From the NCBI GenBank assembly GCA_977017575.1, contig CDRNVI010000056.1:186001-250000 (forward strand): a stretch of 64,000 bases of DNA, given 5' to 3'. This stretch comes from Paramoeba atlantica (taxonomy: Eukaryota; Protista; Discosea). Under the pieces are notes generated by a model. It searched no databases, was not told the origin of the DNA, and saw only the letters and a program-made list of their open reading frames with translations. Of this stretch, positions 1 to 64,000 are shown piece by piece (the first letter of the stretch is position 1; each line of letters begins with the position of its first letter). The translations under genes and the position numbers were made by a program.

Positions 1-560
1 CTTGTGTGTGGAAACATGTGGAGTGTAGCGATGAGAGAGAGGTGACAAAGATACAATGGCGCAAATACGAAAGCGCATATGGAGACAAAGAGGAGAGAGT
101 CTCTCTACAAGGTTCACTGCGATGGAATTTCCTACCCGACACTCTGATCTCCTTCGATGTTTCCTTGCAGGAGGTTTTGGAGGGGCACGTAGACTTGTCG
201 ATACTACCGGCAAGATTGAAAAAGTTTGACATTGGTAGCAATCAGTTTAGCGGAAGTTTGGATTTAACGCATTTGCCGTCTACTCTGAAAGATTTGCGTT
301 TGGGATGGAATCGTTTTGAAGGTGAAGTTGATCTTACACGCCTCCCCGATACTTTGAAAAATCTCGACCTGTGTCATAATAGTCTGTGCGGAAAACCTGA
401 TCTCACAAAGCTTCCGAAGGCGCTAATGTGGGCCAGGCTCCTTGTCAACAATTTCGTCATACCTGACTTTATTCCGGAAGGTGTTCACATCAAGCCGTAT
501 GTGAGTAGAAGACGACCCTGTGGATTCAATCCGTACAAAGTACGATATAACCATAAATGA
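1..560 (+). CDS. LRR protein, subfamily A, 5' end outside window
   Basis: LRR repeats (LKKFDIGSNQFSGSLDLTHLP, LKDLRLGWNRFEGEVDL); translation identical to the C-terminal 184 aa of 7370..8071. Confidence 0.85.
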   Translation, partial: CVWKHVECSDEREVTKIQWRKYESAYGDKEERVSLQGSLRWNFLPDTLISFDVSLQEVLEGHVDLSILPARLKKFDIGSNQFSGSLDLTHLPSTLKDLRLGWNRFEGEVDLTRLPDTLKNLDLCHNSLCGKPDLTKLPKALMWARLLVNNFVIPDFIPEGVHIKPYVSRRRPCGFNPYKVRYNHK

Positions 561-759
561 TGTATTCTAGCTGTACGTGTACTCTACTTGTATTAAGAAG
601 ACTAAGGCAGAAAGTTATTTCTTTTTCTAGTACTTGTAAATATTTTCTAGTAGTTGTAAATATTGTTTGAAGGCCAAATGGAGGATTTGCAATGTATGTT
701 TTAAACGGAAGGGTGTGTGAAATAAAACTTTGAATAAAAAGTGGGATTGAACGAATAGT
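1..759 (+). repeat. Direct segmental repeat, copy 1 (matches 7512..8270)
   Basis: Constant offset of 7511 with no indel; no mismatch noticed by eye; both copies end at ACGAATAGT and then diverge. Confidence 0.95.
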
Positions 760-775
760 TGTTGTTGTTGTTGTT
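758..775 (+). repeat. (GTT)6 microsatellite at the duplication/retroelement junction
   Basis: GTT x6 read directly; absent from the second copy at 8270. Confidence 0.9.
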
Positions 776-1246
776 GGTAACAAGAGCGCCTGCAATCCCC
801 ACATGCAAACGCCGCAAGTACCACTCCGGCTCCCGAAATTGTTCCGGGTACGGGGACGCAAGGCTCTCCTAGGTCCTTCACCAATGACAGAGAACACTCC
901 GTAGTTAGCCTACCATGTGTCAATCCCACTGGGAGGGTTCCTGATCAAGCACGAGTGCCGCTTTTACGCTTTAGAGTAGTGTAGCTTTTATGTTTCGGAG
1001 GTTCTTCAATTAATTATGCATGTGTAAGCAAGGAATTTACGTAGTGAGACGTCTATGTCAATGTGTGAATGTAGATATTGTGTGGTATATAGAGCATGTA
1101 TTTGTGCACCCGCTCAGGAGAAAACAAAATTATTAAAGGATATTTTGTACAGTATAATGACATGCAGGACCGTAAGTGAAAGTATGAAAATAGCTGATGT
1201 CGTATTCTATTTTACGTTTGTATGCTCAGCGGATACCTAAATGTCT

Positions 1247-2980
1247 TCAGTCTCTTGATATGAATGTGAGGCCCTGTTCTGTGAAAAGTCTCCATGCTTT
1301 CTGCAAGCGTTTCCATGAATTGTACAATCTGAAGTTCAATTCATCACTAGAGAACATCCTTTTCAGACGAGTGCCTATGTCAGCTACATTTTCTTCTGTA
1401 GGTATATCACAAATGATGAGATTACCCGCAAAGCACTCATGCTGGCTGATGACCTCGTCCAAGGGATGCACACGAGAGTACCCCTTGTCAAAAGCACGAG
1501 AAGCCGCGAGATTGTCGCTTGCGATCACCATATTAGCGTATCCATGCTCGGTAGCCATGGTGATCGCTTGTGATATGGCTGTCGCTTCTGCAAGCGCAAT
1601 CGGCAGGTCGCACGACTGCTCGAGTAGGCGGTCCTTACAGATATTTCCGTTTTCCATAGGCCACACCGCCCAGCGAGAGGTGGTTGCATCAACCGCAGTG
1701 TAGAAAACACGTTTCTTGTATGTCAATCTGGAAAACATGGCCCAGTCCCGGGGCTTATTATTCATAGAAAGAACGCGACACATTCCTGCCTGTATCAGAG
1801 ACCGACATGGCTTATCAACCGGTACGCTCCAGTCGGAGATTTCGCCCAAGATACTTTGTTGCTTGGAAATTCGACCTAGATTTCTTGTCGCCACGCCCAG
1901 TATAGCGTAAGCATGGCGCAAGTAACCTGCGAATTGATACAGTTTCCTTGCAGATACAATATCCATACGGCCCGCTGCAAGTGCCCAACTCTTTACAATA
2001 ACTGGGTCTGGTATCCATTTTGCCCTTCCTTCGCTTTGTATGATTTTTATGCCGCAATATGTAAACGAGCAAGTTCTATTTTCCAAAGTCATGTATTTCG
2101 TGACAACGTTGAAAAGCTTGAAATTTCGCTCAAGGCGATAATACCAATCTCTTACTGTTTGTTTACAAGATACGACTAGAAATGAGTCGTATAATAGGGC
2201 AATGAATCCTCCCTGGGATAAACTTATTAGACCTGGAGCTTCAGTGCATTCATATAAGGTTTTATCTACGTTCAAGTCGAGATCTCCCTCTTCTTCGTAT
2301 AGCATTATTGCCCACATAATGCTTTGTGCAATGCCGCATGCATGCTTGTAACCCATCGGTAATACCGCGGGTCGACATATCATAGGTCCATGCTTTATAC
2401 AACAGGCATGTCCAAGACCAGATGAGATCGGTATCTGGTAGTAGCAGTTGCGGATGTCCCCATGCAGAAAACAGAAACCATTCATTGCGCAATCCCCCAA
2501 CCGAACTAGAGCGCGGACGAGTACTTGTGTGCTCGGCACGTGAAAGGGAACACCCTCCCCGACAACACGTTCATTGGTCCAGCGCAAGTCAAAAATTGCT
2601 CGCGAATACGTCCCATCCTTAAGTACTGCTATGTACTTTCCAAACCCTCGGGCCATCTCCTTTGTAGTCGATATCAATACCCCACATTCTTGTAGGTAAC
2701 GAATGTGCCTCCTATACTGGGAGGAGTCTGGCTCAGTCTTTTCAATGTATTGGGTGTCTGGCGGCAAGGGATCAGTGCCTATAAGGGAGATTGCCTGTCG
2801 CGAAAAGGGGAAACGGTCTAGGCCTGCGCTATCTAACCGGATACCACCTACATTTTGTAGAGGGTAGAGAGTATCCGAGTCGTGTGCAAAGCTTCCGCGT
2901 CTGCGAAAATCGCTATCCTCCGGTGCGTAGTACGCATCAAAAGGGGAGGACAGTTCAGAGCTTAGAAGTTCGGTATCCAT
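1247..2980 (-). CDS. Reverse transcriptase / RNase H, DIRS/VIPER type
   Basis: RAIFDLRWTN, HGDIRNCYYQIP, LPMG, LYDS at the YxDD position; RNase H acidic residues in AVDAT, LAEATA, ASDNL, NVADIG. Confidence 0.9.
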   Translation of the reverse strand: MDTELLSSELSSPFDAYYAPEDSDFRRRGSFAHDSDTLYPLQNVGGIRLDSAGLDRFPFSRQAISLIGTDPLPPDTQYIEKTEPDSSQYRRHIRYLQECGVLISTTKEMARGFGKYIAVLKDGTYSRAIFDLRWTNERVVGEGVPFHVPSTQVLVRALVRLGDCAMNGFCFLHGDIRNCYYQIPISSGLGHACCIKHGPMICRPAVLPMGYKHACGIAQSIMWAIMLYEEEGDLDLNVDKTLYECTEAPGLISLSQGGFIALLYDSFLVVSCKQTVRDWYYRLERNFKLFNVVTKYMTLENRTCSFTYCGIKIIQSEGRAKWIPDPVIVKSWALAAGRMDIVSARKLYQFAGYLRHAYAILGVATRNLGRISKQQSILGEISDWSVPVDKPCRSLIQAGMCRVLSMNNKPRDWAMFSRLTYKKRVFYTAVDATTSRWAVWPMENGNICKDRLLEQSCDLPIALAEATAISQAITMATEHGYANMVIASDNLAASRAFDKGYSRVHPLDEVISQHECFAGNLIICDIPTEENVADIGTRLKRMFSSDELNFRLYNSWKRLQKAWRLFTEQGLTFISRD

Positions 2981-3269
2981 TGTTTTGTGTGCGAAGTGCG
3001 TTTGAGATATAATTTATATCATATAATTTATTCTACTATGGGTGATCTATTTCCTACACAGCCACTATCTCCACATTTCTTAACTTTTATAGTTGGTCCA
3101 CTTGTCACAGTTTATTGTGACTTTTACTTCAATGACAGTGTGTAACTGTGTTCCCATATCTCTCGTCCTTCTCGATACGATTCTGCTTATCACCTGTTTA
3201 TCTAAAGTGTTCTAGTGATGCATACATTGTGTGCTTTACAATAATGGGACTGATTGTAAATTATTTATT

Positions 3270-4247
3270 TTATTCCATAGAATAACGTGTTGCAGTGAGT
3301 TCTGACATCCAGCGCCCTCTTCGAAGACGCGTGCTCAGATCAACTCCTTGCCGTGTCAAGTGTCCAGCGCAGCCGTGGCGCAGACAGTGGAACGACCATG
3401 TTTGCTGGCTGTTCCATCCAAATCGCGCGGCCGCGGCCGCTATCAAGCGATTGGCTTGCACCTTGTTCCAAGTCGGAAAGAGGCTTGATGTTGTTGAGAT
3501 TGTTTTGAAGTACCCGAGTAAATGGCGTACTTCAGGTGCTTGTACCGTATCAACGGCAAAGTGGTGACGACCTTTCCCTCCACGAATTTTTATTAGTACA
3601 TCGCTTTCGCTGATTTCCACGTCTGATGTCTGAAGACCTACGAGTTCGGAGTGTCGCAAAAGGCCAAAGTAACCAATTGCAAATCCTTGACCATACGTAA
3701 TCTCTCCCTGGTCAATACAATATGTGGATAGTACGCGAAGCTGGTCACGTGTGATGGAGCCCCGCGGCTTGGGGTCTAAACAAATTTTGAGCACCCCTTT
3801 AAATCGCCTTCGAAATCGAAGGGTTTGCGACCAACACTCGCTCTCTGGAAGGTCCTCAATTTGTCGCCAAACCAGGGCAGCGCGAAATGCTTCCAAGGTG
3901 GAGGGTCTGTAAAATCTCGACATGCTAGCACATAAGGCAAGGAAATTCTCTTCTGCCATGTTGCATGCACCATGGACACCCATAAGGTGTTCCAGGCGAT
4001 AAAAATATTGTGCTCGTTTTTGAGCCGTTCCCGCCGAAACGCCCACCTGAGCGAGCTGTCTATGAATTCCCACTTGAAGAAGAGAACGATACCCTCTCTG
4101 AATTTCTGCATCCCGCGAGGTTCGAGACTCTAGTGTCATGTTGAGTGCTAGAAATGGCGGAACAATAATTACATTATACAGTATGTAGTATACGTATGAT
4201 CTGGAGTTTTCATAAAGTAGACACGTACAACTGGCTACCGTGTGCAA
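3270..4247 (-). CDS. Tyrosine recombinase
   Basis: GLLRHSEL (R), KIRGGKG (K), HCLRHG (HxxR), GRW, ATRY (Y); all catalytic residues present. Confidence 0.92.
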   Translation of the reverse strand: MHTVASCTCLLYENSRSYVYYILYNVIIVPPFLALNMTLESRTSRDAEIQRGYRSLLQVGIHRQLAQVGVSAGTAQKRAQYFYRLEHLMGVHGACNMAEENFLALCASMSRFYRPSTLEAFRAALVWRQIEDLPESECWSQTLRFRRRFKGVLKICLDPKPRGSITRDQLRVLSTYCIDQGEITYGQGFAIGYFGLLRHSELVGLQTSDVEISESDVLIKIRGGKGRHHFAVDTVQAPEVRHLLGYFKTISTTSSLFPTWNKVQANRLIAAAAARFGWNSQQTWSFHCLRHGCAGHLTRQGVDLSTRLRRGRWMSELTATRYSME

Positions 4248-4489
4248 CGATTCTTAAATAGCTGAAGTATATAGGTACTTCGTAATAGAACACTTGTTTA
4301 TAAATATTGTGTCGGCACACTTATCAGCACCCATAATATATTTATCGGCATCCATTTTTAGTATCTTACTACTTTTTCGGGAGTTTTTATCAAATGTACG
4401 TGAAAAATACTTTTCTAGTGTTTGATACGAACGCTTACTTTGCTTTCCACTCGTTCTTTCATACTTATTTTCATTTTGTGGTTCAATGT

Positions 4490-5554
4490 TTATTCATCGC
4501 GCCCGCGTTTGCCATGTCTAGGGAGAAATGGTTTTTCACGGTCGCGATGTTGACTAGCTTTGCAGTTCCGGGCCTGGTGCCCCCTTTTTCCGCAGTTCCA
4601 GCACGTTCCACCAGATGTACTGGAAACCGTTTGTCTAAAGCCATAACGGGGCTTTAAGTCCGGAGGAGCGCCGCGAGCGGATGCGCGTCCTTCAAGATTC
4701 AGACTCGGACGAGAGTGATGTACCTGCGACACCGCACGTGAATGCGCGGCGAGATGCGCAACAATGGACTTGTTGCTCGTATCGACTGAATTGTCCCGCA
4801 TGAGGGATTCCAGCGTTTCACGGGACACTGAGACTCCCTCGTGCCGCAGTCGATACGACATTACGATCGCACCGAGCTTGCACAACAGCGTCCACACGCT
4901 CAGACGAACCCCGTCGTCTTTCGCGTTCGCAAAGGGGACACCTGGTGGAATTTCGGTCAGTGCCTTGGCGTAGTATGCCCAGTCCAAACGTCCTGCGGCA
5001 ACGTCACAAACTTGGCGTTTGACATTCGGAGTAATCCAGGGCTCCGTGCAGAAGCCGGTCTGGGTAAGGCACGTGTGGATCGCCTCCCCGCACCGGGGGT
5101 CTTCTTGGGTCCCGATAATGGATCGAAAAGCCTCGCGGAGGTCTTTAGACGGGTGCTTCGTATTTGCTTCGGGGTGATGCGTCTGAGAGTTCACCGTAGG
5201 TTTTTCGAGAAGAGACGCCTCTTCTGCACCAAGCTCATCACGAAGCGCAACAAGGACTTGCGCGGGCACTTCGCTGCTTGCAAATGTACCATTTTGTACT
5301 GCAGCCAACGCGAGACGAATGCTCCGCGAGCCTGGTACACTGCTGCCTCTTCCCGCGTGCGCGCACGCACGTTCTAGGAGAGGATCGATTGGCATGCGCT
5401 CTTTCGCGAATTGGATTGCCCCGGGAATAACGGTGAGTAAATCCTGACGAACAGTCAGTCCCAGGCGTTTCATTGAGCATATTTGCTTAAATGCCTCCTC
5501 AGCCGAAACAGTGGGTGCTGCAACAGGCACCAATTCGGGGATAGCATCAGACAT
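4490..5554 (-). CDS. Gag-like protein with C-terminal CCHC zinc knuckle (ATG at 5554; ORF open to 5626)
   Basis: CWNCGKRGHQARNC knuckle; first ORF of the element. Confidence 0.8.
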   Translation of the reverse strand: MSDAIPELVPVAAPTVSAEEAFKQICSMKRLGLTVRQDLLTVIPGAIQFAKERMPIDPLLERACAHAGRGSSVPGSRSIRLALAAVQNGTFASSEVPAQVLVALRDELGAEEASLLEKPTVNSQTHHPEANTKHPSKDLREAFRSIIGTQEDPRCGEAIHTCLTQTGFCTEPWITPNVKRQVCDVAAGRLDWAYYAKALTEIPPGVPFANAKDDGVRLSVWTLLCKLGAIVMSYRLRHEGVSVSRETLESLMRDNSVDTSNKSIVAHLAAHSRAVSQVHHSRPSLNLEGRASARGAPPDLKPRYGFRQTVSSTSGGTCWNCGKRGHQARNCKASQHRDREKPFLPRHGKRGRDE

Positions 5555-5865
5555 TGTAGTATTTTGAAAAACGAACAAAGACGTAAAACATGCGTTTTTA
5601 CACTGCTTACGGAGTGAGAAACTCACAGCCGATTACACATTACCTAAAGATTAATCCAACCGTAACAATATCTACATCAAGACGGGGCTATCCTTCAAAT
5701 CAAGCAGCCGTGTAAGCCTAAATTAAACGATAACTTGCATCCCGTGCCGATTCTTGCAAACTAGATATTTTTGAGTCACATCACGACTCATATTACCAAA
5801 GGTTGGAGTTATTAACTCGTCACAAGGTAACCTGACGCGCCGCTTCGTACGGCATTTTCAAACGT

Positions 5866-6420
5866 ATCACAAGCTTAAAAACTGCGCTTGTAACATACAG
5901 AGCGCTTGGCGCACGATCACGGCGCTATATTCCTTGTGTTTAACGTAATTACCGAGCCAATGGGCTCATGTAGTGCGCGGCATGGCAACTACATCACAAA
6001 CTTAAAAGCTACGCTCGTAACATACAGAGCGCTTGGCGCACGATCACGGCGCTATATTCCTTACGTTCAACGTAATTACCGAGCCAATGGGCTCATGTAG
6101 TACTCGGCATGGCAACTACATCACAAACTTAAAAGCTACGCTCGTAACACACAGAGCGCTTGGCGCATGATCACAGCGCTATGTTACTTACGTTCAACGT
6201 AATTACCGAGCCAATGGGCTCATGTAGTGCTCGGCATGGCAACTACATCACAAACTTAAAAGCTACGCTCGTAACATACAGAGCGCTTGGCGCACGATCA
6301 CGGCGCTATGTTCCTTACGTTCAACGTAATTACCGAGCCAATGGGCTCATGTAGTGCTCGGCATGGCAACTACATCACAAACTTAAAAGCTACGCTCGTA
6401 ACACACAGAGCGCTTGGCGC
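5866..6420. repeat. 127-bp tandem repeat, about 4.4 copies
   Basis: Units start ATCACAA at 5866, 5993, 6120, 6247, 6374; near identical; internal palindromes (TACGTTCAACGTA, CCGAGC..GCTCGG). Confidence 0.95.
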
Positions 6421-6602
6421 TCGCTCGCATTACGTGTCATGGATTTTGAGAGATAAAGGAAAACATGCAATGGCAGTACGTGAAACCAGTGCTATGATAT
6501 TTATCGATCTAATTATCTGCATTGTCTATAAATTTATAGATTTTTTTTTTTAAATACTTTCCCCCCTTTCATGCTGCCCATCCCTTACTTAGTATATAGT
6601 AT

Positions 6603-6854
6603 CATCCGACCTCAGCCTCCCACAGGAAGTGTGCATAACATTCCTTGTAGGTAGTCATGCATTACTTCCTTTCGTGGGCATCGGACTCCTTTAACCCTGC
6701 CGGTGCAAAGCAGAGGTCGGATGTAATCCCCCCCCTCATTCGGTCGTATTTCCCCCTAGCCTTCCATCACCTTTCCACATTTCCTGAGAAATGTGGCCCC
6801 GGGCTTTGGACCGGAATTGCAGGGTTAAAGGAGACCGATGCCCACGAAAGGAAG
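6603..6854. ncRNA. Conserved structured element, copy 1 (long stem plus pseudoknot); function unknown
   Basis: 6665-6700 pairs with 6819-6854; 6603-6613 pairs with 6713-6723; paralog at 52279-52605 shows compensatory changes. Confidence 0.5.
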
Positions 6855-7369
6855 CTCAATGTCGATAGCATAGTGTACTTCAATAATTTGCGGATTTCCG
6901 AGAGAACCATAAATTGATCGAACTTTGAATCACTTATTCACCCCCCTTACTTCACCACTCCCCTTACTTCACCAAAAAGTACGGGTTTTGGACCAAAAAT
7001 TGGGGACTAAGTAGGGGGGATAACGGTAACTCACGTAGAATTACGAAATTTGTTGAATTTTACTAAAACAAAACTAAAATTCGGGCCGCTTCGCGGCGCG
7101 TGTATTTCAGAGGCATAAAGATAAAGGGTGCCTTGAAGGGGACACTACATATTCCAAGTATAACGTAACACAACCACCACGCGGTGCAGTGTTTTTGAAT
7201 CCCCCCTGATAGGCAGAATATGGCAGAATACGGCAGATTGAGCGACCGCCTCCCCTCTTTTTGTAAGTTTTATTCCATTTTTTGGAATCAAAAAGAAAGG
7301 AATTGGAATCGTCCATTTCATTTACATTTAGAGAGTAGTACTTTGAACTAACACTCGTACTTCGACACC

Positions 7370-8071
7370 ATGCAACGTGCCGTACGCGTGGCCGATGTCC
7401 CCTCTCGACCCAGTAAGGTGCGAAACGCGGTCCTCCCACAAGAATACAATATGTTTCGACTACTGAGTAACGCCAGTTTTTCTGAGGAATCATGGAACGA
7501 GAAAACGCCTGCTTGTGTGTGGAAACATGTGGAGTGTAGCGATGAGAGAGAGGTGACAAAGATACAATGGCGCAAATACGAAAGCGCATATGGAGACAAA
7601 GAGGAGAGAGTCTCTCTACAAGGTTCACTGCGATGGAATTTCCTACCCGACACTCTGATCTCCTTCGATGTTTCCTTGCAGGAGGTTTTGGAGGGGCACG
7701 TAGACTTGTCGATACTACCGGCAAGATTGAAAAAGTTTGACATTGGTAGCAATCAGTTTAGCGGAAGTTTGGATTTAACGCATTTGCCGTCTACTCTGAA
7801 AGATTTGCGTTTGGGATGGAATCGTTTTGAAGGTGAAGTTGATCTTACACGCCTCCCCGATACTTTGAAAAATCTCGACCTGTGTCATAATAGTCTGTGC
7901 GGAAAACCTGATCTCACAAAGCTTCCGAAGGCGCTAATGTGGGCCAGGCTCCTTGTCAACAATTTCGTCATACCTGACTTTATTCCGGAAGGTGTTCACA
8001 TCAAGCCGTATGTGAGTAGAAGACGACCCTGTGGATTCAATCCGTACAAAGTACGATATAACCATAAATGA
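7370..8071 (+). CDS. LRR protein, subfamily A
   Basis: N-cap SRPSKVRNAVLPQEY..SW..C.WKHVEC followed by about 5 LRRs. Confidence 0.88.
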   Translation: MQRAVRVADVPSRPSKVRNAVLPQEYNMFRLLSNASFSEESWNEKTPACVWKHVECSDEREVTKIQWRKYESAYGDKEERVSLQGSLRWNFLPDTLISFDVSLQEVLEGHVDLSILPARLKKFDIGSNQFSGSLDLTHLPSTLKDLRLGWNRFEGEVDLTRLPDTLKNLDLCHNSLCGKPDLTKLPKALMWARLLVNNFVIPDFIPEGVHIKPYVSRRRPCGFNPYKVRYNHK

Positions 8072-8322
8072 TGTATTCTAGCTGTACGTGTACTCTACTT
8101 GTATTAAGAAGACTAAGGCAGAAAGTTATTTCTTTTTCTAGTACTTGTAAATATTTTCTAGTAGTTGTAAATATTGTTTGAAGGCCAAATGGAGGATTTG
8201 CAATGTATGTTTTAAACGGAAGGGTGTGTGAAATAAAACTTTGAATAAAAAGTGGGATTGAACGAATAGTGTACTTTTTTTAATTTTTTATGAAATCCTT
8301 TTTCGTTCTTCGTATGGTGATA

Positions 8323-8410
8323 CAGGGGTGAAAACTTTCATCTGGGGGGTTTAAAAATTGTAAAATTTTCTCAATTTTGTAGAATAATAACGCAATTTGG
8401 CGTATTTTGA
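8323..8410 (+). mobile_element. Tc1-type terminal inverted repeat remnant
   Basis: TA|CAGGGG start with GGGGG(T)TTAAAAATTGTAAAA similar to the TIRs at 11879, 43637 and 58230. Confidence 0.55.
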
Positions 8411-8744
8411 GTGTATTCAGATGTTCAATAACATCCCTGAGGAACATTTTGAAAAACTCAAAAGGAAACATTGTACTCAGAACAGCTTTAAAGACCTCTT
8501 TCTTATGGTGGAACTGTTCGTTGTTGGTTGGTGGGGAGGCAGAAGGGCAGCCGGATCGTCTCGGAGCGAAATCATTACGGCACCTGGGATGTAAGAGGAC
8601 TCGAAGTCCCTGGCGTTCAGCGCAAGAGCTATGTATTCGACATCCGCTTCCGCGTTTCTACTACTTGGTAGGATGGCTGCTTTTTCAAAAAGGGGGAGAA
8701 TGTCCGTTATTCGCTTTACCTCGGCAATCGCTCCCGGCAACAAG

Positions 8745-8867
8745 CCCCCACCCGGATTCTCCAGCGAACTCCATAGCCGAAAAAACGCCAAGTACCTTTG
8801 CTATTGGTTTCTCTTGGGACCTGACTGGGCTTGCCTGAGTTTGCATTTTACTGGTTTCAGCCCTCTA
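8745..8867. repeat. Dispersed repeat shared with 36488..36607
   Basis: CCAGCGAACTCCATAGCCGAAAAAACGCCAAGTAC...GGGACCTGACTGGG present in both places. Confidence 0.8.
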
Positions 8868-10149
8868 AATAATATTCACGTATTTTCCAAAAATGATTCT
8901 CTTTGCAATCTCTTTGCACTCTCTGCACATGAATGAGAAGTACATTCTGCCACTGGAATGTGTATGCAAAAAAAAATGTGTATGCAAATTTTCGTAATGT
9001 ACTTCTTCCTTGTGTTTCAACTAAACCATGTTCCAGGATAGTGTATACACATGCCCACTTAGTAAACCTAGTAAGTATACTAAGTGTCCCAAGGCCACTT
9101 AGTATACCTCCCCCCCCCTCCCAGCAACAGGAGCGGGAGAAGTCCCTTTTTTAGATGCGACAGAGCAACTTTTCTAGCAATCGTATTTTTTAAGGTCAAA
9201 ACACTATATTTTCTAGCAATGGTAGATAAAAAACGCGCCGCGAAGCGGCGCAAAACTCTTTTTTTGCTTTTTAGACAAAATTTAGTATACCGTACCCACT
9301 TAGTATACCTACTAGGTATATTATCCTGGAACATGGTTTACATCGAAAAGGCCTGGAACTATTCTCAAAATTACAATAGTCCTTCGCGTAGCAGAGACTG
9401 ATTTGGGCTAATTTTTCTCTTATTGGCTTTTATTGGCGAGTGAGATTCCGAAAATAGATTCTATCACTGCAGGAATTAGGATATTAAACGTGTTTGCAGC
9501 GAACACCGGATGACGTCTAACTTATTGTACTCTTCGGTAGGCATTTTTAATCAGGACATCATTCGTTAGGCAATGTGTGGAAGAAGGAAGAAGGAAGGTC
9601 TGCGCCATGGTTCTTAGCCAACGGCGTCATTATTGCTGATGCAACCTTGCATAGGAGGTCCCAGACCACGTTTTTGAGCGCCCCTTCCATCCACTTGGGA
9701 TTCAGGGGACCTTCGCCTCCTTGCACAACTTCCTTCAGAAGTTCACAATCAGTTTCTTGTGTGAGGGCAAAATAAATTCGGTTGCGTATGACGCGTCCTT
9801 TGCTGTTCAAAAACTTTTCATTCTGTAGACCCACACATATCATAAAAAGCTTGGAAAGAACTGGGGTTGAATACGTTCTAAAGGGACCCTAAAGTGGGGG
9901 GTGTTTCTTTTCTTTTTCCTTGGTCTTGGTTGGTTTCACATGCTTTTCTCCCTCATCTAACTCCCGCTTTCGCGCCTGCAGTATTACAGCAACCGAGAGT
10001 AGTACGCACCCATTGATCAATGGATCTTCATAGCTTCCTTCTTGTAGACGTTCTGCACCTTATCTGCTTCTGGTGTACTAGCACCTATGACTTCCATGAC
10101 AGTGGATACAAAGTTCAATTCCTGGGACCCATTTTGGTGCAAGGCAGAA

Positions 10150-10650
10150 TAAACTTCCTATAAATTAATGCTGGATGCGCGCTTTGCTTCTTCCGCTCAT
10201 CTGAAACACCAGCCTTTTCTTCGATGCAACTGACAAAATCAATAGTCCCATACAGAGAGCAATGTTTTGTGATGCAGAAGTTTTTTCTAAGACGCATTTT
10301 CTTCTCATCGAACGAAGTCCAGTGTGCTTCCAGGACTTGTTTTCTATAGTATAGGGAACCAAATTGTTTGTTTGGCGGTGGCATTTCACTAATTTCATTA
10401 AAGACCGTGCGAAGTGTATTCTCATGACTGTAGAAAAGATTACCCGACCGTCAGTGTCGATAGCCCCCCATAACACCATCACCTTTGTTGGACAGCTTCT
10501 CGGAAGTCGATCTTCGGGACTTTGCCACGGGAGTAGTGTAATCGCTCGCCCAGATACCCTAATTCTTTTGTAGAAATAGCCCTTCTTTCAGAATAACCAG
10601 GGCACACGCCTCCGACCGAAGTGGCTGTCTGAGCCCTTTCTAGTGCAGGC
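10150..10650 (-). pseudogene. Degenerate Tc1/IS630-like transposase fragment
   Basis: KVMVLWGAI motif read on the minus strand near 10480; other motifs not recovered. Confidence 0.35.
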
Positions 10651-10930
10651 GGCGGTACCGTGAGCTAGCTGGGGGGGCGAGGCAGGAAGGGGAAATTCTA
10701 TATTGTTTTTCCATTTTTGGGACTTCAATTTATCTATGAATCGGCAATTCCAACACTCTATTATCTGACTCATCTCTGTAATGGCGACTTCCGGAAGAGA
10801 AACAAAATTGTGAAAACAGTTAAAAGAATGGCTTGTCGGGGGTTTATTTCATGGAAGCGATATACACTTATGTTTTTTTAGTCCATACATCTCAGCTTGT
10901 CTCGATTGATTATTTTGATACGTTCACATA

Positions 10931-11755
10931 ATGTACGGCAACTACTGCATCGATGACGGATCCGACGATTTACGTCGAGGCAAAGTTACCTCTCTGCTAC
11001 TGCCCCAAGAGGGTATGCTGGAACGTTTTATTTCAAACTTAACTGGAAAACATAAATCCTGGCGTACGACGAAGAAGAATATGTTTGGACGTGTCAAACG
11101 TCTATCCGCATGCAATTGGAAAGGCGTGACATGTGATGAGCATCAACACGTGACTCATATTATATGGGATTCAATGAATCTATTGGGCACCTTGCAGGGG
11201 GATTTTTTGCCGTGTACGTTGTCTTATTGTGACCTTCTCAATAACAGACTGGGAGGATCGCTTCAACTTCACACGTTGCCATCACAGCTTAGATACTTAA
11301 GATTGGCCGTGAACACTTTTATCGGTGAGTTAAACTTGACTCAGTTACCGAACATATTGCGTTCCCTTTGGTTGAGTGACAACCAATTTGAAGGAAATGT
11401 TGATCTCACGAATCTGTGTTCTGGATTACAATACTTAAATCTTCGAGCGAATAAACTTTCTGGTGCCGTCGAACTTTCTCATTTGCCAAAAAAATTAGAA
11501 TACTTGCAATTGTCGAAGAACAGATTTACAGGACCGCTCTCGCTGCAACATTTACCTCCATCGCTTTCTACCTTTAGCGCGCATGGCAACTCTTTCTCTG
11601 GTTTAGTGAAGTTTGACCGTCTTCCTCCAAGCTTGGTACATCTCTCTCTGCATCACAACGCGGAACTTTATGGCGAAATTGACAAGTCAGTTCTTCCTAA
11701 GCTTTTACAGCCTATTGAATTCTGGAATACAAACATTAAATTCGGTACAAAGTGA
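10931..11755 (+). CDS. LRR protein, subfamily B
   Basis: DLRRGKVTSLLLPQE N-cap, CNWKGVTCD, about 8 LxxLxLxxN repeats. Confidence 0.9.
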   Translation: MYGNYCIDDGSDDLRRGKVTSLLLPQEGMLERFISNLTGKHKSWRTTKKNMFGRVKRLSACNWKGVTCDEHQHVTHIIWDSMNLLGTLQGDFLPCTLSYCDLLNNRLGGSLQLHTLPSQLRYLRLAVNTFIGELNLTQLPNILRSLWLSDNQFEGNVDLTNLCSGLQYLNLRANKLSGAVELSHLPKKLEYLQLSKNRFTGPLSLQHLPPSLSTFSAHGNSFSGLVKFDRLPPSLVHLSLHHNAELYGEIDKSVLPKLLQPIEFWNTNIKFGTK

Positions 11756-11878
11756 GTATAACGAAACGTTTATGATATTGATGAATGAAAACAGATGTGG
11801 CATAAATTCGTGTGTGATAGAAAAGTATGTTTGTAACTTATTGGTGATGCGAGGTTTATCACCGTATTCCTTCTTATA

Positions 11879-13414
11879 CAGGGGTGTAAATTTGTATGTG
11901 GTGGGGGTCTAAAATTCGTAAAATTTGGCCAATTGTGGAAAATAATAGCGCATTCGAGAGCTCTCGAACAGGGCTCATGAACGCAACATGGTCGCGATAG
12001 GCACAAGGGGGTATTGCCCCCTCGACAAAGGGCCCCCAAATGCGATTCGCAACTTTCTAAAGCACGGGAAAAAATAGAAAAATTAATAATAATTGCAGTT
12101 TCCGCCGTTCTTTTCAATCACAATACGGCATCTCTTACGAAAGCTCTTCATAGCGTTTTCAAAGGCTATAGAATGTGTCGTTTGAATATCTTGAAACGCT
12201 GCTTCGATCGCAATGATCAAATCTGTACGATTTCTAGGGGCCAAGCCATTTTTGAAATTGTCCATTATGGACCATAAATTTTCAACGGGCATGAGATCAG
12301 GTGATTTTGCTGGCCAAGGAAGAACAGTAATTCCTGTCTCTTGAAAGCTTGTCCTGGCCAGATTGTGCACCGTACAGTTATCCATTGCAATAACGCTAGA
12401 ACGGTGCCGCTTAAGGTAAGAAATTAACCCTCCACGCTTCTTCATGGCTTCATCAAAAATAGCCCCCGTCACTGTACCTCGGTTTCCTTGAGAACGAACA
12501 GAAGGAAAAACGTGAAGGTGAAACCCATGCTTAAGGCTCGCTGCCATCCAAACCATAACACCATTCCCCCCATGCCATGCATCCAATTCACCTTGCTGCT
12601 CCTTGGGAGCGTCAGTTTTGCGGCAGAGGTACGTGATGTGCCCCCCACTCTTCCCACAGGTAAATTTTTTTTCATCCATCCAAATGATATTGGACAGTTC
12701 CGCGTCACTCCACGTTAGCATTTCTTCACAGAAACGTACTCGTTTCTCTTTATGCACTGAGGTAAGTGCAGGGGATTTCCGGACTGTGCGCAAGACGATG
12801 CCATATGATTTCATGTGGGTCGTCAAAGTTTGACGAGAGCAAGTGAACCCAAGATTTTCGATTAACCGGTGGAGCTCACTCCAGCTCCTGATGCCATAGG
12901 GTTGATCTCGAACACCTTCGTCTATCGCTTTCAAAGCAGCCTCACGTAGTTCAGGTGTCACAGCGATGTTCGTTGGGGCGTGTTTCTCGTTCTTGGAGTT
13001 TACTTCTCCAGTATCACGATAGCGCTTTAGTTACAGTTCACAGTAGCTTCATGAACTTGAAAATTGCGCGCGGTTAGGGAAAAAGACTGTGTTGCTTCGT
13101 AATCGGCAACAAGAAGCATGCGCCAGCTTGCTTTTATGTGCCCAGGCGAAGAATAAGCCCTTTCGGAGTGCTTATGTTCCGGAGATCGTCCAAAATCCCG
13201 TCGTTGTGGCATGAATAAGGGCAAAAAACACAAAAATTGTGAAAATTGCAGGATTTCGTTTTCCAAAAAGCTAAGTTTTTTTATGTGCATAAGTCAATGC
13301 CTTTTCTTTCGCCAATACCAATTTAGAAGGTTTGTAAAATCGCTCAACTCCAAAAAAACATTTGAAGTATATTTTTTTGGAAAACAAAGGGGGGAAAAAG
13401 TGGGAGATTCCACC
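11879..13414 (-). mobile_element. Tc1/IS630-type DNA transposon (DD32E); one TIR present, the other truncated
   Basis: TA|CAGGGG TIR at 11879; transposase 12083..12961 plus frameshifted HTH exon 13027..13212; paralog at 58230..59408. Confidence 0.85.
12083..13212 (-). pseudogene. DDE transposase with a frameshift near 13030
   Basis: WMDEKKF, VMVWMA, MDNCTVH, WPAKSPDLMPVENLW; paired-like HTH (TARNFQVHEATV / KRYRDTG) split across two frames. Confidence 0.85.
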
Positions 13415-13484
13415 GAAATATGAATATATGAACCCGAACAATGGTCTAATATGGATTTTAAAGAAATTCTAGTCCTTCACGACA

Positions 13485-14177
13485 ATGAAGAGTTCTGTAC
13501 AAGCTGCTGATGTCCCATCTCGACCGAGTAAGGTGCGAAACGCGGTCCTGCCCCAAGAATATAATCTGTTTCGACTACTGAGTAATGCCAGTTTTGAAGA
13601 GGAATCATGGAGCGTGAAGACGCCTGCGTGTGAGTGGAAGTTAGTACAGTGCAACCCCGAGGGACAGGTCACAAACCTCAATTGGCGCAAAGACACAAGT
13701 CGGTATGCGAAGGAAGAGGAAAATGTCCGCATAAAAGGTGTACTGCGATGGGATTTTCTACCCGATACGCTGCTCTCTTTTTCTGCTTCAAATCAAGCGT
13801 TTTTGGAGGGGCACGTAGACTTGTCGGTACTACCCGCGGGATTAAAAAACTTTGATATTGGTACGAATCGATTCAATGGAGGGTTGGATTTAACGCATTT
13901 GCCATCTACTCTGGAAAAACTGGTTTTGAATTTCAATCTATTTGAAGGTGAAGTTGACCTTACACACCTCCCCGACGGTTTGAGAATTCTCGACCTTGCG
14001 TACAATACTCTGCGTGGAGAACCTGATCTCACAAAGCTTCCGGAGTTTCTGACGTGGGCCAGACTACTTCACAACAATTTCGTCATACCTGACGTTGTTC
14101 CGGCATGTGTTCATATCAAGCCGCATGTGCCAAGGAGTACTCGCCATTGTGGGTACAGCAGGTTTAAGAAGAAGTAA
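13485..14177 (+). CDS. LRR protein, subfamily A (divergent)
   Basis: Same N-cap and LRR pattern as 7370..8071. Confidence 0.88.
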   Translation: MKSSVQAADVPSRPSKVRNAVLPQEYNLFRLLSNASFEEESWSVKTPACEWKLVQCNPEGQVTNLNWRKDTSRYAKEEENVRIKGVLRWDFLPDTLLSFSASNQAFLEGHVDLSVLPAGLKNFDIGTNRFNGGLDLTHLPSTLEKLVLNFNLFEGEVDLTHLPDGLRILDLAYNTLRGEPDLTKLPEFLTWARLLHNNFVIPDVVPACVHIKPHVPRSTRHCGYSRFKKK

Positions 14178-16317
14178 TAGGCATGTACCCGTGTGTATTG
14201 TGCTTGTACATTATACGTATTCGTACATTGTATACGTACTTGTATATTATAAATACGATTTATACATGTTCGTGTATAATTTATGCATGTATGTGTATGT
14301 TTACATGGGATTTGTATGTGTACATTGTATATTCATATTACATGTAATACATGCCTATGTGTTCTATGAAAACTTTTTTTTGTTCATTGAACACGTAGAA
14401 CGCATTGAACACTTTTTGGGGAGGTACACATCCCACGAACATGTTGATTATTTTTCATAAAACTTTTTGTTTTTGCGCATATCCAAGTGATTACACATGC
14501 CCTAGCTATGCAGTATAAGAATACCGCGGTATGAGGTTCTCTCTTAGTACGCGTGGCAGCTTTTTTGTACTCGCCGAACGTAATACATTTCTTATTTCAA
14601 AATATTTTGTTGCTGTTGTTGTAAAAAACTATTGTTTCCCTCATTTAGTCAAGCATTATCTACAACCCTCAACAATTTCTAATGAGAGGACGAGGTCCCA
14701 CAGGAACCTTTCGTGCCCGTCGAAGAAAAATGGGGAACCACCCCAATCGATTACATGGGGAACCAATTCAAATACACAAATACATCCTATATCCTATAAG
14801 ACCGACTTAAAGTCGGTTGAAAAACTTAACACTTTAACCTTGAAGGCTTTCATCTATGACTTCCAAGTTCAGAGCTTATATGTGTCTGATACGGTGCAAA
14901 CAAACAATATTTTTCCCATAACCTACAAATAATCCTCAAGGCATTCCAAATTTGCAAAGATACAATTCCATCAATTCTTTCCTTAGTTAGACGGTTTCCC
15001 ATTACCGCCAGTTCTCGCAACCTTACCTCGAAGCACACTTCGTACCTCAGCTTCGCGCTTGGATGCAGGAATGTCTCGCGCTGGCCCATTTCCAAGGGAT
15101 TTCATTTTGAGTAAGGCCTTCAAAGACCATAAAGGCTGTGAATTCTCCTCCGAGTTGTCAGTTGTTTTTCTCCTTTTTGGTATCGGAGGCCGAGCCACTT
15201 TCATACGAAACATAAACAATATACCATCGACCTCACTCTCATACGAAACACTAACCTTTATAAAATGATCACAGACGAATCCAGGGCTTGGGCGCTTAAA
15301 AGTTATTCAAAAAGTGTGTTCAAAAATTAGTAATTTACGAGTGGATTATATTACGGTTAATTTCATTAAGATCAATTTTAGCCAAAAATAACCTTAAAAG
15401 CGCAATTAAATCATACCGTAATTAATATACTATCCCCCCTATTTACACCCTATGTAATAATTTACACCCTATGTAATAGGGCTACGTGCCACCCCCCTTT
15501 AATAGGGCCATTTTGTCTGGAAGGCCGAAAAATATTTCAGGGAAAGTGCCAAAAATTTGTCGAATGCGCCGCGAAGTGGCGGATTTCTTTTTCCGTATCT
15601 ACTCCAACAACCACAAGTGTATGAAAAGGGAGTAGGAGCTTGTTTCACAACGATAAAAAAACGTTACCTCGTTTGCCTTCAGTGAAAAGAGGTACCGTTG
15701 CTGAGACTAGAAAAGAATTCATACTACTTGCAACGGCCCCGGTTCTTGGCAAAGGGGGGCTTCGAATGATGTACTTGCTTATCGGCCCACGATTTTTTAG
15801 GGGATATTCAGATATAGAGATGATAATTCGAAGATCGTAATTTAATAAGACTTATAGCAAAAGCGAATAACAACATGGGGTTAATAAATTGATGAAATCA
15901 CTAAAAAAATCATGAAAATTATATTCGGGAAAAATTGAATGGAAAAAATAAATTTTACTGTCTCATACTCACTCTCTTTTCATAGACTTCTTGGGCTTCG
16001 CTAGGTTCATTAACAAAGATGTCGACGTCAATGAGGACGTGCTGCTGAAGAGGGTTTTTATTTATATTCTTCCATGTCTCCCCTTTTTGTGGCTACTATT
16101 TTTTTTCGAAAAAAGATAATCAGTAAAAATGAGATTGTATGTGTATGTGTGTATATGGGGCAAAGTAAAGCACTTCTGCACAAAGTAAAGCACTTCTGAA
16201 TGTTTATTGTAGGAGTGGGACAGAAGACGAACTAATAATGGGAACGCAAAAAGAAAAGCTCCTCATAGTGGGTTCTACGCCACTTTTCCCGAATAAACGA
16301 TTGCAGAGGGAAGCTAA

Positions 16318-17229
16318 TTACTCATCTCCCTCCTCGCTGCTTTCTTCCAAGGTGCTGCGCTCTAGAAACAACAAGGACTCAGAATACATGCGAAGGTCCG
16401 TAAGAATACGTTTTATACGCGAGCCTCCGTTCACTAATAGTGCCCCGTTAGCAAGTTCTGCAAACATCTTCATTCTGTTGCAGCGTGTTTCCTCTGTGTG
16501 CCCCCGGCGCCCTCCTCGTTGCTTCAACTCGCGCTTCAAATGGTAGTTCGCACTTTCCACGGTGTTCGTATGAAACCCTGTAGGGCTCGCCTACTCTTTT
16601 TTGTGGTTTACAACACCATGACGCCAAGACTTACTTATGCATTTACTCGCAGCTTCCCCGTCAGTGTACACTTGCGTGCGCTCGTTTTTGGCAAGGTGAC
16701 GAACGTGAGCGGTCATGTCTGACGGAGTGGTGTGCTCCAAATATTTGACATAAATGTCGAGCATCGGATAGTGCAGCCCACCGTCGACGTCCATGACTTC
16801 ATCGCAATTCACCAATGTGTGGGACCAAGAGCTTCCGTTCTCCCGCACTCGTTTTCTGTGTCGATGACGAGACCTTTTGATTTGAGACACGCAAGTCTAG
16901 TCCTTTTGCATGTATACAACAGTCCCTTCGGCACGGTCGAAGCGTATATCATACACCATTGCAATGATGCTCTCAAAATAGTTCGTAAATCTCCCTGTTT
17001 CTCGAATGATATTCCTCAGTGAGACGGCGAATGTCAGAGCGTAAATCATTTTTATCGTATTTTTAATGGTGCGCTGAGCACAGTTGCTAATCATCGGTTC
17101 TAAAACTCCATAAAGGCCTCGACAGGAATCGTTGTCTTGCGTCGGGCACAACCAATAAGTTTCAGTGCGGTCACAGGCCACAGGCTCCTCGTGATACTTT
17201 TCCTTGTCACACCATGCCTGCTGTACCAC
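16318..17229 (-). pseudogene. Merlin/IS1595-family transposase with in-frame stops
   Basis: QKD*TCVSQIKRSRHRHRKRVR, VYTDG, HGVVNHKKE*, GFHTNTVES motifs in one frame with two TAG codons. Confidence 0.75.
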
Positions 17230-17319
17230 TAGTTTGTGGTTTTTTGCCTGAATTTTTTGATACTAAACCACAGTTATTATTCACATTCAAAAACAGGCAC
17301 TTTGTGAATAATAAGTGTA

Positions 17320-18189
17320 ATTGCGGTGGTTGTATAACTACCGCGCTACACTCGATTATTGAAAAAAAAGCGAACAAAAACAGTGAAAATATAAAGAGGA
17401 ACACAGTAATATAATAGAAGAAAAAAATATTAAAGGGGGCTCCGGTGGTCCAAAACTGAAAAAAAAGAAATTGAAAAAAATGGGAGGTCTAGGGGGGGGT
17501 CCAAGGGGGGCATACCGCACGAATTATTTTTTGAAAGAATTATTTTTCGACAAAAAACCGCAGATGGGGTAGCCGGGGTCTTGGCGCGTATTTTCCACCC
17601 CCCTACCAGGGGGTGAACCCCCCGCGTATCCGCAGGACGGGTCCGCCAAGTTCGGATTTTTTCGGAAAAAAAATGAAAAAAATTTCAACTTGGCGAAAAA
17701 CAAATTTTTCCAAAATCGTTTCCCCTATTGTATTTTGACAGTGTGGGACCTATACTAGCTTGCTCGGCCGGTGTTTTCAAAAGGTATCCTTTCTTCGAGC
17801 CGTGGTGCGCCCTTCAAAATGACCCATTTTTGACTAAAAAAGGTGAAAAAGTATTTTTCGGACCCCAAGGGGCCTTTTTGTCTCGAAAGAATGGTGTGGT
17901 TGGAGTGGCATTCTCCACCCAATACGTTCGGTAAGCTTTGGTTCATCCCTACGAGTCATTTCCCACACGCAAACATCAGATTTAGTGCTCTGAGAGCAAA
18001 AATATACGAAAATCACCCCATTTTTATCCGAAAATCGGCTATTTTTGGCTATAATCTTTCCGTTTTCTTCAGCTTTCCTGGCCAATTTTTCTTTTTTAGG
18101 CTCTTCTTTAAACGAGGTGGTAGTTTTCAACGCGAAGCGCGCAGCATGAGTGACTTCTAAGTTAAAAACAACCACCGCGTTTAACTAAG
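17320..18189 (+). mobile_element. Hairpin-ended repeat family H, copy 1
   Basis: Left 22-bp near-palindrome GCGGTGGTTGTATAACTACCGC; right ~92-bp hairpin; modules recur at 47625-47900, 52931-53378 and 60495-62040. Confidence 0.6.
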
Positions 18190-18729
18190 ATTGTGAATAA
18201 TATGTGTAACTGACACTTATTATTCATAATTACACTTATTCCCATGCGTCGAGAAAGAGAAATAGGGATCTCGTCGAGGTTAATTACGAAAGAGTAGTCC
18301 AAGAGCAGTGACACATCGCTGAAGGGGGTCGCAGCGTCGCAACTTTTAAGTCTCACGTGACGGTGCAACTTCTTTCCATTTATAATTTTTTTTGGATTCG
18401 GATTTATAAAGCTGCTCTCTGCGATGGACGGTATACAATCCGTTCCAGGTCGCTCCGGACGGTCACTGGCAAGCCAGACCCTTCACAGACAGATATGGAA
18501 GTTTCGAGGCCGACGTCCTCTACCAGTTTCCGCTTGTCCAAGGTGGCACCAACGTGCTGTTACCAACACGCTGCGTCGATGAATTGTACGTCAACACGGC
18601 TCACCCAAGAGGCTTAAGCCGGGTAAGGGAGCTGGTTCCCTGAGGGGAGGGTCCGGGACGGTCCTCCGAGTACTGAGCCTAGTCGGTCCTTAGCCCAGCC
18701 ACTTAGAGTGAGGCCGCCAGGAATAATGC

Positions 18730-18806
18730 GATGAGCGGGTTTGAACTCGCCATCTGAGCACCATGTGCTTCAATCTTTGAGTTCTTGCCACTCCGCCACC
18801 TCCGTC
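18730..18806 (-). other. Degenerate tRNA-like sequence (A and B boxes)
   Basis: TGGCGGAGTGG and GAGTTCAAACCC with tRNA-Leu-like spacing; stems are poor, so not a functional tRNA. Confidence 0.3.
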
Positions 18807-19477
18807 TCCTTCTAAAAGTGAAAATGTTTTTCTTTTATTTTTCTTTTCTTCACCTGTCTACTTAACATACCTATATCTTGATAACATACCGGGGGGTATG
18901 TTAAACGGGTATGTGGTTTAAATCTGGATATGGAAGAAGCTTTTCCAAATACGAAAAACTTCCTTCGAACCTCTCCGGCAATAAACATAGTAACTTTGCA
19001 GATTTTCTCCTTGATAGAGCCACGTAAACTGCTGAATGAGAAAGCATGCCTCTATGGTAGATTAGTATGAATTGTGGCTCCTTGGACTTTAGGTATTATG
19101 AACGAGAAACCGCAACCTATTTTCAGTTCATAGTCCAAATAGCTTTTTTTGAATTCGGCCGACACTCTGCCGTCAACGGTGGTTGCTGAAATTTCCACAA
19201 CAGCGAAAGATGAGCAGTCTAAAACTTCTCCAGGTTTACCTTGTTCCCTCACGTACTTTCCGAAACCAAAACGAATGTGAATAATAAAAAATGTGAATAA
19301 TAACTGTATTTGTGAATAATAACTGTACTTGTGAATAATAAAAAATGTGAATAATACCTGTGAGGGAGGTTTAATTATTGAGATCAAATTTGCACGCCCA
19401 AAGGATCTCTTTTGGGAAATTTCATTAGGAAAGCACAAATGAATAAGCAATCGAGTTTTGTATTTCGCACAAAGGCT

Positions 19478-20144
19478 TTACTCCATTGTATCAAGATTGC
19501 GCACGATTTCCAAGGTGCTAACAATCGCTTCTTCACCAGCAGATGAAACTGCTTCATGAGAATTCTCAGAGTCGGGAGAGTCATACAAGAGCGGAGGGCG
19601 ACACTTTAAAATCTCTTTGTGGAGGCTCAGTGGGGAAGCGTTCCCAAGAACTTCTTTTGGACGCTCATTTATTTCAAATGCAACGCGGCGCACCTCTTCC
19701 TGCGACTGGGCAAGAAACGGGAGCTTTTTAGGATAATAGTCGCGCACTAGGCCATTAAAATTTTCAACGCCCCCCTTTCTCCCAGCTCGAGTACGGCTTG
19801 CAGAAAAAGGAAAAGCTGTCGTACGCCTCGTTGATTACCTCGTGCTTCGCGAATTCCGTACCATTGTCGTATGTAATGCTTCGCACACGGTACCCTTCAA
19901 GAGCTTCAACGATCATGTCAGCCACATGATCTGACTTTTTTTTTCAAGTTGACGCAGTATTCCAAATCTACTCTTCCGCTCGATCAGGATTAAGAGATAT
20001 CTGCTGTGCTTGTTCCCGGCTGAGTCCTGACCGCGTAATCCCTACTCATTCTGCAATCTCCTGTGACATCTCTCCGTTATTATATAACAATGCGATATGC
20101 GACCGATGAGTTGGATTGATGCGTGTGCTGACTTCCGCCGTCAT
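19478..20144 (-). pseudogene. IS30-family transposase, internally deleted and frameshifted
   Basis: LILIERKSRF, SITYDNGTEFAKH, FCKPYSSWEKGGVENFNGLVRDYYPK, INERPKEVLG; D(33)E spacing; N-terminal HTH. Confidence 0.85.
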
Positions 20145-20224
20145 TCACAGAAACTTGACAAAAAAAAGTATTATGACAGATTAGGGTGGGAGTTTCTATG
20201 ACACGGCACTAGGCCCATAGCGAT

Positions 20225-20838
20225 TTATAAAGTGGAAACTATTTGCCACTTTTTTACCTTTTCGCCACCTAGTTCGACGCAGGCCTTCAGTCTACGATCG
20301 AAACTTAAGATGGTATTATTTATCATCTCAGTCGGGAAAGAACTCCATGTATTTAGAATACGCCTTTGCAGTTCGGAAACTGTAGATGGTAGCTTTTCAT
20401 TTACGTCTTGTTGTGTCATTGACCATATGTTTTCAATGGGGGAATGATCGGGAGAATTTGGGGGCCGTTTAGTAGCTTAATTTTTCGTTTGTTCAGGTAA
20501 TTTATGGTGGCCTTGTCCTTATGAGAGGTGGCACCATCTTGTTGAAATATTCTTTTGCGGGGGTAAATAAACATCTTTTAATGTGTCTATCTACACTGTA
20601 TGTTTCGTGGGTAATAGAGGTCCCGCTGGATAACATTTAAGCATCTCCAGTCAATTCCTATAGCACCCCACACCTGACACTTAGGCGCCCAGCGCGCCTT
20701 TAGTCTCTTCGCAGGGGTCTCTCCTTTTTTTACACATATTTTCATTCTATTATCGTTTGTATCAAACACCTTCTCATCTGAGAATATCAATTTCGAATTG
20801 TCCTCTTTGTAAAAGGAAACTGTAAAGGTGGGGTACAC
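20225..20838 (-). pseudogene. Tc1-like (about DD34E) transposase remnant
   Basis: IFSDEKVF, VWGAI, QQDGATSH, PNSPDHSPIENIW, SFDRRLKACVELGG across frameshifts. Confidence 0.85.
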
Positions 20839-20903
20839 CCACTATTGGCAATCACCCACTCTTGGAAATCACCCACTATTGGAAATCACCCACTATTGGC
20901 AAA
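20836..20903. repeat. 17-bp tandem repeat x4 (CACCCACTATTGG(C/A)AAT)
   Basis: Read directly; the same motif forms a 21-bp perfect inverted repeat at 21307-21327 / 21345-21365. Confidence 0.85.
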
Positions 20904-21999
20904 TAATTAATTACCTCAAAAATTGTTCAGATAGAATTTCTAAATGTACATTTCTAGCAACTAATGGATACCTTGAAGGCTGCGGCCATAAAGGAATTAG
21001 GTGATAACTCATGTGATATCGGTGTAGAAGTGTACTCTGACATCGAAAGTGATTTTGCATGCGATTTCAATGATGACGAGAAATGTCACAACGATTTTCC
21101 TACTACTTTACACCCCTCAGTAAGAGATCCCCCAGTAAGAGATCCCCCAGTAAGAGAGATTTGGCTCGTGAGCCCCAACAGGAGGCGTAAAAGTATATGG
21201 CGTAGGGGGTGGGCGTCGGGGCCCTTCGGGGTTTTTCAGTAGAAAAAATAGAACAATTTGCGAAAAGACTTGCGATAAAAGAGAAATTTTGAATGCGTTC
21301 GTAAAACCCCTTTGTCCAAGAGTGGGTAATCTGACTTAAAAATCACCCACTCTTGGACAAAGGGGGTAAAAATCCCCCACTATTGGAAAAAAAGTTTCCT
21401 TTTTGGAGGCCTACAGAATGATTTTTTCATAAATCGACACTAATGTGAAAGTGGTAAAATAGTTTTTAATAAAACTAGCAATTGGTCAGCCCAAAAGTAG
21501 CGATTGTATGTCCCTTAAATATATGCCGCAAACATCAAACAATAAAAATAAGAACAGTAAGAAAAGCAACCCAAACCATTCGCGCAGGTTTCGAACCCGT
21601 TTTTGTTTTTTTAAAAATAAACATATTTTAATATTCTTGTATTTTTTATGAGCTAAAAACAGCGGGAACGGACAGATCTCAAAATTTTGAACGAAAACGT
21701 GGTATGATAACCCTACCATGCCCCCTCATGGAAACAATACGGGGGGTGACTTTTTGGTAGCCAGGGGTTTATACACACCCCTGTATGTATATTAAACCCC
21801 TGTGTGTATATTAAATAGGGGTTTATACACACCCCTGCATGTATCTAACAATGTCCCTGACCTATAATGTACAATACACTATGCACAAACGGATCTATAC
21901 ACAAAGCCAGCTAAAAAAGAAAAAGAATAGACCAGGTATTGCACGAAATTTTTTTACTCATCCTCACTTGAAGGAGTTTCTTGGCTAGCTTCAGAAAAT

Positions 22000-23135
22000 C
22001 TGCAGAAACTATCGCTGAGATCATTCATTATTTCAATGTTTTCGCATCCGTAGAAATCGCGGATACACTCAAGTATATTAATGAAACGTACCTGCCATGC
22101 TTCTTTGCTCTCGGTTTTCTCATACCCTTACTTCACGCATTGCAAAGCCGCATTGCGGCGCAGATCCATTGACGACATACCATAATTATAGTGCTGTTGC
22201 TTTATCCAATGTTTGATTGTCCGGTGCGCAGCCTCCGCGTGGTTAGTATGGCGCCCTTTTAGAGTCACGAATTCTTTACTGTGATTTACAGTAAAATGGC
22301 GGCAGTACTCCCCCAAGTTAATACACACAAGTTAATATGTATACTACAAGTTAATATGTGTAACCCCGCCACTGTCCGGTGGTCGGCAACCACCACTGAA
22401 CGTGCGCTCGTTAAATGGGGAGTGATCAAACTGAGAAGCGTATTCTGGTCCCTTCGCTTGACCAGCTTACAGTACGTTCTCCCCATTTTCCGGTCATCAA
22501 TCTCCGTGACGGTGACAAACTTTTCTGACTCGCTTTCCACGGTGATACTTTCTTTTCCCGATGAAAGTTTCATCGACTTGCAACTTCGAAAAATTAAAGA
22601 CCACATTCTCCTGGCGAAAATACAGTAAGCAACTCTGGAAACCATGTGCAACAGATTAGTTACTGCCCTCTGACGCACTCCACGGTTACGGGCGATTTGT
22701 CCAGTCGTCAAATTATGGGCTATACCCGCCCAGATTAGAAGAAGGGTAAGTGACGCTTGTTCGGCTGCTCAAGTAAGGTTCGTACCGAAAAAACCTTGCC
22801 CTACACGCATTGGTGTCCCCCTCCCCAGGATGAGTGCGCTAAAAAAAACCGAAGGCTCCCCTTGATCCCCACCATGAACTCCCCCCGTGACGTTTACATT
22901 GCGGTTCCGACAAGAGTCCATGGTTTTTCATCCAGACCTCAGCCGCTTCCCCTTGAGGAATGTAACGCATGTTGCGCCATAACCGAATGCACGCGAAGCC
23001 CTCGCACTCCCGACACACACTATGTGCTTCGAAGGGAGGAATTGTGCCCTCAGTCCAAGATGGTTCACCTTCACGATTTTCAACACTACTATTGGTGTGA
23101 GAAGCTTGTGTTTCCAAGAAAGCCATGAAGCGCAA
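22000..23135 (-). pseudogene. Merlin/IS1595-family transposase remnant
   Basis: QVDETFIGKRKYHRGKRVRK, VKRRDQNTLLSLI, HFTVNHSKEFV..GRHTNHAE across frameshifts. Confidence 0.85.
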
Positions 23136-23699
23136 AAAAGTTCCGAAGTATTCCCAGTATCACTGTTGTTGTTCGTTTGAAATAGGATCCGTAAAGGAAA
23201 AATGTAGTGTTTTCTACAGGTCAATATTATAGAATAAGTACAGAATCCTGCGGAATTTGCAGACTTAGGTTCTCAGCGCGCGGGTCGCCAAAAAATATAA
23301 CTCTGTCCCAGGGCTACACTCACAGAAAAATAACTTTTTACAGTTGGATCTTCTCACAGTTGGGCCTTGCTCGCAGATGTGGGCTACGCCCACAGTTGAG
23401 CCTTGGTAGGCGATCTAGGTGACACAGATTAGAAATTTTCGGTGAAAAAACATAGCTCAGTGAGAAAATGGGTCGTGTAAAAATTGCTAACCCGTTCGTT
23501 GAATCGTTCAACGAACCGACGGCGGTTCGTAGAATATGCAACGAAGTAGAGACATAGCTCAATGGCCTCTCTTGAATGCCTACCCCATTACTCTGCCTTT
23601 GTATTGTAAAGGTTGTATGTACTGTAAAGGTTGTTTTCTCTTTATTCTTTCATATTTTTGCTTTCTTTCCTTTTTTCCTTCATCTCACCCTTATGCATT

Positions 23700-24450
23700 T
23701 TTGGGGCACTGTGCGTCGTTTCCCCCGTGGCCGGCGTTGGCCCTGCATTTGTAACCGTAGGTTCTTTGCCTGCATTTAAAGTCGAGGTGCCCAACTTCTC
23801 GCAGTTCAAGCATTTTAGCGACTGATATGCCTCGGATGAGGGTCTCAGTCGTAACCTGTTACTTCGCCCATCTGACGGATCAAGTTTGGTCCCATTGTCA
23901 GCTTTCCGGACCGTGTCAGAAGCTTTTGGATCGACGAGAGGATCCGTGCTTTTTTGCTAATGGCGTTTCGCACGATTTCGGCTGTGTTTTCCCGAATAGG
24001 TGCTGTCCCGAGTAGTTCCATCGTGTGCTTCTCTCGGTTTTCGTGCACGCCAAGGGATCGTCGTGACGTCCAGCATGCAGGTTACATCAGTTAACCACGA
24101 CAGTCCCTGGGGAAATCGGGGCTCTGGGTTCATAAGCAGGGGTGAACGGCAATGCTGTACCACACGAATAAAATCATTCTATTTTTCTTTCTCGGTGTCT
24201 TTCGACTTCTCATCCTTTTCACTTGTCTTTTTCCTTTCCTGGGAGGCCTCTTGAGCTTTCTTTTTTCCCCGAAGGACACATGCAAGAAGAGGGCACCGGA
24301 AATACGTTCGTTCTCGTATTTCCTCTCCTCCATAATTTCCATCACAGTTAGTTTCTCTTTCTCTGGGACCACTTCCCCTATTCCTTCGAGGACGGCTGAG
24401 TCGAAATCCAGGCACACAGGCCAGGCACGGTGCATGGATTTGAAAATCAC
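23700..24450 (-). pseudogene. Possible gag remnant
   Basis: CLNCEKLG/HLDFKC forms a CCHC knuckle with a 1-nt frameshift near 23790. Confidence 0.4.
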
Positions 24451-24769
24451 TAGCCACTTCTTCTTATCAACTACTGTATCTTCATTGTTACATACTTAAT
24501 TACTGTGCTGAACTCGTCTTGCAAGGCGTACAGTAAGCGAGGAGTGTCCGCTTGTGTTTAGATGTACTAAAATTTTACCTCGGGATTATTTTTGGCATTT
24601 CACCTAAACTTTCCTTGCACCTTGATTTTCTCGCTACAAATGCCACGGCGTGCATCGCTGTAATCTCTATTTCCCTCCAACTGCAAAATGTTGTGAGCCT
24701 CTCCCACAAGTTCCCTGACTCTCTATTTTCCTTTTATTTTTGTCTGGCATGATCCACACATTTCTCTCT

Positions 24770-25296
24770 CGAAAATTATACTCATACTGGCCGTTTGGGT
24801 GGGGCTGTTTCATAAGCTCTTGCAGCTTCCGATAGAGTCAGCCACCCGCGAGCGGAAATCCGCCTGCGATCTCTTCGGGAAATTCCGCCACACATGGTCG
24901 GGCGAACGACACCCGAAACAGAGGATACCAGGTCTAAGATACGCATACTACATACTATGTTGTTCTGAGGACTGTTCTTTGTTCTCAGAACACCGAGAAC
25001 ACCATTCTATGAACCCACTTTACATGAAAGGTTTCCATGATCTTTGAAAAAAAATTAGAATCATCCAGCGAGCCGTTGTTGCATACGCTTGTTATGGGCG
25101 GATCTGGAGAACATGATCCAGTCCCGCGGATTTTTATTACCAGAAAGTAGGCGACGCATGCTATCCTGTATGAACGACCTACATGCGACATCTTCATCCG
25201 AGTCATTAATTTCACCGAGAAGGCTTTGTTGCTTCGAAATGCGACTCCCAATATGGCGTATTCATGTCGCAAGTATCCGGGGAATGAGTATGACAC
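24770..25296 (-). pseudogene. RT/RNase H remnant homologous to 1247..2980
   Basis: GYLRHEYAILGV, SKQQSLLGEI, NPRDWIMFSR match GYLRHAYAILGV, SKQQSILGEI, KPRDWAMFSR. Confidence 0.8.
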
Positions 25297-25603
25297 GTCA
25301 TGAGTATGAGTGGAAATGTTTTAAAAAGTCATTTAAAAGTTTTCTGAATAGGAAAAACTCATGAGAAACATTTGCCAGGCCTTTGACATTTGCCAGGCCG
25401 GGGGCACACTTCTGTCCATGGGTGTATATTCCTAATACATACATGTATTATATTTACATGTATTATATTTCAATGTACATGTATTCCTTCCACTCCTCCT
25501 CGGTAATGCAAAAAATTGGATGCTCGTTATTATTTTCTGGACGATAGAGATATATGGGAAAGAGATTGTTGGCGCGTTCCCAAAAACTTGGGGAAGTAAT
25601 TCC

Positions 25604-26210
25604 TGGATTGTCATACTCAGTGCACCACCCACAGTTGGTGGTGCAGTTGGCAAGACTTACAGTTTCAGTACAGTTCAGTACAGTTGTGTACGCTACCGCC
25701 TGCATCCTTATCCCGTCAGACGAAACGATAAATCGTGGAAGTAGACGGGGAGCCCTGTGAACCAACGATTAATGTATGGGCCACTTGTTCTGGGCTATGA
25801 AATTTTTTGAGCCGAGCTTTAACTTTTGCTTCGACGGCTCCGCGAATAATTTGAGGCCTCGTCCCTTTTTTACTCAGGCGATTTCGTGCGACACGATTCG
25901 TACGGCCAGCCAAGTAATATTTGCCCCTTTTCTTGTTTCGTACCAACTCTCAGAAAACAGTGCTGTGGGATTTTTTTATAGAACGGGCAATTTCTCTGCG
26001 TGTCGATCCGCTCTCATGCATCGTCTGAATGTCTTGCCGCTCCTGAAGAGTTAATCTTCGATATTTAGGCATATAAAGTGCGAGTTTTGATTAGAAAGAA
26101 AAGCTACTAATTATGATAAAATATGTACCTCTCGGTGCACTGAGTATGACAATCCTATAAATTGTGGTGCACTGAGTATAACAATTTGGTGCACTGACAT
26201 TGACAATCCA
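25604..26210 (-). mobile_element. Internally deleted IS30-like element with TIRs
   Basis: TIRs TGGATTGTCA(TAC/ATG)TCAGTGCACCA; HTH REIARSIKKSHSTVF*ELVRN and HSPEQVA..STSTIYRFV; three subterminal GGTGCACTGA repeats. Confidence 0.75.
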
Positions 26211-26295
26211 CCATTACCGGGTAATTACCCGACTTACCCTTTCATGTGTGCTCTTTATTCGCATTTCACTTATTTAATCAATGAGTTTTTAAAAT

Positions 26296-27456
26296 TTACC
26301 AAGAAGTATGGGTGCAAAGCATTTTGAGCCGTGGGATTGAACAACAAAAAGAAGTTGGAGACTTCTTCGCCGTATCATACGTCGTGGTCGGACGAACAGT
26401 AGAAACTTGTGAATACATAGGCCGCTGACCCGCTGACGACTCCGCCGAGTACGTCGTGTACGCCCGAGAAAACTGCTGTCGGTCCGCTAGCTGGTCACTA
26501 ACGTGGTGATAGAATTTATCATTGGGTCGGACATCTTTCTGCATTTTCTCATGTATCAATTCAACATCAACGCGACGCGCACGACAATAATCGTCACGTA
26601 GTGATTGAACAATAGGCCATTATTCGAGCTATTATAGCTCGTCCCATCTCCAGAAAAGTACCTTGATTCCCGGTGTTTGTCTTGCCAGAATGATCCACTT
26701 GCGAAATATCCCATTGAAGTTTCTTTTTTGCTGTTTCACAAAGGTACGGTCTTGAAAATATTGATTTGCTCGCAATCCAAACTCTGGAGCGTCGCGCAAC
26801 TCACGAATAAGATCTCTCGTGCGGAATCCATCATCATCGAATGTCCTAAACCAGGGATCATAGGTGAGGGGCTCGTATGGATCGAGTAAATTTGGATCAA
26901 GCATTATGGGGGTCGCACCCGCCCCAGTCATCCCCTCATCGAAGCCTTGTACACCTCGTACGACATTTCCTGAAATGGTTGAATCAGGCAGTTGCGAAGA
27001 CATTCCAGGAGGAATTGGAACTTGGGGTCCGGACATGCCTGCATTTACTCCACCTTGCACTGCAGAAATACCACCCTCGGAACCGGTTCGTGTCCGTAGA
27101 TCATTGCGCAACTTCACCAGATGATATTCTAACTCGGGATGCGGGAATGGATACTCTTTTGTTGGCTCATCTTCCCACACCCCCCACAAATACAGGCCCT
27201 CCTTCCTCAACTTTACATCCACTACCTTCAGCGGCACGTCAGGCTCATCCTTGCGGCGATAGGTAGCCTGCACTCGCATACTCGGCTTCTCGCCAGGTTT
27301 CACCGGAAGGTTCTCCCTCACAACCGTACACAACTGCGTCAGATCATTCGGTGTGAGTGGCCCGGTAGGCGCGGGCTGCTCCGTCACAGGAGACGAACCT
27401 CTCGAACCTCGCGAGCTACGCGTAGAAGAAGTCATCGTTGCAAGTTCTGATTGCAA
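26296..27456 (-). pseudogene. Hypothetical protein, possibly gag-like of a YR retroelement (frameshifted near 26660)
   Basis: 274-aa ORF plus downstream in-strand continuation; only weak resemblance to the 4490..5554 gag C-terminus. Confidence 0.35.
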
Positions 27457-27514
27457 CTTTCGCGAATAGTCAAAACTTCCTTTCGCGAATAGTCAATAAG
27501 AAAACACGCAACAA

Positions 27515-28650
27515 GGTACCCCCCCCTACTTATGCGCAACCGTTTGACCCGGCCACTTAGGCGCAATTTTGACGCATCGTTCAGAAGAACAGCGCCGCAA
27601 AGCGGCGCGATATTTTTTTTTGTGGTACGAATTTTTGTACCAATTTTCGCCGCTGTTGAAATGGAGAGTCTGCAGGTAGTCCCTTTGGGCGTTCAAAAAT
27701 GATCATCGATCTCCAGCGATCTCCTCTGATCCACACTGACCTCCACCGATCTGTACGGCTAGTCTTTGCATACTATACTGTACTGTACATCAGAGGAACT
27801 CTCCTGCCACGTACTGTACGCTTTTGAAATGATCAGCGCACCAGCGTGCGGCACCGCCTAGATGTGAGGCGGGTAAAGATAACGTGGGTAACTGCACTAC
27901 AAGTGCATGAAAAATTAAACTTTAATTTATATTTCGGACCCATGCTCTTAAAAGTCCGTTCTTTTCCTACAATTGATCGGGTGCTCGCAAAAAAGCCACT
28001 CACCCCGTGATGTGGTCATTCGCGGGCATAAGTAACCATACAAGTGAAGTACTGTACCTCCTCCCTAGTTATCTCTCACACGTCACCCCCCTAGTTATCT
28101 GCCACTTTTCGGTCCTTCAATTTTTTTTTCGTCAATTACTCCCCCTAGTTATCTGTCACTTTCATAGCTATTGTTTTCCAAAAAAAACTTAAAACGAAAT
28201 TTATCCCCCTACTTATTTGTCACCTTTCCACGAAAAGTTGTGACAGATAACTAGTGGGGTTTATTAGCGTTCCTATTGGGGTTCATTAGCGTTGCTTTCT
28301 AGACTCTTTCTTGCTGCGAAGCTATGGTAAAAATGTACCCTAAACAGCGATTTTTTTGAAAATCTTCCTCAGTAATCCCACAACATCGGCTTAGCAATTC
28401 TTCGGCCCCAGTTTTTGCCCCCCCCCTCCTAGCGTTGCATTTCATCCCAGCAAGGGCACGCTAGGATAGGGGGGATATTATATAAAGCAGCCCCCAAGGG
28501 CACCCCGCGTATATAACTCATGATTGAAGCACGCACCGCGAAGCGGCGCGAAATTTTTTTTTCACCTCTTTTTTTGACCCGGCTACTTATGCGCAATTTT
28601 AGGCCAAAACCTGGTTGCGCTTAAGTGGGGGGGGACAGTACAGGTTTACC
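27515..28650. mobile_element. Nested MITE cluster
   Basis: Inverted ends CCCCCCTACTTATGCGCAACC / GGTTGCGCTTAAGTGGGGGGGACAGTA; internal CCCCTAGTTATCT repeats; 28390-28475 palindrome also at 37410-37475. Confidence 0.55.
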
Positions 28651-29901
28651 TCGGAATGAAGAAACGCTAGGATTGGTCGCTCTGAAACGAGCCAAGCAAT
28701 TAGCTCTTAGTCATCAGTATCTGTGCCTCGAAGCATTTCTTGTCTCCTATACCAGGGCTCGATACTAGCCGAGCGGCGCTTATGTTTTTCTTGCCTATCA
28801 TCACATCACAGTAAGGTACAATCATTTACTCTTCTGCCATAACATCATACATTGTGTATGGCATTACACATCATTACCTACATGGTATCATACATTTGGT
28901 ATAGCATACATACATTGGTAGCGCATCATACAGTAGTACAAACAGTAGTATACTGTACATACTGTAGCGTATCTGTAGTATACTGTATAGTAGTCAACAT
29001 GTGCCAACGAGGCTATCCAATGCTGGTCGTGTATCGCATGGTGATGGACACGATCCCGTGAGGATACCCCTACGACCATTGATGCTCTCCGTCTAAGTGC
29101 TGGTCGTAATCTGTAAACTACATGTGATCCATAATTCTTGTCTCTTATTCCAGAGCTCGATCCTGCGCCTTGTCGTGGCGCTCTGGCTTAACACCCGCAA
29201 GAGTTAACCAAGACATGTAGAAACACATTTGAACATTTGAAACACATTTGAAAAATGTGTAATGGGGTAATAAGGGAAATAAAATTGAAATAAATCGCAA
29301 CAAAATCTGCGCCGCTTCGCGGCTCCTGTTTTCTCCTACTGACAAATAAGTAGGCGGTGTAAAATTACTACCTTCTCTGAGAACTGACAAATAAGTAGTG
29401 CTTTGTCTTAGTAGGCAGAGCAGTACCTTGAACTAGCACTTGTACTTTAACACCATGCAACGTGTCGTACGCGCGGTTGATGTCCCCTCTCGACCCAGTA
29501 AGGTACGAAACGCGGTCCTCCCACAAGAATACAATATGTTTCGACTACTGAGTAACGCCAGTTTCGCTGAGGAGTCATGGACCGAGAAAACGCCTGCTTG
29601 TGTGTGGAAGCATGTGGAGTGTAACGATGAGGGAGAAGTGACAAAGACACAATGGACCAGATACGAAAGGGTATACGTGTATATACAGGAAGAGAAGAGA
29701 GTCTCTCTAAAAGGTGCACTGCGATTGATTTTCCTACCCGACACATTGACCTCCTTCGATGCTTCCTTGCAAGAGGTTTTGGAGGGGCACGTAGACTTGG
29801 CGGTTCTACCGGCAGGATTGAAAACGTTTGACATTCGTTCGAATCAGTTCAGCGGAGGTTTGGATTTAACCCATTTGCCGTCTACTCTGGAAGATTTTCT
29901 T

Positions 29902-30030
29902 TAACGATAAAGATACAGTTTCTGTACCTTGTTGGTACATTTTGCTAGCCCTTCCTTTCTTTTCCCGGAAACGGGCATATTCTTACTTTTAAATGCCCGT
30001 TTCCGGCTGACGGCTAGCTGGAACTGTTCC
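29902..30030 (+). ncRNA. Spliced-leader RNA gene-like unit 1
   Basis: TAACGATAAAGATACAGTTTCTGTACCTTGTTG|GT resembles the kinetoplastid mini-exon 3' end with a GT donor at 29935; CCGGAA..TTCCGG stem follows. Confidence 0.7.
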
Positions 30031-30693
30031 TCTTTGTCGCGGAAGTAGGGGACGCACTTCGCACTCTTCACCCCTCCCCGGCTCGCTCTCTTCGAGTGAG
30101 CTTTCTTCCCTCCCCGGCTCTCTCCTTCTCGTGCTTTCTTCTCCCGGGAGCTATGGCCTCCCTTGAGGACCACTGGGCGTGCTACAGCGGGAGGACACGT
30201 TGTATGCGTGTATAGGGGATGCGAACTTGCACCCCTCTCTCCCTACATGCTGTAGCGAGTGCGGCGGTAACGGACCTCCCCATGATGCATCATGATCCAC
30301 GATAGACCATCTGACAGCATGAACCCACGGCTTGACCGTGTTGCAGCATGAACCATGGCTATACGTGCTGTAGCATGACCGATGGTCACGGTGGCCTCCC
30401 TTGAGGACCACTAGGCGTGTCCTCCGCCGACGAGACTCCCGGCTCTCCGCACCTGGGGGTCGCCCAGCTCTCTACACCCGGATTGCCCCCGAAACTGTAA
30501 TATGGGGATTACGCATCCGGCTCTCTGCACCTGCACATGACAACCGAGCTCTCTGCACCTGAGACCCCAGCTCTCTGCACCCGCACACCTCCGGCGAGGG
30601 CGAACCCTCACTTGATCCACCCGTCGCATGCGGGCACGGACTTTGTGAGCATAATCTCTGCACTATAAGTGCATGAACGAACAATGTGCATTG

Positions 30694-30820
30694 AAAAGAT
30701 GCAGTTTCTGTACCTTGTTGGTACTTTTTCCTTAGTTAATCCTTTCTTTCCCCGGCAACGGGCATACTCTTACTGTATTTTTATGCCCGTTGCCGGCCGG
30801 CACTAAGGTCGGAACTGTCT
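30694..30820 (+). ncRNA. Spliced-leader RNA gene-like unit 2
   Basis: AAAAGATGCAGTTTCTGTACCTTGTTG|GT with donor at 30721; helices covary with unit 1. Confidence 0.65.
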
Positions 30821-32009
30821 CTCTTGTCGCTGAAGCAGGGGACGCGCTTTCACCCCTTCACCCCTCCCCGACTCACTCCCCTGGAGTGAGTGTGCTTCCC
30901 CCTCTCGGCTTTTTTTCGACTTGTCTTTTTCCTCTCCGAGAGGGCCATGCGTCACGGTGGCCTCCCTTGAGGACCACTAGGCGTGTCCGCCGCCGACGAG
31001 ACTCGGTTCTCCGCACCTGGGGGTCGCCCAGCTCTCTGCACCTCGGCTCTGTCGCAGCTCTCTGCACCCGGATTGCCCCCGAAACTGTAATATGGGGATT
31101 ACGCATCCGGCTCTCTGCACTGCACATGATAACCGAGCTCTCTGCACCTGGGACGCCAGCTCTCCGCACCCGCACACCTCCGGCGAGGACGAAACCTCAC
31201 ATGATCCACCCGTCGTATGCGGGATAAGGACATGGTGAGTAAATCTCTGCACTATAAGTGCATGATAAAACACACCTTGGTCACAATAGTCTGTGCGGAA
31301 AACCTGATCTCACCAAGCTCCCGGAAGAGCTAACATGGGCCATGCTCCTTCACAACCTTTTCGTCATACCTGACTTTATTCCGGAAGGTGTTCGCATCAA
31401 GCCATATGTGAGAAAATAGCATCCACCCTGTAGATATAACCCATGCAGTCTGAAGAACCGACGTAAAAACATTTTTATATAAAATGCGGTACTTGGAGTA
31501 GGTAGACTGAAGTATTAAAGGAGTACTTCAGTAGTAAAACTACCACTCTATTTTAGAATACGACTTAATAAAATTTTCTACTGCGAAATATTACGGAGTA
31601 TAACACTAGAATCTACAGTGGTGATCAGCATCTTTTACCCCCCCCCGTACACGTCTTTTATTTTGTCCGATTTCGACCCAATCGTTCCGAATCCGAGTTT
31701 CTTTTCACTCGAGCGACCCCCTACCCCCCTTAGCCAGGTACGAGTCAAAAACGCTAATTACTGTAGCCCCCCGTTTGTAATGGCCTCGATTTTGCCCAAA
31801 TGAACCTATAAGGGGGTGAGGGGGGGAGCGATGGAAGATTAAAAGTTGGCACAGAAAGTGTCCTACATTTTGGAGCGAGAATCCAGGAATTATTCAACCG
31901 CTAAGTGGTCCTTGGAGGTCTGCCAAAGTAAAATGTACAGCACCACCCCGCGCCATACCTCGCAGAACCATGTGAAAATATCAAAATATTCAATACGGTG
32001 CAAGAAAAC

Positions 32010-32750
32010 CCCAGGCATAAAGGGGCGGGGGAGATACGAAGCATCAGGTGTAGCAGATTCCTACTGAAAAGAAATCGTGTCTCTCTGCACAATAAAATAC
32101 GCTTGCTTGGAGTCAAAGGCGTACAGAGAGATAGGATTTCTTTTCAGTAGGAATCTGCTACACCTATTGCTTCGTATCTCCCTCGCCCCTTTATGCCTGG
32201 GTTCTATAAACCCACGAAAAAGTGGTCAGCTGGCCACCACCTGAAAAAGTGGTCGGCAGGCCACCCGCTGAAAAAGTGGTCAGATCCTCACTCCTCTAGG
32301 GGGTGGTCAGCAGGCCACGTTTTTAGGAGTTGAAGATTCATCTTACACATACGAAATGCAAACCGTCTTTTCGGTGGTCAGCTGACCATTTTTTCGTCAG
32401 GCGGCCAGCTGGCCAACTTTTCCACAAGGTGGCCAGCTGGCCAACTTCTTCAGAAGGTGGCCAGCTGGCCATTTTTTCACGGGTTTGTCAGTTGGCCATA
32501 AAAAATAGTGCTTCTTTTTCGTTCATTCGTTATGGCCCCGGCCGCTGAAGCACGTTTTGAAGAAACGAATAGGCCTCGAACATATTTTAGGAGCTGAAAA
32601 GAGTTCCCCAAACTTTGAAACAGTTGTACTTTATGAAATTGGGGATGATAATGAATCATCTTTGCGATTTTTTGTTCCACGCTCGCACGCTTGCCGCGTT
32701 CCAAGTCACGATTTTAGTAAACAGGTTCTAAAAACTGCGTACTCAACTTG
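32010..32750. mobile_element. Repeat element beginning with a 78-bp-arm palindrome; partial second copy 36615..37135
   Basis: Arms 32010-32087 and 32124-32201; CCAGCTGGCC arrays; shared end AAAACTGCGTACTCA. Confidence 0.7.
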
Positions 32751-32939
32751 ATTTTTTTTATTTTTGATGCAATACTGAGATTCTGTAATGAAAAATACCT
32801 GTGCTTTTAAACTTTTACAGGGTACAGTATAACTTTTTGGGGGGTCAGACAGTAAAGTAGGTCAGAGGACGTGGAAAAATAGTGTAAAGTAATCTCTAGT
32901 ATTTCATATTAGTAATCTCTAGTATTTCATATGCCCTTT

Positions 32940-33340
32940 GGCCTACTTCACCAAAAGTAACCGCTTACGATAGTTCCGGAAGATATTCTTAAATGTTTCC
33001 GGTTGATCTTCTGAAAAAAACGGAAAGTTTCAATGATGGACTCCCGAAGTTGAGTCTGATTTCGGGGTTTCAGCACATCCTTTATGCGGCGAGACATTGC
33101 TGTCCACGCCATTTCAACGGGATTTAAATCAGGGGAGAGAGGGAGCAAGTCAAGACGACGTTTCAGATACTTTTTTTATCAATCGAATGGGTGGGGGCGT
33201 TGTCCATTCGAAGGATGGCCTTCCGGTGCGAATATTACTTGTCTCGGAAACATTGTTGGGTATACCAGTGCTTCAAGCTGCGCTGTTTCTTCTTTCCGAG
33301 GACCCCTTATATAGTACGACGCATGCATAGTACGACGCAT
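32940..33340 (-). pseudogene. Tc1-like transposase remnant
   Basis: MDNAPTH and LSPDLNPVEMAW in different frames. Confidence 0.7.
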
Positions 33341-33615
33341 GCATGTGTGTGAAATATGGTTTCTCACTCAAGGTTGAGAAACCCCACATTGCACGCCAAA
33401 CAAAGCACGGTACAAGTTGTTTACCACGTGAACTGCATGTAACAAAATGATTTTTAAATCCAAATTACGTGCAAAGAGGTTTTAGATTTTAAGAGTAGTA
33501 TTTATCTCAATAATGTGCAATAGGGTAATAAGCAAAATAAAAGGGTTAGGCGATGATAGTACTTTATCTTAGTAGGCAGAGCAGTACTTTGAACTAACAC
33601 TCGCACTTCAACACC

Positions 33616-34332
33616 ATGCAACGTGCCGTGCGCGCGGTTGATGTCCCCTCTCGACCCAGTAAGGTACGAAACGCGGTTCTCCCACAAGAATACAATATGT
33701 TTCGACTACTGAGTAACGCCAGTTTCGCTGAGGAGTCATGGACCGAGAAAACGCCCGCTTGTGTGTGGAAGCATGTGGAGTGTAACGATGAGGGAGAGGT
33801 GACAAAGATACAATGGCGCAAATACTTAAGCGCATATACAAAGGAAGAGGAGAGAGTCTCTCTAAAAGGTTCACTGCGATGGAATTTCCTACCCGACACA
33901 TTGATCTCCGTCGATGTTTCCTTGCAGGAGGTTTTGGAGGGGCATGTAGACTTGGCGGTACTACCAGCAGGACTGAAAAAGTTTGACATTCGTACGAATC
34001 AGTTCAGCGGAGGTTTGGACTTAACGCATTTGCCGTCTACTCTGGAAGATTTGAGTTTGGGATCCAATCGTTTTGAAGGTGAAATTGACCTTACACGCCT
34101 CCCCGATACTTTGAAAAGGCTCGACCTTGGTCATAATAGTCTTCGCGGAAAACCTGATCTCACCAAGCTCCCGGAAGCGCTAACATGGGCCATGCTCCTT
34201 CACAACCTTTTCGTCATACCTGACTTTATTCCGGAAGGTGTTCACATCGAGCCATATGTGAGAAAGAAACATCCACCCTGTGGATATAACCCGTACAGTC
34301 TGAAGAACCGACATAAAAACATTTTTAAATAA
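33616..34332 (+). CDS. LRR protein, subfamily A
   Basis: Full-length paralog of 7370..8071. Confidence 0.9.
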   Translation: MQRAVRAVDVPSRPSKVRNAVLPQEYNMFRLLSNASFAEESWTEKTPACVWKHVECNDEGEVTKIQWRKYLSAYTKEEERVSLKGSLRWNFLPDTLISVDVSLQEVLEGHVDLAVLPAGLKKFDIRTNQFSGGLDLTHLPSTLEDLSLGSNRFEGEIDLTRLPDTLKRLDLGHNSLRGKPDLTKLPEALTWAMLLHNLFVIPDFIPEGVHIEPYVRKKHPPCGYNPYSLKNRHKNIFK

Positions 34333-36052
34333 AATGCGGTACTTGGAGTAGGTAGACTGAAGTAGTACTTAATAAACATTTCTCTTGTAAAATGTTACGG
34401 AGTATAACACTAGAATCTAGTTTTCTTTGATTTTTATATGATTTACGTGTTAGAGTCGAATATCAATCTATGAATAGGTTTAATGGAGTTAAAACTATTC
34501 AACACAGTTAAAAGATGTCACAGAGTCTGTCTGTAAGAATTTTGCATAGCCAATACACGCAACGCTAGATTCTTTCTAGCACTATACATTGTAATATATA
34601 TTTTTTGGGTTCACCGGCACTATAAATGTAAATTGAAAGCAAAACAAATCGTAAAACCAATTTGGTCCAAAGGATAATTGATTTTGGTCAAAAAAAGTTG
34701 AAAAAGAATTAATAATTTCTTTTTTTTTTAATTTCTAACAGTTGCCTCAAGAATACGACCCGTTGCCCCTGGAAACTACACCCATAGACCGTGGATTATT
34801 TCGCTTTAGGTGGAATTTTGGAAAAGCACGGAAACTTGGTTCAATCTTGTGGGCTTAAAACAGTAAACCTCAATTTTTTTGTGGAACTAAAGTTTTTACT
34901 AGCGCGCCACAACCACATAAATTAACGTAACTTTAATTAACGTAGCATTAATTAACGTAAACACTTTTTTCTCCCAGAAATTACGTTAAATAATGTTATT
35001 CTTAATTAAAGTTTAACCGATATCCTAACTTTACCAAGTCAACTGGAGAAAATTGGCATTTTTCCAATACTGAATGAGTTTCATCCACTTGTAGCTCCCG
35101 CATTAGCACAACTTATTGATGCTTACACCGATTACCTCGGCGACCGTCTGGACAAGTACACTTGCAACCTTGTAGACCAATGTTCACAGTGCAATAACAC
35201 TAAGTTTCACCTTTAACCTCATAGTTGTGGTCACCATTTTCATCTACCTCATACCTACGAATGTTCAGCTACGACCCTACCTAAGCATGTAGGTACAGGA
35301 CCTCTTTGTATCTCTGATTCGCCAACAGAGTCACTCGCACTAGACTACATTTCTCGTCAATATGTTCGGTCGGTGTAGAGACACGAAGGATGCGTGAAAA
35401 ATCAACCCAGCTGACAGAAATTTTCCTCTTCGAGATGGAACGGGGTCTGCTAAACGAAGTATAAAGGGCGGGGGTCCGACACGCGAAGTATAAGGGGGGA
35501 GTCATAGCATTCGTAAATCCTCTTAGTTTTCGGGATAGCTTCTCTAAATGTCTACACGCATACGGTCCGATGCCTCCCCTCGTCCTAATCATACCTGCCA
35601 CAGGCCTCCAGACAAGGGATGTACCGGTCTGACGCCTGAAAATTGCAGCTTCAAAAATATAGCTTTTGAAGTTTTTGAAGTACTTGTAGAATTCGGTGGC
35701 GTGTTGGCTCACGTTTTCTGCCCATACTTCTCATCAAATAACAAAGAACACTAACCTCATCGTACTTCTCCAAAAAACACGAAGCAAATCGTTCTCCCGT
35801 CGTTTCCGTTCTCCTTCTTGGCTCTTCTGAAGTGGTACTTTCACCTTCTTCGACAGCGTTTTCCGCTAAAAGCTTTAGAGTGATCTTCAGGATAATGGCA
35901 GTCAATAACCACCGTACTAGTCGCTTCGTTAAACGCAGTGATTTGTTTGAAATGTAAACAAAATTTTAAATACAAATCGTCAATATTATTTACATTTAGC
36001 GAGCAGTGCTTTGGAGAGTAGTACTTTGAACTAACACTCGTATTTCAACACA

Positions 36053-36442
36053 ATGCAACGTGCCGTACGCGTGGCCGATGTCCCCTCTCGACCCGGTAAG
36101 GTGCGAAACGCAGTTCTCCCACAAGAATACAATATGTTTCGACTACTGAGTAACGCCAGTTTCGCTGAGGAATCATGGAACGAGAAAACGCCTGCTTGTG
36201 TGTGGAAGCATGTGGAGTGTAACAATGAGGGAGAGGTGACAAAGAAACAATGGACCAGATACGAAACAGTATACGTGTGTATACAGGAAGAGGAGAGAGT
36301 CTCTCTAAAAGGTTCACTGCGATGGAATTTCCCGCCCGATACGTTGATCTCCTTCGATGCTTCCTTGCAAGAGGTTTTGGAGGGGCACGTAGACTTGGCG
36401 GTTCTACCGGCAGGATTGAAAAAGTTTGATATTCGTTCGAAA
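36053..36442 (+). pseudogene. Truncated LRR subfamily A gene
   Basis: Homology stops after KKFDIRS and runs into a dispersed repeat. Confidence 0.8.
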
Positions 36443-37770
36443 CATACTCTATACCCCCCTATACCTTCCCCCTGGAACCCCCGGGATCCCCCACCCGGGT
36501 CCAGCGAACTCCATAGCCGAAAAAACGCCAAGTACTGTATGCCATTGGTTTCTTTTGGGACCTGACTGGGTTTGCCTCGGTTTGCATTTTACTGGTTTCA
36601 GTCCTCTTAGATATACAATTTCTTTTCAGTGGGAATTTGCTACACCTGTTGCTTCGTATCTCCCTCGCCCCTTTAAGCCTGGGTTCTATAAACCCACGAA
36701 ACGTGATCAGCTGGCCACCCGCTGAAAAAATGGCCAACTCGTCACCCCCTGAAAAAGTTGCCTGCTGATCATCCCCTGAAAACGTGGCCGGCTGACCATC
36801 CCCTTAAAAAAGTGGCCAACTCACCACCCGCTGAGAAAGTGGCCAGCTGGCCATTTTTTCACGGGGTTGTCAGTTGGCCATAAAAAATAGTACTTCTTTT
36901 TCGTTCATTCGTTATGGCCCCGGCCACTGAAGCACGTTTTGAAGAACCAAATAGTTCGCGAACTTAGTTTAGGAGCTGAAAAAGATTCCCCAAATTTTGA
37001 AACAGTTGTAGTTTATGAAATTGGGGATGATAATGAATCGTCTTTGCGATTTTTTATTCCACGCCCGCACACTTGAGCGAGCCGCGTTCCGAGTCACGAT
37101 TTTAGTAAACAGGTTCTAAAAACTGCGTACTCACTACGGGGATAGTGAGTACTCACTACTCACTGAGACTGGGTAGTGATACTCCTAGCATGGGGATTAT
37201 GAAAAAAAAAATATTGCAGCTGTGATTTAATCTTAAGATTTTCTTTAGTTTCTATTAGCACTGTTTCGGAAATGATTAAGAAGGCAATACGTCTCTTCTG
37301 AGGCAAATTAACCCAGTATCTTCTCAACAAGAACGTAAGCGCATTCACACCCCTCACCCCACTCCTTACCACACTCCACAGCATCCTCGTCCAACAATTA
37401 TTGGGCCCCTGGTTTTTACCCCCCCCTCCTAGCGTTGCTTTTCACCAAAACCAGTCAACGCTAGGATAGGGGGGGAGAGTAAGTGGGGGGGACTATGACA
37501 AATAAGTGGGAGGCACAGTACTTAGAAATGCATTTAGAAGTACATTAAAAGTGTATTCAAAAAAATATTTGTTTTGCGCTATTTAGGTACTAATCCTCCC
37601 AAAAGACAATGAGTAACCACTGTGTGCACTATTCGAAGCCAAAACTGGATTTATTCGAAAATTCATTAAACGTCGATAAATACCCATCCATCTGCTGCCT
37701 ACATTTATGGTTCACATTCGACTAAAAGAGTCCCATTTTTCCTCTACCTCTCTTTCTCTTCTACCCCCCC

Positions 37771-39351
37771 ATGCGTCCTCCCACCCCTTTTTCCTCCCCA
37801 CTCTACGCCCTCACCCGTCGTTTCACCACCATCCTGGCCGTACGCAAAGGCAACGTGGTCGCACTGATGGGCGACAGCCGCGTCACTCTGGGCCAAAGCA
37901 TCATTGCCAAAGACACCGCCCGGAAACTACGAAGGGCGGGACCTCCCCTCATCTCACGCTATGACCGCAAACCCCAACCCCGAGGAGAAAGCGCAGGGGT
38001 CTATGGTGAGCGAACACCACCGTACACCACGCCCCCAAAAGACGAATTCGAAAAACAACACAATCTACCCTCGGTAACTCACGGATCAAAGACCTTTCCT
38101 CCTTCTTCCTCCCCCTCTTCTCATGCGTCACAACAACAAGAAAACGAAAGGTTCAAAAACCAAACCCCAACCCCAACAACAACAACAACAACAACACCTT
38201 TTTCTGGCCAAGAAAAACAAAACCTTTTCAAAAATAAACCAACAACAACATTAACAACACAAGAACAAGAACAACAACAACAACAACAACAACAAGAGAA
38301 GAAAAACCCCAACCCCAAACCCAACCCCAACCACCATGAAAAAGGGGGTTCTTCATCTTCGGGGTCTTCGTTGTCTTCTTCTCTCAACCCCCAACCACAA
38401 GAACAACCACCCCCACCCCCCAACCCCAACGACGCCCTTGGCTCCGTCATGGTCGGCTTCGCGGGCTCCACCGCAGACGCCATGACACTCCTCTCGAAGC
38501 TCGAGGCGCAGCTCGCGGCGCACCCCGCCCAGCTCACCCGGGCCTGCGTCGAGCTCGCGCAGGAGTGGCGCGGGGACAAGAACCTCCGCCGGCTCGAGGC
38601 CTCCATGGTCGTCTGCGATGCCAGGGAGACGCTGGAGATCGATGGCGCAGGCAACGTGCTGACCCCGGAGGCGGATGGGATTGTGGGGATTGGCAGCGGG
38701 GGGCCGTACGCGAAGGCGGCCGCGAGGGCGCTGGTGGGGGTGGAGGGGTGGGGGGCGGAGAGGGTGTGCCGGAGGGCGATGGAGGTCGCGGCGAGTATTG
38801 ATTTGTTCAGCAATGACAGGTTCGAGGTGGATGTGATGGTGGGGGAGGGGGAGGGGGGGGAGGGGGAGGGGGAGATGGGGGAAAAGGGGGGGATGGGAGA
38901 GATGGGGGGAGAAGGAGAAAAGGGGGGGATGGGGGGGAAGGGGGAGATGGGGGGGAAGGGGGAGATGGGGGGGATGGGGGAGAAGGGGGAGATGGGGGAG
39001 ATGGGGGAAAAGAAAGGAAAAGAGATGGGAATGGGGGAGAAAAAAAGGGTAGAGGACAACGGGGGAGAGGTGAAGGAGAAAGGGGGTGAGGGGAGAGGGG
39101 AGGGGGGAAAGGACGTGGGTTCCGAGGTTGCGGCTGAGGAAAGGCCGGCGGGGGGGGAAGAGGGGAAGAAAGGGTCGGTCACCCACGAGGGTGGGAAGAC
39201 GAAGCGGGGTGAGGAAACGGATGGGGAAAAGTCGGGGACTCAAGGGGAGAAGGCACGCAAGGCGAGTCCAAAGTTAGCGAAAGATGCGCCCGCTGCTGAT
39301 GTCAAGCCGTGCGATTCGAGTGTGAAGTCACCCAAAAAGGAGAAGAAATGA
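37771..39351 (+). CDS. hslV: Mitochondrial ATP-dependent protease subunit HslV with low-complexity insertion and tail
   Basis: Presequence then TTILAVRKG; GDSRVTLG; VGFAGSTADA; LRRLEASMVVCD; GIGSGGPYAKAAARAL; IDLFSN. Confidence 0.93.
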   Translation: MRPPTPFSSPLYALTRRFTTILAVRKGNVVALMGDSRVTLGQSIIAKDTARKLRRAGPPLISRYDRKPQPRGESAGVYGERTPPYTTPPKDEFEKQHNLPSVTHGSKTFPPSSSPSSHASQQQENERFKNQTPTPTTTTTTTPFSGQEKQNLFKNKPTTTLTTQEQEQQQQQQQQEKKNPNPKPNPNHHEKGGSSSSGSSLSSSLNPQPQEQPPPPPNPNDALGSVMVGFAGSTADAMTLLSKLEAQLAAHPAQLTRACVELAQEWRGDKNLRRLEASMVVCDARETLEIDGAGNVLTPEADGIVGIGSGGPYAKAAARALVGVEGWGAERVCRRAMEVAASIDLFSNDRFEVDVMVGEGEGGEGEGEMGEKGGMGEMGGEGEKGGMGGKGEMGGKGEMGGMGEKGEMGEMGEKKGKEMGMGEKKRVEDNGGEVKEKGGEGRGEGGKDVGSEVAAEERPAGGEEGKKGSVTHEGGKTKRGEETDGEKSGTQGEKARKASPKLAKDAPAADVKPCDSSVKSPKKEKK

Positions 39352-39754
39352 GGGAGATGGGAGAGTCCTGGTATTTATCTTGATATTTGCGATCATTGCA
39401 TTTTTTTTGTTGTCGGTGGAACAGATTCCCGGGGGATGTAATTTTTCCAATACCTTCATGTAACTCTTTTACTGCGATAAATTGTGTTATCACCCATACA
39501 TCGAACTCTTTCGAGGAGGATATATTTTTTAACCCATGAATCGAATGCGAGTGGTGTGATGATATTGCCCATCTACGGATACACATCGTTAAGACACTTT
39601 TATATTTCTCGTTTGATCTATGCAGTTTGCTTTGTGGAAATCAAAACTCACATCAGAGCCAATTCTCAAGGAAATTTTAACCTATTCGACCTTTTTTACA
39701 GATTTCGTCATTTTTTCATGTCTTTGATTCTTTTTACATTTACCTTGAAGATTA

Positions 39755-40562
39755 ATGCACGGCACCTACTGCATCGATGTCGGCTCCGATTTACGTCGAG
39801 GCAAAGTGACCTCTCTGCTACTACCCCAAGAGGATATGCTGGAACGTTTCATTTCAAACCTAACGGGAAGGCACAAATCATGGCGTACGACGAAGAAGAA
39901 TATGTTTGGACGTCTCAAACGTTTAGCGGCATGCAAGTGGAAAGGCGTCACATGTGATCAGGACCAGACAGTGCGCTACATTGAATGGATCTCAATGGAT
40001 CTTTTGGGGACCTTAAAATGGGAGTTGCTGCCTTACACGGTAGTTTCCTGCAAATTGATTCGTAACAGACGAATGAGAACGGTTGAACTGGACACTTTGC
40101 CATCTTCTTTATCGCTTTTAATATTAGCAGACAATACTTTTACTGGGGAACTACATCTATCCGATTTGCCCGACACTTTACAGAATTTTAGCGTGAGTAG
40201 CAATCAATTTGAGGGGAGCGTAGATCTTCCGAATCTGCCTTCGACGTTAAACGTTCTATATCTTAATACTAACCTGCTTTCTAGTGCCGTCGATCTTTCT
40301 CACCTACCGGACTTGGAACACCTCCACCTGAACAGCAGGGCCTCTCTCTCTGGGACATTTGCCCGCATCACTTAGGTTTGCTAACTTTTACAATAACTTA
40401 TTTTGTGGTTTAGTAACTTTTGACGGCCTTCCCAAAGGCTTGACATTCTTGTCCCTCCACAGTAACAAAGGCGTTTATGGCGAGATTGACAATTGCGTGT
40501 TTCCGGAGACTTTGCGAATTCTGGAATATTATGGTACAGAAATTCATATGAAATCTACGTAG
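39755..40562 (+). pseudogene. LRR subfamily B gene with an 11-nt frameshifting deletion near 40333
   Basis: Close paralog of 44285..45103; the C-terminus continues in ORF 40359..40562. Confidence 0.85.
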
Positions 40563-41493
40563 TGTTTTGAGTTTCCGAGAATACCACTTTCTATGTTTCC
40601 CTTTTTGTGAAATCCAGTCCCGGTGAACTGGTTACCTTTTCTTCGCCACCTTCCTGTGGTACTCACAAGAGGAGACCGACAAGTTTCGCCACTTCGCATA
40701 TAGCGTTGTCGAATGCACTGATTTGGAGGTATGCAATGATTTGGATTTGAATGTATCTCATCATAAAAATATCATACAATTGTATCTTGGCTTCCAAACT
40801 CTCAGAATGTGCTTTGGCAATTTTGAAAAAAATATTTTTTTACCTTTTTTTTCGGTAGAAAAAATAGTTTTGGGTCCCCTGCAATATTGCTTGAAACTTT
40901 TGTCGGACACATCCTGCGATCACAACGCAGAGTTACCCCCTGTTGTGTGGGTAAAAAATCATCATCGAGGCGTGCGCTACCACTTCCCCTAACTCAATTT
41001 TGAAAATCAAAGATATTTGTTTTTGCTAAAAGAAATCGGCAAAAAAACGGGCCACGTCCGGGCCAAATTTGAGGAAAGGGTGAACAAAATCTTTGGCGAC
41101 CAATTAATAAATATGGTATATTATATTATACCATATTATATCGTAGCGAGGGTGTGTTAAAAGTGGTTCCCCACCCTCCCTGGAAAGGGTAAAGTTGTTA
41201 AAGTTGGCCGACCTCGGTCAACGGGAGGGCAACAATCAGGCAAACAAACGGTAAAACTACTGATATTGCCCATCTACGGATACACATCATTAAGACAGAT
41301 TTATATTTCTCGCTTGATCTATGCAGTTTGCTTTGTGAAGCGCAAAACTTACATTACGGCGAATTCCCAATGTGACTTCAAACTATTGGACCGCTTTTTC
41401 ACTGCCTATTTTCATCGGAGGAAAAATATATTTTTACTTTTTTTGTCATGCTTACTTGTGTGTATTTTTTTATTACCTTTACCTTTAAGCTTA

Positions 41494-42324
41494 ATGAACA
41501 GCAATTATTGTATCGACGATGGATCCGATTTACGCCGTGGTAAAGTGACCTCTCTGCTACTACCCCAAGAGCATATGCTGGAACGTTTTATTTCAAACCT
41601 AACTCGAAAAGATAAATCCTGGCATACGACAAAGAAGAATATGTTTGGACGCCTCAAGCACGTATCGGTGTGCAATTGGCAAGGCGTGACATGTGATAAG
41701 AATCAAACAGTGACTCATATTCTATGGAATTATATGAATCTTCGCGGATCTTTGCAGTGGGAGTGTTTTCCTCATACAATAGTTTCCTGCAACCTTTTTG
41801 AGAACAGACTAGTGGGATCAGTAGAACTTGACATTTTACCATCTTCACTATTTTTTTTGGTTTTGACAGCCAATACTTTTACAGGGGAAATACATCTAAC
41901 CGATTTGCCTAACGCATTGCAGAATCTTTACATGAATGGCAACGGATTTAGAGGGAGTGTAGATCTTACGAACCTCCCTTCAGGATTAGAATTTTTATAT
42001 CTCAATAACAATCAGTTTTTTGGTGCCGTCGATCTTTCTCATCTACCGGACTTGAAAGAACTCTACTTGGGCAACAACATGTTTACAGGACCTCTTTCTT
42101 TGCAACATTTCCCCACATCTCTTAAGGTTGCTCACTTTGGCAACAATTTATTCTCTGGTTTGGTAATGTTTGACCGACTTCCCAAAGGCATGATAGATTT
42201 GTCCCTGCATAATAATAGAGATCTTTATGGCGAGATCAACAGTCCCGTCCTTCCCAAAGATTTACGAATTCTCACATACTGGGGTACAGGAATTTATTTG
42301 AAATCTACGCAGTATCTAGGCTAG
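41494..42324 (+). CDS. LRR protein, subfamily B
   Basis: ATG at 41494 aligns with paralog starts (MNSNYCIDDGSDLRRGKV); about 8 LRRs. Confidence 0.9.
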   Translation: MNSNYCIDDGSDLRRGKVTSLLLPQEHMLERFISNLTRKDKSWHTTKKNMFGRLKHVSVCNWQGVTCDKNQTVTHILWNYMNLRGSLQWECFPHTIVSCNLFENRLVGSVELDILPSSLFFLVLTANTFTGEIHLTDLPNALQNLYMNGNGFRGSVDLTNLPSGLEFLYLNNNQFFGAVDLSHLPDLKELYLGNNMFTGPLSLQHFPTSLKVAHFGNNLFSGLVMFDRLPKGMIDLSLHNNRDLYGEINSPVLPKDLRILTYWGTGIYLKSTQYLG

Positions 42325-43249
42325 ACAAAAATTGAATCTTTGGAAAATTGAAGCACATTTAGGCACATAATTTTTGGTGAAATTGAAGCAAAAGTTTAGC
42401 TTTTCTTATTTCCGATTTCTGTAATAACAAATGAGTCACCGGCAGTGCAAATGTAGGTTGAAATGCGTTTTTTGTAAAAAGAAATCTTTTCATAAATTGT
42501 ATCTTAAAATGGGTGTTGTATTGTATTTAAACGTTCGGTGAACGGTTTTAGCGGCATTCAAAGTGGTATTTCAACTCTTTTACACTCTGCTTTCCACTGA
42601 CTACAATTCACTTACGTCACATACAGCTGCACGGGTACAGTTGTCGGTTAGATATCAAGAAAACACTACTCTCTACATACATTGTATATGTATCTTCACT
42701 TACTTGAGGAGCTGTCGGTGGCGAGATTTCACGAGATTTCGCGAATATTCACCGGGGGGTTATCATGGTTTCGCGAGGTTTCATCGACGTTTCGAAAGGT
42801 CTCGTCGAGGCTTCTTGGGGGTTTAAAATATAAAGAGGAACACAGGAATAAAGAAAAATTTACTCCTCCTCCCATAAGTACAGTGGTGATCAGCGTCTTT
42901 TACCCGCCCCCCTACAGGTCTTGTATTTTGTTCGATTTTGGAAAAATTTTGTATGGGACTGTTTTTCGACCCAATCTTTCCAAATCCGAGGTCCTTCTCA
43001 CTCGTGGACACCTGAAGAGCTGCGGGTATGATCTCGCGTGATCTCACGTGATCTCGTTTTGAGGTCGTCCAACCACCCTCCCGAGCCAAATCCGCTCTCG
43101 AGAGATCTCGCGTGATCTCACGTGATCTCGCATGATCTCGCGTGACCTCATACTGGGCCTCACCCGCAGCCCCTCATCTGTATCATTCCTGCTCCCAAGC
43201 TGCAAAAAACTCGATATTTTTTTTACGAAGTATATTTTTTTCAAGATCA

Positions 43250-43503
43250 ATACATTTTGGTATTTGACAAAGGAGCACCGCCCCCTATGTTTACCTTACT
43301 CTCGCGTGCGCCCTGAGATGCGCACGGCACTCGTGATTGAATACGGGCGACTTAAGTCCTATAAGGCAGTCGCAAAACTTCATAAATTATAGATCCTCCA
43401 CAGGAGGGCTGTGTGAGAGCTCTCGAACGTGCTAACATTTTCCAAAATTGGCTAAAAGTTTTACAAATTTTAGACCCTCCCCAGCATTAGCTGATCCCCC
43501 CTG
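43250..43503 (+). mobile_element. Deleted Tc1-type element: HTH fragment plus right TIR
   Basis: RPEMRTALVIEYGRLKSYKAVAKLH followed by the TIR ending GATCCCCCCTG. Confidence 0.6.
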
Positions 43504-43636
43504 TGTACTACATTTGTTCGATGGCTTAAGGCAATGAAAATTACCTTAAAATCCAGTAAAAATACGTTTGTTCATTCGTACCCATCAAATATGGAAGATT
43601 TATTATTATTTTCTTATTTATTAATATTTTCTTCTA

Positions 43637-44208
43637 CAGGGGGGATCAGCTAATGCTGGGGGGTCTAAAATTTGTAAAACTTGGCCCATTTTGGAAAATA
43701 ATAGCCCATTCGAGAGCTCTCACACAACCCTCCTGCGGAGGATATGTCGTTGTGCATAAAATCGACAGTTTTATAAAGTGGTGGGAGGGTCAAAAACGTC
43801 GATTGTTTTTTAAGAAATTCTGACGTTGTTTCCCCGAAACGTAAAGCCAAGCCTAGTACTCACAGTGACGCCCGTTCCTCTCTATAGCAATATTTACGTA
43901 CCCTGGGGTGAGAAACGGCTCTCCGGCAATTTCTCCCGAAGTGAACGTGAAGATACTCATCTTTGAGGCATGAATCATGAAAACAGGAGAAATCTCAAAA
44001 CAAATCAAACAAATTGCAAAAAATGCAAGTCGAACGTGTGTAAAAGCACGGGAAACGACAACAAAACGCGCTTCGTGTGTAAAAACACGGGAAACGATAT
44101 ACCCTCCACGGGAGGTCTGTGTGAGAGCTCTCGAATGTGCTATTATTTTCTGAAATTGGCCAAGTTTTACAAATTTTAGACCCCCCCAGCATTGGCTGAT
44201 CCCCCCTG
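43637..44208. mobile_element. MITE with ~100-bp TIRs and TA target duplication
   Basis: TA|CAGGGGGGATCAGC ... GCTGATCCCCCCTG|TA. Confidence 0.9.
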
Positions 44209-44284
44209 TATTTATTATATTATTATTGTTATTTTCTCATGAATTCTTGTGTTTGTTTGTTTATTACATTTACCTTGAAGATTA

Positions 44285-45103
44285 ATGCACGGCACCTACT
44301 GCATCGATGACGGCTCCGATTTACGTCGAGGCAAAGTGACCTCTCTGCTGCTACCCCAAGAGGATATGCTGGAGCGTTTCATTTCAAATCTAACGCGAAG
44401 GCACAAATCATGGCGTACGACGAAGAAGAATATGTTAGGACGCGTCAAACATGTATCGGTATGCAAGTGGAAAGGCGTCACATGTGATCAGGATCAGACT
44501 GTGCGCTACATTGAATGGTGTTCAATGAATCTTTTGGGCACCTTAAAATGGGAGTTGTTGCCTTATACGGTAGTTTCCTGCAAATTGATTCGTAACCGAC
44601 TAATGGGAACGGTTGAACTGGACACTTTGCCATCTTCTTTATCGCTTTTAATATTAGCAGACAATTCTTTTACCGGGGAACTACATCTATCCGATTTGCC
44701 TGACACTTTACAGAATTTTAGTGTGAATGATAATAAATTTGAGGGGAGCGTAGATCTTACGAATCTGCCTTCGACGTTAAACGCTCTATATCTTAATAAT
44801 AACCAGCTTTCTAGTGCCGTCGATCTTTCTCACCTACCGGACTTGGAATATCTCTACTTGAACAATAACATGTTTACAGGGCCTCTCTCTCTGGGACATT
44901 TGCCCGCATCACTTAGGTTTGCTAACTTTTACAATAACTTATTTTGTGGCTTAGTAACTTTTGACGGTCTTCCCAAAGGCTTGACATTATTGTCCCTCCA
45001 CAGTAACAAATACCTTTATGGCGAGATTGACCGTTGCGTGCTTCCTAAGACTTTGCGAATTCTGGAATATTATGACACAGAAATTCATATGAAATCTACG
45101 TAG
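44285..45103 (+). CDS. LRR protein, subfamily B
   Basis: Intact ORF, about 8 LRRs. Confidence 0.9.
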   Translation: MHGTYCIDDGSDLRRGKVTSLLLPQEDMLERFISNLTRRHKSWRTTKKNMLGRVKHVSVCKWKGVTCDQDQTVRYIEWCSMNLLGTLKWELLPYTVVSCKLIRNRLMGTVELDTLPSSLSLLILADNSFTGELHLSDLPDTLQNFSVNDNKFEGSVDLTNLPSTLNALYLNNNQLSSAVDLSHLPDLEYLYLNNNMFTGPLSLGHLPASLRFANFYNNLFCGLVTFDGLPKGLTLLSLHSNKYLYGEIDRCVLPKTLRILEYYDTEIHMKST

Positions 45104-45802
45104 TGTTTTGAGTTTCCGAGAATACCACTTTCCTATTTTCGTATTTTTAAAGTCCAGTCCCGGTGATCTGGTTATCTTTTCTTCGCTACCCTTCCTGTGG
45201 TACTCACAAAATGAGAGACAAATTTCGCCACTTCGCACATGGCGTTGTCGAATACACTGAGTTCTCCTGTACTGGCAATTCCCCCAACAGTTTTGCCAAC
45301 TTAGACTTCTCCTCTCTTGTAAATCCTCGTAACAGGCGAACGTCAATACGTTTCTTTAAAGAAAAATTGTTTGGATTGCTTATCGAAGATGCACATACCA
45401 CCATTTCTTATGAGTTCCTTTTTCTAATGGGAAACCTTTTTATATGATTAAAGAATTTCGTACAGAAAGCTCAATGTTTGGCTGCTCTAGGAATTTGCTG
45501 ATTACGCAGTGCATCCTACTTGTTACTGTCCTGTCTCATTAGCGCGGCGCCAAGCGCGCAGAGCCCGATATTTCCCTTGTTTTCTTTGTGCTGCAAAGAT
45601 CCTTACTGTTTTGGTACTTTCTTTTTTTACTGTTTTTGGTACTTTCTACGACCGGGGTCACTTCAAAATGTTCCAACTCTGCATCAAGCGCGCAGAACCC
45701 ATCTCGCAAGGTTACTACGACAGCTTGAGAGACGTTGTCGGATGAGAAGGTATCACGCACCATCGCATCAATGGTCCGTCGGACTACTCGAGCTCCATTC
45801 TC

Positions 45803-45829
45803 AAAAGATACAGTTTCTGTACCTTGTTG
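45803..45829 (+). other. Isolated spliced-leader exon 3' fragment without GT donor
   Basis: AAAAGATACAGTTTCTGTACCTTGTTG followed by TACTATG; 42 nt upstream of the ATG at 45872. Confidence 0.75.
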
Positions 45830-45871
45830 TACTATGTTGTATAGAAATGATATGCGTCTGTAGCCCCTAAT

Positions 45872-47361
45872 ATGGCAAGCTCAGACGTTCCTGCACCAGC
45901 ATCACGGGGGGAACGACATGTGAGGATCAGGAGCACCACAAGTATGACATTGACAGCGTTCACGAGCATTAAGTCTGCGGCTGCCAGCTCTCTCGTCAAA
46001 CAGTTTTACCCAAATCCCGAGACCGGTCGCGCCGCCCTCACTAACGCGCTCGATAAAAACAATCCAGCCTGCGGACTCATGGTCGAATCGACCGAACTGT
46101 TTAGGTATAGAGTTCGACATCGAGGAGCCGATGAAGGATGGACCTATTATCCGAGCGTTGCTGACCTACATGCCAGGAAATTTTCTTCTACTTATTCCCG
46201 CGTCGACTCCCTCAGTCGTGCCCTCGTCAGATATTTTGAAGGATCTCCTCCCAAACTCCTGCCCTTTGAAATCGAATCATTGCACACAGACAGTCAAGAA
46301 GCAACATCGACACCAATCGCCACCGAATGCAAACACAGCTGTATAAACAAGGAAACATGTTCCCACGCATGCTGTAAGCGACATCTTACGGGCCATGCGA
46401 ACATCACTCCCAACGAAGAGCCCCGGACTGCGACAAGTAGCAATGCGGACACGAATATCGCTCCCAACGAAGAGCCCCGGGGTGCAACAAGTAGCAACGC
46501 CGACACTAGCGAGTGCAAACACCCCTGTCGCGACAAACGTACCTGTAAGCACTTATGCTGTAAACGTCACTTGCCTTCCCGCACTGCTGTAGAATCTCCA
46601 ACTGCTGAGCCACAGCATGAAGGCGGAACCTCGCAGCATAGCGAAACACAGGTGTCTTCTCGGGAAGTTGAAGAATGTAAGCATATCTGCACCGACAAAC
46701 GCGCATGCAAACACCTATGCTGCAAACGTCACCTATCGCTTACCCTTGTCCATCCCGACGATAGCTCTGGAATAGACGCCACCGACTCACATCGCGAATC
46801 GCGCGATTTACCCCCACCACGTCCAGCACAGGTCCCTCCTAGCTCCAACAAACCGAGAACCCGTTCAGTCCCTACACGCACAACTTATTACTCTGCTGGA
46901 AATGACAACACCTCTCCGGAAACAAGAACCGTCTACCACACACTGCACTCGATTGGTAGTACTGTCGGAACCTACATCATAAGCACCGCGCGTCAAGTTC
47001 TCGCTACAAGTACCACTCCGGGACACAAACCGCATCTCAGTAGAATAACTGAGCAAAACCTTTGTGGTAATGCCCAGATAGAAAACACAGAAGAACTTTC
47101 ACAAGTAACATGCAAGCTGAAACGGACACGACGGAAACGATCCGGCCCACGGAATGTAAGCATGTCTGCGGGAACAAGCGTACGTGCCTTCACCAGTGTT
47201 GCAAAAGACACCTGGATAGCGCCCCAACACAGCAACAGCGTGACACCGCGGCAACCCAGTACACGGGCGACGAACTCCCAGCACCGCTTCCCCCACCACC
47301 GCATGAACCTAGTGAAGTACACTTACCTTCCCCCACTACCCCGCAGTACGTCGAAATTTAG
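45872..47361 (+). CDS. Protein with four CxHxCxxKxxCxHxCCKRHL repeats; frameshift between 47071 and about 47150, truncated by a repeat
   Basis: Three repeats in ORF 45872..47401 and the fourth in ORF 47110..47361. Confidence 0.65.
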
Positions 47362-47624
47362 TGCTCTGAGAGCAAAAATACGCTCGCGCGACCCCCGCTA
47401 AATAGGGGGGGAAGGTGGTAGTTGTGGGGTATGGAGGCCTTCACGCAACTCCGGGGCCTTACCGGGAACAGAAATGAGACACTATGGTTCCAGTATTTAT
47501 AGCTCGTAACTACTTTTTTGTAAAGCACTCTTTAAGTGATGAAAAAGTCATTAAGGGGTAAAAATGTCTTTAAGGGGTAAAAATGTCATTAAGGGGTAAA
47601 AATGGCCCAAACGACGTATTTTAA

Positions 47625-47900
47625 CTTCGTTAAACGCAGTGGTTGTTTTCAACTTAGAAGTCACTCATGCTGCTTCGCGTTGAAAACTACCACCGCGTTT
47701 AACGAAGCGCCTAAAAAAGAAAAATCGCTAAAAGATCATGAATAATCTAGTTTTTTAGGTGAAAAAGCTCGATTTTTTGGCAAAAAATGCGAAATTTTAA
47801 CCCGAATTTGCGCGGTTTGATACCTTTCCAGTAGGGATAGGAGGCTAATCTGACGAAAAAATCGTCGCAGAATGGTAGCTGAGGTCCCAAACTCTTAAAT
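47625..47900 (-). mobile_element. Family H terminal hairpin module (inverted orientation)
   Basis: Reverse complement of 53130-53378 and 61735-62040. Confidence 0.75.
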
Positions 47901-48367
47901 TACGTTTTAAGAGTCGGTTTTGGAAAAACAAATTACATTAATTAAAATTACATTATTATTATTTTTGGGATCAAAAAAGAAACCTTTTTGGTCCCCTCCT
48001 TGTTGGACCCAACCTTGTTTCCCAACCTTGTTGGACCCCTCCTGCGCGTTCCAGGGAGGCAAAAGCCCTCTTTTGCGAGCAAGGCCCAACTGTGAGCGAA
48101 GTCCACTTCTGGAGGCAAAAGCTTCAGCGTGCGGGTCGCGCACTGAGAATCTATGTCTAGGATTGTGCAACGCGGACAAACAGCGCGGGTGAGCTCACAG
48201 AGAAGTTGAAAGCTGTGTGACCCAATTTACCCGTCCGGAGGAGCTCTACCACTGATGAGTATGGCGGGGGAAGATTTATGGATAGAAAGGAATTTTTCTG
48301 TCCAAAGGCACTTTATTTGTCCAAAGGCATTTTATCTGTCCAGAGGCATCGGTCCTGTCCGGCCGCC

Positions 48368-48704
48368 ATTGCGGTAGTTGTATAACTACCGTATACCCCC
48401 CCAGTAATAGAATGGGTTTTGGGCCAAAAAATGGCTAAATCTCTGTTACTCGGGGGAGGGCTTTTTTCCCCAAAAATGGCGAAATCTCTGTAACTGGGGG
48501 GGGGGGGGGGGCTATTACTGGGTGGGGGGGGGGGGTATACGGTACCGCCTTACCTTCGATTATTGAAAAAAAGCGAACAAAAACAATGAAAATATAAAGA
48601 GGAACACAGTAACAAATTTATAGTAGAAGGCGGCCGGACATTTTTTGGCCCGAAACCCATTCTATTACTGGGGGGGTATACGGTAGTTATACAACTACCG
48701 CAAT
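48368..48704. mobile_element. MITE with ~60-bp TIRs
   Basis: ATTGCGGTAGTTGTATAACTACCGTATACCCCCCCAGTAATAGAATGGGTTT and its inverse at the other end. Confidence 0.85.
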
Positions 48705-49041
48705 TGAAGAATATGACCATCTCGTAACTTATTACTATACCCCCCCTGCTTATGAGTTTCACCTATTCTGGCACGTTTATGAGTTCCTTTTTCTAAGGCG
48801 AATGATTTTGTATCCACTTCGCGATACGACATGTACGTCCGTTGTGCACCTTAGAAAAATGCGTTTTCGTTCATTATCTCCATATTAACGCAGCTAGAAT
48901 GTATTCACGTGATTTTTATCCATTTTTCTACGTTCACATTTCGTATTTTTCAAGATTTTCGCATTTTTTTGCTATAAAACTTTATTTCGTACGCCAATTG
49001 ACCAATATATCATCAACAAGATGGTCTAATCCGCCTTCTGA

Positions 49042-49647
49042 ATGGAAAACTCATATGTCTTGATGCAGACGGGTATGATGCCCCCACAGGTTACACAGAA
49101 TGAGGTTTCTGACTGGAGGCTGTACGACACCCTGAGAATTACAACATCAGTTGCAACCCGCGTGGAAAAGGAAATCACCGGTCAGACTGCTGTCGGTGAG
49201 CTCTCCGACTACGAAAAACTGATTATCACCACTTCAGTCGGAACCCGCATGGGGGAGGACAGTATCGATCCAATCCCTGCTTCAGTGGCAAGAGGGTCGC
49301 TTGACGTTCACAAGGCTCCGCAACATAACACGCAAAGAAAATATGAAGATGTGAAAAAAAATCGACGTTTGTCAAGCAAAATCAAACGTCTTGAAACGAA
49401 GATAGAAAAAAACTGCAAAACTTTTGCGCTAGAGAACCTAGCAACTTTGCGAGAAGAGAACGTCATTTCAGCCAACACCAAAAAGAAATTAGAAGAGCGA
49501 AATAGGCTCATAGAAGCAGAGTGTGCTTCCAAGGCACTACATGAAAAGTATTTGTTGGAAGTCCTCGGAAAAATTCAAAAACAGTACATTTATACAAGCG
49601 CTAGCGAAACAAGTGAGAAAAAAAACTGTGAAGCGCGGGCGTACTAA
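49042..49647 (+). CDS. Hypothetical coiled-coil-rich protein
   Basis: 201-aa ATG-started ORF; no recognised motif. Confidence 0.35.
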   Translation: MENSYVLMQTGMMPPQVTQNEVSDWRLYDTLRITTSVATRVEKEITGQTAVGELSDYEKLIITTSVGTRMGEDSIDPIPASVARGSLDVHKAPQHNTQRKYEDVKKNRRLSSKIKRLETKIEKNCKTFALENLATLREENVISANTKKKLEERNRLIEAECASKALHEKYLLEVLGKIQKQYIYTSASETSEKKNCEARAY

Positions 49648-50189
49648 AAAGACCAAGAGAGGACTCAAACCGCGCGATACCTCCACTTTGATTGTTCAGA
49701 AAGGAGCAAAAGGTAAGGGCTCCTTGAGCAAAGAGGGGATATCGAATTTTAAAGCCTTGCTTTAAAATATAGGTAACACCTATATTTTACAAGGCTTTTT
49801 ACACCTTTCCAAGTTCGATTTAAACTGATGTACCAGAGAGCTGTTGGTTGATGAAACGGAAATAGTATATACTACTATACTATTATGTAGTATGTATTAT
49901 GTATATAGTACACCTGGAGTTTTTCAGCGTTGGCAACTGGCCTACATGTTTAATTTGGAGAAAACGACATGTCCAAGGGTTTGGTTTAGCGACTACGACT
50001 CAGGTTCTCTTAAATCTGAAAACAGCCCTATTGGCAAATGGGAAAACCTGGAAAAAGCAGAAAGTCTTCTACCTAAAGCGTTGAGCGAAACACGCTCTTT
50101 GTCCTTAAATGACATCGGTGACGCGTACAGCCACATCACCCATGGTACTCTTGTTCCCTCGCGTCACAGGCCCTGCCAACTTCTGACTA

Positions 50190-50680
50190 ACAATGGATAC
50201 TCATATTCAATGAAGAAGAGAGATCTGTGTCTCACGCAGCGGCAAAAAGAGTACCGGATCAAATTTGTCGAGGTGATGCTCAGGCAAGACTCGACCTTAC
50301 TCGACCGTTTGGTTTTCTCTGACGAAACACCAATTTTAGCAGGAGATCTGAGCAAGAAGGCATGGCAGCACCCTGATGCTCCCGTCTTTATGGATCGCCC
50401 TGTCGTCTTTATGGATGATGGAGCCCCTGGGCATCGAGCGAAGGATACGATGCAGTGGTGGCAAGCTCGCGGGGATCTTACCGTGCTACGCTCACTGCAA
50501 GCAGAGGAAGATGGACCTTTTCTTCGTTGGCCAGCGGACTCCCCTGATCTCAACCCGATAGAGAATCTTTGGGACGCAGTAAAGCGCTTCAAAAATAAGA
50601 AGCGGCCACGAACCAGGCAAGAAAGCGAAGTGCGCCAAACTCCACGCGTCATTTCAAAAGCGACTCAGAATGGTTATTGA
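50190..50680 (+). pseudogene. Tc1/IS630-like transposase, internally deleted (D47E spacing)
   Basis: LVFSDET, FMDDGAPGH, WPADSPDLNPIENLW. Confidence 0.8.
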
Positions 50681-50812
50681 GTATAAAGGTGAGAAGATAC
50701 CTTTTTGAAATTATAGAGAATTATAGAGAGAGGCGGTGCGGGCGTTTTGTAAGTTCGTTCGAGTCGGAGCTTATCTTAGCGTCGCGTGGAAACACTAAAC
50801 CTGTGATGAAGA

Positions 50813-51124
50813 TTTTGCTTGGTCTGGGTAGGTCGTGCGTGAGGGGCCGGCGTACCTAATTAGCTTAGGTCGGGTCAATAAGGGGAATCTGTTAGCGGAG
50901 AAAAAATCCTTCTCTGATCCACTTTGCGTTTGGTACGTGGCAAGGCCACGAACGACCTTACCCTTTCCTTTTGCTTGGTCTGGGTAGGTCGTGCGTGAGG
51001 GGCCGGCGTACCTAATTAGCTTAGGTCGGGTCAATAAGGGGAATCTGTTAACGGAGAAAGAATCCTTATCCGATGCACTTTGCGTTTGGTACGTGGCGAG
51101 GCCACGAACGACCCTATCCTTTCC
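50813..51124. repeat. 156-bp tandem duplication with fold-back ends
   Basis: Units start at 50813 and 50969; GGGTAGGTCGTGCGTG pairs with CACGAACGACC(T/C)TA(C/T)CC. Confidence 0.9.
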
Positions 51125-52278
51125 CTCTATTCGCCACACAGGTGTAATTCTCTGCGCGATGCACTTGAGTAGCACCCGCCACCGTCCTTGGTTACCGGAC
51201 GTGTATACGCACATGTTTTATTCAGTTGACATTGTTTTTCTCTTGTACTTTACTTACTTGTAGGTTCATGTTACACAAATAGCAGTCATTTAGATGGAGG
51301 CACAGGAGTAGGAAATCTACTCAAACGATAAAGATACCGTTTCTGTAAAAAGGTACCTTCTTCGAATGTTGGACACAACCCCGTAATGGGGAAGTAAGTT
51401 CGGAACCTCTTCCTGGTTCTAACAACATTCATCAAAAGGCTGTTTTCCTGTGTGGGATGACGATGCTAGTTGTAAATTACATTCTTGCATTGTAAACCAC
51501 CCCTTCCTCTGTGCAACCACTATCAACAAAGTGAAAAATTGGTTATGCCAAAAAAAATGTCACTTTGCGGGAAAATTGAAAGTTACGCCCCCTCGCAAAC
51601 GAGTACAATGGGGTTGTCATGGAAAAAAAGATTTTCCTGAATAGAACTCTTCCTAGAAACGCCGAATAACCACTTTTTACACAGTTTCAATCATTTTTTC
51701 GAGGTACATAATACCGGGCAAAACAGGGTGAACGGGGGTGTAATTGAATCGCTAAGCATCTCGGGGAACAGCTACCGAAACAGCTGCCTGAGTCATGAAC
51801 GAGACAGCTATCTAGGGGACCGAGCTAGAAAATAACTACTCCTTGAGTATCTAACTAGCAATTGAATTGATAAGACGAACTAAAATTTACTATACACTGT
51901 AAAAGTAACTGACTCAGAACCAACCAACTGACTCAGTAAGGTTTCTAAATGATGAGCGCACTTGCGGGTTAACGTACTAGTCGGATACTTTTACTAGTAA
52001 TTTACTATTGGACTTATTACATGTATGTGGCTATCTGGTGACTCAAATCACTCACACACTCACTCACTTATCAATTGCTTATTCCTGGATCTCACTCGAT
52101 ACGCAAGAGGGTACGCAGCAAACGATAACATGTAGAGATTTTTATGATAAAAAATACGCCATCTATGATAATGCACGATCTGCATGAAATACAATGTATG
52201 AAGAATATATGAAAATAAAAATCCAAATATACGTCCTAACTATACGATACCCAACGAGGGTTCTACTGACCTAGGGTG

Positions 52279-52605
52279 CATCCGACCTCCGTCCCGACAG
52301 GAAGTGCGCATAACGTTCCCTATGGGGTAGTAATGCATTACTTCCTTTCGTGCGCTGCGGTCTCCTTTAACCCTGCCGGACAAAGCCTAGGTCGGGACAA
52401 AGCCTAGGTCACCTCCCCCCCTTGTTTTTATCTACATACGTTTTAATTGCAACATCGTCAGAAAGCGTTAAATTGCACATCATAGCATCACGTTACCTCG
52501 ATCATCCTTCCATCACCTTTCCATCATACCATTTCTCAGGTATGTGGCTCCGGGCTTTGGACCGGAATTGCAGGGTTAAAGGAGACCACAGCGCACGAAA
52601 GGAAG
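52279..52605. ncRNA. Conserved structured element, copy 2
   Basis: Homologous to 6603..6854 with a longer loop; 52341-52376 pairs with 52570-52605. Confidence 0.5.
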
Positions 52606-52930
52606 TCGTCGTCGCTGCGGCAAAACGTCAGAAGGCTCTGCCTTCTGCTTTTTGCCTTGCGCCTCCTCCTTCCTCTGCGGTCTTTCGTATCCCACACTTC
52701 AAGTTGAAAAAAGCATGTGGCAAATTGGGGTTTGCAAATCGCCTCCAAAGAAGGGGGTCTCGAGTGGCCCAAAAGGTGCGTTTTTATTTCCTAAAGCTAT
52801 CTATTTATGGTGATGCCTTTGGTTCTTTGTGAAAAAAACTTTTTCCGGAAAAAAAAAATCGGTCCAAATATCGGGCCAAATTTTATTAATATAGGATAGC
52901 GAGGGAGGAGTATCTCCCTCAAAAATATAT

Positions 52931-53378
52931 AAAAGGGGCTCCGGTGGTTCAAACAATATTTTCAAACAAATTCGGACCATGGGTCCATGGGGGGATCCAG
53001 GGTAGAGGGGGGGTTCAGGGTAGAGTATGCCGCGGCGATAATTTCCCACTCCCCCACCTGGGGGTGACCCCCCCCTGGTACGCGCAGGAGGGGTCCGGCA
53101 CGGTCAAAATTTCCAGATCCAAATTATTTCTCCGAAAAGGACTCCTAAAACGTGTTTTAGGAGTTTGTGGCCCCAGCTACCATTCTACGACGTTTTTTTC
53201 GTCAGATTTTTCGCCTAAAGATCGAACTTTTTCACCCGAAAAAATAGATTATTCATGACCTTTTGGCAATTTTACTTTTTTAGGCTTTTCGTTAAACGCG
53301 GAGGTAGTTTTCAACGCGAAGCGAGCAGCATGAGTGACTTCTAAATTGAAAACAACCACCGCGTTTAACGAAGAGCCT
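52931..53378 (+). mobile_element. Family H partial copy ending in a hairpin
   Basis: 33-bp arms 53282-53314 and 53346-53378 with 3 mismatches. Confidence 0.75.
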
Positions 53379-53464
53379 CAAAACGAAATTGATACTACAT
53401 ATTTTGACAGGGCAATATTCTTATTTTTATCACTTAACTACTTTGTGAAATTTACTTGCGGTAA

Positions 53465-54223
53465 ATGTACGGTACCTATTGCATCGACGACGGATCCGAT
53501 TTACGTCGAGGCAAAGTGACCTCTCTGCTACTGCCCCAGGAGGATATGCTTGAACGTCTAATTTCAAACCTAACTGAAAAGCATAAATCCTGGCGTACGA
53601 CGAAGAGGAATATTTTTGGGAACGTCAAGCGTTTATCGGCATGCCAATGGCGAGGCGTTACGTGTGATGAGGATCAAACAGTGAGCCTAATAGATTGGTC
53701 TTCAAAGAACCTTTCGGGCACCTTACAGTGGGAATTCTTACCTTATACGTTGCAACATTGTAACCTTTACTGTAACAAGCTAGGTGGGTCACCTAAACTT
53801 GATGCGCTGCCATCACGACTTACTTATTTAAGCATTTCGATCAACCATTTTACCGGTGAGTTAAACTTAACCCAATTGCCAAACACATTGTCTACACTTG
53901 GGTTGAATAACAACCAATTTGAAGGGAATGTTGATCTTACGAATCTCTGTTCTGGGATGAAATGTTTACGTCTTCAAGGAAACCGACTTTGCGGTGCCGT
54001 CGATCTTTCTTACTTGCCAAAGAATTTGCAACGCTTAGATTTATCCAGGAACAGATTATCCGGGTTAGTGATGTTTGACCGTCTTCCTCCAAACTTGTTA
54101 TGTCTGTATGTAGACAAAAACGAGGATCTTTATGGCGAAATTGACAAGTCGGTTCTTCCTAAGACTTTACAACCTATTGAGTTCCTGGATACAAACATTA
54201 AATACAGTATAAATGCAGTATAA
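53465..54223 (+). CDS. LRR protein, subfamily B (one repeat shorter)
   Basis: Lacks the GPLSL..P.SL repeat present in 10931, 41494 and 44285. Confidence 0.9.
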   Translation: MYGTYCIDDGSDLRRGKVTSLLLPQEDMLERLISNLTEKHKSWRTTKRNIFGNVKRLSACQWRGVTCDEDQTVSLIDWSSKNLSGTLQWEFLPYTLQHCNLYCNKLGGSPKLDALPSRLTYLSISINHFTGELNLTQLPNTLSTLGLNNNQFEGNVDLTNLCSGMKCLRLQGNRLCGAVDLSYLPKNLQRLDLSRNRLSGLVMFDRLPPNLLCLYVDKNEDLYGEIDKSVLPKTLQPIEFLDTNIKYSINAV

Positions 54224-54479
54224 GTAATTTATAAAATAGTAGTATAAGTACAGCTATAAAATGGCCGTTTTCACCTAAAAGATACTAGTGGTGCGCGCTA
54301 TTTCGAGACTATTTGGACTATTAGTCTGTTCATTTACTTATTTATTGTCTACTAGATACAACGGGCGAAGTGAGATTTTTTTAGCGAATAGTAAGTATAT
54401 CACTTCATAAGATGCCTTTCTGTACATTTTTCGTTCATAAAAAGCAGATATTACATTTTTTTCGAAAAGTGTGCAATCT

Positions 54480-54790
54480 TCCTTGAATTCCACCCTTCAA
54501 AGTAATAAACTTTCAGGCTTGATCCACAACGTAAAGAACATTGTTCATTGAGAACTTTATCTACCCCGCCATCATCTACCAAGCCAAAGAACTTAGCGTC
54601 ATCGATAGTGCGGCGAATTTCGGCTCAAATTTTATCAGCAACTCGGTGTTCGCTTATGTGAAATTCGAGCGGACCACGCAACGTAACTAAAGCTTCAGAA
54701 AGATGCGTATCAATAGGAAATCCTTCAAAAAGGATCCTACACAAGCCAGAAACCTCTCGGCTGAATGCAGAGGTCGGCAAAACTACAAAA
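54480..54790 (-). pseudogene. Possible hAT transposase fragment
   Basis: EIRRTIDDAKFFGLVDDGGVDKVLNEQCSL resembles the hAT motif around the first catalytic Asp. Confidence 0.4.
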
Positions 54791-55044
54791 ACTATTTTAT
54801 AGTACTATCATAGTACTATTAACTTTGAAACACGATAAAAAGGAAGAAGGATTTTTGAACAGATTTATGAAAAACGTGAAAATACCGAATTTTGCTTCAG
54901 TTTAGCCCCTTCTAGACAAAATGGTCCTATTAAAGGCGGGGTCGTGCATAGCCTTATTGAATAGGGGGTAATATGTATCGAGATTGATATTCCAACCTTT
55001 TAGTTCGCTGGTGTGTCAGCGGACTGTGGTTTGTATCTCCCAAT

Positions 55045-55992
55045 ATGTTTTCTTGTTTCACAATACTTGATACTTACGTATGTACGTTTATAATGCTTGC
55101 AACCTCACTTGCAATCCTTCTTCGTGTGGCAGATGACGAAAGTGGTGGACAAGGGTGTAAAAAGCGTCGAAAACTAAACGAGAGGATTTCTCCTGTGAAT
55201 GTGAAAAATACCCCGCATAAAGTGCGAGGCGCCAACTTACCACAAGAATATGAACTCGCACGATTTATCCAAAACATTTCGAGTCCTGATTCTTCTTGGA
55301 ACACTTCAACACCTGCGTGTGAGTGGCAAGGTGTGAAGTGTGACAAGGATTTACAGGTAACAAGTCTCCTGTGGAGCGCTACGGGTCTTGTCGGGTCATT
55401 ACAATGGTCGTATCTATGCCATACTTTACGTAAAATCGAGCTTTGGGAAAACGAGCTTACAGGCAATGTATCACTTCATATGTTACCACCTGAACTTGTG
55501 GACCACAACGCGTGCGTCAACACGTTTACAGGGGAAGCCGATTTGGCAAATTTGCCAATGACACTGAAAGAACTCGTGTTGGAAGAAAATCAACTAAATG
55601 GGAGCATCGACCTCACTCATTTACCTGTAACCTTGACAGATTTATGGCTTCGTGATAACCAATTTTCTGGGGACATTGATTTAGCGAACTTACCACCTAA
55701 TTTAAAAATGCTCATGCTAGGGTACAACAGATTCACAGGACCGCTTGATCTGCAACATATACCCTCGTCGCTTCATTCGTTGGAGTGTCAGCACAACCTC
55801 TTCAGTGGTAAATTAGGTTTGGACCCGGTCCCTGAGAATTTGTCTTATATTCGACTGGACTACAATCCTGATCTGTACGGTGAAGTCGACAAATCAATTA
55901 TTTCTCGTTTAAAATATGGATTCAACACTATTCGCGCTCAAGGGACAAAGGTACGAGTAGAATTCTATATAAAAGGAAATTCGCCGCAATAA
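55045..55992 (+). CDS. LRR protein, subfamily C
   Basis: HKVRGANLPQEY, CEWQGVKCD, about 8 LRRs; start may be the ATG at 55093. Confidence 0.9.
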   Translation: MFSCFTILDTYVCTFIMLATSLAILLRVADDESGGQGCKKRRKLNERISPVNVKNTPHKVRGANLPQEYELARFIQNISSPDSSWNTSTPACEWQGVKCDKDLQVTSLLWSATGLVGSLQWSYLCHTLRKIELWENELTGNVSLHMLPPELVDHNACVNTFTGEADLANLPMTLKELVLEENQLNGSIDLTHLPVTLTDLWLRDNQFSGDIDLANLPPNLKMLMLGYNRFTGPLDLQHIPSSLHSLECQHNLFSGKLGLDPVPENLSYIRLDYNPDLYGEVDKSIISRLKYGFNTIRAQGTKVRVEFYIKGNSPQ

Positions 55993-58229
55993 TGAATCCA
56001 AATTTATGGTTATTGATTGTGGAGTTCTTCTTGTAAATGACATGAACTTCATGCTTTTGATTCAAACGTTTTGAGGATTGTTTTTTTTGTTAAAGTCAGG
56101 TAGTTAATCGGAGCCGGTTATCTCCGGAGAGGCACGTAGTATACTCCCCCGTTCACTCATTTCTATAAGCGTCTTCCATAAGTTTTTGAAAATTAATTTA
56201 TGGAAGACCTACATCGCTTATGTTTACCATAGCCCTACGTAGGTAATTGAGGGATCGGTGTACCGGATGCTTGGCCATAACGCGGGCAAAAAGATCCTTG
56301 GCCTCTTCGGCGCTACTCCATCCCGATAGAGTTCGACGAACTTTCTCAATTTTTTGCAGGCGCAGCGTGACAGTTATGGATTGGCCGTAGATACGGATTA
56401 TAGGTGAAGTTCTGGGTCGGTCCTCCGTACTTCAGACCAGCTAGAGTCGCAACTGGCCCTCATAACGCTCAATTTTGGCTGTCACGAAGCGTCACGCGCT
56501 GACTGCACAGTCACCTATGACGTCACTAAGTATTTGATCTGAATGCTGATTTGACGAAGTCCACTTCGTGCTGATTGTAGTGAAGCAGCTTGTACTTGCC
56601 AATGTGTGCAAAGAACCGTTCAACGCTGTTTCGGATCCTTCGAATGGTTCATCCACGTTGTCTCCTATCTCCTAACAGAAACAATGCGGCACGTTTCTGT
56701 ACGCCTTCTCGACCATGATTCGTTCACCTTTTGCGTGCGGAAAGACAAGGAGTCTGAGTTGGCGAAGCATTCACTGTCGTGTATCCGCCCTTCGAATGGA
56801 CTCTCACGCCAAAGGGTGGCCATCTATCATTAACAAAACTTGGGAAGTCCAATATTTTGTCAAGTGCTTTCCGTTGTACAGCTCCTTAGGGCCTCGAGAG
56901 TACATGGGGACGCCATCTAGGATGCTTAAATACGCTACAAATTCTGACTAGAGGACAGTTTAGCGTCGCTCCTTATCCGCGAGATTGCCGACAGTATCTG
57001 AAGCACGAAGCGCAGGACGTATGTGCAGTTCCCACACTGCAGAAGGAGAAAACTTTTCAGATCCCAGATAGGGCACTAAAATTGCAAGAGTCTGGGCATG
57101 AGCCACATTTATGTGTCATGGCCAACGCTCGAAAAACGGAAAAAACGTCGCAAGTTAGCCTTCTAGAACGCTCAACGGTAAATTCAACGGAATCATCAAT
57201 CTCAAAATGTTTTAAATGGACATTCTCTTCAAGTTTCTCTACATGCGCCATGGCCTTAGTGGTTCCGTTGCGACTGTTTGTGATTTCACATTTTAGATCT
57301 TTGCTTCGCTCTCGGGTTCTTTCGGAATCTTCTACTGTGTTTCGCCGAAAGCGAAACTATTCTGAAACCACTTCGCTACGCGGAGTGTACTCCGCGTCAT
57401 TAAAATGCATCAGCTCTATCTCACGTGACTGTGAGCAGAACGAAGAATCGATCGGAACGTCGTATAAATTTTAAGATAACCACTTTACCGTATTGAGAAT
57501 CTTTTAACTGTTACCTTCGATTGTTTATCAAGCGCTCTTTTGTAAGAGCACTATGACCGTGAAGAAGACTTGTTAGCTCATCGTGAACCCGCTTCATTGC
57601 ATCTTGGCGAGCACTATTGAAACCTCGTAATCGCTTTCTTTTGCGTCCCCCATGATTCACCGTTATTTGAATTTTTTTCCGCTTATTGTCTTAATGGAAC
57701 GAATTGTTTTGCTTGATACTCCATAAGTTTTTGCTAGGTGTTTGACGGAATCACCTGATCGACAAATTGTAAGCTTTTGAATTATAGATAATTGTCCACG
57801 TTTATCAGGTTTTACAGAGGCAGCGTTTGAAGTCATTGGCGTTCTGGATTCCGGTACTATTGTTCCAGTTTCATCCGCCGAGATAGGGAATATGGGGTTC
57901 GCTAGTTGCCCTACATTTGGGAGCGAGGGACCGGGAATTATCCACTCGCTAAGTGTCCCCGGCGCTCCCCAAAAGTGAATTGTCCAGCACGAACCCGCGC
58001 CATACCTCGAAGAGTCATGTGAAAAGAATTGCTAATTTGATTGCTTGTTTTAAAATCATATGCGAAAAGAAAATATCAAAATTTTTAAGACGGAGCAAGA
58101 AAACAAAATTAAAATCTTCCTCATTTTGCCCGAAAAGAAAAGAACCTATAATTTATAGGTTCCCTTTATAATAAAGGGGGGGGGGGGGGCGAGGCTATTA
58201 TAAACGGGGCGAGGGGGGTACAGTAAATA

Positions 58230-59408
58230 CAGGGGGGGCGCAGCTAAATCTGAAGGGGTCCAAATTCGTATAACTTGGCCAATTTTGGAATAGCGCATTC
58301 GAGAGCTCTCGCAAATCCCTCTGGTGGAAACTAGGTCGTTTCCCGTACTTGTTCACATTTTATATAAAGGCAATCGGGTCAAAAACGCTAAATGCAAGAT
58401 TTTTATGGAAATTCGACTTCTGGAAAAAACCTAAAAAAAAACTTCACCTTAGTACCCGTAATGACCGCCATCCCTTTCTATGACAATGCGCATCCGGTTT
58501 AGCACACTCTTTATAGTGTTTTTTACATAATTAACTTCATTAATCAGAAAGTAGTACGAAGCTTGAATAGCATCGTTTAATGGGTTGATGCCGGATTTGT
58601 GGGTATCCATCATGGACCACAAATTTTAAATAGGTGTTATGTCCGGGGATTTTGCGGGCCAGTTTAGCATTCTGACCCCGTTCTAAGCGAAACACCGTCG
58701 TGCTTTGTTGTGAACAGTAGAGTTGTCCATCACAACTACAGCAGCGCGATGCCGCTTTAAAAAAGAAGGAAACCCCCCGCGCTTCTCCATGGCCTCCTTG
58801 AAGTTGTCCCCTTTGATGTTACAATCCCCTTCAAAGATGTGAATAAGCATTCATACCGGAGGCTAACACCCATCCACACCATAATACCCTTCCCCCCTAC
58901 CCAACGATCCATCCGAGGAGAAGAATATTTCATTGCGTCACCTTCACGACGAATGAATATTCGGTTCCCGCGACATACACGTGTAACTTAACCGTGTCTT
59001 CAGGTACACGAAAAGTACGGGCAGTCTCAGAAAAAGACCCTGTCTTGCCATAGTCCGCCACAAGAAGCATTCTGTGAGTGACTTTGGTCTGTCCGGGTGG
59101 TGAACCAGAGGTTTCCGAAAACTTTCCTCTGGAAGAAAGCGAATGCACTCTTCTTTGAGGCATGAACAATAAAAAAACTCACAAGCTTAGGGCAAAAAAC
59201 ACGAAAAATTATAAAAAACGCAATTTTTCCAAGTTGAAGTTCTGAAAGTTCGTATTTTTTTTATCAAAAAAGTAAGTTCTAAAACAACGGGAAACTATCT
59301 GATTTCCACCAGAGGGATTTGCGAGAACTCTCGAATGCGGTATTAGTTTCCAAAATTGGCCAAGTTATACGAATTTGAACCCCCCCCAGATTTACCTGCA
59401 CCCCCCTG
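58230..59408 (-). mobile_element. Deleted Tc1-type (DD32E) element with both TIRs and TA duplication
   Basis: TA|CAGGGGGGG ... CCCCCCTG|TA; pseudogene MDNSTVH..WPAKSPDITPI*NLW; HTH ORF 58930..59169. Confidence 0.9.
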
Positions 59409-59473
59409 TATTTTAACAGGGGAATATTCTTGTTTTTATCACTTAACTACTTTGTGAAATTTACTTGCGGTAA

Positions 59474-60256
59474 ATGTACGGTACCTATTGCATCGACGAC
59501 GGATCCGATTTACGTCGAGGCAAAGTGACCTCTCTGCTACTGCCCCAGGAGGATATGCTTGAACGTCTAATTTCAAACCTAACTGAAAAGCATAAATCCT
59601 GGCGTACGACGAAGAGGAATATTTTTGGGAACGTCAAGCGTTTATCGGCCTGCCAATGGCGAGGCGTTACGTGTGATGAGGATCAAACAGTGAGCCAAAT
59701 TGAATGGTTTTCAATGAAACTTTCTGGCACCTTACAGTGGGAGTTCTTACCTTATACGTTGCAACATTGTAACCTTTACTGTAACAAGCTAGGCGGATCA
59801 CCTAAACTTGATGCGTTGCCATCACGACTTACTTATTTAAGCATTTCGATCAACCATTTTACCGGTGAGTTAAACTTAACCCAATTGCCAAACACATTGT
59901 CTACACTTGGGTTGAATAACAACCAATTTGAAGGGAATGTTGATCTTACGAATCTCTGTTCTGGGATGAAATGTTTACGTCTTCAAGGTAATCAACTTTC
60001 CGGTGCCGTCGATCTTTCTCACTTGCCAAATAATTTGCAACGCTTAGATTTATCCAGGAACAGGTTCTCCGGGTTAGTAATGTTTGACCGTCTTCCTCCA
60101 AACTTGTTATGTCTGTATGTAGACACAAACGAGGATCTTTATGGCGAAATTGACAAGTCGGTTCTTCCTAAGGCGTTACAAACTATTGAGTTCCGGTATA
60201 CAAACATTGAATACAATACAAATGCAGTACAAAAGATTTATAAAATGGCAGTATAA
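59474..60256 (+). CDS. LRR protein, subfamily B; close paralog of 53465..54223
   Basis: Near-identical coding and flanking sequence. Confidence 0.9.
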   Translation: MYGTYCIDDGSDLRRGKVTSLLLPQEDMLERLISNLTEKHKSWRTTKRNIFGNVKRLSACQWRGVTCDEDQTVSQIEWFSMKLSGTLQWEFLPYTLQHCNLYCNKLGGSPKLDALPSRLTYLSISINHFTGELNLTQLPNTLSTLGLNNNQFEGNVDLTNLCSGMKCLRLQGNQLSGAVDLSHLPNNLQRLDLSRNRFSGLVMFDRLPPNLLCLYVDTNEDLYGEIDKSVLPKALQTIEFRYTNIEYNTNAVQKIYKMAV

Positions 60257-60494
60257 ACACAGGTACAAAATAGCTGTTTTCACCTAACAAATACCAGTGC
60301 TGCGCGCTATTTCGAGACTATTTGGGCTATTAATCTGTTCATTTATGCTGAATGAAACGCGCGAAGCGAGATTTGGAAGCTGTCATGTGATAATGCGTTT
60401 CCCGTATCCTTGGTGTAGCTTTCTATGCGAAAGGGGGTAAAGGCGACAACTACATCTAATACCGATATATAGCCCCATATATTACGATTGTATT

Positions 60495-62040
60495 ATTGCG
60501 GTGGTTGTATAACTACCGCTCTACCCTCGATTATTGAAAAAAAGTGAACACAAACAGTGAAAATATAAAGAGGAACACAGTAATAAAGGAAAAAAATATA
60601 AAAGGGGGCTCCGTTGGTCCAAAATTGAAAAACAAAATTGAAAAAGTGGGGGCTCTAGGGGGGGGTCCATGGGGGGAGGGGGGCATACCGCACGAATTTT
60701 TTTTTGAAACAACTAGTCACTCACTACAAAGAAATTCACGTGGTGAAACTCCAAAAAGCCTTGGCACGACGAGGTCAATATCTGCTCTTCGCAAAGCAAA
60801 AAGCCTACAAGGCGCTCTTAAGAGAATAGGAGGACGAGCTAGTGGAGCTAGCGGCGAAACATTTCGCAGGCTTGGCAGCTCTTCGGTAGCGAGAAAGGTG
60901 CTCCAGCGAAGATAGGCTTCGATACATCCAGATGAGATCAAAAAACTGGGTCGATATCGAATTCCCGGAAGACATCGAGGTGGATGAGGATCTGGAGGAA
61001 CCCCTTTCTACCGATACTGGCATCTCAGTGTCTCTCTCGTTAGGTCCACAACAATCTGGACAGGTTCGTATCCACGGTTTGAGCCCTGTGACACGGATTG
61101 AAGAGGTGAAAACCGAAGTCGGCAAAGCCATTGGCCTACGAAAACACATGATTGCCATCATGGAAAGTTCCTCTGGGGCTATTCTTCCGCCGAACCTGCG
61201 CTTAGGGGAGCTCCCCGAGTCTGCTAAAATGGTAGCCTCGCTTCACCTCCCCCCCGGAGATCCAGAGGACATGGGTGACTCGATTCAGATTTATGGAATA
61301 CACTCCTCAAAAAACGCGGTGCGTGTGCCGGAGAATTTCGAACCTCAATATCTCCCAGCACTACTGTGTGAGCAGCTAGGCATTGACATGGATGGGTAGC
61401 GTATGGAGCGCCTCTCATTCGGAGCGTATGGGCACCGTTTGGTGCTTCCTTCCTATGATACCGAGATGAACTCTCCGGCCGCACTTCCCCGAACCATAGT
61501 CGCATGATGAATCGTATTTGCTCATCGGTGCAATTCATGTACATTGCCATCAATGCTTCAATCACACCATACGCGTCCTCGGACGTAATCCGCAACATGA
61601 AGTTTATTACCAGAGAGCATGTGACATAATTCTAATGATACGAATTGCGAAATTTGATATGAATTCCGAACCTTTTGGGGTGACCAAAAAACTTTTTTTT
61701 GCCCCCAAAAAAGGTAAAAATACTATTTCTCCAAAAACGACTCCTAAAACGTATTCGGAGAGCTTGGGACCTCGGCTGCCATTCTACGACGTTTTTTTCG
61801 ACAGATTCGCCTCCTGCCCCTACTGGTAAGGCATCCAAAACTGCTCAAATTCGGGTTAAAATTTCGCAATTTTCGCCTAAAAATCGGGCTTTTTCACCCA
61901 AAAAAATAGATTATTCAAGCTCTTTTGACGATTTTTCTTTTTTAGGATCTTCATTAAACGCGGAGGCAGTTTTCAACGCGAAGCGCGCAGCATGAGTAAC
62001 TTCTAAGTTGAAAACAACCACCGCGTTTAACGAAGAGCCT
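60495..62040 (+). mobile_element. Family H copy with an internal extra segment
   Basis: Left palindrome 60498-60519; terminal hairpin 61944-62040. Confidence 0.55.
60932..61399 (+). CDS. Hypothetical protein, possible ubiquitin-like fold
   Basis: VRIHGLSPVTRIEEVKTEVGKAIG..GAILPPNLRLGEL pattern; weak. Confidence 0.35.
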   Translation: MRSKNWVDIEFPEDIEVDEDLEEPLSTDTGISVSLSLGPQQSGQVRIHGLSPVTRIEEVKTEVGKAIGLRKHMIAIMESSSGAILPPNLRLGELPESAKMVASLHLPPGDPEDMGDSIQIYGIHSSKNAVRVPENFEPQYLPALLCEQLGIDMDG

Positions 62041-63748
62041 AATTTGCGTATTCACGTATAGTTTTCACGGGATTTTCAACGTTTTTCTCATCTCTATCGA
62101 GAAAAGGCTTTCGAGTCTCCCTGAAACCGCGCGAAACCGCGCTGAAGCCTCACCCGCAGCCCAAGTGAAAACGCATATTTTAAAAAAAATTATAAAAAAC
62201 GCAATTTTTCCAAGTTGAAATTTCATGCGCCAAGTCTAGGATGGATCTAACGAGTGACCTAGCGGGGACTGGTTGAAGGACAAATGTAATGCGGTTTGCA
62301 CGGTACAGGGAAAGAGCATTTTGGGAAGAACTTGTGAGCTATAGGATGCCCTCTTTTTCTATTTCTACAAGAAAGCTACAACTCTCTTCACTTTTTACCA
62401 CGCGTAATCTAGGCGTATCCACACCACTTGCCGCACAACGTGCCACACCCCTCATCATACCACCTGATATCGCATGGCCCCTCTCAGCCTCTACACCTCC
62501 AGCTCTCTTCTGACCCAAGAAATTTCTCCGGATCCACCGACCGATCTGTCTACCGCGTGCCTTCCTGGGCATGAAACACTGATAAACATCATATAGTTTT
62601 TATAGTACTATAGTAGTACTATATACATAGTAGTGTTTATAGTACTATAAACAAGGTTTATAGTACTATAAATTTTCTTTAAACACTATAAACTATCTAT
62701 AAATAGTTTTAGTGACCTCTGTAAATTTTCACATAGGTAGTCTAGTGGTAAGTCGCCTTTTCGGAGCGCGGAGCTTCTTCCACTCTTTGTCAAGATTTGA
62801 ATTTAACATCACTGAAATTGTCTACGTTTATCGAATTCTGGGCGCACGAAAGCGTCAAAGAAGCAGACGGTTCAGAAGATTCGATCGGTAAGACTCGATC
62901 AGAAGATTGGTCGTCTGATTTACATTCAGTGCATTTCAGAGAGGGGGAAGTACGAACTCGATATTCAGGGGCTTTCATTGACGTTGACTTTTCATTCTGT
63001 GTTGTGGAATGACTTGGGGACGTTTCTATCCATGAATATTCCTTGGCGGGTCGTTTGATGTAAGTATGGGCTACTCGCAAAATGCTTGCGCGATGTTTCA
63101 CTCATACTACAGAATGCGCTTTTCCGAAGAGTGATGTAATCCCCACGCGCTAAGCAATTCATTTTATGCTCCCTTGAAGATTCGATCATTCACTTGAATT
63201 GCCTTGTGCACCCTCCTGGTATGGTGCCGGGATCACAGTTTTCGTGTAGCTCATCAGGTACGATGACAAATGTAATCATCAGTGACAATGGCTTTCGAGG
63301 GAGGGTGTGTTTGGGCGTGTCAGGGTGGCTGGGTGGGGTGAGGGGTGGCTGCGCGGGAGCGAATGGCCTAGTTGCGGGGTTCGCTGGACAGAAAATCTAC
63401 GCACTCATGGCCAAAAAAGGCCTTTGCCCACCAAAAAAGCATACCCCCCCAGTAACAAGGATTTGGACTTTTTAGTCCAAAATCGATTCTATTACTGGAG
63501 GGGGGGTATACGGTAGCAAAGTAAAAAAACGGGGTGGGTAAGAGGAGTGAATAGCAAATAAGAACAAGAGTATGTTATACTATTTCTTCGTATCACTAAA
63601 AAGATGTGTGCGTAAAAATGAGGAGTATAGAAAACATAAGTTTAGAACACTTTTTTTTTATAGAATCTTTGAAGAAAACAATGGCTTGAGACGCGATCTC
63701 ACTTACATGATTCTCATAACACAAACGTGTGATGATCAGTCACCACAC

Positions 63749-64000
63749 ATGAAACGTAGGAAACAGCACCGAGACGTCTCAAGTAGCGCGGAAGTCTGTA
63801 ATCCATCTAGCCGCCCTGGCAAAATACGTGGAGCTCTTTTACCGCAAGAATATGAACTGCAAAGGCTTATTTCCGATGTAATGTCTCCAGACCCATCCTG
63901 GAAGACATCCACAGCTGCATGCGATTGGGCAGGAGTGACGTGCAACGAACAAGGAGAAGTGACGGAAATTGATTGGAGTTACAGCTCGGTACTTCGTGCA
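63749..64000 (+). CDS. LRR protein N-terminus (subfamily C-like), runs off the window
   Basis: Translated by hand: MKRRKQ..SRPGKIRGALLPQEYELQRLISDV..SWKTSTAACDWAGVTCNEQGEVTEIDW. Confidence 0.85.
   Translation, partial: MKRRKQHRDVSSSAEVCNPSSRPGKIRGALLPQEYELQRLISDVMSPDPSWKTSTAACDWAGVTCNEQGEVTEIDWSYSSVLRA

Follow-up and report, generated by a model that had tools for sequence, protein, structure and literature searches.

A chain of pieces of short spliced-leader-headed retroposons splits an LRR gene

Site-specific retrotransposons of the RLE type have known targets among multicopy non-coding or RNA genes, these being rDNA, SL exons, tRNA and snRNA genes, microsatellites and telomeres (PMC4640811). 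The integration of R2 is described by a two-subunit, two-cleavage model (PMC4838377). Two further groups are tied to the spliced leader (SL), namely the CRE clade of trypanosomatids (SLACS, CZAR, CRE1/2), which inserts at one fixed position of the SL RNA gene (PMC12278014), and NeSL-1 of nematodes, which is an RLE LINE linked to spliced-leader genes (PMC4640811). We found no description in the literature of elements that carry an SL as their head and home to LRR sequence. The 1.37-kb insert studied here (29899-31272), located in a window of 64,000 nt (the whole stretch of DNA that was analyzed), consists of pieces of short SL-headed, non-coding retroposons joined head to tail. The initial annotation had offered two readings of it, either a mobile SL-RNA-derived element or divergent SL RNA classes dispersed outside the usual array.

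Composition of the insert and the split LRR gene

The features of the locus, all on the forward (+) strand, are as follows.

29440-29897, +: 5' part of the split LRR gene, an ORF corresponding to residues 1-146 of the paralogue protein P0002, also compared with paralogues at the nucleotide level
29899-30385, +: A-type copy with the full 36-nt SL head, compared with 28 other copies
29899-29934, +: SL exon, from CTTT to CCTTGTTG, by identity with retrocopy 5' ends; the same exon is found in the canonical SL genes
29935-29936, +: GT donor-like dinucleotide after the X1 exon
29905-30039, +: X1 5' domain (predicted fold and pair counts)
30041-30109, +: X1 3' domain with three nested helices, including GGCUCGCUC / GAGUGAGCU (predicted fold and pair counts)
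30154-30174, +: first copy of the hairpin motif TGGCCTCCCTTGAGGACCACT, with copies 2 and 3 at 30392-30412 and 30958-30978
30386-30684, +: 3' part of a B2-type copy (Y1), 85% identical to Y2, with the family tail ...GCACTATAAGTGCATGAACGAACAA
30685-30694, +: 10-nt filler TGTGCATTGA, read from the sequence
30695-31272, +: complete B-type retroposon (X2, 30695-30950; Y2, 30951-31272) with a 26-nt SL head and the end ...CTCTGCACTATAAGTGCATGATAAAACA(C)
31274-31419, +: 3' part of the split LRR gene, corresponding to residues 171-237 of P0002, also compared at the nucleotide level

The order X1-Z-Y1-X2-Y2, as originally proposed for the insert, was present in the sequence, with about 75-78% identity between X1 (29899-30150) and X2 (30695-30950), 85% identity between Y1 (30385-30676) and Y2 (30951-31265), and a single occurrence of Z within the window. 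Three dispersed retroposon families contribute to the chimeric insert, in which an A-type copy is followed by the 3' half of a B2-type copy, the 10-nt filler and a complete 579-nt B-type element. The last ~122 nt of the family are absent from the A-type copy, which stops 7 nt past an internal tail-like GCATGA motif (GCATGACCGATGG); the 28 other A copies match 29902/29940-30385 at 93-99% identity and then run on into their own tail. The B2 piece begins at the equivalent of position 30951 in the B copy, and another copy having the same B2 tail (locus L048) ends beside flanking LRR sequence. The filler appears to resemble the 3' half of the terminal hairpin plus TGA. Finally, 28 other B copies end at the same base as the B copy of the insert, with variable starts. 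No similarity was seen between the insert and the VIPER-like element of the window.

Each half of the split gene was used in a search of its own, and the deletion was read from nucleotide comparison with the paralogues, since protein alignment of the repeats is ambiguous. The 5' part stops at ...GAAGATTT, with two bases of the Leu codon for the eighth repeat residue still in place, and the gene resumes at ACCTTGG, one base into the ninth residue codon of the next repeat, so that one break follows the second base of codon 8 and the other the first base of codon 9 of the adjoining repeat, both at the homing position described below. The loss of 71 nt amounts to exactly one LRR unit, and the 23-residue repeat without counterpart in the split gene is kept in all three intact paralogues of the window (33616-34329, 7370-8068 and 13485-14174), which bears out the ~70 nt of deleted target first estimated. 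The junctions carry no duplication, as had also been noted, and the left breakpoint does lie at the SL 5' end, with X1 opening with the full 36-nt exon. The additional description of the insert as unit-length holds in the sense that its right end coincides with the 3' terminus that all B copies have in common. For this gene itself no empty allele turned up.

Dispersed copies, LRR homing and candidate partner LINEs

A covariance model of X gave at least 150 full-length matches on more than 60 contigs, while a first look had yielded 822 candidates, with 40 scored copies at 91-100% identity, and Y2 used as query yielded 120 candidates. When dispersed copies were counted and their junctions compared, the 3' ends were found to be constant and the 5' ends ragged. 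The SL heads were mostly 26-29 nt long, with the 5' start at head positions 7-13 in 30 of 51 independent copies and a full head solely in the A-type copy of the present insert. The families are young, as copies on many contigs are 93-100% identical. Elements of the A, B, B2, C and D types are 579-750 nt long and have no ORF of their own, the ORFs found across them being short, on both strands and unconserved. All are built to one plan, in which the SL-derived head comes with X, a structured 5' module that is conserved, and is followed by a body that varies and by a 3' tail, with the tail motifs in the order of a CCCG..CGGG-type hairpin, TCTCTGC, a small hairpin, ATGA and 6-10 further nt. Being short, non-coding and dispersed, with constant 3' and truncated 5' ends, they have the traits of LINE-dependent non-autonomous retroposons, or SINEs in a broad sense. 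The copies pass through RNA, as seen from abortive head pieces stacked at 5' junctions (loci L013 and L055), from head-to-tail chains at other loci (C to A, C to B and LINE to A), and from the exact loss after the exon of GTACATTTTGCTAG or GTACTTTTTCCTTAG, a GT..AG segment, in 19 copies of three sequence backgrounds.

LINEs and passengers alike insert at a single phase of the LRR coding repeat, which lies behind residue 8/9 and ahead of residue 10 in LPxxLxxLxLxxNxFxG. The motif LxxNxFxG was found at codon 0-1 of the 3' flank in 17 of 50 independent copies, compared with 1.3% of random window positions, and the LINE copies at L025 and L039 as well as the LINE-A chain at L014 occupy the same LRR site; about 40% of the copies lie outside recognisable LRR sequence. 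Site specificity is seen as a fixed LRR phase together with the lack of a TSD. Insertion inside SL RNA genes, as in the CRE clade, was not observed, the flanks being LRR genes, LINE ORFs or other DNA.

At least 90 copies of RLE LINEs were found in the genome, with ORFs of up to 1,862 aa. The ORF at L014 gave RVT_1 and zf-RVT matches, and motif reading placed a CCHC motif and a PD-(D/E)XK-type endonuclease behind the RT, with zf-RVT plus the CCHC, RH, PD..E, K..KY and RG motifs, a set listed for the R2 RLE in PMC4838377. A PDB sequence search with the LINE C-terminus gave no match, and a metagenome scan, in which records near this genome may be absent, gave no relative of the LINE protein. Both tail motifs are common to the passengers and the 3' UTRs of three LINE classes. 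The closest pair, a LINE on C45 (TCTCTGCCTTATAAAGGTATGATAAA) and B (TCTCTGCACTATAAGTGCATGATAAA), is near-identical over the last ~28 nt except for the small hairpin stem, and the L014 LINE and A have only the last ~10 nt and the hairpin layout in common. X heads were located within 160 nt downstream of LINE 3' ends on the same strand in four cases (C23, C60, C12 and C51), with ~0.05 expected by chance according to an arithmetic estimate.

We also considered X as the LINE 5' UTR and rejected this, as no X module was seen at LINE 5' ends and intact LINE copies had no high-scoring X match upstream, judged by coordinates. In two cases (C23 and C71), X lies ~5.2-5.5 kb upstream of a LINE 3' end.

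With good confidence, we regard the insert as a compound insertion of retroposons, made where an R2-like RLE LINE system that targets LRR sequence has its homing site.

The X module and its relation to the spliced leader

Both X units open with an SL-like exon followed by GT, as the initial annotation had it. For X1 this exon comprises 36 nt, identical to the SL exon that heads hundreds of processed retrocopies in the genome, where the same 36 nt sit before the 5' UTR and ATG, and comparison with the SL of the organism gave 36 of 36 nt in common with both the retrocopy 5' ends and the canonical SL gene exon. For X2 the head is the last 26 nt of the exon only (30695-30720), with one A-to-G change before the GT. 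Copies of the SL core number about 570 in the genome, most of them at the head of retroelement ORFs. Literature searches gave no exact occurrence of the SL string, and the metagenome scan, with the same reservation regarding records near this genome, held no exact SL+GTAC match.

In the predicted fold of X1, the SL head (29905-29922) pairs with 30020-30039 in a long-range helix, within which a splice-site hairpin (29923-29928 / 29934-29939), a GCUAGCC helix (29944-29950 / 30012-30018) and a 14-bp hairpin (29965-29978 / 29993-30006) are predicted. The four helix pairs quoted earlier were all present and predicted by folding, with z-scores of -9.4 and -6.6 compared with shuffles. Pairing was kept in 94.7% of cells, compared with 35-46% with slid partners, in 33 copies aligned by the covariance model, and both-sided changes were seen in eight pairs, five of which belong to the 7-bp GCUAGCC/GGCUAGC helix. 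The claim of fully covarying helices was therefore right as regards the kept fold and its compensatory changes but overstated the number of independent events, because the changes represent approximately one split (A/D versus B/C) and the alignment of the 33 copies was itself fitted to the covariance model. The hairpin motif occurs three times in the insert (30154, 30392 and 30958) as stated at the outset, where none would be expected, and is shared by families A, B, C and D. Rfam searches of the whole window at gathering threshold, and of the region to E=10, gave no SL, ribozyme or other credible family. The lack of a ribozyme match to E = 10 at the 5' end, together with a plain multibranch fold, argues weakly against a ribozyme at that end. 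The X module most likely serves the element RNA, by binding protein or in the handling of its 5' end, and not trans-splicing.

The canonical SL RNA genes are found in tandem arrays with a period of ~2.56 kb on C97 and C107. Following the exon they have GTATGAGAAGCT..., whereas X has GTAC... and is dispersed, with exon plus GTA being all that the two have in common. We therefore rejected the insert as a set of spliced-leader RNA genes, the canonical genes being elsewhere and having a different intron.

Could the whole of X, both exon and 'intron', nevertheless stem from an SL RNA gene that was joined to a LINE-derived tail, giving a true SL-RNA-derived SINE? The GTA follows the exon as in the canonical gene, and intact LINEs have no X upstream, so that X was not obviously taken from a LINE. 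The exon CAGUUUC pairs with an internal complement in X, as the exon of kinetoplastid SL RNAs does with theirs, and classical SINEs have heads of tRNA, 7SL, 5S or snRNA. The arrangement of head, body and LINE-like tail also fits the SINE definition (PMC5786205, PMC4494074). However, the canonical intron goes on with GTATGAGAAGCTTCGAAC... after the GTA and has no colinear similarity to X, and its exon complement, AGAAGCU, comes directly after the donor and not as a distant GGAACUGU. A closing helix common to X and the canonical SL RNA had to be dropped, as the canonical GGGAACTG is half of a local 11-bp hairpin (CCCCGGTTCCC / GGGAACTGGGG). X furthermore has no Rfam family match, and most copies hold only 26-29 nt of the exon. 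Derivation of all of X from an SL RNA gene is accordingly unlikely in our view. The 'mobile SL-RNA-derived element' initially suggested thereby stands with regard to mobility, given the dispersed young copies with constant 3' ends, and is SL-derived with regard to the head only.

A different history of the chain, with successive independent insertions and later deletions in place of template jumping in one event, appears still less probable. At locus L010, neighbouring repeats of an LRR gene carry one separate insertion each, and at L039 a LINE is a single site away from a B copy, both of which would agree with such successive events. In the present insert, however, the A piece has no 3' tail and the B2 piece no head, so that neither could have been primed by itself. 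The pieces are not separated by any LRR sequence, and tail-to-head joints with 0-10 nt of filler are found at other loci too.

It is highly improbable that the copies constitute dispersed functional variant SL RNA genes, forming a second SL donor class outside the array. Such a class might be suggested by the exon core plus GTA, which gave 178 pattern matches, with ~32-38 being canonical and ~140 others keeping both exactly, and by the fold kept with compensatory changes. Against this, the first ~10 SL bases, including the cap-proximal part, are absent from all but a handful of copies, and the upstream flanks of the copies are mutually unrelated. A full exon at the start was seen in only 1 of 51 independent copies, and the conserved upstream promoter sequence, canonical intron and tandem array that would characterise SL RNA genes were not found for X. 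The canonical genes occupy separate, homogeneous arrays, the 19 copies without a GT donor multiplied nonetheless, and the pyrimidine-rich candidate Sm site is paired in the predicted fold. The 'divergent SL RNA classes' were consequently abandoned, and the abundant 'SL + GT' sequences should not be taken as extra SL RNA genes, which matters for annotation of SL genes and trans-splicing in this genome. Least credible of all is that recombination moved part of a tandem SL-type array as DNA, which would match the X-Y-X-Y appearance of the insert, but no X-Y unit array was found, the canonical array unit is different (~2.56 kb), and elsewhere the copies occur as single units whose 5' ends are truncated.

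Proposed history and comparison with known systems

For a compound insertion by the LRR-targeting LINE system, we infer from one allele a single-event history by template jumping. In repeat n+1 the LINE endonuclease would nick the site on its bottom strand, whereupon reverse transcription primed at the nick would proceed on B RNA to reach its 5' end. The enzyme would then add a short abortive piece and jump to a B2 RNA at its 3' end, with the next jump leading onto an A RNA that ended at the internal tail-like motif and would be copied up to the complete SL 5' end. Cutting of the top strand at the corresponding position in repeat n would remove exactly one repeat (71 nt) without target duplication. 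A later duplication placed the whole locus on contig C31 as well.

Going further, RLE LINEs might have specialised on a protein-coding repeat, with cuts in neighbouring repeats deleting whole LRR units and with the element RNA joining SL trans-splicing, a proposal that we put forward only tentatively. If true, retroelements would actively remodel a large LRR gene family, with a simple mechanism for repeat-unit loss and gene inactivation in that family of a free-living kinetoplastid. The recurrent exact GT..AG loss after the leader would then be a trans-splicing footprint and the SL head a working interface with the trans-splicing machinery, not a passive relic. Homing to an LRR codon phase, with SL-headed passengers, would also widen the list of targets for RLE retrotransposons.

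R2 and its SIDEs resemble the present system in having a partner LINE with RT, CCHC motif and PD-(D/E)XK-type endonuclease, in inserting site-specifically, with a very small target deletion and without poly(A), in having both RNA ends structured with end-to-end template jumping that leads to chains, and in sharing 3' end motifs between LINE and passengers. Unlike in R2, the target here is a protein-coding LRR repeat and not rDNA, the head is an SL piece, and no HDV-like ribozyme was detected; furthermore, R2 SIDEs are internal deletions, whereas X was absent from the LINEs examined by coordinates, so that the passengers need not be simple internal deletions.

The CRE clade likewise comprises kinetoplastid RLE-type LINEs tied to the spliced leader, and its exon cut at nt 11/12 is approximately where most heads begin here, at SL positions ~11-13. 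The elements of this genome, however, bear the SL at their own 5' end and enter LRR genes, not SL genes. NeSL-1 differs too, as it targets SL1 exons and not coding repeats and does not have the leader as head.

SINEs headed by small RNAs (tRNA, 7SL, 5S and the snRNA class of PMC4494074) are similarly short, non-coding and LINE-dependent, with LINE 3' motifs in the tail and a head from an abundant small RNA. In contrast, only exon plus 3 nt are demonstrably SL-derived in the present elements, which have no evident internal Pol III promoter and end in a hairpin plus ATGA, not in an A-tail or simple repeat. Relic SLs in dinoflagellate retrogenes, lastly, are also integrated DNA copies of SL-bearing RNAs, but there the RNAs were spliced mRNAs holding the exon only, whereas the A and B elements keep the GTA and have a LINE-type tail that replaces poly(A).

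Layout of the insert and its dispersed relatives

The window lies on contig C56 of a 45.7 Mb genome in 248 contigs and contains many LRR genes, Tc1-type transposase ORFs and retroelements. One LRR ORF is broken by the region 29899-31272, for which the initial annotation had proposed the layout X1-Z-Y1-X2-Y2, with two perfect hairpins (14/15 bp) and three occurrences of a hairpin motif, GGCCTCCCTTGAGGACCACT, all of which were borne out by repeat analysis.

Features of the window
12083-12961: ORF with Tc1/mariner-type HTH_Tnp_Tc3_2 and DDE_3 domains
29899-30150: X1, structured 5' module with spliced leader (SL) head
to 30385: Z
30385-30676: Y1
30695-30950: X2
30951-31272: Y2
49844-50680: ORF with Tc1/mariner-type HTH_Tnp_Tc3_2 and DDE_3 domains

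X1 together with Z (from 29903 to the end at 30385) is matched, at 93-100% identity, by copies from dozens of contigs. In the 28 fetched copies of this family, here called A, similarity to the window ends at 30385, past which the copies run on, alike among themselves, for ~122 nt more, ending in ...CTCTGCGCCACGAGCGTATGA and then TCATAACC or TATCAT; the A copy of the window is therefore one without its tail. Z also holds, at 30300-30385, three internal copies of a tail-like motif, (C/T)AGCATGA(A)CC, and the window's A copy stops 7 nt past the third, as though the motif were an alternative 3' end. X2 with Y2 (30695-31272/3) forms an entire B-family copy; 28/28 other copies of this family share its final base, and their start positions vary. 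Y1 corresponds to the 3' half of B2, a third subfamily, and has a tail of its own, ...GCATGAACGAACAA, that terminates a copy adjoining flanking LRR sequence at locus L048. In two more families, C and D, the head, the X module and the hairpin motif are those of A and B, and the tail is laid out in the same way. The whole locus with its flanks is present in one other place, on C31, at 98.4% identity, and the chain is thus older than a segmental duplication.

Searching the genome with a covariance model of X turned up full-length matches on more than 60 contigs, at least 150 in total. On contig C88, three X-module matches (2371, 5763 and 9155) are spaced by exactly 3,392 nt, a tandem unit containing an X-bearing element. 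No published description of such elements was found in the literature, and metagenome scans, whose records may exclude those close to this genome, gave neither a relative of the LINE protein nor an exact SL+GTAC match.

Similar folds are predicted for X1 (z-score -9.4) and X2 (z-score -6.6). In the predicted fold an internal complement pairs with the SL head, in a helix enclosing a hairpin across the exon/GT junction, a 7-bp helix and a 14-bp hairpin, and a second domain with three helices follows on the 3' side. Among 33 copies aligned to the covariance model, and thus in an alignment fitted to that model, pairing was found in 94.7% of cells, compared to 35-46% with slid partners. The X structure is real. 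Of the earlier description of its helices as fully covarying, the fold itself stands, with both partners changed in eight pairs (five belonging to the 7-bp helix), but these changes amount to roughly one split, A/D versus B/C.

The SL head and the canonical SL RNA genes

The 25-nt core of the SL occurs ~570 times in the genome. In 30/30 sampled places it was found as the exon alone, ending in ...CCTTGTTG and joined to a 5' UTR and ATG, which fixes the exon boundary and shows that no retrocopied SL is more complete than the 36-nt head of X1. These exons often follow the poly(A) of a copy further upstream, and several of the ORFs behind them are retroelement ORFs. A pattern search gave 32-38 canonical SL RNA genes, having the same exon followed by GTATGAGAAGCTTCGAAC..., located as follows.

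Canonical SL RNA genes
C97 and C107: tandem arrays with a period of ~2.56 kb
C11, C74, C24 and C3: smaller groups

The SL-like exon initially noted is consequently the organism's own leader, being the exon of both SL-headed retrocopies and canonical genes. The proposal that the insert represents divergent SL RNA classes was not supported, since the canonical arrays lie elsewhere, their intron differs from X and is not colinear with it, and X shares with these genes just the exon plus the GTA that follows. In the canonical intron the exon complement is AGAAGCU, directly 3' of the donor, and GGGAACTG is half of a local 11-bp hairpin. An exact full head with GTAC was found nowhere in the genome apart from the window and its duplicate on C31; ~4 near-matches also occur. 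Among 51 independent copies, 30 start at positions 7-13 of the head, keeping 24-30 nt of the SL (mostly 26-29), with 10 starting deeper in the head and 8 past it.

Several other SL-bearing arrangements were seen. Canonical gene pairs on C11 and C24 are 297 nt apart, and on C74 the spacing is ~7.3 kb, widened by LINE copies bearing antisense A insertions (L021, L022). Loci L061-L090 (C1-C3) hold hundreds of full-SL-headed retrocopies, many of them immediately following the poly(A) of the copy before; several begin with ORFs that match LsmAD weakly, under Pfam's cut-off, and on C1 a single family makes up a 5,093-bp tandem series. In the window, the last ~27 nt of the SL exon are fused directly to non-intron sequence at 45803-45833, 39 nt upstream of an ORF (45872-47401, 509 aa, no Pfam match), and the whole resembles a retrocopied spliced RNA. 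At 51324-51347 there is a lone SL fragment, (CTCA)AACGATAAAGATACCGTTTCTGTA, with unrelated sequence after it.

Passage through RNA and loss of a GT..AG segment

The 5' ends of copies are truncated, abortive head fragments are stacked at the 5' junctions of loci L013 and L055, and tail-to-head joints between copies carry 0-10 nt of filler, all of which points to reverse transcription. In 19 copies genome-wide, a segment of 14-15 nt with GT..AG bounds directly 3' of the exon is missing, namely exactly GTACATTTTGCTAG in the A background and exactly GTACTTTTTCCTTAG in two B backgrounds.

Loci of copies lacking the GT..AG segment
A background: L025, L026, L028, L029
B background: L037, L053, L060

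The subfamilies in all three sequence backgrounds have spread. Three parallel losses, each with GT and AG bounds, argue for a splicing-type event and not random deletion; the most plausible such event would be SL trans-splicing at the AG. At C82:11814-13444, a B head of this GT..AG-less type is followed ~250 nt further downstream, in the same orientation, by the C-terminal 473 codons of a LINE of the RLE kind, coding for a restriction-like endonuclease; the arrangement represents either an X-to-LINE chimera or a LINE with an internal deletion.

Partner LINEs and the LRR target

The LINE at locus L014 is represented by its C-terminal 473 residues, which include zf-RVT as well as CCHC, RH, PD..E, K..KY and RG motifs, the set reported for the endonuclease of R2 (PMC4838377). 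Its 3' UTR ends in ...ATCTTAAAAGATATGATATCAT and is fused directly to an A head, with LRR sequence after the chain. At least 90 LINE copies of this type were found, in classes 38-100% identical to the L014 LINE, many having ORFs of 1,500-1,860 aa. Two further LINE 3' ends (L025 and L039) are both at the same LRR site, and the two motifs of the passenger tails, those of the SL-headed elements, are present in their 3' UTRs as well. An X head follows a LINE end within 160 nt in four cases, against ~0.05 expected by chance according to our own arithmetic.

In 17/50 independent copies the motif LxxNxFxG begins at codon 0-1 of the 3' flank, compared to 1.3% of random positions in the LRR-rich window; on a looser reading by eye, ~60% of copies have an LRR context. 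At locus L010 (C69:308325-311568), two consecutive repeats of an LRR gene each hold a copy in the same phase, one D-type and one A-type, ~70 nt apart. The window has a further close paralogue of the split gene (P0003-like) at 36053-36562, which continues as unrelated sequence after residue ~127 and is probably broken by a different insertion.

The target deletion, first put at ~70 nt, was determined as 71 nt by comparison with three intact paralogues, and removes one 23-residue repeat of the split gene. On the left, the break follows base 2 of the residue-8 codon, and on the right, base 1 of the residue-9 codon in the next repeat; the same geometry within a single repeat would mean a loss of only two bases. 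The two strands may thus have been cut at equivalent sites of neighbouring repeats, and such cuts would fit the two-subunit model of R2.
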